Part shown: positions 1 through 57,588 of the stretch, one piece after another
Numbering within the stretch: the stretch's first letter is position 1
Layout: every line of letters starts with the position of its first letter
Assembly (NCBI GenBank): GCA_007120695.1
Contig: SKND01000403.1
Coordinates: 1-57,588 of the forward strand
Length of the DNA: 57,588 bases
DNA from: Bacteroidales bacterium
GTDB taxonomy: Bacteria > Bacteroidota > Bacteroidia > Bacteroidales > PUMT01
Direction of reading: 5' to 3'
Translations under genes and position numbers: made by a program
Notes under the pieces: generated by a model
Database searches by the model: none
What the model was told of the DNA's origin: nothing
The model's input: only the letters and a program-made list of their open reading frames with translations

Positions 1-83
1 ATATACGATTATAATGCGCTTCAATCCGTTGAATCCTCATGCAAACTATATTATTCCTTTGCAGGAATTGGTGGATGTGGATT

Positions 84-147
84 TCACATAAATTTTTTTC
101 ATCTTGATTGTGTGTAATTTAAGCTGAAAAAAATTAATGTATATTTA
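84..147 (+). repeat. Copy A of a ~64-nt intergenic module (CATAAAtttttttCAT ... TGTGTGTAATTT ... GAAAAAA ... TTAATGTATATTT), ending ~20 nt before the first ORF
   Basis: A hand alignment to 15741..15804 gives about 50 of 64 identical positions. There are long identical blocks (TGTGTGTAATTT, TTAATGTATATTT) and a divergent 6-7 nt spacer. Confidence 0.7.
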
Positions 148-167
148 CACCAGGAAAAAAATTTACT

Positions 168-1193
168 ATGATGTCAAATAATACAGCCACAATTATTATG
201 ACAATAAAATCTTATGCTATGATCCGGGTTGGTAAAGGTTTAACTGGTAATCTGCGGGTGATCATTAATTCATTGCTTCTTTTGTTATTTTTATTTTCAC
301 TCCCTGCAACGGTCAATTCAGAGTCTTCCCTGCCAGTAAGTTCTGAAAGGCCGGTAATAATTAGTTATCTTGAAATTATTGATATAGAGACAGGTGAGAG
401 GGAGGTGGTATATGCAGATTCAAGTCATTTCGAGGCGCCGAACTGGTCGCCCGACGGTGAAACTCTCTATTTCAACAGTGGGGGCTATATATACAGCATC
501 CCTGTGGAGGGAGGCGAACCAGCAAAGCTGGATACCGGTTTTGCCAACAGGAACAACAACGACCACGTTCTTTCACCGGGCGGTACACATATGGCTATCA
601 GTCACCACAGCGCAGATGATGGAGGCACATCAATTATTTATATAGTAAATATTAATGGCGGAGAACCTATAAGAATAACGGAAAAGGGTCCCTCCTACCT
701 TCACGGCTGGTCGCCTGATGGTATGGAGCTGGCCTATGTTGCAAACAGAGACGGCAAACAGTATGACGTATATGTCATTCCTGTTAAAGAGGGTCCGGAG
801 GTACAGCTTACCTTTACAGATGCTCATGAGGACGGACCGGATTACAGTCCCTGCGGCAAATATATCTGGTTTAACTCCGACAGAAGCGGTATTATGCAGA
901 TATGGAGAATGGACCGGGACGGAAGCAATCCCGTGCAGAAGACCTTTGACGAATATAATGACTGGTTCCCCCACCCCTCACCTGACGGCAAACATATTGC
1001 CATACTCTCATATGACAAAGGAGTAGATGGACATCCGGCAAATAAAGATGTATGGCTGAGGTTAATGCCTGCAGATGGAGGTGAGCCTGTTATACTGACT
1101 GAACTGTTTGGCGGCCAGGGCACCATCAATGTACCTTCATGGGCCCCGGACAGTAAACGATTCGCCTTTGTAAGTTACAAGCTGCTTGACTAA
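168..1193 (+). CDS. Secreted PD40/WD40-like beta-propeller protein (TolB-like repeats)
   Basis: 341-aa ORF with a hydrophobic signal-like segment ([16 protein letters not shown]). It carries repeated PD40-type motifs: [45 protein letters not shown]. The start is ambiguous (ATG at 168, 198 or 219). Confidence 0.8.
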
Positions 1194-1255
1194 TATGAGA
1201 AATAACCGGTAGCCCGGACCGGGAAAATAACCGGCAATTTAACCCAGTCTGCAAC

Positions 1256-1900
1256 TCAACTCTTTCTAATCTTAGAAGCAGGAAGGAATACTATCTTTTT
1301 TGTTTTAAAATACTCCTCTGAAAAAAAGGCAGCAATATCAGTTTCTGTAACGTCATCTTTCCACATTCCCAGTTCGGCATCAAGATTGCCGCCCTTGAGA
1401 CTATATATCCCGTGAGCAGGTTCAACCTGCCCGTTCATAAATAGTTTGTCGGCCGACAAACTTACCATTCCGGAAAAGGAGATAACTGCACGGCTGATTA
1501 TGTAGTGGAATGATCCACTGAAATCCTCAGCCCGGGTGTGTACAGCCTCAATATTTGCAAGTCCGAGTTCACGGGAAACATTTTCAACTACCCTTATCTT
1601 TTTCCCCGTTGAATCGATCAGCGTAAAGCTAACTCCGGGAAACATTATTGCCAGAGGTATTCCGGGAAAACCACCTCCTGTGCCTATATCAAGCACACTC
1701 TCTTTTTCCCTGAAAGGCACAACCCTGGCAAGGGCCAGAGAATGTAAAACATGATTAATGTAGAGGTTGGGGAGATCTTTCCTTGAAATTACATTTATTT
1801 TTGCGTTCCAGAAGCAGTACAGCGCTGACAATTGCTTGTACCTGGACACTGCCACCGGGTCAAGATCCGGGAAATAACGAATTATATCGCCGGTATCCAA
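1256..1900 (-). CDS. rsmG: 16S rRNA (guanine527-N7)-methyltransferase RsmG (GidB)
   Basis: 214 aa with the SAM-binding motif LDIGTGGGFPGIPLAI. Length and overall pattern are typical of GidB/RsmG. Confidence 0.9.
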   Translation of the reverse strand: MDTGDIIRYFPDLDPVAVSRYKQLSALYCFWNAKINVISRKDLPNLYINHVLHSLALARVVPFREKESVLDIGTGGGFPGIPLAIMFPGVSFTLIDSTGKKIRVVENVSRELGLANIEAVHTRAEDFSGSFHYIISRAVISFSGMVSLSADKLFMNGQVEPAHGIYSLKGGNLDAELGMWKDDVTETDIAAFFSEEYFKTKKIVFLPASKIRKS

Positions 1901-1905
1901 AATTG

Positions 1906-2505
1906 TCAGAAGCTATGGTTTGTGTTATTGAAGATATTAAATAACAGGTCTCTCGCCCTGAAAAGCTGAGCCTTCACAGTCCCGATAGGAAGTTCAAGCT
2001 CCTGTGCAATCTCGTCGTATGAGTACTCTTTGAAGTATCTGAGTTCTATCAGTTTACGGTATCTCGGCTTGAGCTTGGCCACGATCTCCTTCATCATGCT
2101 TAATTTCTGATGATTGATAAGTGACTCTTCGGGATCCATATCTTCCGACTGGATATTGTGAGACGGATCATCCATTTCATCACCGGGAGTTTCAAAAGAG
2201 AGTGGTGTACTCTTCTTTTTACGCATAAAGTCTATGCAGTTGTTGGTGGCAATCTTAAAGAGCCATGTACTGAAAGCAAAATTAGGGGCATATTGTTTAA
2301 TACTTTTGAAAGCCTTACCAAAAGCCTCAATCGTAAGGTCCTCTGCATCGCTGGGATTGTTGACCATTTTCAGAAGCATGAAGTAAATTGCATCCCTGTA
2401 TCTGCCCAATAGCTCAGCGTATGCTCTCTGATCGCCGTCCGCCGCTTTTAAAACCAACTCATAATCATACTGTGCCTTATCGGAAAGGTTCTGGGTTATC
2501 TCCAT
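1906..2505 (-). CDS. RNA polymerase sigma-70 family factor, ECF subfamily
   Basis: 199 aa. Region 2 is DAEDLTIEAF...FSTWLFKIATNNCIDFMR. The region 4 HTH is YSYDEIAQELELPIGTVKAQLFRAR. Confidence 0.9.
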   Translation of the reverse strand: MEITQNLSDKAQYDYELVLKAADGDQRAYAELLGRYRDAIYFMLLKMVNNPSDAEDLTIEAFGKAFKSIKQYAPNFAFSTWLFKIATNNCIDFMRKKKSTPLSFETPGDEMDDPSHNIQSEDMDPEESLINHQKLSMMKEIVAKLKPRYRKLIELRYFKEYSYDEIAQELELPIGTVKAQLFRARDLLFNIFNNTNHSF

Positions 2506-3635
2506 CTGCTTCTTTTTTGAGTAATTGAATTTCCAACAACACAGAAAATATTTATAATAAACACCACTATGTCATATACCGGCGAAAATACTAATAAATT
2601 CTTTTCATTCAAACGGTTCATTACCGAATTTAATATTAGATATCCTGAAATCAAGCGTATAGTAAATATAGCCAGTATCCAGGGAAGAAATATTTTATTC
2701 GCTACAAGAAGGATAAAAAGCACATAAAACAGAACCCGGCTGACTATTTCAAGTCCCAGTAAAAATCTTGTACCCCCCCTGTAGTGAAAACCCGTTGTCA
2801 GGTGCCTGCTTTTCTGACTGAACCATTCTGTCCAGCTTTTAGCGGGCGGGGACACGGTGTGGGCAAGATGGGACAGCTCAAGTCCGGTATTCTCTTTTGT
2901 AGCCACTTCGTTAATAAAAAGGTCATCATCACCTGACTCAAGGTTCAGGTGTGAAGCAAATCCTTTGTTGCCAAAGAAGAGAGACTTTCTGTAAGCAAGG
3001 TTCCTTCCTACTCCCATATAGGGAAAACCCGCAAGTGCAAATGAGAAGTACTGCATGGCTATAAAAAGGGTATCGTACCTTATAAGTTTGTTAAGCAACC
3101 CATTTCCTCTTTCGTATCCACCGTAACCTAGTACTATCTCATTAGGTGTGGTAAAATGCTTTTGCATTTGCGATATCCAGAGGTGACTTGCAGGACGGCA
3201 GTCGGCGTCAGTAAGAAGTACCCACTCATTCTTTGCAGCCTTCAGTCCGATCGTCATAGCCAGCTTCTTCCCGTGACTGAATTTCTGGTCTTTTCTTATA
3301 ACGGTTGACCTCAAATCAGGATATTGCTTTTTTAACCGGTTAAGTACCTCTTCAGTATTGTCTTCGGACGAATCATTTACCACAACTACCTCATAATCTG
3401 CATAATCCTGTTCGAGGATGGCAGGCAGGTTGTTTTTAAGATTTTCTGCCTCGTTGCGGGCACATATGACAACCGACACCGCTTCTCCCGAACTGGTAAT
3501 GGTGTTATCGCTCCGGTAAAGTGCGGAGCGGATATAAAAAAACAGGTGATAGAACAACTGCACAAGGAAAGATACTGCGAAAACACCGGCAATAATTATC
3601 CAGATAATATCCGTTTGGTCAAGTTCAAAACTCAC
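2496..3635 (-). CDS. Family 2 glycosyltransferase, membrane associated
   Basis: 379 aa with an N-terminal TM helix and C-terminal TM helices. GT-A motifs are VSVVICARNE, VVVVNDSSEDNT and LTDADC. Its 3' end overlaps the sigma-factor start by 10 nt. Confidence 0.85.
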   Translation of the reverse strand: MSFELDQTDIIWIIIAGVFAVSFLVQLFYHLFFYIRSALYRSDNTITSSGEAVSVVICARNEAENLKNNLPAILEQDYADYEVVVVNDSSEDNTEEVLNRLKKQYPDLRSTVIRKDQKFSHGKKLAMTIGLKAAKNEWVLLTDADCRPASHLWISQMQKHFTTPNEIVLGYGGYERGNGLLNKLIRYDTLFIAMQYFSFALAGFPYMGVGRNLAYRKSLFFGNKGFASHLNLESGDDDLFINEVATKENTGLELSHLAHTVSPPAKSWTEWFSQKSRHLTTGFHYRGGTRFLLGLEIVSRVLFYVLFILLVANKIFLPWILAIFTIRLISGYLILNSVMNRLNEKNLLVFSPVYDIVVFIINIFCVVGNSITQKRSRWR

Positions 3636-3744
3636 AATCTATTATTAAAGGTTTTGCAATTTTATTAAAGATTTTGAACTTAATCAAATTTATTTATTAA
3701 TAGATAATGTTAAAATGGCCTGTATTATTGTTTAGACAATTGAT

Positions 3745-3752
3745 TATCTTTG
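3745..3752 (+). promoter_or_regulatory. Bacteroidota -7 promoter box TATCTTTG (TAnnTTTG) for tgt
   Basis: Exact TAnnTTTG match 24 nt upstream of the ATG at 3777. Confidence 0.45.
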
Positions 3753-3776
3753 GCAGTCATCTTTAAATACCGGATA

Positions 3777-4907
3777 ATGTTTTTTGAACTTATTGCCCGA
3801 GATAATGATTCCAGGGCACGAACGGGAATAATATCAACCGGGAGGGGGAAAATTGAAACTCCTGTTTTTATGCCCGTCGGAACAGCCGGAAGCGTTAAAG
3901 GTATTAGCAGGCACGAACTTGAAAATAACATCCGTGCAGAGATAATTCTCGGAAATACTTACCATCTCTATCTTCGGCCCGGACTGGATACAATATCGAA
4001 GGCCGGAGGATTTCATAAATTCATAGGATGGGAAAAACCTTTACTGACCGACAGCGGCGGCTACCAGGTCTTTTCTCTTGCTGAGAACCGGAAATTAACC
4101 GGCGAGGGAGCAATTTTCAGATCACATATAGACGGATCTGAACACAAGTTCACACCAGAGAATATTGTCGATATCCAGCGAAGCATAGGTGCCGATATTA
4201 TGATGGCATTTGATGAGTGCACTCCCTGGCCATGTGAGTATAAATATGCGCTTGACTCAATGGAGCTTACACACAACTGGCTCGGGAGGGGGTGGAAACG
4301 GTTTGAAGAAACTGAGCCGCTGTATGGAGCGGAACAGTATCTCTTCCCTATAGTGCAGGGTAGTGTCTTTACTGATCTCCGGAAGCGGTCAGCCGAATTT
4401 ATAAGCAGATTTGATTCTGCCGGCAATGCAATTGGCGGATTATCGGTTGGAGAACCGGCTGAAAAAATGTATGAAATGGTTGAGGAGGTCAATGCCATAC
4501 TGCCCGGATCAAAGCCACGGTACCTTATGGGGGTGGGGACACCTGCCAATATTCTGGAGTGCATAGGCCTGGGAGTGGATATGTTTGACTGTGTGATGCC
4601 TACACGCAATGGCCGAAACGGAAGCATTTTCACTTCGGAGGGTATTATAAATATTAAAAACCTCAAATGGAAAAATGACTTCTCACCTGTCGATCAGTCG
4701 GGCGCAACAAATACCGGTACACAATATTCAAAGGCCTATTTACGTCATTTAATCGTTTCGGGTGAAATGCTGGGATCTGTAATTGCCAGCATCCACAACC
4801 TTGAATTCTATATGTGGCTTATAAGAAGGGCAAGAGAAGAGATTACTAATGGGAGTTTCAATAACTGGAAAAATTCAATGATTCCCCGGTTAAGCAGTAA
4901 GGTATGA
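3777..4907 (+). CDS. tgt: tRNA-guanine transglycosylase (queuine tRNA-ribosyltransferase)
   Basis: Motifs TPVFMPVGT, LTDSGGYQ, MAFDEC and FDCVMPTRNGRNG. The start is taken at the ATG giving MFFELIARD. The ORF track's 3750 start is a TTG that lies inside the promoter box. Confidence 0.95.
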   Translation: MFFELIARDNDSRARTGIISTGRGKIETPVFMPVGTAGSVKGISRHELENNIRAEIILGNTYHLYLRPGLDTISKAGGFHKFIGWEKPLLTDSGGYQVFSLAENRKLTGEGAIFRSHIDGSEHKFTPENIVDIQRSIGADIMMAFDECTPWPCEYKYALDSMELTHNWLGRGWKRFEETEPLYGAEQYLFPIVQGSVFTDLRKRSAEFISRFDSAGNAIGGLSVGEPAEKMYEMVEEVNAILPGSKPRYLMGVGTPANILECIGLGVDMFDCVMPTRNGRNGSIFTSEGIINIKNLKWKNDFSPVDQSGATNTGTQYSKAYLRHLIVSGEMLGSVIASIHNLEFYMWLIRRAREEITNGSFNNWKNSMIPRLSSKV

Positions 4908-5998
4908 GTAAACTGGGACTTAATATTCTGGACCGCTATATAATAAGAAAGTTCCTGGGAACATTTTTTTATTCGATTTTGCTGATTGTCAGCATTGCTG
5001 TTATTTTTGACCTTGCAGAGAAACTCGACAATTTTATTGAAAGGGAAGCGCCCTGGAGAGCAGTGATATTTGATTACTACCTGAACTTTATCCCCTACTT
5101 CGCCATCCTGTTCAGTCCCCTCTTCACATTCATCTCGGTCATATATTTTACATCCAAAATGGCCTATAACACCGAGATAATTGCCATACTCAGTAACGGT
5201 GTGAGCTTCAATAGATTACTGAGGCCATATTTTATCTCGGCTTGTATTATTGCTCTCTTTTCTTTTCTTATGAGCGATATGGTATTGCCGGTTTCTAATC
5301 AGAAAAGGCTTGACTTCGAAGAATTATACTACAGGAGGTCAGCGCCCCAGTCGGGTATGAGAGATGTTCACAAACAGATACTGCCGGGTGTCTACATCTA
5401 TTTTTCAAATTTCTCAACATCAAACAACATTGCTTATAACTTTTCTATTGAGCAGTTCGATGGAAACAGGCTGGTGTCAAAAACCACATCAGATTATGCA
5501 ACTTATGATACCACTGAAAACATGTGGACCCTAAGACAGTATATGACAAGGCACTTTACCGAAAGCGGTGAAGTAATGGAACGCGGAATAAGAAAAGATA
5601 CTACTCTCAATGTACACCCCTCCGAATTCAGCCGCAGGGAAAGTATTGTTGAAACAATGAGTCTGCGTGAAATTGATGAGTTTATAGAACAGCAAAGAAT
5701 GCAGGGGGCAGACAATATCGATTATTTCCTTATCGAACGTCACAGCAGGGTTGCATTTCCATTTTCAACTTTCATACTTACCCTGATAGGGATGTCTCTT
5801 TCATCAAAAAAATCCAGGGAGGGTATCGGTTTTCATATAGGCCTGGGACTGCTGCTCAGTTTTTCATATATACTCTTCATGAGGTTCAGCACCATGTTTT
5901 CGGTAAGCGGATTAATGAGCCCGCTGGTTGCAGTATGGTTACCCAATATATTGTATGCCGTTATTGCATATATTATATACCGGTTTGCACCTAAATAG
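4904..5998 (+). CDS. LptF/LptG-family (YjgP/YjgQ) LPS export permease
   Basis: 364 aa with multiple TM segments at both ends and a central soluble domain. Its ATG overlaps the tgt stop (ATGA), which suggests translational coupling. Confidence 0.85.
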   Translation: MSKLGLNILDRYIIRKFLGTFFYSILLIVSIAVIFDLAEKLDNFIEREAPWRAVIFDYYLNFIPYFAILFSPLFTFISVIYFTSKMAYNTEIIAILSNGVSFNRLLRPYFISACIIALFSFLMSDMVLPVSNQKRLDFEELYYRRSAPQSGMRDVHKQILPGVYIYFSNFSTSNNIAYNFSIEQFDGNRLVSKTTSDYATYDTTENMWTLRQYMTRHFTESGEVMERGIRKDTTLNVHPSEFSRRESIVETMSLREIDEFIEQQRMQGADNIDYFLIERHSRVAFPFSTFILTLIGMSLSSKKSREGIGFHIGLGLLLSFSYILFMRFSTMFSVSGLMSPLVAVWLPNILYAVIAYIIYRFAPK

Positions 5999-6255
5999 GA
6001 TTTATCAGGTATCTTTACCGTGATTAAAATTCAGTCTTTTTTAACTTTTTAAAAGCAAAAGGCATTTGCACAAAAGAATATTTGCTTTTTCAAATTAGTA
6101 ATCAGCGCCATAATAGACCGGCAAACAACATATCCATTTGAAAATTTTTTTTATATATTTTGATTTCGTATTGTTGTATTCGAAATATCAAACATCGGCC
6201 GGCTGTCATTAACCTGTCAACTGCCCGTATAATCTGTTAACCAAATAATTTATTT

Positions 6256-7800
6256 ATGGGTTTAAAAAGAAAGATCCTTGAATTGCACAAGAAAAGGGAA
6301 GAGGTTCTCAAAGGAGGAGGTGACAAGGCAATCGAAAAGCAAACGGCAATGGGTAAGATGACTGCCCGTGAACGTATTATTTCTCTTTGCGATACTGATT
6401 CGTTTCACGAATACGACCTTTTCGTTGAACATGAGGCAAGAGATTTTAATATGGATAAAAAGATACTTCATGGTGATGGTGTCATTATAGGCACTGGAAC
6501 CATATACGGGGCCCCGGTCTGCATATTTGCACAGGATTTTACTGTGGCCGGCGGTTCTCTGGGGATGATGCATGCGAGGAAAATAACAAAGATCATGGAT
6601 CATGCCCTTAAGATGAAGGTTCCACTGATAGGCATCAACGACTCAGGAGGAGCCAGGATACAGGAGGGAGTCAACTCACTTGCAGGTTATGGTGAGATTT
6701 TTTTCAGGAATACCTTATCTTCCGGTGTCATACCCCAGATTTCTGTAATACTGGGACCTTGTGCAGGAGGGGCGGTTTATTCTCCGGCACTGACAGACTT
6801 TGTTTTTGTTGTAGACAAGATATCAAAGATGTTCATCACGGGACCGGAAGTCATCAGGACAGTACTGGGAGAAGAGATATCGATGGAAGACCTTGGCGGC
6901 GCCAGGGTACATAGCGAAATAACAGGTAATGCCCATTTTTTTGCCAAAAGCGAAGCGGAGTGTTTTGAGCAGATTAAAAAGCTTATAACTTTCATTCCCT
7001 GGGATAACACCAGGAAAGCCTTGAAGTTTGAACCCAAAGAACCAAAACCTGAATATAACATATCAGATATTGTTCCGGGTGATCCGCGTCAGCCTTATGA
7101 TGTCAGGGATGTTATCAGGGCTATTGTTGATGACTCAGATTTTTTTGAGATCCAGGAATTGTGGGCCGCAAATATTGTTATTGGTTTTGGCAGAATGAAT
7201 GGAGATACTATTGGGTTTGTGGCAAATCAACCCCTGGTACTGGCCGGAGTTCTCGATGTTGACTCATCCGATAAGGCCGCCAGGTTTATCCGCTACTGTA
7301 ATGCTTTCAGCATACCCATAATCACCCTGGTCGACCTGCCCGGATATTTACCGGGAGTGGACCAGGAACATGCAGGAGTTATAAGGCACGGTGCAAAAGT
7401 TCTTTATGCCTACAGCGAGGCTACAGTTGCAAAAATGACGGTTATCCTCAGAAAAGCCTATGGAGGGGGATATATAGCAATGAGTTCGAGGCATCTGCGT
7501 GCCGATTTCGTATTTGCATGGCCTACTGCCGAGATTGCAGTTATGGGACCGGAAGGTGCTGCCAATATAATCTTCAGGAAAGAGATCATGGAAGCAGAGG
7601 ATCCCGATAAAATGAGAAAGCAAAAAGTTAAGGAATACAAGGAGAAGTTTGCCAATCCGTATGTTGCTGCCGCGCGCGGATATGTTGATTCGGTAATTGA
7701 GCCCGAAGAGACAAGGAAACTCCTTTTACATGCGATTGAGGTATCGGGGAACAAATCGGTATTTCTGCCACAAAAAAAACATGGTATCCCGCCTTTCTGA
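6256..7800 (+). CDS. Acyl-CoA carboxylase carboxyltransferase subunit (propionyl-CoA carboxylase beta / methylmalonyl-CoA decarboxylase alpha type)
   Basis: 514 aa with full-length resemblance to the carboxyltransferase domain family (GINDSGGARIQEG, RKAYGGGYIAM, C-terminal FANPY). Confidence 0.9.
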   Translation: MGLKRKILELHKKREEVLKGGGDKAIEKQTAMGKMTARERIISLCDTDSFHEYDLFVEHEARDFNMDKKILHGDGVIIGTGTIYGAPVCIFAQDFTVAGGSLGMMHARKITKIMDHALKMKVPLIGINDSGGARIQEGVNSLAGYGEIFFRNTLSSGVIPQISVILGPCAGGAVYSPALTDFVFVVDKISKMFITGPEVIRTVLGEEISMEDLGGARVHSEITGNAHFFAKSEAECFEQIKKLITFIPWDNTRKALKFEPKEPKPEYNISDIVPGDPRQPYDVRDVIRAIVDDSDFFEIQELWAANIVIGFGRMNGDTIGFVANQPLVLAGVLDVDSSDKAARFIRYCNAFSIPIITLVDLPGYLPGVDQEHAGVIRHGAKVLYAYSEATVAKMTVILRKAYGGGYIAMSSRHLRADFVFAWPTAEIAVMGPEGAANIIFRKEIMEAEDPDKMRKQKVKEYKEKFANPYVAAARGYVDSVIEPEETRKLLLHAIEVSGNKSVFLPQKKHGIPPF

Positions 7801-7903
7801 TAAAAGAAATTTCTGCCTGGGCATATAGCATGTGTCCCGGCAGACATGTTTCCAGATTTGGAGTTTAATATTATTTCCGGTCAAAATCATAAGTTTAGAT
7901 ATA

Positions 7904-8245
7904 ATGAAGAAGATTGATTGCGATGATAAAAAGATCAGATGTAAATCTCTGGTAATTGACGGTACTAAATACCGTACAACCCTGAACAAGAAATTCACAA
8001 ACAGAAAAGCCTGGGAAAAACCCCAGAAAAGCAGGATAATGTCATTTATCCCGGGTACCATACTTAAGATCTACGTGAAGGAGGGACAGTGTGTTAAGAA
8101 AGGTGACAACCTGCTGATTCTGGAAGCGATGAAAATGCAGAACCTGTTCAGAAGTCCTGTCGAAGGCATTATCAAATCAATCAACATGAAGGTGGGAGAA
8201 AGAGTACCCAAGGGTAAGCTGATGATTGAGATTGGCTATCAGTGA
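7904..8245 (+). CDS. Biotin carboxyl carrier protein (biotin/lipoyl attachment domain)
   Basis: Carries the biotinylation motif EAMKMQN in a C-terminal lipoyl-like domain. The start is taken at MKKIDCDD. The longer track ORF starting at 7832 adds an implausible extension. Confidence 0.85.
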   Translation: MKKIDCDDKKIRCKSLVIDGTKYRTTLNKKFTNRKAWEKPQKSRIMSFIPGTILKIYVKEGQCVKKGDNLLILEAMKMQNLFRSPVEGIIKSINMKVGERVPKGKLMIEIGYQ

Positions 8246-8251
8246 CGGCAT

Positions 8252-8287
8252 GAGCTCCCCGGTTTTACCAGGGAGCTCTGTTTTTTA
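8252..8287 (+). terminator. Rho-independent terminator after the carboxylase gene pair
   Basis: An 8-bp GC-rich stem, GAGCTCCC (8252-8259) with GGGAGCTC (8271-8278), is followed by TGTTTTTTAT. Confidence 0.8.
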
Positions 8288-8314
8288 TCCGCCTGCCGGC
8301 AGAATGAAAACCGG

Positions 8315-9145
8315 TCACAGGGTTCCCTCCCAAACGAACATTCCGGGGAACTTCTCCTTAAACCCGCCCGTTTCGGTGTTTGCTTCGAATAAACCGTAAA
8401 CCGCAGATCCACTACCAGTCATGGAGGCATAAAAAGCCCCTTCTTCATAAAGTTTATTTCTGATATCTATAGTAACCGGATACGATCCGGATACGGCCTG
8501 TTCAAAATCATTCATAACCCTCCCCTGCCACATGGCCGGATCATTTTTAAGAATTTCTTTGAGAGGGGTGTCATGTTTTCCGGGCTTGACCATGCTGTAG
8601 GCCCACCCGGTATTTATGCCAATTCCCGGATGCACGATGCATATTTTATATCCGGACAGATCGATCTCTGACTTTTCAAGGAGCTCTCCCTTACCTGTTC
8701 CAAGTGCAGGTTTATTGTAAATAAAGAACGGGCAGTCACTCCCTATCCCCGCAGCAACTTCTGAAAGGCCTTCGTCAGAAAGGTCAAGGGAGAAGATTTC
8801 TCTAAGTGCTCTCAGCACAAATGCAGCATCAGAAGAGCCTCCGCCAAGTCCTGCACCCAGAGGAATAATCTTGTGGAGATGGATCTTCACAGGTGGTATT
8901 GCAATCCGCTCATTAAGTGTGCTCCAGGCTCGCAGGCACAGATTGCCGGCAGGTTCGCAATCAATACTGACCCCGGAATGATCAAGCAGGCTCATTTCCG
9001 TCTTTTTCCCCGGAAGGGGGATCACCTCAACAATATCGGTCAGACCTACCGGGTAAAAAAGTGTTTCTATATTGTGAAAGCCGTCACCTCTTTTACCGGT
9101 TACATGTAACCCGATATTAATCTTGGCATTAGGAAAAATAATCAT
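8315..9145 (-). CDS. ispE: 4-(cytidine 5'-diphospho)-2-C-methyl-D-erythritol kinase
   Basis: 276 aa with the N-terminal KINIGLHV motif and the GHMP kinase motif PLGAGLGGGSSDAA. Confidence 0.9.
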   Translation of the reverse strand: MIIFPNAKINIGLHVTGKRGDGFHNIETLFYPVGLTDIVEVIPLPGKKTEMSLLDHSGVSIDCEPAGNLCLRAWSTLNERIAIPPVKIHLHKIIPLGAGLGGGSSDAAFVLRALREIFSLDLSDEGLSEVAAGIGSDCPFFIYNKPALGTGKGELLEKSEIDLSGYKICIVHPGIGINTGWAYSMVKPGKHDTPLKEILKNDPAMWQGRVMNDFEQAVSGSYPVTIDIRNKLYEEGAFYASMTGSGSAVYGLFEANTETGGFKEKFPGMFVWEGTL

Positions 9146-9240
9146 TTACGGAAAGTTTTTAAACAAATTTAGTTTTTTTTTCAACATATGCTGTTTAAAA
9201 AGAAAATGCGAATTAGTTAAAGGAGGCAGCAGTAATTTTA

Positions 9241-9248
9241 TACCTTTG
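9241..9248 (+). promoter_or_regulatory. -7 promoter box TACCTTTG for dnaB
   Basis: TAnnTTTG match 32 nt upstream of the dnaB ATG. Confidence 0.45.
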
Positions 9249-9280
9249 AACTCCTGAAAAATAAAACAAAAGGAAAGACA

Positions 9281-10795
9281 ATGAATAAACCTGCAAACAG
9301 CAAATTTAAACATTTTCAACCGGTTGCCGATTACGGCAAAGTGCCTCCGCAGGCAATAGAGCTTGAGGAGACTGTGCTGGGAGCGATTATGCTGGAAAAA
9401 GATGCGCTTATTGCCATTCTCGACCTTCTGAAGCCTGAAAGCTTTTACAAAGAGGCGCACCAGAAGATCTTCTCTGCAATAATGAACCTGTCAATGCAGG
9501 AAAAACCTATTGACATCCTGACGGTAACCGAAGAACTTAAAAAACAAAAAACACTTGAGTCAGTCGGTGGAGCTTTTTACATTACTCAGCTAACCAGCAG
9601 GGTTTCGTCGGCAGCACATATAGAATACCATGCCAGGATAATAGCTCAGAAATTCATCCAGAGGGAACTTATCAGGATCTCTACCGAAATACAGAATCGC
9701 TCTTATGATGAGGGGAGCGATGTGGACGACCTACTCGATTATTCGGAAACCGAGCTATTCAACATTGCAGAGGGGAATATCAAAAAAGAGACTGTCAAGA
9801 TAAATGTTCTTATCAAAGAGGCCATAAACCAGATTGAAGAGTCTGGTAAAAGAGAAGACAATCTGAGCGGCGTGCCAAGCGGTTTTACAAAAATTGACCG
9901 GATCACCTCAGGCTGGCAGAAATCGGATCTGGTCATTATTGCTGCAAGACCTTCAATGGGTAAGACGGCGCTTGTTCTCTCCATGACACGGAATATTGCA
10001 GTCGAACATAACAGGCCGGTTGCTGTCTTTTCCCTCGAAATGTCATCCTTGCAGCTCGTTAACAGGCTTATAGTAAGCGAAACAAAATTACCGTCAGAAA
10101 GGATCAGAAACGGCAAATTGCATGATTATGAATGGGAACAGCTCGAGATTAAAATCAAAAACCTGGTCGACGCACCCATATTTATTGATGATACACCCGC
10201 CATATCTATTTATGAACTCAGGGCAAAATGCAGAAGGTTGAAAAGACAGCACGATATAGAGCTGATTATCATTGACTATCTTCAATTGATGACCGGAACG
10301 CAGGATACCAGGGGAAACAGGGAACAGGAAGTATCAACAATTTCGCGGTCACTCAAAGCAATTGCAAAAGAGCTTAACGTACCTATCCTGGCACTTTCAC
10401 AGCTAAACAGGGCAGTTGAAACCAGGGGTGGCACCAAGAGGCCTCAGCTTTCAGATTTGCGCGAATCGGGTGCAATTGAACAGGATGCAGATATGGTATT
10501 GTTTATTCACAGGCCTGAATATTATGGTTTTTATGAAGATGAGGATGGCAATTCAAATATCGGCATTGCCGAAATTATTATTGCAAAGCACAGGAATGGT
10601 GCCATAGGCGATGTTAAATTGAAATTCCAGTCAGAATCAGCGAGTTTTACTGAACTTGAAGATGATCTGAGACCGATTACAGAGGATGATCTCTCCATAA
10701 CACTGGGTTCGAAGATGAATGAAGATAATGAGTTTTCGAAAGGCTTCAGCTCCAAGGGTAATGCAGATTTTGACAATGAACCTCCCCCGTTTTGA
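9281..10795 (+). CDS. dnaB: Replicative DNA helicase DnaB
   Basis: 504 aa with a DnaB N-terminal domain and a RecA-like C-terminal domain. Walker A is AARPSMGKTALVL. Also present are IIDYLQLM and SQLNRAVE. Confidence 0.95.
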   Translation: MNKPANSKFKHFQPVADYGKVPPQAIELEETVLGAIMLEKDALIAILDLLKPESFYKEAHQKIFSAIMNLSMQEKPIDILTVTEELKKQKTLESVGGAFYITQLTSRVSSAAHIEYHARIIAQKFIQRELIRISTEIQNRSYDEGSDVDDLLDYSETELFNIAEGNIKKETVKINVLIKEAINQIEESGKREDNLSGVPSGFTKIDRITSGWQKSDLVIIAARPSMGKTALVLSMTRNIAVEHNRPVAVFSLEMSSLQLVNRLIVSETKLPSERIRNGKLHDYEWEQLEIKIKNLVDAPIFIDDTPAISIYELRAKCRRLKRQHDIELIIIDYLQLMTGTQDTRGNREQEVSTISRSLKAIAKELNVPILALSQLNRAVETRGGTKRPQLSDLRESGAIEQDADMVLFIHRPEYYGFYEDEDGNSNIGIAEIIIAKHRNGAIGDVKLKFQSESASFTELEDDLRPITEDDLSITLGSKMNEDNEFSKGFSSKGNADFDNEPPPF

Positions 10796-10895
10796 TTACA
10801 GGTAACTTAGAGCCAGCGGCAGATGAAAAGATCCTGCAGTTTTTCAGTTGAATTAGCAATAAAATCCCACAATGCCCTGTCTAAATCTAAGTAAA

Positions 10896-10911
10896 TATGT
10901 TTGTATCTTTG
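10896..10911 (+). promoter_or_regulatory. Two overlapping -7-type boxes (TATGTTTG, TATCTTTG) upstream of the DEAD-box helicase
   Basis: Both match TAnnTTTG and lie 38-46 nt upstream of the ATG at 10949. Confidence 0.4.
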
Positions 10912-10948
10912 CATACCAAAATTAATAAAGCAAAGGTACCTTTTTACG

Positions 10949-12184
10949 ATGATAAATTTTAATGACTTCAATTTCCACCCGTCAATACAGGAGAGTATTG
11001 ACGCAATGGGTTTTACAAAACCAACACCCGTCCAGATCAAAACTATCCCGGTAATATCTGAAAACAAAGATCTTATTGCATGTGCACAGACAGGCACAGG
11101 TAAGACTGCAGCCTTCCTCCTGCCTGCTCTTCAGAAAATACTGGTTAATGGCGATTTTAACGGCACCAAACTTCTTGTTGTTGTTCCCACCAGGGAACTG
11201 GCAATACAGATAGATCAGCATATGCAGGGATTTTCTTACTTCCTTCCTGTAAGTTCGATAGCTGTGTATGGCGGAGGTGACGGCGAAACATGGGACCAGC
11301 AAAAAACTGCCATTGCTGCAGGAGTAAATGTAATTATTGCTACTCCGGGCAGGCTTATTTCCCTGATCAGTCTTAACTACCTCAAATCAGAAACCCTGCA
11401 GACCCTTGTGCTTGATGAAGCTGACAGAATGCTGGATATGGGGTTCTATGATGACATTATCAAGATCATCGGGGCACTGCCCAAAGAGAGACAGACACTT
11501 ATGTTTTCAGCAACAATGCCTCCTAAGATCAGGCTTCTTGCAAGGAAAATAATGAATAGCCCCGAAGAGGTAAATATATCAATTGCCAAGCCAGCGGAGG
11601 GAGTACTGCAGGGTGCCTACCTTGTTCATGACGACCAGAAGTCACCGCTTATAATGGATCTTCTGCATGATAAACCTGAACTGAAAAGTATCCTCATATT
11701 TTCGGCAACCAAGAAGAATGTAAAAAGCCTGAACAAGCAGCTTAAATCGGATGGCCTTTCCTGTGCGGCAATACATTCAGACCTTGAGCAGCCCGAACGT
11801 TTAACAGTGCTAAGTGATTTCAAAAACAAAAAATTCCAGGTCCTGGTCGCAACAGACATTGTATCAAGGGGAATTGATATTGACAACATTGACCTGGTAA
11901 TAAATTATGATGTACCTTCCGATGCAGAGGATTATGTTCACCGGGTTGGCAGGACAGCAAGGGCAGAATCTACAGGAGTAGCGCTTACTTTTATTAACAG
12001 CAAGGAGGTAAGAAGCTTCCAGAATATAGAACAGCTTATTGGAAGTGAAGTTCACAAGATACCCCTGCCCCGTCATATCGGAGAAGGGCCCCAATACGTG
12101 ATCTCAAAATCCCGCTATGAGGGAAAGCCTTTCAGGAAAGGAAGGTCAAAGGATAGCAGAAGACAGGGCAAAAAAAGAAATTAA
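10949..12184 (+). CDS. DEAD-box ATP-dependent RNA helicase (RhlE-like) with a basic C-terminal tail
   Basis: Motifs AQTGTGKT, DEAD, SAT and HRVGRTAR. The tail is Arg/Lys rich. The start is taken at MINFNDFNF. Confidence 0.9.
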   Translation: MINFNDFNFHPSIQESIDAMGFTKPTPVQIKTIPVISENKDLIACAQTGTGKTAAFLLPALQKILVNGDFNGTKLLVVVPTRELAIQIDQHMQGFSYFLPVSSIAVYGGGDGETWDQQKTAIAAGVNVIIATPGRLISLISLNYLKSETLQTLVLDEADRMLDMGFYDDIIKIIGALPKERQTLMFSATMPPKIRLLARKIMNSPEEVNISIAKPAEGVLQGAYLVHDDQKSPLIMDLLHDKPELKSILIFSATKKNVKSLNKQLKSDGLSCAAIHSDLEQPERLTVLSDFKNKKFQVLVATDIVSRGIDIDNIDLVINYDVPSDAEDYVHRVGRTARAESTGVALTFINSKEVRSFQNIEQLIGSEVHKIPLPRHIGEGPQYVISKSRYEGKPFRKGRSKDSRRQGKKRN

Positions 12185-12188
12185 CTTC

Positions 12189-12365
12189 CTATTCTTTCAG
12201 ATCATAAAAACAGCGTTTGGGCGAGAAGACCTTCCCCTCTGCCTTGAGCTTTTTTATGACCTTGTCAACTTCAGATTTTTCAAGACCCGATTTTTCTGCA
12301 ATCTCTCCGGGACGCAACGCTCCGTTATCCTTTAGTGTTTTGATAATAATTTCAAAATGGTCCAT
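12189..12365 (-). CDS. Small (58 aa) winged-helix DNA-binding protein, below the ORF-track length cutoff
   Basis: My translation of the minus strand is MDHFEIIIKTLKDNGALRPGEIAEKSGLEKSEVDKVIKKLKAEGKVFSPKRCFYDLKE. It has an HTH-like core (GEIAEKSGLEKSEVDKVIKKL) and a wing (GKVFSPKRCFY). The + strand ORF at 12117..12335 is its antisense shadow. Confidence 0.6.
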   Translation of the reverse strand: MDHFEIIIKTLKDNGALRPGEIAEKSGLEKSEVDKVIKKLKAEGKVFSPKRCFYDLKE

Positions 12366-12532
12366 TTTATATATGTTTAAATTTTGCTAAAAGAGTTCAT
12401 AATTGCATGTAGAATCGACCGCAGGTCAATAAAAAACAGGGGGATTGACTTCATCGATCTCACATGGGCTATTAATTACATTTAGCAATATGCAATAACA
12501 ATAATTCCTGCCTTGCATACTACTTTGCAAAC

Positions 12533-13336
12533 TCAGTACCTGCGGGGAGCAAACAACTCAGATTCATCAGGTTCAGGTATGCGTCCACGCATCTGTTCAA
12601 TCTGTCTGAAAATCTCCTGTTCCTTTTCAATCAGCTCATCTTCATTCTCAGGTCTGCCTGCAATATATTTTACTTCCGATACCACCTGCCCTGACTGATC
12701 ATAATAGGTCCACCGGCCATGCATCTGGTTATTGTAATACTCTCCCTCAATTTCCTTTCTGCCTCCAGGAGTATAAAAAACAAACCTGCCGTGACGCTCA
12801 TCATCTCTGAATTCAGCCTGCACCCTTAACCTTCCGTTATCATAATATTGCATCCATGGTCCGTTCCTGACATCATTTTCGTACCAGAATGATTCGGCAA
12901 CCCTTCCATTAGGATAGTATACAGAAGCGAGTCCCTGTTTTACACCACTATCATATGTCTCCGTACTTGCCAGGTGATTATCGTAATATGAGTAATACTT
13001 CCAGACACTGTCTTTCTTTTCATCCTTGTAAATACCTTGTGCAGCGAGTTTCCCTTCTTCATAAAAAAGCTCGGTATCTGCCCTGATACCCTCCTCGCAA
13101 AAATTCATAATTGCCATGGTATTACCGTTGGGAAAATATCTTATAAACTCTCCTACCGGACGGTTATTTCTGAATGTTCCCCGGTACCTGGTACTTCCCT
13201 CAGGATATTTTTGTTCCCAGTATCCCTGCCTCATGCCATTTTCATCAGTATGATTAATACCTGATTCCTGTTCCTGCGAATAGGAACCATACACCACAGG
13301 TATCATCAGGAGTAAACAGATTAATTGTCGAACCAT
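12533..13336 (-). CDS. MORN-repeat (YwqK-type) secreted protein
   Basis: 267 aa with an N-terminal signal-like segment. It has about eight tandem repeats of the Y-x-N-G-x-x-x-x-E-G-x-Y type (YPNGRVAESFWYENDVRNGPWMQYYDNGRL...). Confidence 0.75.
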   Translation of the reverse strand: MVRQLICLLLMIPVVYGSYSQEQESGINHTDENGMRQGYWEQKYPEGSTRYRGTFRNNRPVGEFIRYFPNGNTMAIMNFCEEGIRADTELFYEEGKLAAQGIYKDEKKDSVWKYYSYYDNHLASTETYDSGVKQGLASVYYPNGRVAESFWYENDVRNGPWMQYYDNGRLRVQAEFRDDERHGRFVFYTPGGRKEIEGEYYNNQMHGRWTYYDQSGQVVSEVKYIAGRPENEDELIEKEQEIFRQIEQMRGRIPEPDESELFAPRRY

Positions 13337-13415
13337 AGCAGCATTGTTTAAAACAAATTACCAATATTACTTAAACGAAATCAAAAAGTCCTTATTATTA
13401 AACGTTAATATATAT

Positions 13416-13450
13416 AGAAAGAGGCTGCCTTCGCCAGACAGCCTCTTTCT
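13416..13450 (-). terminator. Terminator hairpin downstream of dnaK
   Basis: A 12-bp stem, AGAAAGAGGCTG (13416-13427) with CAGCCTCTTTCT (13439-13450), has an 11-nt loop and AT-rich flanks on both sides. Confidence 0.6.
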
Positions 13451-13466
13451 ATATATCAGTGAGATA

Positions 13467-15383
13467 TTATTTTACCTCCTCAAAATCCACATCCGTTACA
13501 TCATCATCACCTTTGGAATCCGATTGTGATGGATCATTTTCAGACGAAGCTTCCTGGCCGGGTTGCGGACCACCCTGAGGCTGACTTGACTTGTACATCT
13601 CTTCAGAGGCGGACTGCCAGACAGCATTCAGTTCTGCGGTTGCCTTATCAATTGCCTCAAGATTCTGACTCTTGTGTGCCTCCTTCAGTTTTACAAGAGC
13701 TTCTTCAATAGGAGCTTTTTTATCGGCAGGTAATTTGTCTCCAAATTCCTTCAATTGTTTTTCAGTCTGGAATATCAGACTATCGGCAGCATTCATTTTG
13801 TCAGCCGTCTCTCTGATCTTTTTATCTTCTTCCTCATGAACCTTGGCCTCTTCACGCATCCTTTTGATTTCATCTTCATTAAGACCGGAAGATGCCTCTA
13901 TCCTGATGCTCTGCTGCTTATTGGTCCCTTTGTCCTTCGCAGATACATTCAGTATACCATTAGCATCAATATCAAAGGTAACCTCAATCTGTGGTACTCC
14001 CCTTGGAGAAGGTGGTATACCATCCAGATGGAACCTTCCAATAGTTTTATTACCAGAAGCAACGGGACGTTCTCCCTGAAGAACATGTATCTCAACAGAA
14101 GGCTGGTTATCTGCTGCAGTGGTGAATGTTTCGGTTTTCTTGGTAGGAATTGTGGTATTTGATTCAATAAGCCTTGTCATAACACCTCCCATAGTTTCAA
14201 TACCAAGAGACAATGGTGTTACGTCAAGCAGAAGAACATCCTTTACTTCACCAGTCAGGACACCTCCCTGTATGGCAGCACCAATAGCAACAACTTCATC
14301 CGGGTTGACACCTTTTGAAGGAGCTCTGCCGAAAAACTTCTCAACAACCTGCTGTATTGCAGGGATACGTGTTGACCCGCCGACCAGAATCACCTCATTA
14401 ATCTCTGATGCAGCCAGTCCGCTATCAGATAATGCTTTTTTACATGGTTCAATAGTTGCCTGAATCAGTTTGTCGCTCAGCTTTTCAAAGTGTGATCTTG
14501 ACAATGTCTTTACTATATGCTTCGGAATGCCATCAATAGGCATTATATAGGGAAGATTTATTTCTGTGCTGGTTGAACTGGAAAGCTCAATCTTAGCTTT
14601 CTCAGCAGCTTCTTTAAGCCTTTGGAGGGCCATTGGATCTCTTTTAAGGTCAACCCCCTCATCCTTTTTAAACTCCTCAGCCAGCCAGTCGATTATAACC
14701 TGGTCAAAATCATCACCTCCGAGGTGTGTATCTCCGTTTGTAGACTTAACCTCAAATACTCCATCTCCAAGTTCCAGTATCGAGATATCAAATGTTCCTC
14801 CGCCAAGGTCATAAACCGCTATTTTAAGGTCCTGCGATTTTTTGTCAAGGCCATATGCAAGTGCTGCGGCAGTAGGTTCGTTTATTATCCGTTTAACTGT
14901 CAATCCTGCGATCTCACCAGCCTCTTTAGTTGCCTGTCGTTGTGAATCACTAAAGTATGCAGGCACTGTAATAACCGCCTCACTAACCTCCTGTCCGAGA
15001 TAATCTTCAGCTGTCTTCTTCATTTTCTGGAGAACCATTGCAGATATCTCCTGTGGTGAATATTTTCTGTCGCCTATAACAACCCTTGGAGTTCTATTTT
15101 CACCCTGATCCACCTTAAAGGAGACCCGGTCAATCTCGACCTTAAGTTTCTCCCAGGGCTCCCCCATGAAACGTTTAATTGATGAGACAGTCCTTTCAGG
15201 ATTTGTTATCGCCTGTCTTTTAGCAGGATCACCGACTTTTCTTTCTCCATTATCAACAAATGCCACGATCGAAGGGGTAGTTCTTTTTCCTTCACTGTTG
15301 GGAATGACAACAGGTTCATTACCTTCCATCACAGAAACGCAGCTATTGGTTGTACCAAGATCTATTCCAATTATTTTACCCAT
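13467..15383 (-). CDS. dnaK: Molecular chaperone DnaK (Hsp70)
   Basis: 638 aa with motifs [17 protein letters not shown] and [11 protein letters not shown], and an acidic C-terminus. Confidence 0.97.
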
Positions 15384-15560
15384 AATATAATTTCAATTTT
15401 GATGATATTTTTGGATTAATGATTAATCAATGATTGTGCCATACCAGTATATTGGCAATATCATGTAATAATGACACCTGGATTGTAAAATCACCAGGCC
15501 GTTTAATGTGACAAAAGGACATAATGACAGTATTATAATCCTGGAAGAACTCAGGTAGGT

Positions 15561-15665
15561 TTGTGTGTAATTTTACGCAGAAAAAATTGACCTAAAGGTC
15601 GATTTTGCATGTCATGGTCAGTGCGTTTTACAATTTAAATCAGATGCAAAATTTAATGTATATTT
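15561..15665 (+). repeat. Split copy of the intergenic module. The left part is 15561-15588 and the right part 15648-15665, separated by a 59-nt insert.
   Basis: Positions 15562-15588 are identical to 15765-15791 (27 nt). Positions 15648-15665 are identical to 15786-15803 (18 nt). In the intact copy these two parts are contiguous. AAAATT occurs at both edges of the insert. Confidence 0.7.
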
Positions 15666-15680
15666 CTTCTGTAAAAAAGC

Positions 15681-15715
15681 CAAAATTTTGTCAAAATGAA
15701 ATAACCAAAATTTTG
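15681..15715. promoter_or_regulatory. Two copies of the perfect palindrome CAAAATTTTG (15681-15690 and 15706-15715), a candidate operator pair
   Basis: Read directly from the sequence. The 10-nt palindromes start 25 bp apart, between dnaK and panB. Confidence 0.3.
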
Positions 15716-15740
15716 ACTTACAGAAGGAACCGCTGCGCTT

Positions 15741-15804
15741 TCCCATAAAATTTTTTCATGCGTCTGTGTGTAATTTTACGCAGAAAAAATTTAATGTATA
15801 TTTG
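15741..15804 (+). repeat. Copy B of the ~64-nt intergenic module. It contains the panB -7 box TATATTTG at 15797-15804.
   Basis: It aligns with 84..147 and ends 29 nt before the panB ATG. TATATTTG matches the TAnnTTTG consensus. Confidence 0.7.
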
Positions 15805-15833
15805 TTTCGAAATTAATAATAATATTAATCCAC

Positions 15834-16655
15834 ATGTCAGTCCACAAAAGTTCAAAAGTAAAGAAGGTTACCACTCATGTACTTCAGGCAATGAAGTTGC
15901 AAGGGGAAAGGATAGCCATGATTACGGCTTACGATTATTCAATGGCCAGGATCATAGACTCTACAGGGATAGATATTGTGCTGGTGGGTGATTCTGCATC
16001 TAACGTGATGGCAGGAAACGAATCGACTCTTCCGATAACACTTGACCAGATGATTTATCATGCCACTTCAGTTGTCAGGGCAATTAACCGGGCACTGGTG
16101 GTTGTAGATATGCCTTTTGGTACTTACCAGGGGAACTCTAGAGAGGCCCTCAGTTCAGCTATCCGTATAATGAAAGAGACCGGAGCTCATGCCATTAAAA
16201 TGGAGGGAGGAGCAGAAATTATCGAATCAGTCGGCCGAATCCTTTCTGCCGGGATTCCCGTTATGGGGCATCTGGGACTAATGCCGCAGTCTATTCATAA
16301 ATTCGGAACCTATGTTGTAAGAGCAACAGAAGAAGATGAGGCAAGCAAGCTTTTAAAAGATGCACAACTTCTTGAAGATGCGGGTTGTTTCGCGATTGTA
16401 CTTGAAAAAATCCCGGCAAAGCTTGCTGCCAGTGTCTCTGAGTCAATTAGGATACCTGTTATTGGTATAGGTGCAGGAGCTGATGTAGATGGCCAGGTAC
16501 TTGTTCTGCATGATATGCTGGGTATTAACAGAGACTTCTCTCCGAGATTCCTGAGACGCTATCACAACCTTTACGAAGAGATAAAAGGAGCTGTCCAGAA
16601 TTACACAAATGATATCAAAAACCGGGACTTCCCGAATGAAAAAGAACAGTATTAA
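15834..16655 (+). CDS. panB: 3-methyl-2-oxobutanoate hydroxymethyltransferase
   Basis: 273 aa with motifs TAYDY, LVGDS and MPFGTYQ, and typical PanB length. Confidence 0.93.
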
Positions 16656-16671
16656 GTGATTTTATTTCATA

Positions 16672-17358
16672 ATGTACTCTCCTAAGATTATTTACGAAGA
16701 CAATCACATTATTGGTGTTAACAAGAGATCATCAGAACTGGTTCAGGGAGATAAAACCGGTGACGCTTCACTGCAGGACACCATCAGATTATGGCTTAAA
16801 GAGAAATACAGCAAACCGGGAAATGTATATCTTGGTGTTATTCACAGGCTTGACAGACCGGTTAGCGGAGTTGTACTTTTCGCCAAAACAAGCAAGGCCC
16901 TTTCCAGGATGAACAAGCTTTTTAAAAGCGGAAGTGTAAAAAAAGTCTACTGGGCCATCACCGGAAAAAGACCATCTGAAGAATCGGGGACTCTTGTCCA
17001 TTTTCTGAAGAAAAACCAGGATCAGAATAAATCTTATGTGTGTGCAAATACCGTTAAGGGCTCAAAGGAGTCAATCCTCAATTACAGGATCATCCATGAA
17101 TTTAACAACTACTATCTTCTTGAAATAGAGCTAATTACAGGCAGACACCATCAGATAAGATGCCAGCTCGCTGCATCAGGATGTCCCGTGCTTGGTGATC
17201 TTAAATACGGATTTCCCAGGTCTATTGACGGAGGAGGTATCGGACTGCATTCAAGACAACTATCTTTCAAACATCCGGTTAGTCTTGAAGAGGTAGTAAT
17301 CACGGCCGATCCGGTGGGTCACATATTATGGGAAACATATCTGAAAAGCCAAAGATGA
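16672..17358 (+). CDS. RluA-family RNA pseudouridine synthase
   Basis: 228 aa with the catalytic motif HRLDRPVSGVVLFAKT and the downstream motif GRHHQIR. There is no S4 domain. Confidence 0.88.
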   Translation: MYSPKIIYEDNHIIGVNKRSSELVQGDKTGDASLQDTIRLWLKEKYSKPGNVYLGVIHRLDRPVSGVVLFAKTSKALSRMNKLFKSGSVKKVYWAITGKRPSEESGTLVHFLKKNQDQNKSYVCANTVKGSKESILNYRIIHEFNNYYLLEIELITGRHHQIRCQLAASGCPVLGDLKYGFPRSIDGGGIGLHSRQLSFKHPVSLEEVVITADPVGHILWETYLKSQR

Positions 17359-17406
17359 ATCAAAGTCGTTATACGGTTCTGATAGATGGCAATAATATCA
17401 AATCAG

Positions 17407-17910
17407 TTACACATGACCCGGGTCAGGAAACTTATTATCAAACCAAAGCGGAAGTATATCCTTGACACTGGCTACTGCCATTATTTTGTCCTTCCCGGTA
17501 AAAATTACTCTCTGATCAACTCCATATCGTATCTCCGATTCAATCATTACCTGTCTGCATGCACCGCAGGGATAGACAGGTTTATCAACTGGCTCACCAT
17601 TTTTCTTGATCGCCGCTATAGCCATTACTTCAACCGGAGAATCAGGATTGACCGAGTTGGCATAAAAAAGTGCCGTGCGTTCAGCACAACTGCCAGAAGG
17701 ATAGGCTGCATTTTCCTGGTTATTTCCTGTGATAATGCTGCCATTCTGAAGCAAAAGAGCAGCTCCTACCCTGAATCCCGAATAGGGGGTATATGCTCTT
17801 TGAGCAGATTCGCGTGCAAGTCTGACAAGTTCCTGTTCCTTTTCCGGCAATTCCTCAACAGAATCATATTGATAAATAGTACTCTTAATAACGAATCTCT
17901 GCATGGGCAA
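17407..17910 (-). CDS. cdd: Cytidine deaminase
   Basis: 167 aa with zinc-binding motifs CAERTA and PCGACRQ. The overlapping + strand ORF at 17386..17934 has no recognisable motif. Confidence 0.9.
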   Translation of the reverse strand: MPMQRFVIKSTIYQYDSVEELPEKEQELVRLARESAQRAYTPYSGFRVGAALLLQNGSIITGNNQENAAYPSGSCAERTALFYANSVNPDSPVEVMAIAAIKKNGEPVDKPVYPCGACRQVMIESEIRYGVDQRVIFTGKDKIMAVASVKDILPLWFDNKFPDPGHV

Positions 17911-18010
17911 TATTATTTTAGGTTATGCTGTTAGAACAAGGACATATTTTAAAAGCACAATACCGGAAAATTAAACATTTTACTCAAAATAACTGCAAAC
18001 ATATCCATAT

Positions 18011-18964
18011 ATGAAGAATCTTCGCCTGATCATTCTTATATTTCTGATATTCTCAGCTTGCAAAACCACCCGGTATGTTCCGCCTGCCACATCCCTTTCA
18101 AGGACTGAATATATTGCAACATACAGCGACATTGCCATAAGGGAAATGCAGCGTACAGGAATACCTGCAAGCATCAAAATGGCTCAGGCGATTCTTGAAT
18201 CGGGTGACGGTAACAGTACACTCGCACGACGGGGCAATAATCATTTTGGCATCAAATGTCACGACTGGAGTGGAAGGAGAATATACCATGATGATGATGA
18301 GCGTAATGAATGTTTTAGAAGATATAACAACCCGAGGGAGTCGTTCAGGGACCATAGTGAATTTCTGACGGGAAGGGCCAGGTATGCTTCGCTTTTTGAC
18401 CTTGACCCATATGATTACAGGGCCTGGGCCAGGGGACTCAAGGCAGCGGGATATGCAACGAATCAGCAATATGACAGATTACTGATAAGGATAATTGAGG
18501 ATAATGAATTATACCGGCTTGATACCGGCTCCGGAACAACTTCTCTATCTGGAAGAGATCCACAAAAAGAGAGAAGGATCTCCAACGGGGTCTCTTTAGC
18601 TGAATCAAGGGAGGTACGGAGATGGAACAGGATTAATTATATAATTGCACGTGAAGGGGATACTTATGAAAGCCTTACCAGGGAGATGGGGCTCATGAGA
18701 TGGGAGATAGCCAGGTATAATGATCTGCCCCAAAATCCTGAAATACTGCCGGGTGATATCATCTATCTTCAGCCCAAACGGAATCGTGCAGAGCGGAATT
18801 CTGAAAAACACGTTGTAAAGGATGGGGAAACTATGCATTACATTTCGCAACTTCACGGAGTCAAACTGTCCCGCCTGCTTACACGCAACAATATGCAGGA
18901 AGGACAGGAACCTTCGCCTGGTGACACAATATACCTTCGCCGACAAAGACCCGGTGATTATTAG
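18011..18964 (+). CDS. Peptidoglycan hydrolase: glucosaminidase (FlgJ-like) domain plus two LysM domains, lipoprotein-type signal
   Basis: The signal ends in FSAC. The glucosaminidase region is AQAILESGDGNSTLARRGNNHFGIK. Two LysM-like repeats are present (YIIAREGDTYESLTRE..., HVVKDGETMHYISQLHGV...). Confidence 0.85.
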   Translation: MKNLRLIILIFLIFSACKTTRYVPPATSLSRTEYIATYSDIAIREMQRTGIPASIKMAQAILESGDGNSTLARRGNNHFGIKCHDWSGRRIYHDDDERNECFRRYNNPRESFRDHSEFLTGRARYASLFDLDPYDYRAWARGLKAAGYATNQQYDRLLIRIIEDNELYRLDTGSGTTSLSGRDPQKERRISNGVSLAESREVRRWNRINYIIAREGDTYESLTREMGLMRWEIARYNDLPQNPEILPGDIIYLQPKRNRAERNSEKHVVKDGETMHYISQLHGVKLSRLLTRNNMQEGQEPSPGDTIYLRRQRPGDY

Positions 18965-19000
18965 GGAAGACCCCTAAATTGACCTGTGAGCCTGAACCGG

Positions 19001-19960
19001 CTATTTGCAGAATGCATTTTTTCCGGGCCTGAATCCTCTTAAAAACTCGGCCCCGGTCATTTCCCTTTTTCCCTCAGGTTTGACAAGCTGAAGCAATACC
19101 GCACCTCCGGAAACTACTACAGCAGGTTCATCACCGATTGCTATAATACTTCCTGGTTCAGGAAGACCGCCAGCTGCGGCTTTGTCAACCATGAGCACTT
19201 TAAGTTGAATCTCTCTCTCTCCGTCCACCACGACTGTCCACGCCCCCGGCCACGGACTCAGTCCCCGAACAAAATCGTGAACCCTGCCGGCCTCTGCCAT
19301 CCAGTTTATGCGGCAATCATTTCTTGATATTTTAGGTGCAGCAGGTATATTGCCGGCAGATACCAGTGAGGCCTGGGAAACCGGCTCAATTGAACCTTTA
19401 GAAATTTTATCTACCGTTTCAATAAGAAGATCTGCTCCTGTTGTCATCAACCTGTCGTGAAGTTCGCCGGCAGTTTCTTTTTCGCCGATTTCAGTTTTCT
19501 TCTGAAGAAGTACTTTTCCGGTATCAATCTCTTTTTCTATAAAAAAAGTAGTTACGCCGGTAATCCTCTCACCGTTTATAATGACGTGATTAATCGGAGC
19601 GGCACCACGGTAATATGGTAAAATAGATGCATGGAGATTAATGGTGCCTATAGGGGGTATGGACCATATCTTCTCAGGAAGCATTCTAAAAGCAACAACC
19701 ACAAAAAGGTCGGCCGACAAACTCCTGAGATCGCCGGCAAATTTCTCATCTTTAAGGTTCGGGGGTTGCAATACCGGGATATTATAATTAACAGCGGCAA
19801 TTTTGACTTCCGGTTCCCTCACCTTCAGTCCGCGCCCGGAAGCCTTATCAGGTGCAGTTACGACAGCTAAAACAGGAAAACCGTTCTGGATCAGTTTTTC
19901 CAGTGTAGGAACAGCAAATCGGGGTGTTCCCATGAATACTATTCGCGGTTTTTTCAACAT
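19001..19960 (-). CDS. fmt: Methionyl-tRNA formyltransferase
   Basis: 319 aa with N-terminal RIVFMGTP and the motif NLHASILPYYRGAAPI. Confidence 0.93.
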   Translation of the reverse strand: MLKKPRIVFMGTPRFAVPTLEKLIQNGFPVLAVVTAPDKASGRGLKVREPEVKIAAVNYNIPVLQPPNLKDEKFAGDLRSLSADLFVVVAFRMLPEKIWSIPPIGTINLHASILPYYRGAAPINHVIINGERITGVTTFFIEKEIDTGKVLLQKKTEIGEKETAGELHDRLMTTGADLLIETVDKISKGSIEPVSQASLVSAGNIPAAPKISRNDCRINWMAEAGRVHDFVRGLSPWPGAWTVVVDGEREIQLKVLMVDKAAAGGLPEPGSIIAIGDEPAVVVSGGAVLLQLVKPEGKREMTGAEFLRGFRPGKNAFCK

Positions 19961-19973
19961 TAAAAACAGTTAA

Positions 19974-21242
19974 CTATTTATCCGGATTTCCTTCTGATTC
20001 ATCAGGCTTTACAAGGTCCAGCAAGTGGCCCATCTTATCGCGTTTCGTAACCAGGTAAGTGTAATTATGCTTATTTGTCAGCGATTTCATATGGATTGTT
20101 TCAACAATTTCAAGTCCGTACCCTTCAAGACCCTTGCGTTTGAATGGATTGTTGGCGATCAGTTTTAACTTGCCTACTCCCAGTTCATGCAGAATATTGG
20201 CACCCACTCCGAAATCGCGTTCATCCTCATTGAAACCCAGGTTTATATTGGCCTGTATAGTATCAAAACCCTCCTCCTGCAGCTTGTATGCTGCCATTTT
20301 ATTGAACAATCCAATGCCCCTTCCCTCCTGGTTGAGATAAACAAGTACTCCCCGGCCTTGTTTCTGTATCATCTTCAGCGCCTCATGCAACTGGTTTCCG
20401 CAATCACAACGCATTGAACCGAATATATCTCCTGTCACACATGAAGAGTGCACCCTTACCAGAACCGGATCATCATATGTCCATTTTCCCTTGATGATTG
20501 CTACATGTTCAGTACCATTAGATTTCTGCCTGAAAGGGACCAGGTGAAACTCCCCGTATTTAGTAGGAAGCTTAACCTCCACTCCCTTTTCAACAATGCT
20601 TTCATCCTGGAGTCTGTATGCGATCAGTTTTTCTATGCTGATGATCTTTAGATTGAACTGATCGGCAATTTCAATTAACTCAGGTAAACGTGCCATGGAT
20701 CCATCCTGATTCATAATCTCAACCAGAACACCGCCAGGTTTCAACCCTGCGAGAATTGAAAGATCCACTGCTGCTTCAGTATGCCCTGAACGCCTCAATA
20801 CACCTTTGCTTTTGGATTTTAGAGGAAAGACATGACCGGGCCTGGCAAGATCTTCGGGACTGGTTTCCGGATCTACAAGAGCATTAATTGTCTTAGCCCG
20901 GTCAGAGGCTGAGATCCCTGTAGTACATCCCTTTCCTATCAGATCGACAGAAACTGTAAATGCAGTCTCATGCAATGAAGTATTCTTCCCTACCATCAAC
21001 TCAAGCTCAAGCTCTTCAGTACGTTCTTCCGGTAATGCAGCACAAATCAATCCACGTCCGTGGGTTGCCATAAAATTAACAATATCGGGTGTGGTCAGTT
21101 CAGCTGCGGCGACAAAATCACCTTCATTCTCCCGGTCCTCATCATCAACCACGATAATGACCTTGCCATTTTTTATATCTTCAATAGCTTCTTCGATTGA
21201 ATTCAGTTTTCTACTGATTCCTTCTTGTTGGTTGCCAGACAT
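19974..21242 (-). CDS. ribBA: Bifunctional 3,4-dihydroxy-2-butanone-4-phosphate synthase / GTP cyclohydrolase II
   Basis: 422 aa. The DHBPS motif is [11 protein letters not shown]. The GCH-II zinc site is [20 protein letters not shown]. Confidence 0.95.
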
Positions 21243-22380
21243 TTGATTTTACTCCTTTCAGAAATTTTATAAACCCAACCACAAGGGCCAGGTTCATACT
21301 TAAAAAGTGTGTAACAAAGCGCAAAATTATAATATGAATTTTGATTTTCCCCAATAAATAATCAATTATTGGCAAAACCAAAATAATTAACTCAATTCCA
21401 AGTATATATCTAAACAAAATATTTTCCCTGCTCAACAAGATGCTGGTAATAAAAACCAGTGCCATAAACAACGGACCAATCCATCGCAGGACTTTATGTG
21501 AAAAAAAGGATAATGATAAACCCGGAACAGAAGAACATATGCAATTTCTAAAATGCATTAAATTCTGAAAGTTACCTGTGGCTATCCTTATCTTCCGTCT
21601 GAATTCTTCTCCCAGACTGTTTGAGACATCCTCATAAACATGTGCATCAGGTTCCAGTATTGCTTTATGTCCGGAAAGAATTACATTCATATTAATATAA
21701 AAATCATCTACAAGGTAAGTTACGGGGACGTCCCGGTATAGTTTTCTTTTTATAGCATAACAACCACCAAATGGTCCCATCATGGTTCCCCATATAATTC
21801 CTTCAAGGAACTTTGTTTCAACCTCCCTGGTTACATATGAGTTCTCCTGAACCGATATTCCACTTCTCTTAAGACCCTTATGCTTCATATTAGAATCAAC
21901 AAGCCCGATATCATTATTTCTAAAATGTTTTAATAACTGGTAAATCGTTTCCCGGCCAAACAGGACATTCGCATCGGTAATAATCAGTATCTCCTTATCT
22001 GACATTCTGACAAGATCATTGATGATGGCTGATTTTCCCCTCCTGGCCAGGAATGTTACAAATCTCAGGCAGGCAAGTGATGCAGTAAGTTTCTCCAGAA
22101 TCTCATTTGTATTGTCTGTTGATGCATCTGATCCCACCAGTATTTCAATTTTCCCTTCAGGAATATTATTGGAAACTATACTGCTTATCTTCTCCTCAAG
22201 TACATTCTGCTCATTGTGAACTGCCATAATTACCGAAACACCTGGTAATTCCCGGGCTGAAGAGTAAGTATTATTATTGATCAGTTTCCCTGATCCAATT
22301 AGCTTCAGGATTGCAGGATACAGAATATATGTATGCAGCAGGGCCAATATTGAAATCCAGAAGAGTATGAGGGCAGTCAT
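21211..22380 (-). CDS. Family 2 glycosyltransferase with N- and C-terminal TM helices
   Basis: 389 aa with motifs [19 protein letters not shown] and ITDANV. Its 3' end overlaps the ribBA start by 32 nt. Confidence 0.8.
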
Positions 22381-23585
22381 TGAACACTGTTTTTATAAAA
22401 GGCAGTAAGTTTACCGGTAATAACCCTGTTATCAAAATTTTCAAGAGCGAATTCCCTTGCATTCCTGCCAATCCTGGAAGAAAAATCCGGATCCCTGAGC
22501 ATTCTGGAAACAGAACCAGCAAAATCATCTTCATTGTCAGCCAAAAGCAAATGCCTGCCATTTTCAACAGGAATACCCGTTACCGCAAAAGATGTAGCCA
22601 CTACCGGTTTTCCCATAAGCATCGCTTCAATTATCCTGACTCTTATACCACTGCCTGCAAACAAAGGAACCACTAATATACCACTTTGCATAAGATATTT
22701 AGCTGCGCTCCCCACCTCTCCCCTGAAATCAACACCATTTTTGACAAGATTCCTGGCATAACCTCTTTCTGAATTTCTGCCTGCAACCATAAAAATCGCA
22801 TCGTCAACCTCACTCTTAACCCTGGCCCATACCCTGTCAATAAACCAGTCCAGTCCGTCGATATTGGGCTTCCAGTCTAGTGCCCCTATATACTGAATAG
22901 TAGGCTCTCTTTTTTCATTCTTTCTGCAAAAAGGTATCTCAGATGGATACATACCAAATGTGGCAACAAAAGATTCTTTTGTATTTCCCATTTTGTCAAG
23001 ATACATTTTGTCTTCTGTTGTTATAGGGACGAGAAGGTCGTATCGGTTTATGAATTCCTGCTCAAATTTTTGAATTCTTTTGTACAATATTCTATAATAC
23101 CAGCGTCTGAAAGGATTTTTTTCCCGTCTCCAGAACCCTTTCCATATGATATGTTCAATATTGTGTGCACGGTAAGATACCAGTGCAGCAGAATTTTCTC
23201 TTATTGTCTCTATGTAGGGAGCAAGATATAATCCCTCAAGCTGCACAACATCATACGAAGACTCCCGAAGCATCTGTATTAAAGCCTTGCTAAAATCAGC
23301 TGAAATAAACCTTGTTGAATTATACGGCAGGGTTGAGAAAAAAAGATTTCTTATTATATCCCGGAAACTGGGGGAAGTTTCGACAAAAACTTTTATTGTT
23401 TTGTTTACACCGGCGACAGCACTTTCCGGCATTCCTTCAAAAATGTAGTGCTTACTTGTATTCATTGCCAGCAGGTCAACCTGATTCCCGTTGTCTGCAA
23501 GACCGGCAGCCATATTATAGCTGGCGAGTGAACCTCCGTCTTTAGGGGGGGAGGGGAACTTGTTGGTAACCAGCAAAATTTTCAT
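22377..23585 (-). CDS. Family 4 (GT-B, group 1) glycosyltransferase
   Basis: 402 aa with the C-terminal GT1 signature (GSGIRVRIIEAMLMGKPVVAT). It has 4-nt overlaps with both neighbouring genes. Confidence 0.85.
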   Translation of the reverse strand: MKILLVTNKFPSPPKDGGSLASYNMAAGLADNGNQVDLLAMNTSKHYIFEGMPESAVAGVNKTIKVFVETSPSFRDIIRNLFFSTLPYNSTRFISADFSKALIQMLRESSYDVVQLEGLYLAPYIETIRENSAALVSYRAHNIEHIIWKGFWRREKNPFRRWYYRILYKRIQKFEQEFINRYDLLVPITTEDKMYLDKMGNTKESFVATFGMYPSEIPFCRKNEKREPTIQYIGALDWKPNIDGLDWFIDRVWARVKSEVDDAIFMVAGRNSERGYARNLVKNGVDFRGEVGSAAKYLMQSGILVVPLFAGSGIRVRIIEAMLMGKPVVATSFAVTGIPVENGRHLLLADNEDDFAGSVSRMLRDPDFSSRIGRNAREFALENFDNRVITGKLTAFYKNSVQ

Positions 23586-25066
23586 ATTTGTGGCTGGGTC
23601 TTTCCTGTGTACTGTCTTATCAATCCGGTCAGAAATACTGAAATTTTCTTGTAGAAGTTAAAATATGTTTCGGTGTTCATAATTACAGAATCTGTTGTGG
23701 CCTTATAGGTCAGGAATATACCAAGAGGAAGAAGAATAATGCTGGATATCCACATTCCCGGAAAAGGAGGTATAACAAGCTCACGCACAAACTTCAGTGC
23801 TGAAATATCAATCACGTAATAGAGTACAAAAAACAAAACCGAAACCACAACAGGCATTCCCAGCCCTCCTTTTCTTATGATAGCCCCAAGAGGTGCCCCT
23901 ATAAAGAAGAATATGAAGCAGGCAAAAGAGAGGGTATATTTCCGGTGCCACTCTATCTCATAGCGTCTTATCAGTTTATTTTTCCAGTCAAAATTGGTTT
24001 TGGTAGATATAATCTGATTCCTGGCAAGTCTTGCATCCACCATAGCCTGATCCCATGCCCTTCTTCTCTGGTCCTGGGTTAGGCTCTCTTCCACCTCAAA
24101 TATATCCAGGGATTTTTTTTCGACATTATCAACTGTATCATTTATAATCCGTCTGTATGCCTCCTGCTTGAAAAAAGTTGACTTTACCAGCGATTCAGTA
24201 TGTTCCCTGACAATTCTAGAACGATCTTTACTAAGAGAGTCGGTTGTCATTTCAAGCTGGCTGAGGTTCATCATCTGTGAGTTATGCCTGAAAGCTTCCT
24301 CATCTGTTCTCTGCAGGTCAAAACCGGAAAGTTCAATTAAAAGAATCTGTTCACCGAATATGTCATTTCGGTGAGGGAATGATCGGGTCTGGCTCTGTCC
24401 TCCCCTCTGAATCATCTCTTCATAATTATAACCACTGTACAGTGTTGTTACAAGGTGGGATTTGTCTTCAGTTATCCTCATGAATCCGGAGTCGGCCAGT
24501 GTAACCTTAAGATTTCCCCTCCTGTCAGTGTGATCATATATCTTTATATCGTACATCATATTAGTACGGTGATCCTTATCGGCTACCTTTATGCTGTAAT
24601 TATCAATACCGTTATAGAAAATTCCCTCACGGATCTGCATTTCCGGTCTTTGCTGTTGCACATCATAAAGAAGTGATCTCATCTTCAGGTTTGTATACGG
24701 AAGTACATTGTTAGAAAAATAAAATGCACCTACACTCATCAGAATTGTCAAAATAATAAGAGGGCTCATAATCCTCTGCAGCGATATTCCTGCCGATTTA
24801 AGTGCGGTAAGTTCAAAATTCTCTCCAAGGTTACCAAAAGTCATCAGCGATGACAACAGAATAGCCAGCGGAAGTGCCAGAGGTACAAGCCCTGCTGATG
24901 TGTAAAGCAATAATTCGGATATAACAGATAATTCGAGCCCTTTACCTATAAGATCGTCTATATACTTCCAGAGAAACTGCATCAGAAGTACAAAGACCAC
25001 TACAAAAAAGGTGGAAACCAGCGGTCCTATGTAAGACTTTATCACAAACAGATGAAGCTTTTTCAT
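23582..25066 (-). CDS. LptF/LptG-family (YjgP/YjgQ) permease, long form
   Basis: It has three TM helices at each end and a large central soluble domain. The start is taken at MKKLHLFVIKSY. Confidence 0.8.
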   Translation of the reverse strand: MKKLHLFVIKSYIGPLVSTFFVVVFVLLMQFLWKYIDDLIGKGLELSVISELLLYTSAGLVPLALPLAILLSSLMTFGNLGENFELTALKSAGISLQRIMSPLIILTILMSVGAFYFSNNVLPYTNLKMRSLLYDVQQQRPEMQIREGIFYNGIDNYSIKVADKDHRTNMMYDIKIYDHTDRRGNLKVTLADSGFMRITEDKSHLVTTLYSGYNYEEMIQRGGQSQTRSFPHRNDIFGEQILLIELSGFDLQRTDEEAFRHNSQMMNLSQLEMTTDSLSKDRSRIVREHTESLVKSTFFKQEAYRRIINDTVDNVEKKSLDIFEVEESLTQDQRRRAWDQAMVDARLARNQIISTKTNFDWKNKLIRRYEIEWHRKYTLSFACFIFFFIGAPLGAIIRKGGLGMPVVVSVLFFVLYYVIDISALKFVRELVIPPFPGMWISSIILLPLGIFLTYKATTDSVIMNTETYFNFYKKISVFLTGLIRQYTGKTQPQI

Positions 25067-25238
25067 AAAATTATGTAAATACCTTTTTGATCTCACCGGT
25101 AACGGCCAATATGGTGTTGCCGGTAAGATAAAACGGTAATCCGGTTAAATTTATGCTTCCCGAGTGCAAAAATAAACCTTTTGAGGATAAATTGAAGATC
25201 TGTAAAAACATATGGAAACAAAACAATAAAACCCGCAA

Positions 25239-25616
25239 TCAGAGTCCCATTGTATGCTTTAATCTTGAAATCTGTGAGTCCCAAAGATCCCTGGTATCAT
25301 CGGCATCATCATCATCGGCGAAATCTGTTATTTCAAGTGCAACATCCCCGGTGAGCTCATGCTGATTGATCTTGAATTCAAAAAATAAATCCTTATCATC
25401 GTTTTCCATCCAGCGAAAGCGAATGAATTTATTTTCTTTCTGAGAAATCATCTCAGCTTTCTCTTCTGATCCCTCCCAAATAAATGTAAAGATATTACCC
25501 TTAAGGTTGACATCTTCTGCAAACCATTCAGATAATCCGGAAGGAGTGCTTAGCCTTTTATATAAAACACTGGGTGAGGAATTGATTGTGTATTCCAGTT
25601 TTAGTTTATTCTTCAT
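25239..25616 (-). CDS. SRPBCC/START-like (AHSA1-type) small protein with an acidic C-terminal part
   Basis: 125 aa whose N-terminal region (LEYTINSSPSVLYKRLSTPSGLSEWFA) is typical of the START-like fold family. This is a family-level call only. Confidence 0.6.
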   Translation of the reverse strand: MKNKLKLEYTINSSPSVLYKRLSTPSGLSEWFAEDVNLKGNIFTFIWEGSEEKAEMISQKENKFIRFRWMENDDKDLFFEFKINQHELTGDVALEITDFADDDDADDTRDLWDSQISRLKHTMGL

Positions 25617-25970
25617 TTGTTTATATTAACTAATTCTGACTAATTATCACTCACATACAATTAATTTTGATCATATGCCTTCTTTGTACATGAGTAGTCA
25701 ATATCCTTAAATCTATTAAATATAATATGCGATGCGTTGAATATTTCACGAATCGGTACATATTGCAATATAGAAAAATTATGGAATATAAAAAATCTAA
25801 AATGTATGCTATTTAGATATCCACTGAAAAATAACTGAATGCCAGGCATTTTGATAATTTAGAATTGCCGTTACCTGCTGAATTACCTGATAACTCCTTA
25901 ATTTATTGTATATTTTGCACAATGAACTAAATATTCATTAAAATGATCCTTTCTAAAATAAAAAAGTTAT

Positions 25971-25978
25971 TATATTTG
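25971..25978 (+). promoter_or_regulatory. -7 promoter box TATATTTG upstream of the tRNA
   Basis: TAnnTTTG match 72 nt upstream of tRNA position 1. Confidence 0.4.
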
Positions 25979-26050
25979 CAGCCGCGATAAAAACAGACAG
26001 ATATTTCAAGTCAAATATCAAAATTGTTTAAATCGTTCTTATGTAATAAT

Positions 26051-26124
26051 GGCGAGGTAGCTCAGGTGGTTAGAGCGCATGATTCATAATCATGAGGTCG
26101 GGAGTTCAAGTCTCCCTCTCGCTA
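26051..26124 (+). tRNA. tRNA with a CAU anticodon (elongator tRNA-Met, or tRNA-Ile2 if lysidine-modified). CCA is not encoded.
   Basis: Hand-folded cloverleaf: acceptor GGCGAGG/TCTCGCT with two G-U pairs, D arm GCTC-AGGTGGTTA-GAGC, anticodon arm CATGA-TTCATAA-TCATG, variable loop AGGTC, and T arm GGGAG-TTCAAGT-CTCCC. The anticodon stem lacks the three G-C pairs of an initiator tRNA. Confidence 0.9.
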
Positions 26125-26136
26125 CAAGAAAATCAA

Positions 26137-26170
26137 GCACTTACAAAGTCAATTTGTAGGTGCTTTTTTA
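26137..26170 (+). terminator. Rho-independent terminator after the tRNA
   Basis: The stem GCACTTACAAA (26137-26147) with TTTGTAGGTGC (26153-26163) contains one G-U pair. It is followed by TTTTTTA. Confidence 0.75.
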
Positions 26171-26234
26171 TTCTCTTAAAAAGCAAAAGGGCTAAAATTG
26201 AAACTTTTTCAAGGTATCCTCAGGCCTGCTATTT

Positions 26235-26852
26235 TTAGTTACTCTCCTTCAACCTTTTGACCTCATTGAAGTGTTCCATTACAAGCTTCTCTCTTTTCTC
26301 CCTGGAGCTGATTCTGTAGCTTTCAAACTCCTGGTTTAGATCTTCAAGCTCCTGGAGGGTTTTTGAGGTTACTAACCGGTTTTTTGAGAATATAAGGAAA
26401 CCGAGTACAAGCAGGGTGGCGAGAGCGGCAATAATAATCCATACTAAAAAATTATATCCGGTTTTATTCATAGGAATACCCAGAAATGCTATACTGTCCC
26501 TGTTCTTTATAGCAAGGTCCCTATCGCTGCGGGTATCTTCCAGGAGAGCCGATAAGGAATCTATCTCAGAATTCAAATTGTTAATCTCGGCAGTAAGTGA
26601 TCCTATCTCTCTTTTGGTATTAACAAGTGAATCAAGTGAATTATTCCTGATCTTTTGAAACATGTCCTCCCTGATAGCCCTGAAATTATCATAAATCCTG
26701 GTTCTCTCCTGGATATAGTCCATTTGTTCCTGTATTGTTCCTGTTTCAAGTACCTCGGGCATGCCAGTTTGTCCCTGAAGCGGATTGGAAATCTTAATCG
26801 TAATAATCAGAATTATAACTGCGATGTGCTTGATTTTAACTGAAGTTGACAT
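26235..26852 (-). CDS. Hypothetical coiled-coil protein with an N-terminal signal or anchor and one internal TM helix
   Basis: 205 aa with heptad-like regions (LTAEINNLNSEIDSLSALLED), a TM segment (FLVWIIIAALATLLVLGFLIF), and a charged C-terminal helix. No family was recognised. Confidence 0.6.
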   Translation of the reverse strand: MSTSVKIKHIAVIILIITIKISNPLQGQTGMPEVLETGTIQEQMDYIQERTRIYDNFRAIREDMFQKIRNNSLDSLVNTKREIGSLTAEINNLNSEIDSLSALLEDTRSDRDLAIKNRDSIAFLGIPMNKTGYNFLVWIIIAALATLLVLGFLIFSKNRLVTSKTLQELEDLNQEFESYRISSREKREKLVMEHFNEVKRLKESN

Positions 26853-26964
26853 AATACTTTTATTAATTTAACATATTAAAATATATCTATTACTAACAGC
26901 AAATACTCCGGATATATTATTCCAGAAGGGACGACAATTTAATATTATTTAAGAAATCTTTTAA

Positions 26965-27672
26965 CTACCTGTTTACCAGCGCCTTTCTTATAGCCTCCTC
27001 GGCCAGTGGTCCCATAACAAGGTATCCTTCCTGCGTAGGATGTACTTCATCGTGGGTATAAGATCTTTTCAGTCCGTTGCGATCATCAACCATAGCAGTA
27101 AAATAATCAAGGTAAATATGACCTTGTTCACAGGCATATGACTTAATCCAACTGTTAAGCTCAACTACTTTGCCGGCAGGCTCAAGTCCAGGCCTCCATG
27201 GAAAATCATATGCCGGCAGAACAGAACTAAGTACAACCCTGATATTATTGGCATGTGCTATCTCAGTCATCGAAGCTATATTGTCCTGTATCATTTCAAT
27301 AGTGGAGGGTCCGGTATTTCCGGCAATATCATTGATGCCAGCCAGTATGACAACAGCTGCCGGCTTAAGATTTACTACATCGGCACGGAACCTGACAAGC
27401 ATCTGCGGGGTAGTTTGTCCGCTTATCCCACGGTTTATCCAGGGCCGCCCTTCGAAAAATTCAGGGACAGCCCTGATCCATCCCTCAGTAATCGAGTTCC
27501 CCATAAAAACAACCCGCTTTTCATTTTCCAGCGGAGGGCCAAGGGTTTTGTTTTCTTCGCTGTATCTTTCAAAATCCGGCCAGTCACCGGCCGGTACCTG
27601 CTGTGCAAACATATCACATAACTTTAAAAGGATGACCAGCATGAAAACCGTTCTTAAAATTGCTCCGGACAT
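26965..27672 (-). CDS. SGNH/GDSL-family hydrolase (esterase)
   Basis: 235 aa with a signal peptide. Block I is FMGNSITEGW, followed by GINDI, and the C-terminal D-x-x-H is DEVHPT. Confidence 0.85.
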   Translation of the reverse strand: MSGAILRTVFMLVILLKLCDMFAQQVPAGDWPDFERYSEENKTLGPPLENEKRVVFMGNSITEGWIRAVPEFFEGRPWINRGISGQTTPQMLVRFRADVVNLKPAAVVILAGINDIAGNTGPSTIEMIQDNIASMTEIAHANNIRVVLSSVLPAYDFPWRPGLEPAGKVVELNSWIKSYACEQGHIYLDYFTAMVDDRNGLKRSYTHDEVHPTQEGYLVMGPLAEEAIRKALVNR

Positions 27673-27786
27673 AATTTTGGATTATATTGCAATATAAAAA
27701 GTAAATTGATCTCAAATTTACTGCAAACTGGCAAAAAACAGACAAGATATCTGCAATAATTACCCTGTTACCAAAAATAAAACAGT

Positions 27787-29085
27787 ATGCGTACAACAAC
27801 TTACCTTCTGACCATAATATTAGTAACCATACTCCTGTTCTGGTCCTGCAGCTTTGAGCAGCAAAACAACCGGGTACCCCAAACCTTCACTGAGGTATCA
27901 GACCTGTCAGTTGCGGGCTTTTGCCCGGAAAGGCTCGCCCGGATAGATTCACTGCTTGAAGGATATATCAGGCAGGGTTTACTGCCAAATGCCGTTACCT
28001 TTGTTGCCAGAAACGGCAAAATTATCCATCACAAAGCTTATGGTTTCAGCGACATAGAATCAGGAACCCCTTTAAAACCAGACGACATCTTCAGGATCGC
28101 ATCACAAACCAAGGCAATAACTACAGCCGCACTTATGACTCTTTACGAGGAGGGGATGTTCCTGCTGGATGATCCTCTTTCCAAATATATCCCGGAGTTC
28201 AGGAATCCGGCGGTGCTGACTTCATTCAATGAAACAGACACAACATTTACCACAAGACCTGCCGAAAGGGAGATAACCATAAGGCACCTTCTTAACCACA
28301 CTTCAGGAATTCATTACGGGATACTTGGCGAGGGGCCCGGCAATATGATGTTCGCCAAAGAGGGTATCCCGGCTGTTAACTCAATGGATCCGGTCACTAT
28401 TGGCGAAATCGCGCTCAGGATAGCACGAATGCCGCTATTGTCTGATCCGGGTGAAAGGTACCTTTACGGCATGAATACAGACATTGCCGGTTATCTTATC
28501 GAGATACTTTCAGGAAAGCCCCTCGATGTTTTTCTGAGGGAAAGGATACTTAAACCACTGGGAATGAACGATACCTGGTTCTACCTTCCCCCTGAAAAGG
28601 CCGGCCGGCTTGTCACACTCTATACACCGGGACCGGAAGGGCCTGTACTCCACCCAAACGAAACATACCGTAATTACCCGGTAGAGGGGGCACGGATGTT
28701 TTTTTCAGGAGGAGCGGGACTTAGCGGACCGGTGGAGGACTATGCCCGTTTTCTGCAGATGATGATAAACAATGGCAAATTTAACGGAAACAGGATACTT
28801 TCCCGTAAAACAATAGAGCTGATGACCACCAACCAGATAGGCAACCTGGATTACGGGTCATGGGGAAGGCGGTTCGGGCTCGGATTTGATCTTTGGAACG
28901 GGCAGACCCCCGGACACCATCTCGGTTCAGAGGGGGCATTCAAATGGGGCGGGCTGTATTACACCGACTACCTGGCAGATCCTGAGGAAGGCATGATATT
29001 GTTGTTTTACACCAATATACAGCCCTACAGGGGACCAAATATTCATGAGACGTTCCACAATCTTGTATACCAGGCTCTGGAATGA
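27787..29085 (+). CDS. Serine hydrolase of the beta-lactamase / class C transpeptidase fold
   Basis: 432 aa with a lipoprotein-like signal (LFWSC), the S-x-x-K motif (ASQTKAIT), and a Y-x-N-like region. Confidence 0.85.
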   Translation: MRTTTYLLTIILVTILLFWSCSFEQQNNRVPQTFTEVSDLSVAGFCPERLARIDSLLEGYIRQGLLPNAVTFVARNGKIIHHKAYGFSDIESGTPLKPDDIFRIASQTKAITTAALMTLYEEGMFLLDDPLSKYIPEFRNPAVLTSFNETDTTFTTRPAEREITIRHLLNHTSGIHYGILGEGPGNMMFAKEGIPAVNSMDPVTIGEIALRIARMPLLSDPGERYLYGMNTDIAGYLIEILSGKPLDVFLRERILKPLGMNDTWFYLPPEKAGRLVTLYTPGPEGPVLHPNETYRNYPVEGARMFFSGGAGLSGPVEDYARFLQMMINNGKFNGNRILSRKTIELMTTNQIGNLDYGSWGRRFGLGFDLWNGQTPGHHLGSEGAFKWGGLYYTDYLADPEEGMILLFYTNIQPYRGPNIHETFHNLVYQALE

Positions 29086-29128
29086 TTTAAACTCGGGCAA
29101 ATATGCCAAATTGTTGGAGAACTGTCTG

Positions 29129-30241
29129 TTAAAGTTTTAAAAATATCCTCTTTCTGAACATGGTGTATACCGGAATAAAGATCACCCCAACATAGATCAG
29201 TGCATACAGAAGGCTGGCCAGTTTCAGATCCATCCCAACTTCTCCCATGGTATCAACAAAATGGTAATTAAGTGATTTTCCTGAAAACCGGAAACTGTAA
29301 AAGAGGGGAGACAAAACACCCGCAAGCACATATGCGCTAATGGCATTAGCACCGTAAATAATTCCAAATCCCGTTCCTTTCCTGTATCCAAGCAGGTCAA
29401 TAATAAACATGGCTGTTGCCAGTGTCATTGCAGCCAGTCCGCTGGTGTACAGCACAAATGAACTGGTCCACAGATTCTTGTTTACCGGAAACACCCAGCC
29501 CCAGGCCTCTCCTGCTACAAACGCTATAAATCCTGCAGAAAAAAGCCAGAGCATAATCCTTTCCCGGCCATTACCAGAAACAATAAGTTTTCCTGCAAGC
29601 ATTCCCGATATTCCCGTCACTATTGCCGGAAGAGTACTGAACAACCCTTCAGGATCCCACGTACCCTGCCACATCCTGCCAGGCAACAATTTCTGGTCAA
29701 TCCATGCGGCAAGATTTACTCCCGGCTCAAGCATTGGCCCATTTGACCCGGGTGTAGGAATCAGGGTCATCGCAAGCCAGTAGAAAATCAGGATTACTGA
29801 TCCTGTTACTGCCTGCGACTTCCAGCCTGAGTTAAGGTATAAAATTGCACATGCAGCAAATACCACAGCAATTCGCTGCAACACTCCTGCAACGCGAAGA
29901 TTTAAAAAATCGAATGACGGGTAAAGTGCCAGGAAAATGCCTACTGCAAAAATTTTAAGGCTCCGGCTTGCTATTTTCCAGTAAAGATCCTTCTTTGGGT
30001 GTCCCGATCTTAGCCTTTTTTCATATGCAAGGACTATTGACACCCCAACTATAAAGATAAAAAACGGGAATATCAGGTCGGTAGGGGTAATTCCGTGCCA
30101 GTCGACATGCAGTAATGGAGCATAGACATGATCCCATGTTCCCGGATAATTGACCATTATCATAGCTGCGATAGTGAATCCCCTGAAGGCATCAAGCGAC
30201 ATTAGCCTGGATGGCGAGCCGGCTTGTGAATTGTTGGTCAT
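29129..30241 (-). CDS. Polytopic membrane acyltransferase, heparan-alpha-glucosaminide N-acetyltransferase-like (DUF1624/DUF5009 type)
   Basis: 370 aa with about 10 TM segments. It has the characteristic N-terminal RLMSLDAFRGFTIAAMIMVN. Confidence 0.75.
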   Translation of the reverse strand: MTNNSQAGSPSRLMSLDAFRGFTIAAMIMVNYPGTWDHVYAPLLHVDWHGITPTDLIFPFFIFIVGVSIVLAYEKRLRSGHPKKDLYWKIASRSLKIFAVGIFLALYPSFDFLNLRVAGVLQRIAVVFAACAILYLNSGWKSQAVTGSVILIFYWLAMTLIPTPGSNGPMLEPGVNLAAWIDQKLLPGRMWQGTWDPEGLFSTLPAIVTGISGMLAGKLIVSGNGRERIMLWLFSAGFIAFVAGEAWGWVFPVNKNLWTSSFVLYTSGLAAMTLATAMFIIDLLGYRKGTGFGIIYGANAISAYVLAGVLSPLFYSFRFSGKSLNYHFVDTMGEVGMDLKLASLLYALIYVGVIFIPVYTMFRKRIFLKL

Positions 30242-30318
30242 ATCGAATCTAAGTATTGTGAATAAGCAGGTTTTAAATTATCTTGCGATTGGAAAACTAA
30301 ATCCTAAATATATAAATT

Positions 30319-32904
30319 ATGCATAGATCAGGAGCAATTTTGGCAGTAGTTTTTACCTTATTGGCTTTAACAAACTGCACTGAACAGATCCCCGGACCAA
30401 ACGACATAGAAGTTACCTGGGAGCTTATAAGCAACACCCATAGTGACCAGGCACGAACCAAAGCAGAGTTCACCATCAGGAACAACTCCGGTTTCAGGAT
30501 GAGGGACTGGAACTGGGCGTTGTTTTACAGCCAGGCTCCCAGAGGCGGGATTGTCGCAGATGAGGGAGCTAATGTTAAAGTTGAATGGATCAACGGGGAC
30601 TGGCACAGGGTTGTACCGGAAGAAGGCTTTAACCTGAGGAGGGGTCAGGAAGTAACTATTGGTTATGAGGCCAGCGCATGGTGGATCAAGGAGTCAGACG
30701 CACCGATGGGCCTCTATTTAGTATTTTATGACAAAGAAGGGAACGAAAGGGAAATAGTTACTGTAGATAATTATTCTGTAAAGCCTTTTGTCAGAGAAGA
30801 ACAGATCAGCCGTCACAGAAATGACCATACCCCGATCCCTACACCCAAGTGGAGATATGAAAACAACAGTGAAATGAGCCTGCTCGGAGAAGATGAGCTA
30901 AAGCCTGTAATCCCCACTCCGGTCAGAATAACCAGGTCGGGCGATTATGTAACCTTTACAGAGCCGGTGACCATTATCTACCAGGAGGGTCTCCGCAATG
31001 AAGCCAGCCACCTGGCCGCTCTTCTGTCCAGGCTCACGGGACAGCCATTTCACCCTGAATCGGGGACAGATGAGCGACCAAACAGCATATTGTTACGAAA
31101 GTCCGGCCTCAGCGTAAATGGCATCCGGGAGGAGGCATACAGGCTGGAGATCAGAAACAACAGGAACATAGTTGTTACCGGGTCAGATAACGCCGGGGTG
31201 TTTTACGGGATACAGACCCTGACAGCGTTGCTGCCGGTAAATGTTTTTTCCGGAACAGCAGATGTTGTAAGAATGGAAGTAATGACCATTGAAGATGCTC
31301 CCCGGTTCAGGTACAGGGGGATACATATAGATGTGGCTCGCAACTTCCAGAGCAAGGATCAGATACTTAAAGTACTTGACCTGCTTGCATATTACAAGAT
31401 AAACACCCTGCACTTCCACCTGACAGAGGATGAGGGATGGCGGATCGAGATAAGGGACCTTCCCGAGCTAACAGAGATTGGAGGACAGCGTGAACATACA
31501 GACAGGGATGCTCCGGCACTCCATCCTGCTTATGGATCGGGTCCGTTTCCCTACGCTGAGGGCACATATGGAAGCGGATACTACTCTCACGATGAGTATG
31601 TTGAGATACTCCGTTACGCTACAGAACGGCACATAAAGGTTATACCAGAGGTAAACCTGCCGGGTCATGCCAGGTCGGCTATTAAAGCAATGGAAGCGAG
31701 GTACGAACGTTTTATGGCAGCAGGAGAAGAAGAGAGAGCCAGTGAATTCAGGCTTATTGATCCGGAAGAGACATCAAGTTATGTATCTGCCCAGGTATTC
31801 ACCGACAATGTCATTAATGTGGCACGTGAATCGGTTTACCGGTTCTTTGAAACAGTTGTTGACGGAATTATTGACATGTATCAGGAGGCCGGTGCGCCAC
31901 TCGAAATATTTCATACCGGCGGTGATGAAGTTCCTGAGGGGTCCTGGACCGAATCCCCAATGATAGAGGCGCTGCTGGAAACGATGCCTGAAATAACCGA
32001 CCCAAAAAATCTGCAGGCCTATTTCTTTGAGAGAGCTATTGAAATTCTAAGGGAAAGGGGACTTAAGACAGCAGGATGGGAGGAGGTTTCCCTCCTTAAG
32101 GATGAGAGCGGGACATATGTTCCGAATCCGCAATTCGCTGATGGTTCAGTTATCCCCTATGCCTGGAACAGCCTCTGGGGCCATCAGGATCTTGGCTACC
32201 GGCTGGCAAATCTTGGATACCCTGTGGTACTGTGCCATGTATCGAATTTCTATTTTGACCTTGCCTACAACAAAGATCCACTTGAACCCGGGCTTTACTG
32301 GGCCGGATTTGTCAACACAAGAGATGCCTGGTACTATGCCCCGTTTGATATGTTTAAGACCACTATCAAAGATGCAATGGGCAGGAAGGTAAATATTGAT
32401 GAGGAATATGCAGGCATGGAAAGGATAAGGCCCGGAGCGAGGCAAAATATACTTGGCCTCCAGGCCCAGCTCTGGAGTGAAACCATCCTTGGTGGAGATA
32501 TGCTGGAATACTACATGCTCCCCAAAATGATAGGTTTCGCCGAAAGCGCATGGACCAGTGAAAGGAGTTTTGAGCAGATAGAGGATCACGAAATGAGAGT
32601 TGCCGAAGCAGACAGGAAATGGAATGTATTTGCCAATACAATGGCGCAAAGGGAACTGCCGAGGCTCTCAGGTTTGCATGGCGGATACAACTACAGGCTG
32701 CCCCTGCCGGGAGCAGTAATTGAAAATGGAACCCTCCACGCAAATATCGAGTTTCCCGGACTTGTAATAAGGTACACTACCGATGGCGAAGAACCTGTCG
32801 GCACCTCTCCACTATATGAGGGTCCGGTACAGGTGCAGGGGACTGTTAAGCTAAAGGCATTTGACAGGTCAGGAAGAGCCTCCAGAGCTGTTACCATTGA
32901 GTAA
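30319..32904 (+). CDS. GH20 beta-N-acetylhexosaminidase with N- and C-terminal accessory domains
   Basis: 861 aa with a lipoprotein-like signal (LALTNC) and the GH20 catalytic region (RGIHIDVARNF, HFHLTEDEGWR, FHTGGDEV). Confidence 0.9.
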   Translation: MHRSGAILAVVFTLLALTNCTEQIPGPNDIEVTWELISNTHSDQARTKAEFTIRNNSGFRMRDWNWALFYSQAPRGGIVADEGANVKVEWINGDWHRVVPEEGFNLRRGQEVTIGYEASAWWIKESDAPMGLYLVFYDKEGNEREIVTVDNYSVKPFVREEQISRHRNDHTPIPTPKWRYENNSEMSLLGEDELKPVIPTPVRITRSGDYVTFTEPVTIIYQEGLRNEASHLAALLSRLTGQPFHPESGTDERPNSILLRKSGLSVNGIREEAYRLEIRNNRNIVVTGSDNAGVFYGIQTLTALLPVNVFSGTADVVRMEVMTIEDAPRFRYRGIHIDVARNFQSKDQILKVLDLLAYYKINTLHFHLTEDEGWRIEIRDLPELTEIGGQREHTDRDAPALHPAYGSGPFPYAEGTYGSGYYSHDEYVEILRYATERHIKVIPEVNLPGHARSAIKAMEARYERFMAAGEEERASEFRLIDPEETSSYVSAQVFTDNVINVARESVYRFFETVVDGIIDMYQEAGAPLEIFHTGGDEVPEGSWTESPMIEALLETMPEITDPKNLQAYFFERAIEILRERGLKTAGWEEVSLLKDESGTYVPNPQFADGSVIPYAWNSLWGHQDLGYRLANLGYPVVLCHVSNFYFDLAYNKDPLEPGLYWAGFVNTRDAWYYAPFDMFKTTIKDAMGRKVNIDEEYAGMERIRPGARQNILGLQAQLWSETILGGDMLEYYMLPKMIGFAESAWTSERSFEQIEDHEMRVAEADRKWNVFANTMAQRELPRLSGLHGGYNYRLPLPGAVIENGTLHANIEFPGLVIRYTTDGEEPVGTSPLYEGPVQVQGTVKLKAFDRSGRASRAVTIE

Positions 32905-33675
32905 ATAATCGGCGCACCTGATCCAGAATTTGTTGTAGTCTTCCCAGTAGACAAAATTGCAACCCCAGTGGGGAGCAGGATCAGACATATATGCAAGGGT
33001 TCTGCCCCTGCCTGATTGGCCGGTCACCAGCAGCGGATCGCCGGTCTCCCTTACCGATAACCTAACCTTGCAGCCGGTTAAAGGGGTAACCTGGTTATAC
33101 CCCAGCACAGGAGGAAAAGACCGGATATCAATATCTTCAAACCAATCTTCTTCGCCGGCAGTTACATCAGGAGTAAAGCCTTCAGTGCTCTCAACCAGGT
33201 CGTCGCCGGCCATGCAGTTTACCGGCAATATTTCCTTCAGCCTGGTCCGTCCCCAGCCGCCTTTCCCTATCTCTCCCGAAAATGAGAGCCAGCCTCCGAG
33301 AAACATGACCGGTTTACCCTGACTGACCGACTCGACGGTCAGTCGGGTCCGGTCGGGAAAAGTCAATATACCCCGGCCCATTTTCTGCCGGTCAAAGAAG
33401 CCTGGCGCAAGCTGAAAATTTTTAGCCTCTATATCGCTGAATATGAGTAAATCATATTCCTCAAGAATCTTCTCATATTCACCCGGTCCCATTTTGTAAA
33501 AATCCCATGCAGGAACTGAACGCACCTGGTGCTGGCCGTCAGATTCAAGTGCCTTTACCAGCCATTCTCCGTAATTGAATATTTCTATTCCCTTATACTC
33601 ATAATTGAAGGGTGATTCCGCAAACATCGGTCCCATCAGGACAGCCCAATCACCAGCATAAAAAATTTTTGCCAT
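32869..33675 (-). CDS. Glutamine-amidotransferase-like fold protein (DUF1355-like), function unknown
   Basis: 268 aa with no signal peptide. The assignment rests on remembered resemblance to the ~250-aa 'putative glutamine amidotransferase' family (MAKIFYAGDW..., LIFSDI...). Its 3' end overlaps the GH20 3' end by 36 nt in a convergent arrangement. Confidence 0.5.
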   Translation of the reverse strand: MAKIFYAGDWAVLMGPMFAESPFNYEYKGIEIFNYGEWLVKALESDGQHQVRSVPAWDFYKMGPGEYEKILEEYDLLIFSDIEAKNFQLAPGFFDRQKMGRGILTFPDRTRLTVESVSQGKPVMFLGGWLSFSGEIGKGGWGRTRLKEILPVNCMAGDDLVESTEGFTPDVTAGEEDWFEDIDIRSFPPVLGYNQVTPLTGCKVRLSVRETGDPLLVTGQSGRGRTLAYMSDPAPHWGCNFVYWEDYNKFWIRCADYLLNGNSSGGSS

Positions 33676-33747
33676 AGAACAATTTTTATTAGCAATTTAT
33701 ATTGAATCAAATACGCAAGAATATTTATCAAATAAAATACCACCCTA

Positions 33748-34500
33748 TCATGCTACCCCCTGGCTAACTATCAAAAATACCATTGCTGCAATAAATGCGC
33801 CCAGGGCTGGAGCTAAAACTGGTACCCATGAATAGGCCCAGTCGCTGTCACCCTTATACTTCATCGGGTATAGATAATGTGCCAGCCGGGGACCGAGATC
33901 ACGGGCGGGATTAATGGCATAGCCGGTAGTACCGCCCAGCGACATTCCAATGCCAACAACCAGCAAAGCTACAGGCAATGCTCCTATCGAACCCAGGCCA
34001 ATAGGAACTTCGGCCATATCAGTAGATGCAAGTGAAGCATCGGTAAAGTGGAAAATTGTAAATACAAGAATAAAGGTGCCAACAACTTCAGAAAATATAT
34101 TGGAGGGAAGCTTCCGGATTTGGGGACCGGTACAGAAGACAGCAAGTTTAGTTGCTTTGTCCTCGGTAATATTCAAATGGTCCCTGAAGTACAGGTATAC
34201 AATAGTAGCACCGAAGAACCCCCCCAGCAACTGTGCAATTATATACCCCGGAACAAGTGACCAGCTGAATGACCCGGCAAAGGCAAATCCCAGGGTGACA
34301 GCAGGATTGATATGAGCCCCGGAAACCGGTCCTGCAATTATTACACCAAGGAATACTCCAAGACCCCAGGCAAAGGTAATCACTACCCAACCTGCACCAT
34401 GGCTTTTTGTGTCTTTTAAAACCGTGTTGGCAACCACACCGTCGCCCATAAGGACAAGAACGGCAGTGCCGATAAATTCATACAAGTAAACTGGATCCAT
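33748..34500 (-). CDS. glpF: Aquaglyceroporin / glycerol uptake facilitator (MIP family)
   Basis: 250 aa with six TM helices and two NPA boxes (HINPAVT, AINPARD). Confidence 0.9.
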   Translation of the reverse strand: MDPVYLYEFIGTAVLVLMGDGVVANTVLKDTKSHGAGWVVITFAWGLGVFLGVIIAGPVSGAHINPAVTLGFAFAGSFSWSLVPGYIIAQLLGGFFGATIVYLYFRDHLNITEDKATKLAVFCTGPQIRKLPSNIFSEVVGTFILVFTIFHFTDASLASTDMAEVPIGLGSIGALPVALLVVGIGMSLGGTTGYAINPARDLGPRLAHYLYPMKYKGDSDWAYSWVPVLAPALGAFIAAMVFLIVSQGVA

Positions 34501-34541
34501 AAGTTTGAGAAATTAATTGAGAATTAGGATTATTAAAAAGG

Positions 34542-36032
34542 TCATGATGACCATGATCCGGCCCTTTTGACAGCATCTGCCCACTTTACTCTGAGTCTGC
34601 CTGCGGTCTCATTGTCCATCGTTCCATTAAACTCCCTGTTCACCTTCCATTGCTGTTTCAGCTCCTCAATATTATCCCAGTACCCTGTAGCCAGTCCTGC
34701 AAGATAGGCGGCCCCCAGTGCTGTTGTTTCAACAATTTCCGGCCTGACAACCGGTATGCCGAGAATATCGGCCTGGAACTGCATCAGAAGGTTATTGGCA
34801 ACCGCCCCGCCGTCAACGCGGAGTTCCTTAACATCCATACCTGTATCCTTATTCATAACATTCAGCACATCCATTGTCTGGTATGCAATTCCCTCCAGAG
34901 CTGCACGTGCAATATGTCCGCGATTCGTACCCCGGCTTATCCCCACCATCAGTCCCCTGGCATACTGATCCCAGTGCGGAGCACCCATTCCTGTAAAAGC
35001 GGGAACAAAAAACACATCACCGTTATCTTCTACAGAAGCTGCCAGAGCCTCCACCTCCGACGACGATTTAATGATGCCCAGGCCATCCCGGAGCCACTGC
35101 ACAACGGCTCCGCCAATAAAAATACTGCCTTCAAGAGCATAGTTCACCTGGGAACCTATTTTCCATGCTACTGTGGTAACCAGGTTATTCTTTGAAATAA
35201 AAGGTTTGCTGCCGGTATTCATCAGGATGAAACACCCGGTACCATAGGTATTTTTAACCATCCCCTCGTCAACGCACATCTGACCGAACATAGCAGCCTG
35301 CTGGTCGCCTGCTATGCCTGCTATTGGAACCTTGGAGGCAAAAAAAGTTGTATTGGAGTAATCATATATCTCGCTTGAATCCCTTACTTCCGGAAGCATA
35401 CTGCGGGGGATATCCATAAGATCAAGCATATCAGGATCCCAGTCCATGCTGTTTATATTATATAGCATTGTCCGGCTTGCATTTGTTACATCAGTTATAT
35501 GAGTACGGCCCTGAGTCAGTTTCCATACAAGCCAGCTATCCACCGTGCCGAAGGCAAGTTCTCCCTTTTCGGCCTTTTCCCTTGCACCCTGAACATTATC
35601 AAGAATCCATTTAACCTTTGTCCCGCTGAAATAGGCGTCGATAACCAGTCCGGTCTTCTCCCTGATCATTTCAGCATGTCCCTTTTCCTTAAGCTCATCA
35701 CAATACCCGGAGGTTCGTCTGTCCTGCCAGACAATTGCATTGTATACCGGATTACCTGTCTTCCGGTCCCAGACAATAGCAGTCTCCCTCTGGTTGGTTA
35801 TCCCTATACCTGCGACTGCTTTGCCGTTGATGCCGAATTTAGAGATTGCCTCTGCTGCAACAGCAACCTGTGATGACCATATTTCATTGGGGTCATGCTC
35901 AACCCATCCGGGTTTAGGAAATATCTGGGTAAACTCCTTTTGTGCAACCGAGCGGATTATTCCTTTTTTATCGAACAAAAGGGCCCGTGAGCTGGTAGTA
36001 CCCTGATCAAGTGCGAGAATGTAAGTCTCCAT
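34542..36032 (-). CDS. glpK: Glycerol kinase
   Basis: 496 aa of the FGGY family: [18 protein letters not shown], and full-length GlpK-like sequence. Confidence 0.97.
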
Positions 36033-36158
36033 GCTTTTTATTTTTTGTTTGACAATATAGCATTTTAAGATGAATCATCCATGTGCTCAAATATCCAAAA
36101 AAATTTACTGATGCACACAAATATTTATAAAGGTATATTCAATCCCCTCTAAAGCTGA

Positions 36159-37727
36159 CTATTCAGAATAATAATTAACGGTAACCTCCTTATAAGCTTT
36201 TACCTGATCCTCTATCCACTTATTATCCTTCCCCATCTCTTTTGCCATAAGAGCAGCCACCACTGGTGCAATTCTTATGCTTTCCCTTGCATCCAATAGC
36301 TGACAGCGCGTACGCCTTGATAGAACATCCTCAACGGTCATTGCCATCTCTTCCCTTACGGCCCAGATAACCTGTGCCTTGACAATACTGAGGCTTTCAC
36401 TTAAAGTTTCTCCCAGTTCCGGATTCTCAGCGGCAAGACCGAGTACTGCATCCCTGTCGGAACCGTATACATACCAGGGATCATTCATATCAACTGATTC
36501 CATGTACCCCCTGATTTTCAGTTTCCGGGTTTTTGATTTAGTCCTCTCCCACCGGTTTACCTTTTCGGCCTTATTTATAATGTCTTCGGCCATCCTTCTG
36601 AAAGTTGTCCACTTGCCACCGATCATGGTCATAAGACCCGATGATGAGACCATGATTTTATGACTTCTTGAAATTTCCCTGGTCTTCTGCCCGTTAGCGT
36701 GTTTTGTTGCTGCCAGGGGGCGAAGGCCTGCGAATATACTAAGAACATCACTCCTTTCAGGTGCTTTTTTGAGGTACTTGCCGGCGGTGGTAAGGATAAA
36801 TTCAATTTCCTCCTCCAGCGCAACAGGTTCAAGCGAAGCATGATCTATAGGCGTATCGGTAGTCCCGACAACAACCTTGCCGTGCCAGGGAACAGCAAAA
36901 AGGACCCGGCCATCATCGGTTTTCGGAATCATAATTGCATGGTCCCCCTGGAGGAAGGATTTGTCAATCACAATATGGATTCCCTGGCTTGGGCGCATCG
37001 TAGGATCCATTCCGGGTTTATCCATTTTAAGAATATCATCAGCAAAAACCCCGGTAGCATTAATAACAACCTTGCCATTTACCTCCATTTCTTCCCCGCT
37101 CAGGCTGTCGGTCACCTTAACTCCCCTGACTCTTCCGTCTGAATCCTTAACCAGTCGGTCGACAGAAGCGTAATTCAGCACTACCGCACCCATTTCAGCA
37201 GCGGTCTGTAAAACATTAATCGCAAGTCTTGCATCATCAAACTGTCCGTCATGATACAAAACACCTGCAGAAAGCTTATTTTCGGTAACATTCGGAAGGT
37301 ATTCCACAACTTTCTTCCTGGCTATCCTTTTTGACCTTCCAAGGCTGTAACGACCGGCCATAAGATCATACATAGTTAGCCCCACAGTATAAATCAGTTC
37401 ATCAAACCACCCAAATGCCGGTATAACAAAAGCCTGGTTCTTAATAAGATGAGGTGCATTACGCAACATCCGGCCTCTTTCCACACAGGCCTCCCTCACA
37501 AGAACTACATCACCCTGAGCCAGGTATCTTACTCCACCGTGCACAAGCTTAGTGCTTTTGCTTGATGTAGACTTTACAAAGTCCGATTTCTCGAACAATA
37601 CCACCGAGTAACCCCGGCTTGCAGCTTCCAGTGCTATACCAACGCCTGAGGCTCCACCCCCGATGATAATAAAATCATAGGGCTTATTGCCGGTCTCCAG
37701 CTTCTTAAGCATCAAATCTCTTTCCAT
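36159..37727 (-). CDS. glpD: FAD-dependent glycerol-3-phosphate dehydrogenase
   Basis: 522 aa with the dinucleotide-binding motif IIIGGGASGVG and a GlpD-type C-terminal domain. Confidence 0.92.
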   Translation of the reverse strand: MERDLMLKKLETGNKPYDFIIIGGGASGVGIALEAASRGYSVVLFEKSDFVKSTSSKSTKLVHGGVRYLAQGDVVLVREACVERGRMLRNAPHLIKNQAFVIPAFGWFDELIYTVGLTMYDLMAGRYSLGRSKRIARKKVVEYLPNVTENKLSAGVLYHDGQFDDARLAINVLQTAAEMGAVVLNYASVDRLVKDSDGRVRGVKVTDSLSGEEMEVNGKVVINATGVFADDILKMDKPGMDPTMRPSQGIHIVIDKSFLQGDHAIMIPKTDDGRVLFAVPWHGKVVVGTTDTPIDHASLEPVALEEEIEFILTTAGKYLKKAPERSDVLSIFAGLRPLAATKHANGQKTREISRSHKIMVSSSGLMTMIGGKWTTFRRMAEDIINKAEKVNRWERTKSKTRKLKIRGYMESVDMNDPWYVYGSDRDAVLGLAAENPELGETLSESLSIVKAQVIWAVREEMAMTVEDVLSRRTRCQLLDARESIRIAPVVAALMAKEMGKDNKWIEDQVKAYKEVTVNYYSE

Positions 37728-37853
37728 CCGAATAAAACAGGTTAATCAATTAATATTATATTTTATAATCTGTTAATTTATATGTTGAAGGTTGCTCATA
37801 TTCAGGGCTTCAAACATATGAATTTCAAAACTGGTAAATGCTAATTAACGAGC

Positions 37854-37999
37854 GTGTTTCGATTTGTTTCTTTTTTATCATAAGCTCCTTATTGTCTATT
37901 TTACCGCTATTTAGAATATGTTATAAATTTATTACGTTACAATATTACAAAATAATCTGAATTAAACGAAACCTTTCGCAATATTCTGCTTTCGTTTAG
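37854..37999. promoter_or_regulatory. Cluster of TTTCG/CGAAA motifs in the glpD-glpR divergent region, candidate GlpR operators
   Basis: GTGTTTCGATTTG lies at 37854-37866. AAACGAAA (37964-37971) and TTTCGTTT (37990-37997) form a perfect 8-bp inverted repeat, with CTTTCG (37974-37979) between them. Confidence 0.35.
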
Positions 38000-38000
38000 T

Positions 38001-38036
38001 TACTTTTGATAATTAAAGAATTTCAAATTATTTTTG
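38001..38036 (+). promoter_or_regulatory. Two -7-type boxes (TACTTTTG at 38001-38008 and TATTTTTG at 38029-38036) upstream of glpR
   Basis: Both match TAnnTTTG. The first lies directly next to the TTTCGTTT half-site. Confidence 0.4.
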
Positions 38037-38050
38037 GGAAAAAGCATAAT

Positions 38051-38818
38051 ATGACAGCCAGCATAGCTGAAAGGCATCAGTTTATCCTGAATATACTCAG
38101 GGAAAAGGGATATGTCACCGTGCATGATCTCAGCAGGGATTTGAAAGTTTCATCAGTTACCATAAGAAAAGACCTTAAATACCTGGAGGAAAGGCAGCTG
38201 CTTTTCAGGTCACACGGCAGCGCGACCCCAAACAATCCGTATATAAACGACAGGCCCGTCAATGAAAAGGAAAAGATCAGAGTGTCTCAGAAACAGGCCA
38301 TTGCCCGCTATGCAGCAACTCTTATCGAACCAGGGGACAGTATTATACTGGCATCCGGTACAACCATAATTGAACTTGCAAGGCAAATAATTCCGGAAGA
38401 ACATCTTACAGTTGTGACGGCATCACTCAATGCATCCCAGATATTATCAAGAGATCCGGTAATTGATATAATCCAGCTGGGCGGGATGGTAAGGAAAAGT
38501 TCGTCTTCAATTGTCGGCCCCTATGCTGAAGAACTCCTTCAGAATTTCTCATGCAGCAAGCTTTTCCTGGGAGTTGACGGAATTGACCCGGAATATGGAT
38601 TTACAACTACCAATGCGATGGAAGCCATGCTGAATCAGCATATGATAAGAGCTGCCCAGAAGGTGATAGTGCTGGCAGATTCAACAAAATTCGGCAGAAG
38701 AGGATTCAGCAGGATCTGCGGGTTAACTGAGGTGGATATGATTATTACCGATTGTGAAGTTTCATCAAGTATTGTAAAGAGAATGGAAGAGGCAGGGATA
38801 GAGGTAGTGCGAAGCTGA
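38051..38818 (+). CDS. glpR: DeoR/GlpR-family transcriptional repressor
   Basis: It has an N-terminal DeoR HTH (VTVHDLSRDLKVSSVTIRKDLKYLEE) and a C-terminal DeoR sugar-phosphate sensor domain. It is divergent from glpD-glpK-glpF. The start is taken at MTASIAERHQ. Confidence 0.85.
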   Translation: MTASIAERHQFILNILREKGYVTVHDLSRDLKVSSVTIRKDLKYLEERQLLFRSHGSATPNNPYINDRPVNEKEKIRVSQKQAIARYAATLIEPGDSIILASGTTIIELARQIIPEEHLTVVTASLNASQILSRDPVIDIIQLGGMVRKSSSSIVGPYAEELLQNFSCSKLFLGVDGIDPEYGFTTTNAMEAMLNQHMIRAAQKVIVLADSTKFGRRGFSRICGLTEVDMIITDCEVSSSIVKRMEEAGIEVVRS

Positions 38819-38890
38819 TATGATTTGCTATTATAACTGAGCGGGTGAGATAAGCGAAACCAGTTAAACCAATTTATGATTAACAAAAAA

Positions 38891-38915
38891 AGCCGGGAGC
38901 AATCCCGGCTTTTTT
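38891..38915. terminator. Bidirectional rho-independent terminator between glpR and the TonB-dependent receptor
   Basis: The stem AGCCGGGA/TCCCGGCT has loop GCAA. It is flanked by AAAAAAA upstream and TTTTT downstream. Confidence 0.8.
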
Positions 38916-38938
38916 CACCATTAACCCTAAAATTTAAC

Positions 38939-41353
38939 CTAAAACTTGATAGAAACCCCTGAAAAAAAATGCCTGCCTGCTTGAGGGAAATAGCCATCCA
39001 TATATTGTTCTACTCCCTGATAATTATAACGATAAATCCATGCGTTTGTTTCAAATTTTGCATTAAAAATATTCCCGATCATTAAATTAAATGTAAACTC
39101 TCCAAACCACGCGCTGTTCAGAACATAATTAATTCTCAGATCACTGAAAAAATACGGATCAAGCATTCTTTCCCGGCTTGAAGTATTGTCAATGAACTGC
39201 CTGTCAACATATTTACCCGAAAAGTTTACTGACATATTGTCAAGCGGTGTATAGGTAATCTCACCTCCGGCAATCAGCGGGGGAGAAAATGCAAGTTCCG
39301 TACTCCCTAAATCCCTCACAATCTGCAAAGGTTCACTTTCCGGATCATCCCAGTAATCCCAGTTATCTACATACTCGGTAAAATCTTTAATCTTGTTCTC
39401 ACTAACTGAAAGGTTCAATGCCATTTCCAGGCTTTTAGTAAGCCTTGCTCCTGCCAGCAACTCAATACCTGCACGGTAACTATCCGGAACATTTGTCATA
39501 ACGGGAGCGCCAACATCATTTATACGGCCGGTCATAACAAGTTGATCTTTATAGAGCATATAAAACAGATTGGCATTAATTCTGGTGTTTTGCGTTTTCA
39601 GGTTATATCCCGTTTCCAGGTTATTCATCCTTTCCGGTCTCGGGATTTCACCCGGTCTCGCATCCTTGAAATTACTCCTGTTGGGTTCCCTGTGGGCCAC
39701 GGCAAAAGAGAGGTAAACATTTTGCCTGTCGTCAAATTCATAGTAGACACCTGCTTTCGGGTTAAAAAAATGATACTCATGTTCCCTCGAAATATCCCTA
39801 AGGTCATCATCCCCACCGTCGATCTTATAATCTATTAAGCGGTATTGCAAATCACCATATAGATTAATATTGTCAGAAACCCTGAAATCGATCTTCCCGA
39901 AAGTGTTGAAATCCTTTTTCCTTCCCTGGTTAAAATACCATTCGTAGTTTTTTGGAATATGACCGGAATACTCTGCCCAGATAATATGACCATAATGGTC
40001 TCCAATATAATTGTTAAATGCCCCGCCCCATGTCAGGTCAAAATTTCTCCTGTTGTATTTCAGCGAATAGGTCATTCCGTAGAAATCATTATCCAGAATT
40101 TTCCTTCTGATCAGATCGCTCTCTGATATTACCACTCCTCCGATCTCAGCATCATCCAGTCCGTAATTTCTGAACCTGTGACCAGCTTTATACTGTTCGT
40201 AATAGCCATATCCCCTGGTATAATGAAACGCAGTATTAAGATGTAACCCGGACAAGAGATCCCTTGAATAGAAAAGCTGAAAATGATCCTGCTGATAGTT
40301 ATCAATCTCATTATCATAATAAACTGTTTCTCCATCCTGGTTGGTGTAGCTGCCTATCCCATTGTACCTCCGGTCTTTTTCCAGCATATATGACGGAACT
40401 CCGTCCCAGGCCTGGTAAGTAATCTCCTTTCCGGAAAATACATTTATCTTAAGAAGACTTCTTTCATTGTGCATTGCACCGGAAACAAAGAATGATTTCA
40501 GGTCGGCACTTGCCCTGTCAATATATCCGTCAGAATCGATCTTAGATAACCTTGCATCAAAGGTAAAACGGTTGTTGATCAATCCCGAGCCAACTCTTAC
40601 TGTATTCCTTAATGAATTGAATGAACCTGCAGTGGAGCTGATTTCTCCGTAGGGATCAGGATTAAGAGTTGATGTCTGAAGGTTGATACTTGCACCAAAT
40701 GCACCGGCTCCATGGGAAGAGGTACCAACTCCTCTCTGAATCTGAACATTATCCAGTGACGAAGCAAGATCCGGAAGATTTACCCAGAATACTCCATGTG
40801 ATTCAGGATCATTATAAGGTATCCCGTTTATTGTAATATTAATTCGGTTCATATCAGATCCCCGTATCCTGAAGTTTGTATACCCGATACCGGTCCCTGC
40901 GTCTGAGGATGCAACAAATGAAGGTGTAAAACTAATAATATAGGGTATGTCCTGGCCGAAATCCCGGCTTTCAATTTCAGACCGGCTAACATCCATAAAA
41001 GCAACAGGTACTTTGGAATGAGCCCGTGTTGCAGAAACAATAACCTCCTCTGCCATGAAAGAAGATCTCTCAAGTATCACATCAATCCGGGTACTGCCCT
41101 GAACGGATACTTCCTTATATACAGTTTCATAACCCATATGTGATACTCTCAGAACATAATCCCCTTCTCGCAGATTGAGACGAAATTGCCCGTTTGCATT
41201 TGTCGCTGTCCCGGCATAGGAACCTTCAACAACAATGTTTGCACCTATGAGAGGGTCGCCCTCAATGTTTTTTACCGTGCCGTTAATAAAAGTGTTTGCA
41301 AAAGATGATAAACAAATCAATTGCAATACAAGTAATCCAATTACCCGTTTCAT
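38939..41353 (-). CDS. TonB-dependent outer-membrane receptor with an N-terminal carboxypeptidase-regulatory-like domain. It is probably thiamine-related because of its riboswitch.
   Basis: 804 aa with a signal peptide, a CarboxypepD_reg-like N-terminus (GTVKNIEGDPLIGANIVVEG), a plug domain, and a long beta-barrel ending in an aromatic residue (SIKF). Confidence 0.9.
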   Translation of the reverse strand: MKRVIGLLVLQLICLSSFANTFINGTVKNIEGDPLIGANIVVEGSYAGTATNANGQFRLNLREGDYVLRVSHMGYETVYKEVSVQGSTRIDVILERSSFMAEEVIVSATRAHSKVPVAFMDVSRSEIESRDFGQDIPYIISFTPSFVASSDAGTGIGYTNFRIRGSDMNRINITINGIPYNDPESHGVFWVNLPDLASSLDNVQIQRGVGTSSHGAGAFGASINLQTSTLNPDPYGEISSTAGSFNSLRNTVRVGSGLINNRFTFDARLSKIDSDGYIDRASADLKSFFVSGAMHNERSLLKINVFSGKEITYQAWDGVPSYMLEKDRRYNGIGSYTNQDGETVYYDNEIDNYQQDHFQLFYSRDLLSGLHLNTAFHYTRGYGYYEQYKAGHRFRNYGLDDAEIGGVVISESDLIRRKILDNDFYGMTYSLKYNRRNFDLTWGGAFNNYIGDHYGHIIWAEYSGHIPKNYEWYFNQGRKKDFNTFGKIDFRVSDNINLYGDLQYRLIDYKIDGGDDDLRDISREHEYHFFNPKAGVYYEFDDRQNVYLSFAVAHREPNRSNFKDARPGEIPRPERMNNLETGYNLKTQNTRINANLFYMLYKDQLVMTGRINDVGAPVMTNVPDSYRAGIELLAGARLTKSLEMALNLSVSENKIKDFTEYVDNWDYWDDPESEPLQIVRDLGSTELAFSPPLIAGGEITYTPLDNMSVNFSGKYVDRQFIDNTSSRERMLDPYFFSDLRINYVLNSAWFGEFTFNLMIGNIFNAKFETNAWIYRYNYQGVEQYMDGYFPQAGRHFFSGVSIKF

Positions 41354-41384
41354 AATTTAAGTTTTTGGTTAGACTTATAATTGC

Positions 41385-41481
41385 AATGAGGTGATCTGGC
41401 TTCTTTCCCTACACCGGCATTACCCGGATCAGGTTCAAAGGGTATGATCTCAGCCCGAAATATTAAGGCACCCCATTAGTG
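41385..41481 (-). promoter_or_regulatory. TPP (THI-box) riboswitch in the 5' leader of the TonB-dependent receptor
   Basis: The minus strand reads ...CACTAATGGGGTGCCTTAATATTTCGGGCTGAGATCATACCCTTTGAACCTGATCCGGGTAATGCCGGTGTAGGGAAAG... All conserved TPP aptamer blocks are present (GGGGUGC, CUGAGA, ACCC, UUGAACCUGAUC-GG-UAAUGCC-G-GUAGGGAA). The core spans 41400-41474. Confidence 0.9.
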
Positions 41482-41486
41482 TACTG

Positions 41487-41494
41487 CAAAAATA
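41487..41494 (-). promoter_or_regulatory. -7 promoter box TATTTTTG driving the riboswitch and receptor transcript
   Basis: The reverse complement of CAAAAATA at 41487-41494 matches TAnnTTTG. It lies just upstream of the aptamer and just downstream of the trx terminator. Confidence 0.5.
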
Positions 41495-41510
41495 CCATTT
41501 CTTCACGAAT

Positions 41511-41551
41511 AAAAAAACCGGTCACCGACAATTTTGCCGAAACTGACCGGT
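41511..41551 (-). terminator. Rho-independent terminator of the thioredoxin gene
   Basis: On the minus strand the stem ACCGGTCA ... TGACCGGT is followed by TTTTTT. A second, weaker hairpin (GTCCTG/CAGGAC, 41607-41625) lies closer to the stop codon. Confidence 0.7.
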
Positions 41552-41655
41552 TTTATAAAACAAGTAGCTTTAATAACTTAAATCATAACGTATGCCGCTA
41601 ATAAATGTCCTGATAGTAACAGGACTTCTATTCATTTCCAGCTATGACCTGCAGG

Positions 41656-42018
41656 TTATTTTTCTACAGAAAGAACCTCTTTGAATGCTTTTTCAAAAGT
41701 CTCCTTCGGAAGTGCCCCCTGTGCCATCTGCGGCATTCCTTCAAGAGGAACAAAAAGAAGTGAAGGGATACTTTGTATTCCGAAAACACCTGCAAGCTCC
41801 TTCTCCTTTTCGGTATCAACCTTGTAGATATTTATCTTGCCACTATAATCACCGGCAAGCTCTTCAAGTACCGGGGCAACCATCTTGCATGGCTGGCACC
41901 AGTCGGCATAAAAATCAATTATACAGGGTACATCTCCGCTATAGTTCCACTCTTTGTTATTCTCGTAGTCAAAAACCTTCTCTTTAAAGGTTTCAGAAGT
42001 TAAATGCTCAATCATCAT
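41656..42018 (-). CDS. Thioredoxin-family protein with a CQPC active site
   Basis: 120 aa with the motif DFYADWCQPCK in a thioredoxin-length protein. Confidence 0.9.
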   Translation of the reverse strand: MMIEHLTSETFKEKVFDYENNKEWNYSGDVPCIIDFYADWCQPCKMVAPVLEELAGDYSGKINIYKVDTEKEKELAGVFGIQSIPSLLFVPLEGMPQMAQGALPKETFEKAFKEVLSVEK

Positions 42019-42189
42019 ATTAAATTTTTGATAGTTAAAATATTAATAAATATTTATAGATGTAAATTTATAACAATTATAGCAAAGCACAAAAAGCATT
42101 CCAAATGCCAAAAAGAATCCTTGTACAAGTTATAACGTGATTTATTGTAATTTTGTCATATCAATTAACAATATTTGTCATATATATAT

Positions 42190-43605
42190 ATGAAGATGTA
42201 TCTGGATAAATATATTTTCACCCTCATTTCAAAAATTGCTACTGAGACCAGCACCGAATTATACGTTGTAGGAGGTTATGTTCGTGATTTAGTAATGAAC
42301 CGGCCCACCAGTGATATTGATATTGTAGTAGTAGGCGACGGGATCAAATTTGCGCAAAAGCTTGCAGTTGCAATCGGGGAAAATACAAATGTCACCGTTT
42401 TCAGGAATTTCGGAACTGCAATGCTCAGGTATGGTGAATATGAAATTGAATTTGTGGGAGCACGCAAAGAGTCATACAGAAAAGACTCCCGCAAACCGGT
42501 TGTTGAAGATGGCACCCTTCAGGAAGACCAGTTAAGAAGGGATTTTACGATAAATGCACTTGCTGTGGGACTAGGAGTTAAGAACTATGGCAAACTGATC
42601 GATCCCTTCAACGGAGTGCAGGATATAAAAAACAAGATTATCCGTACACCGGGTGATCCTGGTTTAACCTTCTCTGATGACCCCCTGCGCATGATGAGGG
42701 CAATAAGGTTTGCATCACAACTCAGATTTAAAATTGACGCACCAACTCTTGGCTCAATAAGTGAACACAGGCACCGGATTGAGATAGTATCTCAGGAGAG
42801 AATAACTGAAGAGCTCAATAAGATAGTGATGTCAGAAAAACCATCGACCGGATTTGTGCTGATGGACAAGTCAGGGCTGCTTGAAATTATTCTGCCTGAA
42901 ATTCATGCATTGAAAGGGGTTGATATAGTCAATGGTAAAATGCATAAAGACAATTTTCACCATACAATCAAGGTACTTGACAATCTCAGTAAAGAGTCGG
43001 ATGACCTATGGCTAAGGTGGGCTGCACTTTTACATGATGTGGGCAAGCCAAAAACAAAAAAATATACTGCCGGTTCAGGATGGACATTTCACGGACACGA
43101 TTTTCTTGGGGCAAAAATGGTACCCGCAATTTTCAGGAGGCTTAAGCTTCCGTTAAATGATAAAATGAAATATGTTCAGAAAATCGTAAAATTACATCTC
43201 CGGCCCATTTCACTTTCGGGAGATGAGATTACTGATTCGGCTGTAAGACGTTTGCTGTATGAGGCAGGAGATCAGATTGAGGATCTGATGACCTTGTGTG
43301 AAGCTGATATCACATCAAAAAACAGGGATACCGTTAAAAGGCATATGGGCAATTTCAGCCTGGTCCGCAGTAAACTGCAGGAAACAGAAGAGAAAGATGC
43401 TATGCGCAATTTCCAGCCACCAGTAAAGGGGGACGAGATTATGAAAATATTTAACCTCCCTCCCGGCAGGGAAGTCGGTATAATCAAGAAAGCCATAAAA
43501 GAAGCAATTCTTGATGGCCTTATAAGTAATGACAAGGGTGAAGCCCGCCGGTTTATGTTAGAAAAAGCTAAAGAGATGGGAATCGAACCTTTTACCCGGG
43601 AGTAA
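42190..43605 (+). CDS. cca: CCA-adding tRNA nucleotidyltransferase / poly(A) polymerase family protein with an HD domain
   Basis: The head domain has GGYVRD and DIDIVV. RRDFTINA is present. The HD domain has LLHDVGKP. The start is taken at ATG 42190 (MKMYLDKY). Confidence 0.88.
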   Translation: MKMYLDKYIFTLISKIATETSTELYVVGGYVRDLVMNRPTSDIDIVVVGDGIKFAQKLAVAIGENTNVTVFRNFGTAMLRYGEYEIEFVGARKESYRKDSRKPVVEDGTLQEDQLRRDFTINALAVGLGVKNYGKLIDPFNGVQDIKNKIIRTPGDPGLTFSDDPLRMMRAIRFASQLRFKIDAPTLGSISEHRHRIEIVSQERITEELNKIVMSEKPSTGFVLMDKSGLLEIILPEIHALKGVDIVNGKMHKDNFHHTIKVLDNLSKESDDLWLRWAALLHDVGKPKTKKYTAGSGWTFHGHDFLGAKMVPAIFRRLKLPLNDKMKYVQKIVKLHLRPISLSGDEITDSAVRRLLYEAGDQIEDLMTLCEADITSKNRDTVKRHMGNFSLVRSKLQETEEKDAMRNFQPPVKGDEIMKIFNLPPGREVGIIKKAIKEAILDGLISNDKGEARRFMLEKAKEMGIEPFTRE

Positions 43606-44095
43606 CAGTTGGCTGCCATTCCCTTGTTACTTCCAATATTGTTTCAGCAAAAAAAGTCCAATTAACTAAACACCTGACTTTCCATACGGATACATCCTGG
43701 TGTCATGTCAATTATAGTTTGATGTATATATAATATTTTATATCGTGATCGCAAAAACTTCAAAATCCCTGTCAGATCAAACCCTGCAGTACCTCCAGGA
43801 TTATAAGGTCACCGGAAACAAATACTTCATGGCCCAAACTGTTATAAACATAGTTAGCCGAAGGGAGTTCCTTCAACACTTAACTGGCTGAAAAGCGGAT
43901 AATGAAATGTCAGTATTAAACTCAGCAGTATTACTATCTTTAGGAGTAGATTTTTATTATTCATGGTTTAGGTGCTTTGTAATCTATGTGCATAAGATTT
44001 CATTACAGAATACCTTGTATAGAAGTCACGTATTTTCTTTTGATAACAGCCTGATATAATGATGCAGATTCCACAACCAAAGTTGCAGATCATAG

Positions 44096-44923
44096 ATGAA
44101 TGATGGCATTAATTCATGTTCTGATTTTTTGAAATGGGCGTTGCCGGAACTCAAAATGCGGCCGGAAGGATTCAGGAAAGTCCGCAAGCAGGTCTGCAAG
44201 CGTCTGTTAAAGCGCATGAGCGAATTAAACCTGCATGGTTTTGAAAGTTACAGGCGTTTTCTGCAGGATAACCCCACTGAATGGAAAGTGGCAGATGAGA
44301 TGATGCGCATAACAATTTCCAGGTTTTTCAGAGATAGAAAAACCTGGGAGGAAGTGACCGATAATCTGCTGCCGGAGATAGTACGGAAGGCAAACGGTAA
44401 ACATCCTGTAAGATGCTGGTGTGCAGGAATTGCTTCGGGCGAGGAACCCTACACTCTTGCGATTTTGTGGCGGGAAAAAATTCTCCGGCAGTTTCCAAAT
44501 GCCTCATTTGAAATTCTGGCCACCGATTCCGACCCTCATATGCTGGAAAGGGCCCGGATGGCATGTTATAACAAGGGTTCTTTCAAAGAGGCTCCGGCCG
44601 GGCTGGTAGCCAGGGCATTTCACCGCGAAGGACCGTTATGGTGCCTGGATAAGGCTTACAGGGAGATGGTCAGATTTTCCCGTCAGGATATCAGGGAAGA
44701 AATACCGGAGGGCATATTTGATCTGATTTTTTGCAAAAATATTGTTGCCATGTATTTCAATAAAGAGTCAGCCGTCAGCATATTTAAAAGGATTAGTGCC
44801 CGAATGAGGCCGGGAGCATATTTAATACTCGGAAACCATGAGGAGTTTCCGCATGATGAAGTAGGTGAAATCAGAGAATTTAACAGGGGCCTGAATATAT
44901 TCCGGAAAATTGGCAACTCGTGA
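44096..44923 (+). CDS. CheR-type SAM-dependent protein-glutamate O-methyltransferase, with no chemotaxis partner in this window
   Basis: 275 aa with CheR SAM-domain motifs: RCWCAGIASGEEPYTLAILW, ILATDSDPHMLERAR and FDLIFCKNIVAMYF. Confidence 0.85.
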   Translation: MNDGINSCSDFLKWALPELKMRPEGFRKVRKQVCKRLLKRMSELNLHGFESYRRFLQDNPTEWKVADEMMRITISRFFRDRKTWEEVTDNLLPEIVRKANGKHPVRCWCAGIASGEEPYTLAILWREKILRQFPNASFEILATDSDPHMLERARMACYNKGSFKEAPAGLVARAFHREGPLWCLDKAYREMVRFSRQDIREEIPEGIFDLIFCKNIVAMYFNKESAVSIFKRISARMRPGAYLILGNHEEFPHDEVGEIREFNRGLNIFRKIGNS

Positions 44924-44977
44924 GTACTCCCCCGGTCTTTCGTGTATGCCGGTAATAAAAAGCGATATATGTAAGGG

Positions 44978-45089
44978 TGTAATAGCGACTACAGTTACCT
45001 GACCCGTGTTACTTTATGAAACCTTTGAACAGGCTGAGGCTAAAAGAATATGGGACCGGTTTGAATTCGTTTATACGCCCAGGCAATGA
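44978..45089 (+). pseudogene. Short remnant of an IS630-family transposase (internal fragment with frameshift and stop)
   Basis: Frame translation gives PVLLYETFEQAEAKRIWDRFEFVYTPRQ*. It is preceded, in another frame, by CNSDYSYLTRVTL. The pattern (D-N-x-x-x-H)...LYE-F...A-RI--R-EF-YTP(KHGSWLN) is the conserved core of IS630 transposases. The fragment breaks off exactly where KHGSWLN should follow. Confidence 0.5.
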
Positions 45090-45101
45090 CAATAGTCTCT
45101 C

Positions 45102-45418
45102 AAAAACAAAGCCGGGAGCTTTTCCTGACGAAAAAGTTCCCGGCTCACTTTTTGCGGCGAACCGCTAAAGTGTCAAGCTACTGTTATTATGACTGACCTC
45201 TGATGGCATCTCCCGGAGGATTTGCCGCGAAGGTCCGAACCTTGTTACGATCAGCTTTTTACGGCCGAATTTCACGCTGGCTCCCGTTCCTGTTATGCGG
45301 TCTGAAGTTCCTCCCGAAGGATTTTCTCCGTTTGACCTTACTGAAACATATTAACCCGAAGATTTTTTCTGTTCCAGCTTAACATCTCAAAGAACAAGTC
45401 TTTTATCCCTCACTTGAT
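45102..45418 (-). ncRNA. Candidate ~315-nt structured, UUCG-rich small RNA of unknown family
   Basis: It is bracketed by a promoter (45423-45455) and a terminator: a 13-bp stem, 45110-45123 with 45132-45145, followed by TTTGTTTTTG on the minus strand. No ORF exceeds 15 codons. There are seven TTCG tetranucleotides, several closing hairpins (AAUC-UUCG-GGUU, UCC-UUCG-GGA, GCGG-UUCG-CCGC, AAGGU-UCGG-ACCUU). Nested helices are CUGGAACA/UGUUUCAG and CACUUU/AAAGUG. Confidence 0.5.
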
Positions 45419-45422
45419 GAAA

Positions 45423-45455
45423 CAAATATAGTATGAAATACCATTCGGCTCCAAA
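45423..45455 (-). promoter_or_regulatory. Bacteroidota-type promoter (-33 TTTG, 21-nt spacer, -7 TATATTTG) for the candidate sRNA
   Basis: On the minus strand, TTTG lies at 45455-45452 and TATATTTG at 45430-45423. The spacing falls in the 19-21 nt range described for Bacteroides sigma-A promoters. Confidence 0.5.
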
Positions 45456-45702
45456 TTTTTTCGCATCTCTGTATCCACAAGAAAACAACAGGGGTTATCA
45501 ACATTTTGTTAATTCAGCCATATTACTACTGATTAGTAACTTATACTGGAATTAGAGATAAAACCATGTCTGTTATCAACAAAATGCTTTTAAGCTCATA
45601 TAAGGTTATTAACACGCAGCATGACATATTACCCGCCTGGTTGTATTCCACTCCTGAGTTCTCTCCCCTTGCCAAGGCAGGGTAAAAGACCTATTGAAAG
45701 CT

Positions 45703-46785
45703 TCAATACAAAAGATCCAGAACTACAGGGAAATGGTCGCTAAACCCGCCGGTATGCCTGAACCCTTCATAAGTCCGGAATGGTTTATGACCAAACCAGC
45801 TTTCATCAGGCACCATCAGAAACCCGGCTGAAAAAATTTTTACATCTTTGAGAGAAGTTTGTACCCCTGCTGCCCCATTCAGCAGGGTTCCTGAAACTAT
45901 AAACTGGTCAAAGAGGTACCACGTACCCTGGAATTTAAGACTGCCATGACCATTCTCTTTGAGATAGCCCGAAATATTATACAATATTCCCTGTTCGGGA
46001 TTACCATAATCCTGTTCAGCGCCGAGAGATTTGCTCAAACTTATATCATCCGGTTCATCATTAAAATCCCCCATTATAACGATATTCGCACCAGGATATG
46101 CCATAAAGATTGAATCGGTCATAGAACGCAATAATGAAGCTGTATAGATCCGGTGAGGTTCAGTTGCCGCCTGCCCTCCCCACCTGGAAGGCCAGTGATT
46201 AACAAAAACGTGCAGGGTGTCACCCGGAGGACAAACCCCTTTAAGGTAAACAATATCCCTTGTGCCATTAGTCGTGTCAAACGGGAAATTTATTTCAATG
46301 AATTTGGTGTCGAGAAGCATGAAATCGACTGAACGATAAAGTACAGCAACATCAATACCCCGCCGGTCTGCCGAATTTCTATGTATAATACTGTATTCAG
46401 ACTTTTTAAGCCCTGTTTCATAAGCAAGCATCTCAAGTACATGCCTGTTCTCAACCTCACACAAACCGATAATAGCAGGAGTTTCCCATTCACCTGCAGC
46501 AACAATTGCCTTATAAAGATTATTCACCTTTTTTTTAAGCCGGTACCAGTTCCAGCGCCTGTCTCCATCAGGTGTAAAGGCATCATCATCCTTATCAGGG
46601 TTATTTTCAGTATCAAAAAGATTCTCTACATTATAAAAAACAATACGAAAAACAGATTCTGAAGACCCGGAGAAACCAAACAGATTTGTTTCTGTGGTAA
46701 AAAGGGTAAAAACCAATATCAGAAATAAAGAGATGCGCCTTACCATAACTGAAATTGATATTTTTTTTACTGTCGTCATCTGCAT
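45703..46785 (-). CDS. Endonuclease/exonuclease/phosphatase (EEP) family protein, secreted
   Basis: 360 aa with a signal or anchor segment, the N-terminal motif FRIVFYNVENLFD, and C-terminal motifs GDFND and SDHFPV. Confidence 0.85.
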   Translation of the reverse strand: MQMTTVKKISISVMVRRISLFLILVFTLFTTETNLFGFSGSSESVFRIVFYNVENLFDTENNPDKDDDAFTPDGDRRWNWYRLKKKVNNLYKAIVAAGEWETPAIIGLCEVENRHVLEMLAYETGLKKSEYSIIHRNSADRRGIDVAVLYRSVDFMLLDTKFIEINFPFDTTNGTRDIVYLKGVCPPGDTLHVFVNHWPSRWGGQAATEPHRIYTASLLRSMTDSIFMAYPGANIVIMGDFNDEPDDISLSKSLGAEQDYGNPEQGILYNISGYLKENGHGSLKFQGTWYLFDQFIVSGTLLNGAAGVQTSLKDVKIFSAGFLMVPDESWFGHKPFRTYEGFRHTGGFSDHFPVVLDLLY

Positions 46786-46859
46786 AAACTACAGTTATCC
46801 GATTATAGTACAATGTGTAATAATTAATAAAGCGGACATCTTCCTGTGACGCCATGAAG

Positions 46860-48287
46860 TTACTCTTCCTCCTCCTCTTCCTTATACCATTCATAAGCGC
46901 CAATATCGGGTGCACTATCTGATACCCTTAAATTACCATCAAGATCAAGAGGATGAAGAGCTCCAATTTCCGGATCTCCGGCATCAATAAGAACAGAACC
47001 GGACTCCGGCCTGAAGTTAAAGGATGACGGACTGGTAAAACCCGGACTGAATCCGTAAATACAATTCAGGAAAATGTCACTGTTTGCCGATGCGAATGAA
47101 TCATCAATTCCAAGTAATGAGTGGCTGAATAACACATCAAACCGCTCGTCTCTTTGGGGCAGAAATCTGATCTCCTGGTTTAATGAGCCATGAATTATGC
47201 TGTTGCCAAACAACACCCTGATGGGTGCTTGCCCTGAAGACCCGGTCTCTGTATGATTTTGAATAATGACCGATGGGGTTCGCCTGGATGAAAAGTTCCA
47301 GTAGTTGGCAAAAGTGGAGTGGTAAAAAGTGTAGTCGCCTGCCCCGGAAAGTACAATGGTATGGTGCCCGCAATTAGCAATGACAGTATTATATGAATAT
47401 ACCACTGCCTCTCTTGCATATAAACCCGCATATGTCATATTCTCAATACGGCTGTTAGCAAGGTAGAGGGTAGTGTCACCTGGTGAAGCAAGTGAATCGG
47501 CAATAATACCATTAACCCCGTTTCTTACCGAGGTATGCACAATCCTGTTTCCTGTGCTGCCCGGCATAAGCCACACCCCCTCCCACTGACCGGGAATATT
47601 CCTGTATCCTGATTCTGTGCGGGCTCCCTGGAAAATTACAGGCTCTTCGGGAGTTCCGAAAACCAGAATAGTGCCGGCCACAAAAAGCCCTGACCCGGGT
47701 TGAAAATGGATACGTACTCCGGGTTCAACACTTAATACCTGGCCGGAATCAACCATCATAAAATCATAAACAAGATATGGCTTCCCGGACTCAAGTATAC
47801 CTGATGTGAATTTCTCCCCTCTGATAATATTCACATCCTGACCCCATGCTACCAGTTTCACATTCTGAATATTCCCGTTGGTAATAAATACAACTGAATC
47901 CTTAACAACCATTGGCAGATTACCTTCAACCGGATCAATTGTAGCCTCCACAAAAACATACAGGCTGTCGCCTCCATGAAGTATAATATCGTCAAATCTG
48001 TGGCCCGGTATACCGTCAACGTTAATCCGGTAGGGTGACTCCGTAGCACCGGCCAGGGAGATACTTTTTATTTCAAGACTTTTGTCATAGGGATTATAAA
48101 CCTTAAAATGCCTCGTGGCTGTACCAATAGAGGTAAAAACAGTATCAAACAGCAGGGTATCCGATGAAAAGAGCAACTTTGCCGACGGATCTTTTGTGAA
48201 AGGCTCCTTGTCGCAGGAAACTAAAGCCAGTCCGCCAAAAAGCATTTTGGCAGCTAGTAGAATATAAATACCCGGTTTTATTTTCAT
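46860..48287 (-). CDS. Lipoprotein with a predicted right-handed beta-helix region and a C-terminal poly-Glu tail
   Basis: 475 aa with a lipobox (LALVSC). The sequence is Gly/Asn/Ser-rich and repetitive, consistent with a pectin-lyase-like fold. It ends in YEWYKEEEEEE. Confidence 0.65.
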   Translation of the reverse strand: MKIKPGIYILLAAKMLFGGLALVSCDKEPFTKDPSAKLLFSSDTLLFDTVFTSIGTATRHFKVYNPYDKSLEIKSISLAGATESPYRINVDGIPGHRFDDIILHGGDSLYVFVEATIDPVEGNLPMVVKDSVVFITNGNIQNVKLVAWGQDVNIIRGEKFTSGILESGKPYLVYDFMMVDSGQVLSVEPGVRIHFQPGSGLFVAGTILVFGTPEEPVIFQGARTESGYRNIPGQWEGVWLMPGSTGNRIVHTSVRNGVNGIIADSLASPGDTTLYLANSRIENMTYAGLYAREAVVYSYNTVIANCGHHTIVLSGAGDYTFYHSTFANYWNFSSRRTPSVIIQNHTETGSSGQAPIRVLFGNSIIHGSLNQEIRFLPQRDERFDVLFSHSLLGIDDSFASANSDIFLNCIYGFSPGFTSPSSFNFRPESGSVLIDAGDPEIGALHPLDLDGNLRVSDSAPDIGAYEWYKEEEEEE

Positions 48288-48496
48288 GTCAGCTAACAGG
48301 ATTATAAATAGTGACCGATTCAGACAATGACTTTACAGACGTACTCGAAATAGTGTCTGACCAGAAACCTGACTTTAATGCCAGGCTCTAAATAAACCTG
48401 CAAAATTCAAAAAAAGTGTACTTTAGCAAAAAAATACCTCGATTCCCAATGAACAACATCTGATGAGGATTTTTCGTAAATAAAATAATTGTGATC

Positions 48497-50140
48497 ATGA
48501 AGATACAAAAAGTATTATTGCCTGCCATTTTGTTAACAGGTTTATTATTTTCATGTAATGAAAAAAAGCAAAATATGGACCTTATAATATACAATGCCAG
48601 AATATACAGTGTTGACAAATATTTCACCATTGCAGAATCGGCTGCCATAAAAAACGGAAAGTTCATTGCCGTTGGCAGTGACGATGAGATACTGGGAAAA
48701 TACAGATCAGAGTCGATGATTGATATGGAAGGCCGATTTGTTTATCCCGGACTGATTGATCCGCATTGCCACTTTTACGGATATGGCAGCAGCCTGATGA
48801 ATGCCGATCTTGTTGGTATTAGCTCTTTCGAGGAAATAATAGAAATTATACGTAAACATGATGAAGAATTTCCTTCAGAATGGATAGTGGGACGAGGATG
48901 GGACCAGAACCTTTGGCCTGTGCAGGATTTTCCTCATAAAAGCCAGCTGGACCAAATATTTCCTGGCAAGCCGGTACTGCTTACAAGAATTGACGGACAT
49001 GCTGCGATCGCAAACTCAGAAGCCTTGCTCCGGGCAGGAGTTGATGAAGGATCATCAGTTGAAGGCGGGGAGTTTCTCAAAGAGAACGGAGAACTGACTG
49101 GTTTACTTATAGACAATGCCATATCAGTCGTTGGGCGGCATGTACCGGATCCTCGGTACGAGGAGAGGGTAGCAGCGCTTATGAATGCACAACACAACTG
49201 TTTTGCGGTGGGATTAACCTCGGTAGGTGACGCCGGACTGGACAGGGATGTTATATACATGATGGATTCACTCCAGAAATCAGGTGACCTCAAAATGCGG
49301 ATTTATGCGATGATAAATCCCAGCCCGGAAAACTTTGAAGAGTTTATGTACAGGGGTATATACAAAACAGACCATATGAATGTAAGGTCTGTCAAGCTTT
49401 TTGCCGATGGTGCCCTTGGCTCACGGGGTGCACGGATGATAGATGAGTACAGTGACGATCATGGTAATTACGGATTGCTGCTTGAGACACCGGATTACCT
49501 GAGCGAAATCTCCCGTAAAGCATGGGAGAACGGTTACCAGGTAAATACCCATTGCATTGGTGATTCGGCTGTTAGATTGATGCTTAATATTTATGGTGAG
49601 ATACTCGGCAGGCAAAATGACAGGCGCTGGAGGATTGAGCATTCACAGATTGTTCATCCTGACGATTTCGAATTGTTTGGCAACTATTCTATAATTCCTT
49701 CTGTCCAGACAATACATGCGACCTCTGATATGAAATGGGCGATTCATCGTATAGGAAACGAGAGAATGAAAGGGGCATATGCTTACAAAGACCTGTTGGA
49801 GCAGATCGGATGGCTGCCTAACGGAAGTGACTTCCCTGTTGAACACATAAATCCTCTTTACGGCTTTTATTCCGCTGTAGCAAGAAAAGACCTTGATGGT
49901 TACCCCGAAGGAGGATTCCAGATGGAGAATTCCCTTTCCAGGGAACAGGCATTAAGAGGGATGACCATATGGGCAGCAAAAGCTGCCTTCGAAGAAGATG
50001 AAAAAGGCAGTATTGAGCCCGGTAAGTTCGCCGATTTCATTGTGACAGATGAAGACCTGATGACAATGGATATTGAGAAAGTACCGAATATAAAGATCCG
50101 GAGCACTTTTTCGGGAGGTAATAACGTATATTCCCGTTAA
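48497..50140 (+). CDS. Metal-dependent amidohydrolase (Amidohydro_3 / YtcJ-like), lipoprotein
   Basis: It has a lipobox (LLFSC), the metal-binding motif IDPHCHF, and later H/D ligands (NTHCIGD, EHSQIVH). The start is taken at ATG 48497. Confidence 0.85.
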   Translation: MKIQKVLLPAILLTGLLFSCNEKKQNMDLIIYNARIYSVDKYFTIAESAAIKNGKFIAVGSDDEILGKYRSESMIDMEGRFVYPGLIDPHCHFYGYGSSLMNADLVGISSFEEIIEIIRKHDEEFPSEWIVGRGWDQNLWPVQDFPHKSQLDQIFPGKPVLLTRIDGHAAIANSEALLRAGVDEGSSVEGGEFLKENGELTGLLIDNAISVVGRHVPDPRYEERVAALMNAQHNCFAVGLTSVGDAGLDRDVIYMMDSLQKSGDLKMRIYAMINPSPENFEEFMYRGIYKTDHMNVRSVKLFADGALGSRGARMIDEYSDDHGNYGLLLETPDYLSEISRKAWENGYQVNTHCIGDSAVRLMLNIYGEILGRQNDRRWRIEHSQIVHPDDFELFGNYSIIPSVQTIHATSDMKWAIHRIGNERMKGAYAYKDLLEQIGWLPNGSDFPVEHINPLYGFYSAVARKDLDGYPEGGFQMENSLSREQALRGMTIWAAKAAFEEDEKGSIEPGKFADFIVTDEDLMTMDIEKVPNIKIRSTFSGGNNVYSR

Positions 50141-50170
50141 ATATAAAACCGGCCGGGTTTCCCCGGCCGG
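50141..50170 (-). terminator. GC-rich terminator hairpin after tolC, shared by the convergent gene pair
   Basis: The stem is CCGGCCGGG/CCCGGCCGG. A T-tract (TTTTATAT) follows only on the minus strand. Confidence 0.65.
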
Positions 50171-50215
50171 CTCCCGCTTGTTAACCTAAAAACAAAATAA
50201 ACGGAAATTGAGTAA

Positions 50216-51556
50216 TTATTTAAGTGTAAAAGGCTCACCAAGGTAAAAATCAAGGATCATAGACCGAAGGAAGTATTCATATTTAGCCTGGGCCATATTG
50301 GATTGCGACCTGAACATACTGGACTGTGCATTCTGATATTCTATAAAATTTATCATCCCAAGCCTGAACTGCTCCCTTGCGAACTGAAAAGATTCACGGG
50401 CTGCTTCTACGGCCTTTCCTGCTGACTTGTAGCGATTATAGGCGTTCATTGCGTCATTATGCATCTGGTGGATCTCTGAGTAAAGATCCTGCTTAGTCTC
50501 GTCAAGCTGATACCTGGCATCTAACATTGAAACCTTTGCATTACTGATCCTGTTGCGTGTACTCCATCCATTGAATATGGGTATGGTAAGGCTTATGCCA
50601 AGCTGCCTGTACTGGTTATCCTTAATCTGTGTTGAATAAGGATAATTTCCTCCATCCATGGGGTCTGCGGCAAGCTCTGAATAACGTGAATAGAATATCC
50701 CTCTAAGTGCCAGTCGGGGACTCTGTTGTCCGCGCATTAGAGCAAGCTCTCTTTCCGCACTTCTCAGAAAATACTCGGCGCCTTTAATCCTGGGCAAAGA
50801 TGACTCAGCCTTACCGTATATATTGTCTACTGATTGAAGAATGGGTGCTTCTTCCACTTCGGAAATATCAGGTACGGCAACCTGGAAATCTTCAGCAGGA
50901 TCCATCTGCATAATCTGGATCAGGTCAAGATAAGACCGGCTCAGGTTATTTCTTGCCATAGTAACCTGATATTGATCGGCTGCAACCTGCGACTCAATTT
51001 CCAGTACCCTTCCCCTGGAGATATTGCCAATTGCGAAATTGCTTCTGGCTGATTCAAGTTCAAGAGATGATATTTCGGCCTGCATCTCGGCCAGTTCAGC
51101 CAATTCCTTATCAAGCAAGACCTGGAAAAAAGCCGCTGATATATTCATGGAAATATCATTTTTAGCCCTCTCAACCTCCTGAAGCCTTGCGAGAAGCAGG
51201 AATCTCTGCTGCTGGATATTGTTGTAGTTCTGGAATCCGCTAAACACATTAAGCTGGCTCTCCATGCCGAGGTTACCCTGTTCAAATTCCCTGTTCTCCC
51301 ACTGATACGTATCATAGTTAAGAGCCCGCCCGGAGTTGTAATCATGATTCGCAAAGCCAGTTAAGGTGGGCAGAACCCTCAGTAATGACTGATTGAAGTT
51401 ATTTTTGGCGCTTTCTGACTGTAATTGCCTTCTTTTAAGCTGGATATTGTTTTCGAGTGCATACTCAATACATTCTTCCAGTGTCCATGTCTTCTGGGCA
51501 TAACCAGCCGTCCATACAACCAGCAAAACCAGCAATATTGCTTTAAACCGCATCAT
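50216..51556 (-). CDS. TolC-family outer-membrane efflux protein
   Basis: 446 aa with a signal peptide (AGYAQ) and two OEP repeats rich in coiled-coil heptads. Confidence 0.9.
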   Translation of the reverse strand: MMRFKAILLVLLVVWTAGYAQKTWTLEECIEYALENNIQLKRRQLQSESAKNNFNQSLLRVLPTLTGFANHDYNSGRALNYDTYQWENREFEQGNLGMESQLNVFSGFQNYNNIQQQRFLLLARLQEVERAKNDISMNISAAFFQVLLDKELAELAEMQAEISSLELESARSNFAIGNISRGRVLEIESQVAADQYQVTMARNNLSRSYLDLIQIMQMDPAEDFQVAVPDISEVEEAPILQSVDNIYGKAESSLPRIKGAEYFLRSAERELALMRGQQSPRLALRGIFYSRYSELAADPMDGGNYPYSTQIKDNQYRQLGISLTIPIFNGWSTRNRISNAKVSMLDARYQLDETKQDLYSEIHQMHNDAMNAYNRYKSAGKAVEAARESFQFAREQFRLGMINFIEYQNAQSSMFRSQSNMAQAKYEYFLRSMILDFYLGEPFTLK

Positions 51557-51650
51557 AGCATCTTTTTTATTTTGAAAAGAATTTGCGCGGTTACGGCAAC
51601 CCGTTTGCCCTTAACAGTTAAACCGTAATCCGCAGCAAATTCCTTTATCA

Positions 51651-52334
51651 TTATAACAGTTTCTTAACGTTCTCTGTAACAATATGCCCGTCAAAAAGCT
51701 GAACTATCCTGTGCGCCTTTTCTGCATCCGATGGCGAGTGGGTAACCATTACTATTGTTGTTCCTTCACCGTTAAGCTCACCCAACAGATTCATAACCTC
51801 CTCGCCATTGGCCGAGTCAAGGTTACCCGTCGGCTCATCGGCAAGTATCAGCCTGGGTTTTGTAACCACTGCACGGGCAATTGCAACCCGCTGCTGCTGA
51901 CCGCCCGAAAGTTGCTGGGGGAAATGCTTTGCGCGGTGCCCGATCTTCATCTTGCCCAGAACAGCTTCAACCTTTTTCTTCCTTTCTGAAGATGGCACGT
52001 TCAGATAAAGAAGCGGCAGTTCCACATTCTCAAATACTGTCAATTCATCGATAAGGTTAAAGCTCTGGAACACAAATCCAATGTTTGCTTTTCTAAGGTT
52101 TGTCCGCTGGCGCTCTGAAAACCTTGACACCTCAGTATCATTGAACCAGAACTCACCTGATGTTGGGTTGTCAAGTAGCCCGACAATATTCAGCAAAGTT
52201 GATTTGCCGCACCCCGACGGACCCATTATGGCAACAAACTCACCATGGCTGATTTCCAGATTTACCCTGTTTAGAGCGGTGGTTTCCACCTCATCAGTCC
52301 TGAAAACCTTTACCAGATCATTAGTTTTAATCAT
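51651..52334 (-). CDS. ABC transporter ATP-binding protein (MacB/LolD-type ATPase only, no permease domain)
   Basis: Walker A is GPSGCGKST, the signature is LSGGQQQR, and Walker B is LILADEPT. An alternative start at 52391 forms TAATG with the upstream stop codon. Confidence 0.9.
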
Positions 52335-52390
52335 GATAGAAAAATTTAATAGTCGATTGATATTCTGTTTTTCACTAATATTTATATGCA

Positions 52391-53647
52391 TTATCTTAAA
52401 ATAAGCCTGTCGACATTTCCGAAATTATCGTAGCCTGATACGATCACCCTCTCTCCCGGCTCCAGTCCTTCAAGAACTTCATAGAAACGGGGGTTTTGCC
52501 TTCCGATCCTGATATCTCTCCTTGTGGCAAACGATCCGGTAGGATCTACCACAAAAACCCACTGTCCTCCTGTGCTCTGGTAAAAACCACCTCTTGGTAT
52601 CAGAATTGCATTCCTGGACTCACCAAGTTCAAGACGTACACGGAAAGTCTGTCCGATACGCAACTGATCAGGTATCCCATTTGTAAATTCCATATCGACC
52701 GAAAAACGGCCTGCCTGTACTTCGGGGTATATGCGGGTTATTTCCAGGTCATAGTTATTACCTGCAAATTCAAAATTTCCAGTAAGTCCCTGGGTAACCC
52801 TCGAAATATAGTGCTCATCTATCTCAATCCGCAACTTGTAGGAATCGACGATGTTTATCCTTCCCAGCCGCTCTCCGCGGTTAACCATCTGACCTATTTC
52901 AAGGTTAAGTGTGGCAAGCTCACCGTAAACAGGGGCTCTCAGCTCCATTGCATCAAGACGCTGGTACACAAGTTTCATATTCTCTTCCATATTTTTCAGT
53001 GAAGTCTCCATCGCATCAAGCTGGAGAATACGGTAAATCGAATCCTGTTTATATGTTTCACGGTATAATTCCAATTTCTTTTCAGTAATCTCATACTGCT
53101 CCATGGATATCTCATACTCCTCCCTCGATATATGCTCCTGTTCCATCAGAACCCTGTTATTCTTATAACGCCTCTCATACTGACGCAGCTGGAGAGTGAG
53201 ATCAAGCAACTGATTTCTGCTGGTCAGGTTCTGTTGCTCCAGTTGCACCCTGAACATACGCATATCATTTACTGTACGTGTATAATTGGTTTCAGCATTT
53301 GAAATATCAAGAAGAAGTGTAGTATTGGAAAGTCTTGCAAGCGGGTCTCCTACCTCTACCATGCCACCCTCTCTTCGGTAGATCTCTTCAACCCGTCCGC
53401 CTTCGGTTGCATCCAGATAGATTGTCTGAATAGGCTCAACCGTGCCGATTACCGCAATGAAGTCAAGAAATGAATCCTCCCTTATCTGTTCAATTGTGAT
53501 CCGGTCAACATCAACATTTAACCGTGAACTTTTGTCACCAAAGATGATCTGGTAAAAAACAAGAATTACTATAATGACAACACCTGAGATCCAGGCTAAT
53601 CGTCTCCATTTTTTACCTTTGTTCTCTATCTTACGATCCATGCTCAT
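52391..53647 (-). CDS. Periplasmic adaptor (HlyD/MacA-type membrane fusion protein)
   Basis: 418 aa with an N-terminal TM anchor, a lipoyl-like hairpin, a long coiled coil, and beta-barrel domains. Confidence 0.88.
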   Translation of the reverse strand: MSMDRKIENKGKKWRRLAWISGVVIIVILVFYQIIFGDKSSRLNVDVDRITIEQIREDSFLDFIAVIGTVEPIQTIYLDATEGGRVEEIYRREGGMVEVGDPLARLSNTTLLLDISNAETNYTRTVNDMRMFRVQLEQQNLTSRNQLLDLTLQLRQYERRYKNNRVLMEQEHISREEYEISMEQYEITEKKLELYRETYKQDSIYRILQLDAMETSLKNMEENMKLVYQRLDAMELRAPVYGELATLNLEIGQMVNRGERLGRINIVDSYKLRIEIDEHYISRVTQGLTGNFEFAGNNYDLEITRIYPEVQAGRFSVDMEFTNGIPDQLRIGQTFRVRLELGESRNAILIPRGGFYQSTGGQWVFVVDPTGSFATRRDIRIGRQNPRFYEVLEGLEPGERVIVSGYDNFGNVDRLILR

Positions 53648-53670
53648 TTTTTGTCCTTTTAATTATTCCG

Positions 53671-53685
53671 GCAAATAAAATACCA
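53671..53685 (-). promoter_or_regulatory. Candidate sigma-54 promoter (-24 TGGTAT, -12 TTGC) upstream of the adaptor/ABC/TolC operon
   Basis: The minus strand reads TGGTATTTTATTTGC. The GG and GC elements have the canonical TGGYAY-N5-TTGC spacing. The site is 23 nt upstream of the ATG and is divergent from a sigma-54 activator gene. Confidence 0.4.
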
Positions 53686-53887
53686 CTAATTATGCCAAAG
53701 GTAATATAGAACTGTAAACATGATGATTAGCCTAAAGATATATGAATAAATCTAATGCCGGAGTGTACGGAAATGAAACAGAAGCAGTACGATATCGAAC
53801 AATTTTAATAAAATTAACTGCCCGAAACAGAGATATTGGTTATCTTTACGCAACCTTCAAACAATACTCAAAAGCCTTACATTAATT

Positions 53888-55264
53888 ATGGATAATAAAA
53901 CCGGAAAGATCCTGGCAGTAGATGACAATGAAGATATTCTGTTCGCCTTGAAGCTACTTTTAAAACCTTATGTTGAGCTTATCAGAACAACCGATAATCC
54001 GTCAGAAATTCCTGATCTGATGGCAAATGATAATTTCGATGTAATCCTCCTGGATATGAATTTTACCAAGGATGCCATCAGCGGACAGGAGGGATTTGAC
54101 TGGTTGCAGAGAATACTTGAACTTGATCCTGAAGCAGTGGTTGTTTTTATAACTGCTTATGGCGATGCTGAGAAAGCGGTCAAAGCAATTAAGGCCGGAG
54201 CCACTGACTTTATTCTAAAGCCCTGGCAGAATGAAAAACTAATTGCCACGGTATCGGCATCCGTTCAGCTGAAACGTTCCAGAATGGAAGCCAGCGGACT
54301 GAAGATTAAGCAAAAAGAGATAAGCCAGGTCCTCGACCAGCCATTTCAGGATTTTATTGGCACATCCCCGGAAATGCAGGAAGTATTCACTACAATAAAA
54401 AAAGTCGCAAAAACTGACGCCAACGTACTGATACTTGGAGAGAACGGTACCGGGAAAGAGCTTGTTGCAAGAGCGCTGTACAGGAATTCGCCCAGGAAAG
54501 AGGAGGTATTTATCAGTGTAGATCTTGGCAGCATAAGTGAAACACTATTTGAAAGTGAACTGTTCGGCCATGTGAAAGGTGCCTTTACCGATGCCATTAA
54601 AGAAAAAACAGGACGGTTTGAAATTGCTTCGGGAGGAACATTATTTCTTGATGAGATAGGCAACCTTTCCCTTCCGATGCAGGCCAAGTTACTTACAGTA
54701 ATTGAAAGAAAAGAGGTTATCAAGGTAGGAGCAAACAAACCTGTGCAGATTGACATCAGGCTCATCTGTGCCACCAATAACAATATCCACCAGATGGTTG
54801 CAGAAGAGAGCTTCAGACAGGACCTTCTTTACAGGATCAATACGGTAGAAATTCACCTGCCGCCACTGCGGGAAAGAACAGGTGACGTACCTGTTCTTGC
54901 TGAACACTTTCTGAAAATCTATAACAAGAAATACAAAAAGCTGGTAACAAAGATCAGCAGTGAGGCTATGAACAAACTCAACAGGTATCACTGGCCCGGA
55001 AATGTGAGGGAGCTGCAGCATGCAATTGAACGTGCACTGATAATGAGCGATTCAGATACTTTGCAGGCAGGGGACTTTATTCTCTCCTCACATCACAGGA
55101 AATCAGATGAGCTTGAGCTTCAAACTTATAACCTTGATGAAATTGAAAAAAGTGTTATACTGAAGGTAATGAAACAAAATCAGGGAAATATATCACAGGC
55201 AGCGGCTGAACTGGGACTGACACGGACATCCCTGTACAGAAGAATGGAAAAATATGGTCTATAG
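53888..55264 (+). CDS. Sigma-54-dependent response regulator (NtrC/AtoC family enhancer-binding protein)
   Basis: It has a REC domain (ILLDMNF), an AAA+ domain with Walker A GENGTGKE, the sigma-54 contact loop GAFTDA, and a C-terminal Fis-type HTH (NISQAAAELGLTRTSLYRRM). Confidence 0.93.
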   Translation: MDNKTGKILAVDDNEDILFALKLLLKPYVELIRTTDNPSEIPDLMANDNFDVILLDMNFTKDAISGQEGFDWLQRILELDPEAVVVFITAYGDAEKAVKAIKAGATDFILKPWQNEKLIATVSASVQLKRSRMEASGLKIKQKEISQVLDQPFQDFIGTSPEMQEVFTTIKKVAKTDANVLILGENGTGKELVARALYRNSPRKEEVFISVDLGSISETLFESELFGHVKGAFTDAIKEKTGRFEIASGGTLFLDEIGNLSLPMQAKLLTVIERKEVIKVGANKPVQIDIRLICATNNNIHQMVAEESFRQDLLYRINTVEIHLPPLRERTGDVPVLAEHFLKIYNKKYKKLVTKISSEAMNKLNRYHWPGNVRELQHAIERALIMSDSDTLQAGDFILSSHHRKSDELELQTYNLDEIEKSVILKVMKQNQGNISQAAAELGLTRTSLYRRMEKYGL

Positions 55265-56606
55265 AAATTTCAGGATAGTTACTCTTGTCAGAATACTGCT
55301 GCTGGCAGTCAGTATTTTCATATTTGTATATACCATACTAAATTACAGCTTTCATATTACACCTGTACTGATAGGTCTGCTTATAATATTCCAGATAGCA
55401 CTCCTTTTCAAATACGTAGACAAGGTAAACCGGGATCTTACAACATTTCTTGAATCCATAAGGTTTTCGGAGTTTACTCTCACTTTCCAGACACGCGGAC
55501 TCGGTTCATCATTCGATGAGCTTAACAAGGCATTCAATGATGTTATAGGCGATTTCCAGAAAGTCCGCTCAGAAAAAGAGGAACATTTCCAGTATCTGCA
55601 GAGTATAGTTCAGAATATTGATGTTAGTATACTTGCCTACCAGCGGGACGGTACTGTTGAAATGGTAAATAAATCAGCAAAGAAACTATTCCAGGTAAGC
55701 AGCCTGAGAAATATCAACATTTTAAATTCACTGAGTCCGGAACTGGTAAGTACGCTGATAGGGATCAAACCCGGAGAAAATAAGCTTGTAAGGGTTCAGG
55801 AGCAGGATGACCTGCTGCAGCTGGCAATTTTTGCAACTGAACTGAAGATACATGATAAGGAAATCATTCTTGCCACGATCAAGAACATCCAGAATGTTCT
55901 TGAAGAACAGGAGACAGAAGCATGGCAGAAGCTAATCAGGGTTCTGACCCATGAGATAATGAACTCCATCACTCCTATAGCATCACTCTCATCAACACTT
56001 GATATGATGCTCAAGGGTATTGCACAAGGAAACAATGACCAGCCCCTCGACATGGAAACAGTATCGGAGATCCAGCAAGCTCTGCAAACCATTAACAAAA
56101 GAAGTACCGGTTTGCTCCATTTCGTAAATACATACCGTAACCTGACCAGGATACCCAAACCCAATTTCAAGATATTTCAGGTCAGAGATCTTATCAATAA
56201 TGTTCAGTTGCTTATGGAAGAGGAATTGCGGCACAATGAGATCAAGCTTATTACCTCTGTCATACCTCCGGACATTGAATTCTCGGCAGATGAACAACTT
56301 CTTGAGCAGGTAATGATAAACATGGTAAAAAATGCTATCCAGGCACTGAGTAACAGACCTGATCCCAAGATTGTTATAAAGGCATATATCAATAAGCGGG
56401 GAAGACTGACAATCCAGGTCAAGGATAACGGACAGGGAATATTACAGGAGGTTCTGGACAAGATTTTCATCCCATTTTTCACAACCAAACCAAAAGGTTC
56501 AGGTATAGGCCTTAGTCTCAGCAGGCAGATCATGAGACTTCATGGCGGTACTATTACAGCCGGCTCGGAACCGGACATAGGTACTACATTCACACTGACT
56601 TTCTAA
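55254..56606 (+). CDS. Sensor histidine kinase with two closely spaced TM helices (intramembrane type)
   Basis: The H-box is LTHEIMNSITPI. The N, G1 and G2 boxes are VKNAIQA, DNGQGI and GSGIGLS. There is almost no extracytoplasmic loop. It overlaps the regulator gene by 11 nt. Confidence 0.9.
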   Translation: MVYRNFRIVTLVRILLLAVSIFIFVYTILNYSFHITPVLIGLLIIFQIALLFKYVDKVNRDLTTFLESIRFSEFTLTFQTRGLGSSFDELNKAFNDVIGDFQKVRSEKEEHFQYLQSIVQNIDVSILAYQRDGTVEMVNKSAKKLFQVSSLRNINILNSLSPELVSTLIGIKPGENKLVRVQEQDDLLQLAIFATELKIHDKEIILATIKNIQNVLEEQETEAWQKLIRVLTHEIMNSITPIASLSSTLDMMLKGIAQGNNDQPLDMETVSEIQQALQTINKRSTGLLHFVNTYRNLTRIPKPNFKIFQVRDLINNVQLLMEEELRHNEIKLITSVIPPDIEFSADEQLLEQVMINMVKNAIQALSNRPDPKIVIKAYINKRGRLTIQVKDNGQGILQEVLDKIFIPFFTTKPKGSGIGLSLSRQIMRLHGGTITAGSEPDIGTTFTLTF

Positions 56607-56632
56607 AAAGTTAAATTGCCAGAGTCACAATA

Positions 56633-57436
56633 TCAGGAGGTTTTGAGCTTACCGGGAAGTGCCGGACGGTCAACAAAAAGGGTTGCATCCGGATGGTTCC
56701 GCAGGATAGTCGCCGGACAACTTTCGTCTACTGCGGCATTCAGAGTATTGTTCACGGCATCCGCCTTACGGGTTCCCGGTACAACACAGCTGATTACCCT
56801 GCAGCTCATGATGGCGGGTATAGTAAGGGTAACTGCCTTACGGGGCACCTGGTCAATGGAGGGAAACCACCCTTCACCCAGCTGCTGCATACGGCAGGCA
56901 TGGTCCAGCTCTACATCCTTTACCCATAATGAATCACCGAAATCTGCAACAGGAGGATCGTTAAATGCAATATGGCCATTCTCTCCTATGCCTATACACG
57001 CTATATCAACCGGGTTTTTCTTAAGCAACTCAGTATATTCCGTCATCTCCTTTTTCAGATCATGTGCATCTCCCCTGATCAGGTATACCCTGTCAGGAGA
57101 AACAGTGTCAAGAATTCTCTCCCGCAGGTAACGCCTGAAACTAGCCTGATGATCTTCCGGTATACCAATATACTCATCAAGATGAAATACTGCAATTTTG
57201 TTCCAGGTAATATCCAGTCCTTTTAATGCTTCCAGAAAAGAAAACTGAGAGGTGCCGGTTGCCAGGATCAGGTTAGCAGATCCTTTTTCTTTAATAGCCG
57301 ATTTCAGACACTCTGCTGTATAGATGGCTGCCGCCATACCCATTTCTTCTTCCTTCTCATACATCCTCACTTTTAGCCTGTCCTTTACAAAAGTGATTAC
57401 AGGTTCAACACTGGGGTAATGTAATTGATTCTCCAT
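56633..57436 (-). CDS. nagB: Glucosamine-6-phosphate deaminase
   Basis: It matches the NagB/6-phosphogluconolactonase family (LATGTSQ, HLDEY, GIGENGHIAFNDP). The start could be ATG 57436 or the internal ATG 57364 (MYEKEEE). Confidence 0.9.
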   Translation of the reverse strand: MENQLHYPSVEPVITFVKDRLKVRMYEKEEEMGMAAAIYTAECLKSAIKEKGSANLILATGTSQFSFLEALKGLDITWNKIAVFHLDEYIGIPEDHQASFRRYLRERILDTVSPDRVYLIRGDAHDLKKEMTEYTELLKKNPVDIACIGIGENGHIAFNDPPVADFGDSLWVKDVELDHACRMQQLGEGWFPSIDQVPRKAVTLTIPAIMSCRVISCVVPGTRKADAVNNTLNAAVDESCPATILRNHPDATLFVDRPALPGKLKTS

Positions 57437-57588
57437 TTTTATAGATTTTACAGATTATAATTTTACCATCCTCAAGTCTGAAAACTACACGGTCGTTTTC
57501 AATGATATTTCCGGCATTCTTATCCAATTCCAGTAACCGGCAAGGAGCTGATGATGCCATATACCATGCCCTGGAGAGATCCGCAAGG
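57405..57588 (-). CDS. nagA: 3' end of an amidohydrolase, probably N-acetylglucosamine-6-phosphate deacetylase. The 5' end lies outside the window.
   Basis: The open frame from the window edge reads LADLSRAWYMASSAPCRLLELDKNAGNIIENDRVVFRLEDGKIIICKIYKNG... This resembles the NagA C-terminus (MAS-xPA-LLGLD...G.I..G..AD.V.LD). It lies directly upstream of nagB. Confidence 0.5.
   Translation of the reverse strand, partial: LADLSRAWYMASSAPCRLLELDKNAGNIIENDRVVFRLEDGKIIICKIYKNGESITLPQC

Follow-up and report, generated by a model that had tools for sequence, protein, structure and literature searches.

Between an EEP nuclease gene and a convergent gene (cheR), the stretch of DNA analyzed here (the window, 57,588 nucleotides) carries a segment that reads on its minus strand as a stand-alone chromosomal gene. 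Analysis of the sequence confirms it as a gene for a predicted structured non-coding RNA of ∼317 nt, served by a consensus Bacteroidota sigma-A-type promoter. Its boundaries are the following:

45452–45455, minus strand: promoter element TTTG at −33, invariant in homologue alignment A2
45423–45430, minus strand: promoter element TATATTTG at −7 (TAnnTTTG), from the sequence and the homologue alignment
45102–45418, minus strand: predicted transcript, a structured non-coding RNA of ∼317 nt, placed by conservation that runs from the promoter to just past the U-tract
45101–45145, minus strand: intrinsic terminator, a 14–16-bp stem and then UUUGUUUUUG, from the sequence, terminator prediction and helix 14 of the alignment

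The two promoter elements (45455–45452 and 45430–45423) are separated by the 21-nt spacer that the original prediction had described. The arrangement recurs in the RNA family defined below, in which 84 of 102 unique promoters start the −7 box at −12 or −13, counted from the A that opens AUCAAG, and 69 of 84 family promoters have TTG 23–24 nt 5′ of this box. At the other end, the terminator stem-loop (45145–45110) forms 14–16 pairs with one mismatch and is followed by UUUGUUUUUG, which ends at 45101. The GC-rich hairpin and tail had therefore been recognized correctly, but the proposed length of 13 bp is too short. Likewise, a promoter-to-terminator segment of ∼315 nt had been proposed, and the present boundaries give ∼317 nt of non-coding sequence, from 45418 to ∼45102. 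The statement that this segment holds no open reading frame longer than 15 codons is correct for ATG starts but not for GTG starts, as there is one of 36 codons at 45275–45165. This frame can be dismissed as coding sequence because 9 of the 16 aligned homologues interrupt it with stops or frameshifts. Expression of the ∼317-nt RNA is predicted, and some read-through from the EEP gene is possible because no terminator is predicted between that gene and the RNA promoter.

Relatives of the segment, found via synteny, are 79–87% identical to it across the RNA versus 56–62% in the flank 3′ of the terminator, with nhmmer E-values of about 1e-54 to 1e-131. An alignment of 17 sequences (the window and 16 homologues) was built and folded with nhmmer profiles and MAFFT/RNAalifold. 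Pairing is kept in 98.2% of the cells of the consensus fold. Changes on both sides occur in 20 pairs, compared with 8.2 ± 1.8 in shuffled alignments (0 of 500 as high) and at most 10 in slid controls. G·U pairs make up 12.2% of the paired cells, and the opposite strand would leave 13.6% unpaired as mismatches. Because G·U pairs become mismatches on the other strand, the RNA must be read from the minus strand. The folding z-score is −3.1 for the minus strand and −2.2 for the plus strand.

The same strand preference is evident in the tetranucleotide that had drawn attention to the segment, with seven copies of TTCG on the minus strand versus a single CGAA. The rate across the window predicts 0.87 copies, close to the one copy that had been expected by chance, and dinucleotide-preserving shuffles give 2.8 ± 1.4 (P(≥7) = 0.009). 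On neither strand does any other locus in the 57.6 kb hold six or more TTCG per 350 nt.

No known RNA family accounts for these features. Rfam 15 comprises 4227 models, among them HEARO and Y RNA as well as the families discussed below. At the gathering threshold the window matched a tRNA and a TPP riboswitch and nothing else, in both cases outside the segment. At E ≤ 10 the RNA region gave only two spurious weak matches, and in 22 related loci no model matched the RNA. ARAGORN reported no tmRNA and only a tRNA-Met at 26051. The earlier exclusion of RNase P, tmRNA, SRP RNA and riboswitches therefore holds, even with permissive thresholds. Because of the conservation, the covariation, the strand-specific G·U pairs and the negative Rfam searches, the central proposal of a discrete minus-strand structured RNA of no recognizable family is supported.

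A conserved fold with a bipartite core

The consensus fold places the following elements in the window, all of them on the minus strand:

45412–45417, minus strand: P1 5′ strand UCAAGU, at the extreme 5′ end of the RNA, pairing with 45178–45173
45173–45178, minus strand: P1 3′ strand GCUUGA, from the homologue fold and family counts
45401–45411, minus strand: internal loop 5′ strand GAGGGAUAAAA (family RAGNGAUAAMR), unchanged in sequences selected by the 3′ motif alone
45179–45190, minus strand: internal loop 3′ strand AUAAUAACAGUA (family RNAAUAACNGUA), from position-wise counts
45397–45400, minus strand: P2 5′ strand GACU, pairing with 45194–45191
45191–45194, minus strand: P2 3′ strand AGUC, from the homologue fold and family counts
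45382–45396, minus strand: P3 5′ strand UGUUC-U-UUG-AG-AUGU, pairing with 45298–45285
45285–45298, minus strand: P3 3′ strand GCAU-AA-CAG-GAACG, from the alignment
45340–45378, minus strand: P4 hairpin GCUGGAACA...UGUUUCAGU with UUCG loop (45360–45357), from compensatory changes
45299–45337, minus strand: P5 hairpin GGUC...GACC with tip UCC-UUCG-GGA (loop 45318–45315), with U-A replaced by C-G in its closing stem
45237–45283, minus strand: P6 domain, GAGCC/GGUUC around GU/AC, then hairpin UUCGGC-CGUAAAAA-GCUGAU
45195–45235, minus strand: P7 domain, GGACCUU/GAGGUC around GGCA...UGCC, with UCCG loop (45217–45214)
45146–45172, minus strand: P8 hairpin CACUUU-A-GCGG-UUCG-CCGC-AAAAAGUG, helices 12 and 13 of the alignment

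Support differs among the helices. Both-side changes are found in 5 of 5 pairs of the P6 closing helix and in 4 of 6 pairs of the P7 outer helix. P3 is paired in 96.6% of its cells and is nearly without variation, and the P8 position holds a hairpin with a UNCG-type cap in every family member inspected. Four UUCG hairpins had been proposed. Three are conserved loops (45360–45357, 45318–45315 and 45161–45158). The fourth, AAGGU-UCGG-ACCUU, is rejected by the covariation-supported fold, which assigns GGUUC to P6 as its 3′ strand and GGACCUU to P7 as its 5′ strand; the fold has one UCCG loop, at 45217–45214. The larger nested helices that had been suggested (CUGGAACA with UGUUUCAG, CACUUU with AAAGUG, and GGCA with UGCC) are all retained in homologues.

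Two pattern scans recovered at least 114 unique instances of this architecture from Bacteroidales and Cytophagales genomes and from metagenomes. All share the frame 5′ AUCAAGURAGNGAUAAMRGRY and 3′ GYCRNAAUAACNGUARCUUGR, an invariance that is partly imposed by the fixed 3′-motif and 5′-motif patterns with which the instances were gathered. A scan with the 3′ motif alone found 26 genome loci, and the 5′ motif lies 147–348 nt upstream wherever the 5′ region is present. The reciprocal scan with the 5′ motif found at least 119 metagenome loci, with the 3′ motif in ∼80 of the matches listed. The window carries AUCAAGUGAGGGAUAAAAGAC at 45418–45398 and GUCAUAAUAACAGUAGCUUGA at 45193–45173, followed by P8 and the terminator, and so belongs to the family. 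Carriers include Cyclobacteriaceae bacterium YHN15 and metagenome-assembled genomes assigned to Cecembia, Roseivirga and Fulvivirga. The full-text literature searched by motif (as DNA and RNA) and by topic yielded no description of the family. On sequence grounds, this is a large, previously unclassified family of Bacteroidota RNAs with a bipartite core.

The two halves of the core are brought together by P1, formed by UCAAGU at the transcript start and RCUUGR ∼240 nt downstream. P1 can form in 98–100% of the 114 instances, a figure subject to ascertainment bias; its changes are solely U-A to U·G, without true covariation. Because they are invariant, P1 and the adjoining internal loop lie beyond covariation testing. 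P2 does covary, with pair types GAC/GUC, GGC/GCC and GGU/ACC; of the 114 instances, 42 have A-U as the middle pair, 33 have G-C and 28 have G·U. Between P1 and P2 lies the asymmetric, near-invariant internal loop (5′ RAGNGAUAAMR, 3′ RNAAUAACNGUA), ∼20 nucleotides of which are identical between Bacteroidales and Cytophagales; ∼40 near-invariant nucleotides in total are common to both orders. Position-wise counts show the GUA of the core to be 98–100% conserved per base and the opposite A to be invariant. By its sequence pattern, this GUA opposite RA beside P1 would fit a bulged-G/S-turn module of the sarcin–ricin or loop E kind. A kink-turn was rejected because the non-bulged strand beside P1 is UA rather than GA. 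No Watson–Crick covariation was seen between variable loop positions (5′ N11 and 3′ N14; 5′ R18 and 3′ N7).

The domain enclosed by the core varies from ∼100 to 630 nt and falls into ∼37 mutually unalignable groups, which gives RNAs of about 250–750 nt. It consists of multiple helices capped by stable UNCG or GNRA tetraloops and is followed by a hairpin and the terminator. In some clades the enclosed domain is built from one to four copies of a single three-way-junction module. Paralogous tandem copies of the RNA occur at five loci (L011, L027, L040, L102 and L144).

The upstream array and the gene neighborhood

The region upstream of the promoter contains a set of related 9-mers, with positions given relative to the RNA 5′ end:

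45606–45614, minus strand: distal 9-mer TGTTAATAA at −196, an exact match at a position that recurs in window-type relatives
45573–45581, minus strand: 9-mer TGTTGATAA at −163, a match shared with window-type relatives
45495–45515, minus strand: inverted pair AATTAACAA-AA-TGTTGATAA at −97/−85, candidate operator core, from family promoter counts
45471–45490, minus strand: proximal sites TGTTGTTTT (−72, weak) and TGTGGATAC (−61) with 12-nt phasing, from family promoter counts

At least one site is present in 88 of 96 upstream regions (mean 2.76) versus 29 of 75 downstream controls (mean 0.48). Among 100 unique promoters, sites fall at −85 ± 1 in 64, at −61 ± 1 in 57 and at −72 ± 1 in 29, and the −85 ± 1 site spans subfamilies. 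The window contains five exact TGTTRATAA sites in its 57.6 kb, three of them within 120 nt upstream of the RNA promoter. Overall, the phased TGTKNATAA array stays at a constant distance from the promoter, and where the RNA gene is duplicated the array is copied with it. The promoter is probably regulated, because sites are enriched upstream, occupy fixed positions (−85, −72 and −61) and cluster at this locus in the window. Short-form family members carry a palindrome, ATGA-N6-TCAT, in place of the array. The sites also resemble DnaA boxes. Cytophagales-type members read TGTGNATAA at −85, which is the DnaA-box consensus in reverse complement, and Bacteroidales-type sites (TGTTRATAA, or TTATYAACA) are one position off that consensus. 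Assignment of DnaA as the binder would be based on this resemblance only.

In relatives of the window, the RNA lies between the EEP nuclease gene and a cca gene, without cheR, which is a lineage-specific insertion 3′ of the terminator. Thus, linkage to the EEP gene is kept among relatives and linkage to cheR is not. Synteny holds while the EEP protein falls to 63% identity. In other clades the upstream gene is wholly different and the promoter is retained. Clustering of the flanking open reading frames of 112 contexts revealed no gene family that recurs across clades. The clade-specific neighbors include EEP, cca, a beta-lactamase-fold protein, SRAP, ClpS, NUDIX, DnaG and TonB receptors. These 112 contexts show no linked gene for RNA binding or RNA processing, and a conserved protein partner encoded in the neighborhood was rejected, since only clade-specific synteny emerged.

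The original prediction had placed the segment next to an IS630 remnant and had left open whether it is a stand-alone RNA or the cargo or remnant of mobile DNA. Pfam searches of all small flanking open reading frames returned no transposase-like match and repeats were weak, at chance level only, so the remnant was discarded. The RNA is single-copy in the window, and searches of viral contigs and of plasmid and phage collections gave no match to the family. Together with the clade-specific, vertically conserved synteny, these results support the stand-alone RNA and speak against mobile DNA.

Possible roles of the RNA

We favor, with a probability of roughly 0.45, a regulated trans-acting RNA whose core docks a protein, whose periphery serves as a scaffold and whose synthesis is controlled through the array. 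Under this proposal, the RNA would act in trans as a folded RNA–protein particle or as an RNA that sequesters a protein. The invariant core would dock a conserved cellular factor, and the peripheral helices, as a rigid scaffold, could vary freely. A DNA-binding protein on the DnaA-box-like 9-mers (−61 to −97, and also −163 and −196 in the window clade) would control synthesis. A trans-acting, stand-alone function is suggested because no neighbor recurs across the family and the next gene in the window is convergent. We infer both the protein partner and the binding of a regulator to the array.

Another reading, which we consider unlikely though worth weighing, is a base-pairing sRNA in which the A-rich single-stranded segments GAUAAAAG, AUAAUAAC and CGUAAAAAGC would act as seeds for A-rich translation-initiation regions and pairing would alter mRNA translation or stability. 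Such A-rich regions, without Shine–Dalgarno sequences, are typical of Bacteroidota mRNAs. In favor are a free-standing gene that has a promoter and terminator of its own, conserved segments that are predicted to be unpaired, and paralogous tandem copies such as many sRNA families have. However, at ∼320 nt (250–750 in the family) the RNA is far longer and more tightly folded than seed-type sRNAs. Its invariant nucleotides lie within an internal loop clamped by two helices, and their conservation across orders would demand targets that are just as invariant. A macromolecular partner is favored over mRNA seeds because ∼20 loop nucleotides are invariant across orders while the enclosed domain is hypervariable and modular.

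An invariant loop beside covarying helices, with peripheral domains that vary freely, is also typical of ribozyme and aptamer cores. The internal loop could thus be the pocket of a self-processing or trans-acting ribozyme, or of a trans-acting ligand sensor. We regard this as improbable, as no ribozyme or riboswitch model of Rfam 15 matches and no conserved processing-site signature is apparent. Nor does the RNA resemble a riboswitch or leader, given that the neighbor beyond the terminator is convergent (cheR here, cca in relatives), that it has no gene downstream to control in cis and that no downstream gene class recurs.

A more specific proposal would have DnaA bind the array and switch the RNA on or off, with the core docking a conserved factor and perhaps acting back on replication or on the cell cycle. 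Its chances appear slim. Should the upstream sites be DnaA boxes, the RNA would tie replication control to an RNA-based function, and such a DnaA-wired RNA particle would constitute a replication-coupled structured-RNA circuit with no described counterpart.

One form of the protein-docking idea is a 6S-like RNA whose open-promoter-like loop would bind the unusual sigma-A holoenzyme of Bacteroidota RNA polymerase. The large internal loop (∼11 × 12 nt) between helices, the consensus promoter, which would suit abundant expression, and the two copies in some genomes, as with Bacillus 6S-1 and 6S-2, are in its favor. We nevertheless find it quite improbable. Neither RF00013 nor RF01685 matches, even at permissive thresholds, the multi-branched fold is not rod-like, P1 has only 6 bp, the family spans about 250–750 nt and the loop is unlike TAnnTTTG.

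The locus could instead function as DNA, either as oriC or as a site that titrates DnaA, with RNA conservation that is incidental or serves origin activation only. The phased 9-mers equal or approach the DnaA-box consensus TGTGNATAA, and a wide separation of oriC and dnaA has been reported for Bacteroidetes (PMC4755523). This explanation is very improbable. The replication-related component of GC skew, taken as the mean of the skews of plus-strand and minus-strand genes, is the same on either side of the locus (−0.027 on the left, −0.026 on the right). Tandem or duplicate copies each have their own array, the boxes sit at a fixed distance from the promoter, and compensatory changes together with strand-specific G·U pairs reveal selection on an RNA fold. 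An origin was rejected on the skew decomposition, the duplicate copies and the absence of dnaA from 1.13 Mb of family loci. Both oriC and mobile DNA are disfavored because neighbors differ by clade and the skew component keeps its sign. Finally, the non-coding end or cargo of a mobile element, or a 3′ UTR belonging to the EEP nuclease gene upstream, for which the unusually long intergenic region (780 nt), the lineage-specific cheR and the missing terminator after the EEP gene might be cited, is hardly tenable given a single copy without a nearby transposase-like match, no occurrence in the viral, phage and plasmid collections, synteny that outlasts divergence of the EEP protein and a promoter retained beside entirely different genes.

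The family has implications beyond this locus. Gut, soil, marine and sediment communities all count Bacteroidota among their major members. In this phylum, promoters and translation initiation are unusual and RNA biology is poorly charted. To our knowledge these bacteria lack Hfq, ProQ and CsrA. The family likely serves a conserved cellular process, because ∼40 near-invariant nucleotides are shared across orders, the variable body is modular and the candidate operator array is conserved. The core motifs, fold, promoter and carriers now define the family, which makes it directly testable and supplies a model so far missing from Rfam-style annotation.

Comparison with known RNAs

No known housekeeping RNA accounts for the family. 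The Bacteroidales-1 motif is a non-coding RNA candidate that is also bounded by a TTTG/TAnnTTTG promoter and an intrinsic terminator, and it typically lies 3′ of the ribosomal protein L20 gene, a context different from that seen here. Its covariance model (RF01693) gives no match at E ≤ 10; the motif is listed in a table of PMC2864571. 6S and 6S-Flavo RNAs (RF00013 and RF01685) are similar in the pairing of their 5′ and 3′ ends around a conserved internal loop. 6S RNA itself is an abundant, housekeeping-type RNA that acts by binding RNA polymerase, and it is rod-like, about 180–200 nt long, with a long closing stem, a central bubble and a terminal stem. In contrast, the RNA described here is a multi-helix junction of variable length closed by a 6-bp P1, with an additional 3′ hairpin and terminator.

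CsrB/RsmZ sponges likewise have their own promoter and terminator, many short hairpins and paralogous copies, and their repeated module finds a parallel in the one to four modules of some clades. However, sponges present GGA in hairpin loops as a protein-binding motif, whereas the loops in the window are UUCG, UCCG and CGUAAAAA and those of relatives are GNRA or UNCG, which are stability loops. Moreover, the conserved part here is a single core and not the repeats, and CsrA is, as far as we know, not a feature of Bacteroidota. At the DNA level, the array is comparable to DnaA-box clusters (Escherichia coli datA, the Bacillus subtilis clusters and the dnaA promoter) in having 9-mers equal or close to TTATNCACA, and to DnaA-regulated promoters in the fixed orientation and phasing of these 9-mers directly upstream of the promoter. 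It differs in preceding a non-coding RNA gene and in its Bacteroidales-type TTATYAACA sites, and binding by DnaA is putative.

The family is also comparable to OLE, raiA, ROOL and GOLLD, large orphan RNAs that comparative genomics brought to light. Like these, it stands alone and is highly structured, with many covarying helices and a near-invariant block of nucleotides; its genomic context gives no obvious function, and many carriers come from extreme or sedimentary habitats. It matches none of them in sequence or structure and belongs to a different phylum, the Bacteroidota. Its core joins the very 5′ end of the RNA to a distal 3′ segment, and the domain enclosed in this way is hypervariable, at 100–630 nt.

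A conserved minus-strand RNA gene with its own promoter and terminator

Bacteroides-type promoters carry the -33/-7 consensus TTTG...TAnnTTTG. Reading of the minus strand over 44900-45700 revealed a match to this consensus, and the RNA gene, its signals and its neighbors are arranged as follows:

45703-46785, minus strand (as the RNA): upstream neighbor, an Exo_endo_phos_3 (EEP) nuclease gene
45455-45452 and 45430-45423, minus strand: promoter elements TTTG and TATATTTG, separated by a 21-nt spacer
45418 to ~45102, minus strand: RNA gene, with 5' sequence AUCAAGUG... starting four nt past TATATTTG
45145-45110, minus strand: GC-rich stem-loop, then UUUGUUUUUG, ~317 nt beyond the RNA start
44096-44923, plus strand: cheR, convergent with the RNA
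42175-43605: neighboring CCA-adding enzyme gene (cca)

Across the family described below, 84 of 102 unique promoters have a TAnnTTT(G/A) box that starts at -12/-13 relative to the A of AUCAAG, and 69 of these 84 have TTG 23-24 nt upstream of the box. This fixed spacing very probably puts the transcript start at the first base of helix P1 or within one nucleotide of it. The only minus-strand ORF of note, a 36-codon frame with a GTG start (45275-45165), is broken by stops or frameshifts in nine of the 16 homologs aligned with the window.

The TTCG excess noted in the original prediction is real: the minus strand has seven TTCG, where 0.87 would be expected from the rate across the window, and one CGAA. 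Shuffles that preserve dinucleotides average 2.8±1.4 TTCG copies (P(≥7)=0.009), and this segment alone in the 57.6-kb window, both strands counted, holds at least six per 350 nt. Folding relative to shuffles yields z=-3.1 for the minus strand and z=-2.2 for the plus strand.

The window is ~99.5% identical to contigs of two soda-lake sediment MAGs (GCA_007127915.1 and GCA_003564495.1). In every contig fetched around EEP homologs of 63-71% identity, the RNA follows downstream of the EEP gene, ahead of cca, with nhmmer E-values of about 1e-54 to 1e-131. When these relatives are aligned, the conserved block begins at the promoter and ends after the U-tract; the RNA itself is 79-87% identical to the window, compared with 62-71% for the upstream flank and 56-62% for the downstream flank. 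Since cheR is usually absent from the relatives and conservation stops after the U-tract, cheR is a lineage-specific insertion beyond the terminator, and the RNA is not cargo of cheR. In three related loci (L008, L012, L014), cheR and the ~490-nt noncoding stretch before it (43606-44095) are missing and the RNA terminator faces cca directly. A glycoside-hydrolase-like or polysaccharide lyase gene is inserted around the RNA in other lineages (L011, L026). Neighbors turn over while the RNA stays.

Flanking ORFs of 112 contexts were clustered, revealing clade-specific stable synteny (EEP/cca, beta-lactamase-fold protein, SRAP, ClpS, NUDIX, DnaG, TonB-dependent receptors) and no neighbor gene common to the whole family. 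The RNA gene has no cis-linked gene. Within the window clade, the gene for a 475-aa protein (46860-48287, minus strand; its sole Pfam signal is a faint, nonsignificant Beta_helix match) always immediately precedes the EEP gene, and the two probably form a conserved two-gene unit. One contig labeled as a Gammaproteobacteria MAG (L038, PWYM01000269.1) has a Bacteroidales-type EEP gene and a window-type RNA, and is probably mis-binned.

Secondary structure and covariation

RNAalifold predicted an identical architecture from seven and then 17 window-type sequences:

P1, UCAAGU/GCUUGA: closes the entire body
P2, GACU/AGUC: follows the internal loop next to P1
P3: conserved helix
P4 and P5: hairpins
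P6 and P7: two-tier domains
P8: hairpin that, with the terminator, lies 3' of P1

In the 17-sequence alignment, 98.2% of cells at consensus pairs hold standard pairs. Both partners change in 20 pairs, whereas column shuffles average 8.2±1.8 such pairs and none of 500 reaches 20; the covariation score is 0.202 versus 0.141 in shuffles. These compensatory changes reveal selection on an RNA fold. Sliding the 3' partners by 1-3 columns leaves 33-50% of cells paired and at most 10 pairs with both-side changes. Covariation support is best for P6 and P7; P1, and largely P3, never vary, so their pairing is compatible with the model but is not covariation evidence. G·U pairs make up 12.2% of paired cells and would become A·C on the opposite strand, leaving 13.6% of cells unpaired, which fixes the minus strand as the transcribed one, as had been proposed.

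Three of the four predicted UUCG hairpins are conserved loop caps (P4, P5 and P8), but AAGGU-UCGG-ACCUU lacks support: P6 uses GGUUC as its 3' strand, P7 uses GGACCUU as its 5' strand, and L008 and L011 do not maintain the hairpin. The P7 cap, UCCG, is another UNCG-class loop.

Bipartite core of a large RNA family

When every GTDB species, represented by a single genome, was scanned for GTCATAATAACNGTANCTTGA, the invariant 3' block, 26 loci emerged; their titles name Bacteroidales MAGs, hot-spring 'Bacteroides sp.' MAGs, Cyclobacteriaceae (including strain YHN15), Cecembia, Roseivirga and Fulvivirga. Every locus with its 5' region present carries ATCAAGTRAGNGATAAMRGRY 147-348 nt upstream (L035, whose 3' motif sits at a contig start, was left out). 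A UNCG-capped hairpin and terminator follow the 3' block, even where the sequence between the blocks is unrelated. The reciprocal 5'-block scan of metagenome contigs gave at least 119 loci. Among the 119 matches listed, about 80 have the 3' block, widened to GYCRNAAUAACNGUARCUUGR, 123-650 nt downstream, and most of the others resemble chance matches in coding DNA. In four metagenome loci (L053, L067, L075, L137), a plausible promoter precedes the 5' motif and no 3' motif follows within 900 nt; these may be longer or more divergent members outside the motif definition.

Together, the scans yield at least 114 unique instances, whose middle parts fall into about 37 groups mutually unalignable by BLAST. 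P2 covaries across the family (GAC/GUC, GGC/GCC, GGU/ACC), its middle pair being A-U in 42, G-C in 33 and G·U in 28 of 114 instances. Almost no variation occurs in the loop strands (5' RAGNGAUAAMR and 3' RNAAUAACNGUA); this is imposed partly by the search patterns, but each block is also invariant among sequences picked by the other one alone. By its sequence pattern, the GUA opposite (G/A)A beside P1 may form a bulged-G (S-turn) module.

A ~55-nt three-way-junction module with the pattern ...UGARA-[SGG-loop-CCS]-CAGAAG..., in full GCRYRAARG-hairpin-UGARA-SGG(loop)CCS-CAGAAGUGC, occurs one to four times and makes up the variable domain in some Cytophagales-type members (L069:~7700-8300, L114, L059, L154; single copies in L016, L031, L040, L072 and others). 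P6 of the window RNA (GUGAAA-hairpin-CGUAAC) may be a distant relative. Five contigs carry duplicate RNA genes, tandem or nearby, each with its own promoter and array (L011:9663-9980 and 10435-10754; L027, 3.2 kb apart; L040:568 and 1403; L102; L144), and two MAGs (SLKJ01, CAYQXY01) have copies on two contigs.

Searched with cmscan for Rfam 15 families at gathering thresholds, the whole window yielded no more than tRNA-Met (26051-26124) and a TPP riboswitch (41389-41485), which upholds the earlier view that the RNA belongs to no recognizable family. At E≤10, the RNA region gave two weak, meaningless matches, and ARAGORN detected no tmRNA. Twenty-two related loci, very divergent members included, had no Rfam match at the RNA, and full-text literature searches with family motifs and topic terms returned nothing relevant. 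The sequence/structure family is new to Rfam 15 and the searchable literature. The TPP riboswitch (minus strand, 57.6 bits, above its gathering score) lies directly upstream of an 804-aa ORF (38939-41353, minus strand). The matching position in relatives holds a TonB-dependent receptor gene (CarboxypepD_reg/Plug/TonB barrel), and the ORF probably encodes a thiamine-regulated outer-membrane importer.

The upstream array and possible functions

The DNA upstream of family promoters is strongly enriched in 7-mers of TGTTAATAA/TGTTGATAA. Of 98 upstream regions, 52 contain GTTAATA, versus two downstream controls, and at least one site is present in 88 of 96 upstream regions (mean 2.76) versus 29 of 75 controls (mean 0.48). 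Positions are fixed at -85±1 (64/100), -61±1 (57/100) and -72±1 (29/100), with an inverted copy at -97 and, in the window clade, extra sites at -163 and -196. This conserved array of phased 9-mers spans 45471-45614 (minus strand) in the window, with the same positions in the fetched loci (L007-L157), and is common to subfamilies with mutually unalignable transcribed middle parts. The 9-mer is TGTTRATAA in Bacteroidales-type members, with three of its five exact window matches within 45495-45614, and TGTGNATAA at the same positions in several Cytophagales-type members. The window has TGTGGATAC at -61. Reverse-complemented, TGTGNATAA gives the DnaA-box consensus TTATNCACA.

In short forms (motif distance ≤170 nt), an ATGA-N6-TCAT palindrome near or over the -33 region replaces the array. 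It lies at -48 or -70 in nine of 15 short forms (L030, L049, L071, L081, L091, L098, L109, L122, L151) versus 0 of 92 longer forms, which suggests a different regulator in those lineages.

We are highly confident that the segment is a true gene for a structured RNA and is independent. The RNA would act in trans. Its core is unreadable as ordinary helices and invariant across orders, while the periphery varies and even duplicates modules; this pattern favors a conserved macromolecule, most simply a protein, over variable mRNA targets as the partner that recognizes the core. From the array, a DNA-binding regulator would be expected to control the gene, and by resemblance of the sites DnaA would be the closest candidate. 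Among the readings compatible with the data, DnaA-coupled control of the RNA gene would be the most novel. We assign the full model, protein docking plus a regulated promoter, a probability of roughly 45%.

A seed-type sRNA is unlikely. A ribozyme or sensor is distinctly improbable, and a 6S-like RNA slightly more so. That the locus acts as DNA, as an origin or titration element, is very improbable. Because oriC in Bacteroidetes is reported to lie distant from dnaA (PMC4755523), the origin idea was tested directly at the locus. Replication skew, separated from coding-strand skew by averaging the skews of plus-strand and minus-strand genes, is -0.027 on the left side and -0.026 on the right side of the locus, without a sign change, and the duplicated RNA genes each have an array. 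No dnaA signature was found in 1.13 Mb of fetched loci. A 3' UTR or the once-suspected mobile-element remnant is hardly credible. The element is single-copy in the window and has no transposase-like ORF beside it, and no family member was found in viral contigs, phages or plasmids.

In kind, the family is similar to known structured RNAs with conserved cores and to orphan large noncoding RNAs, and is not a categorically new system.
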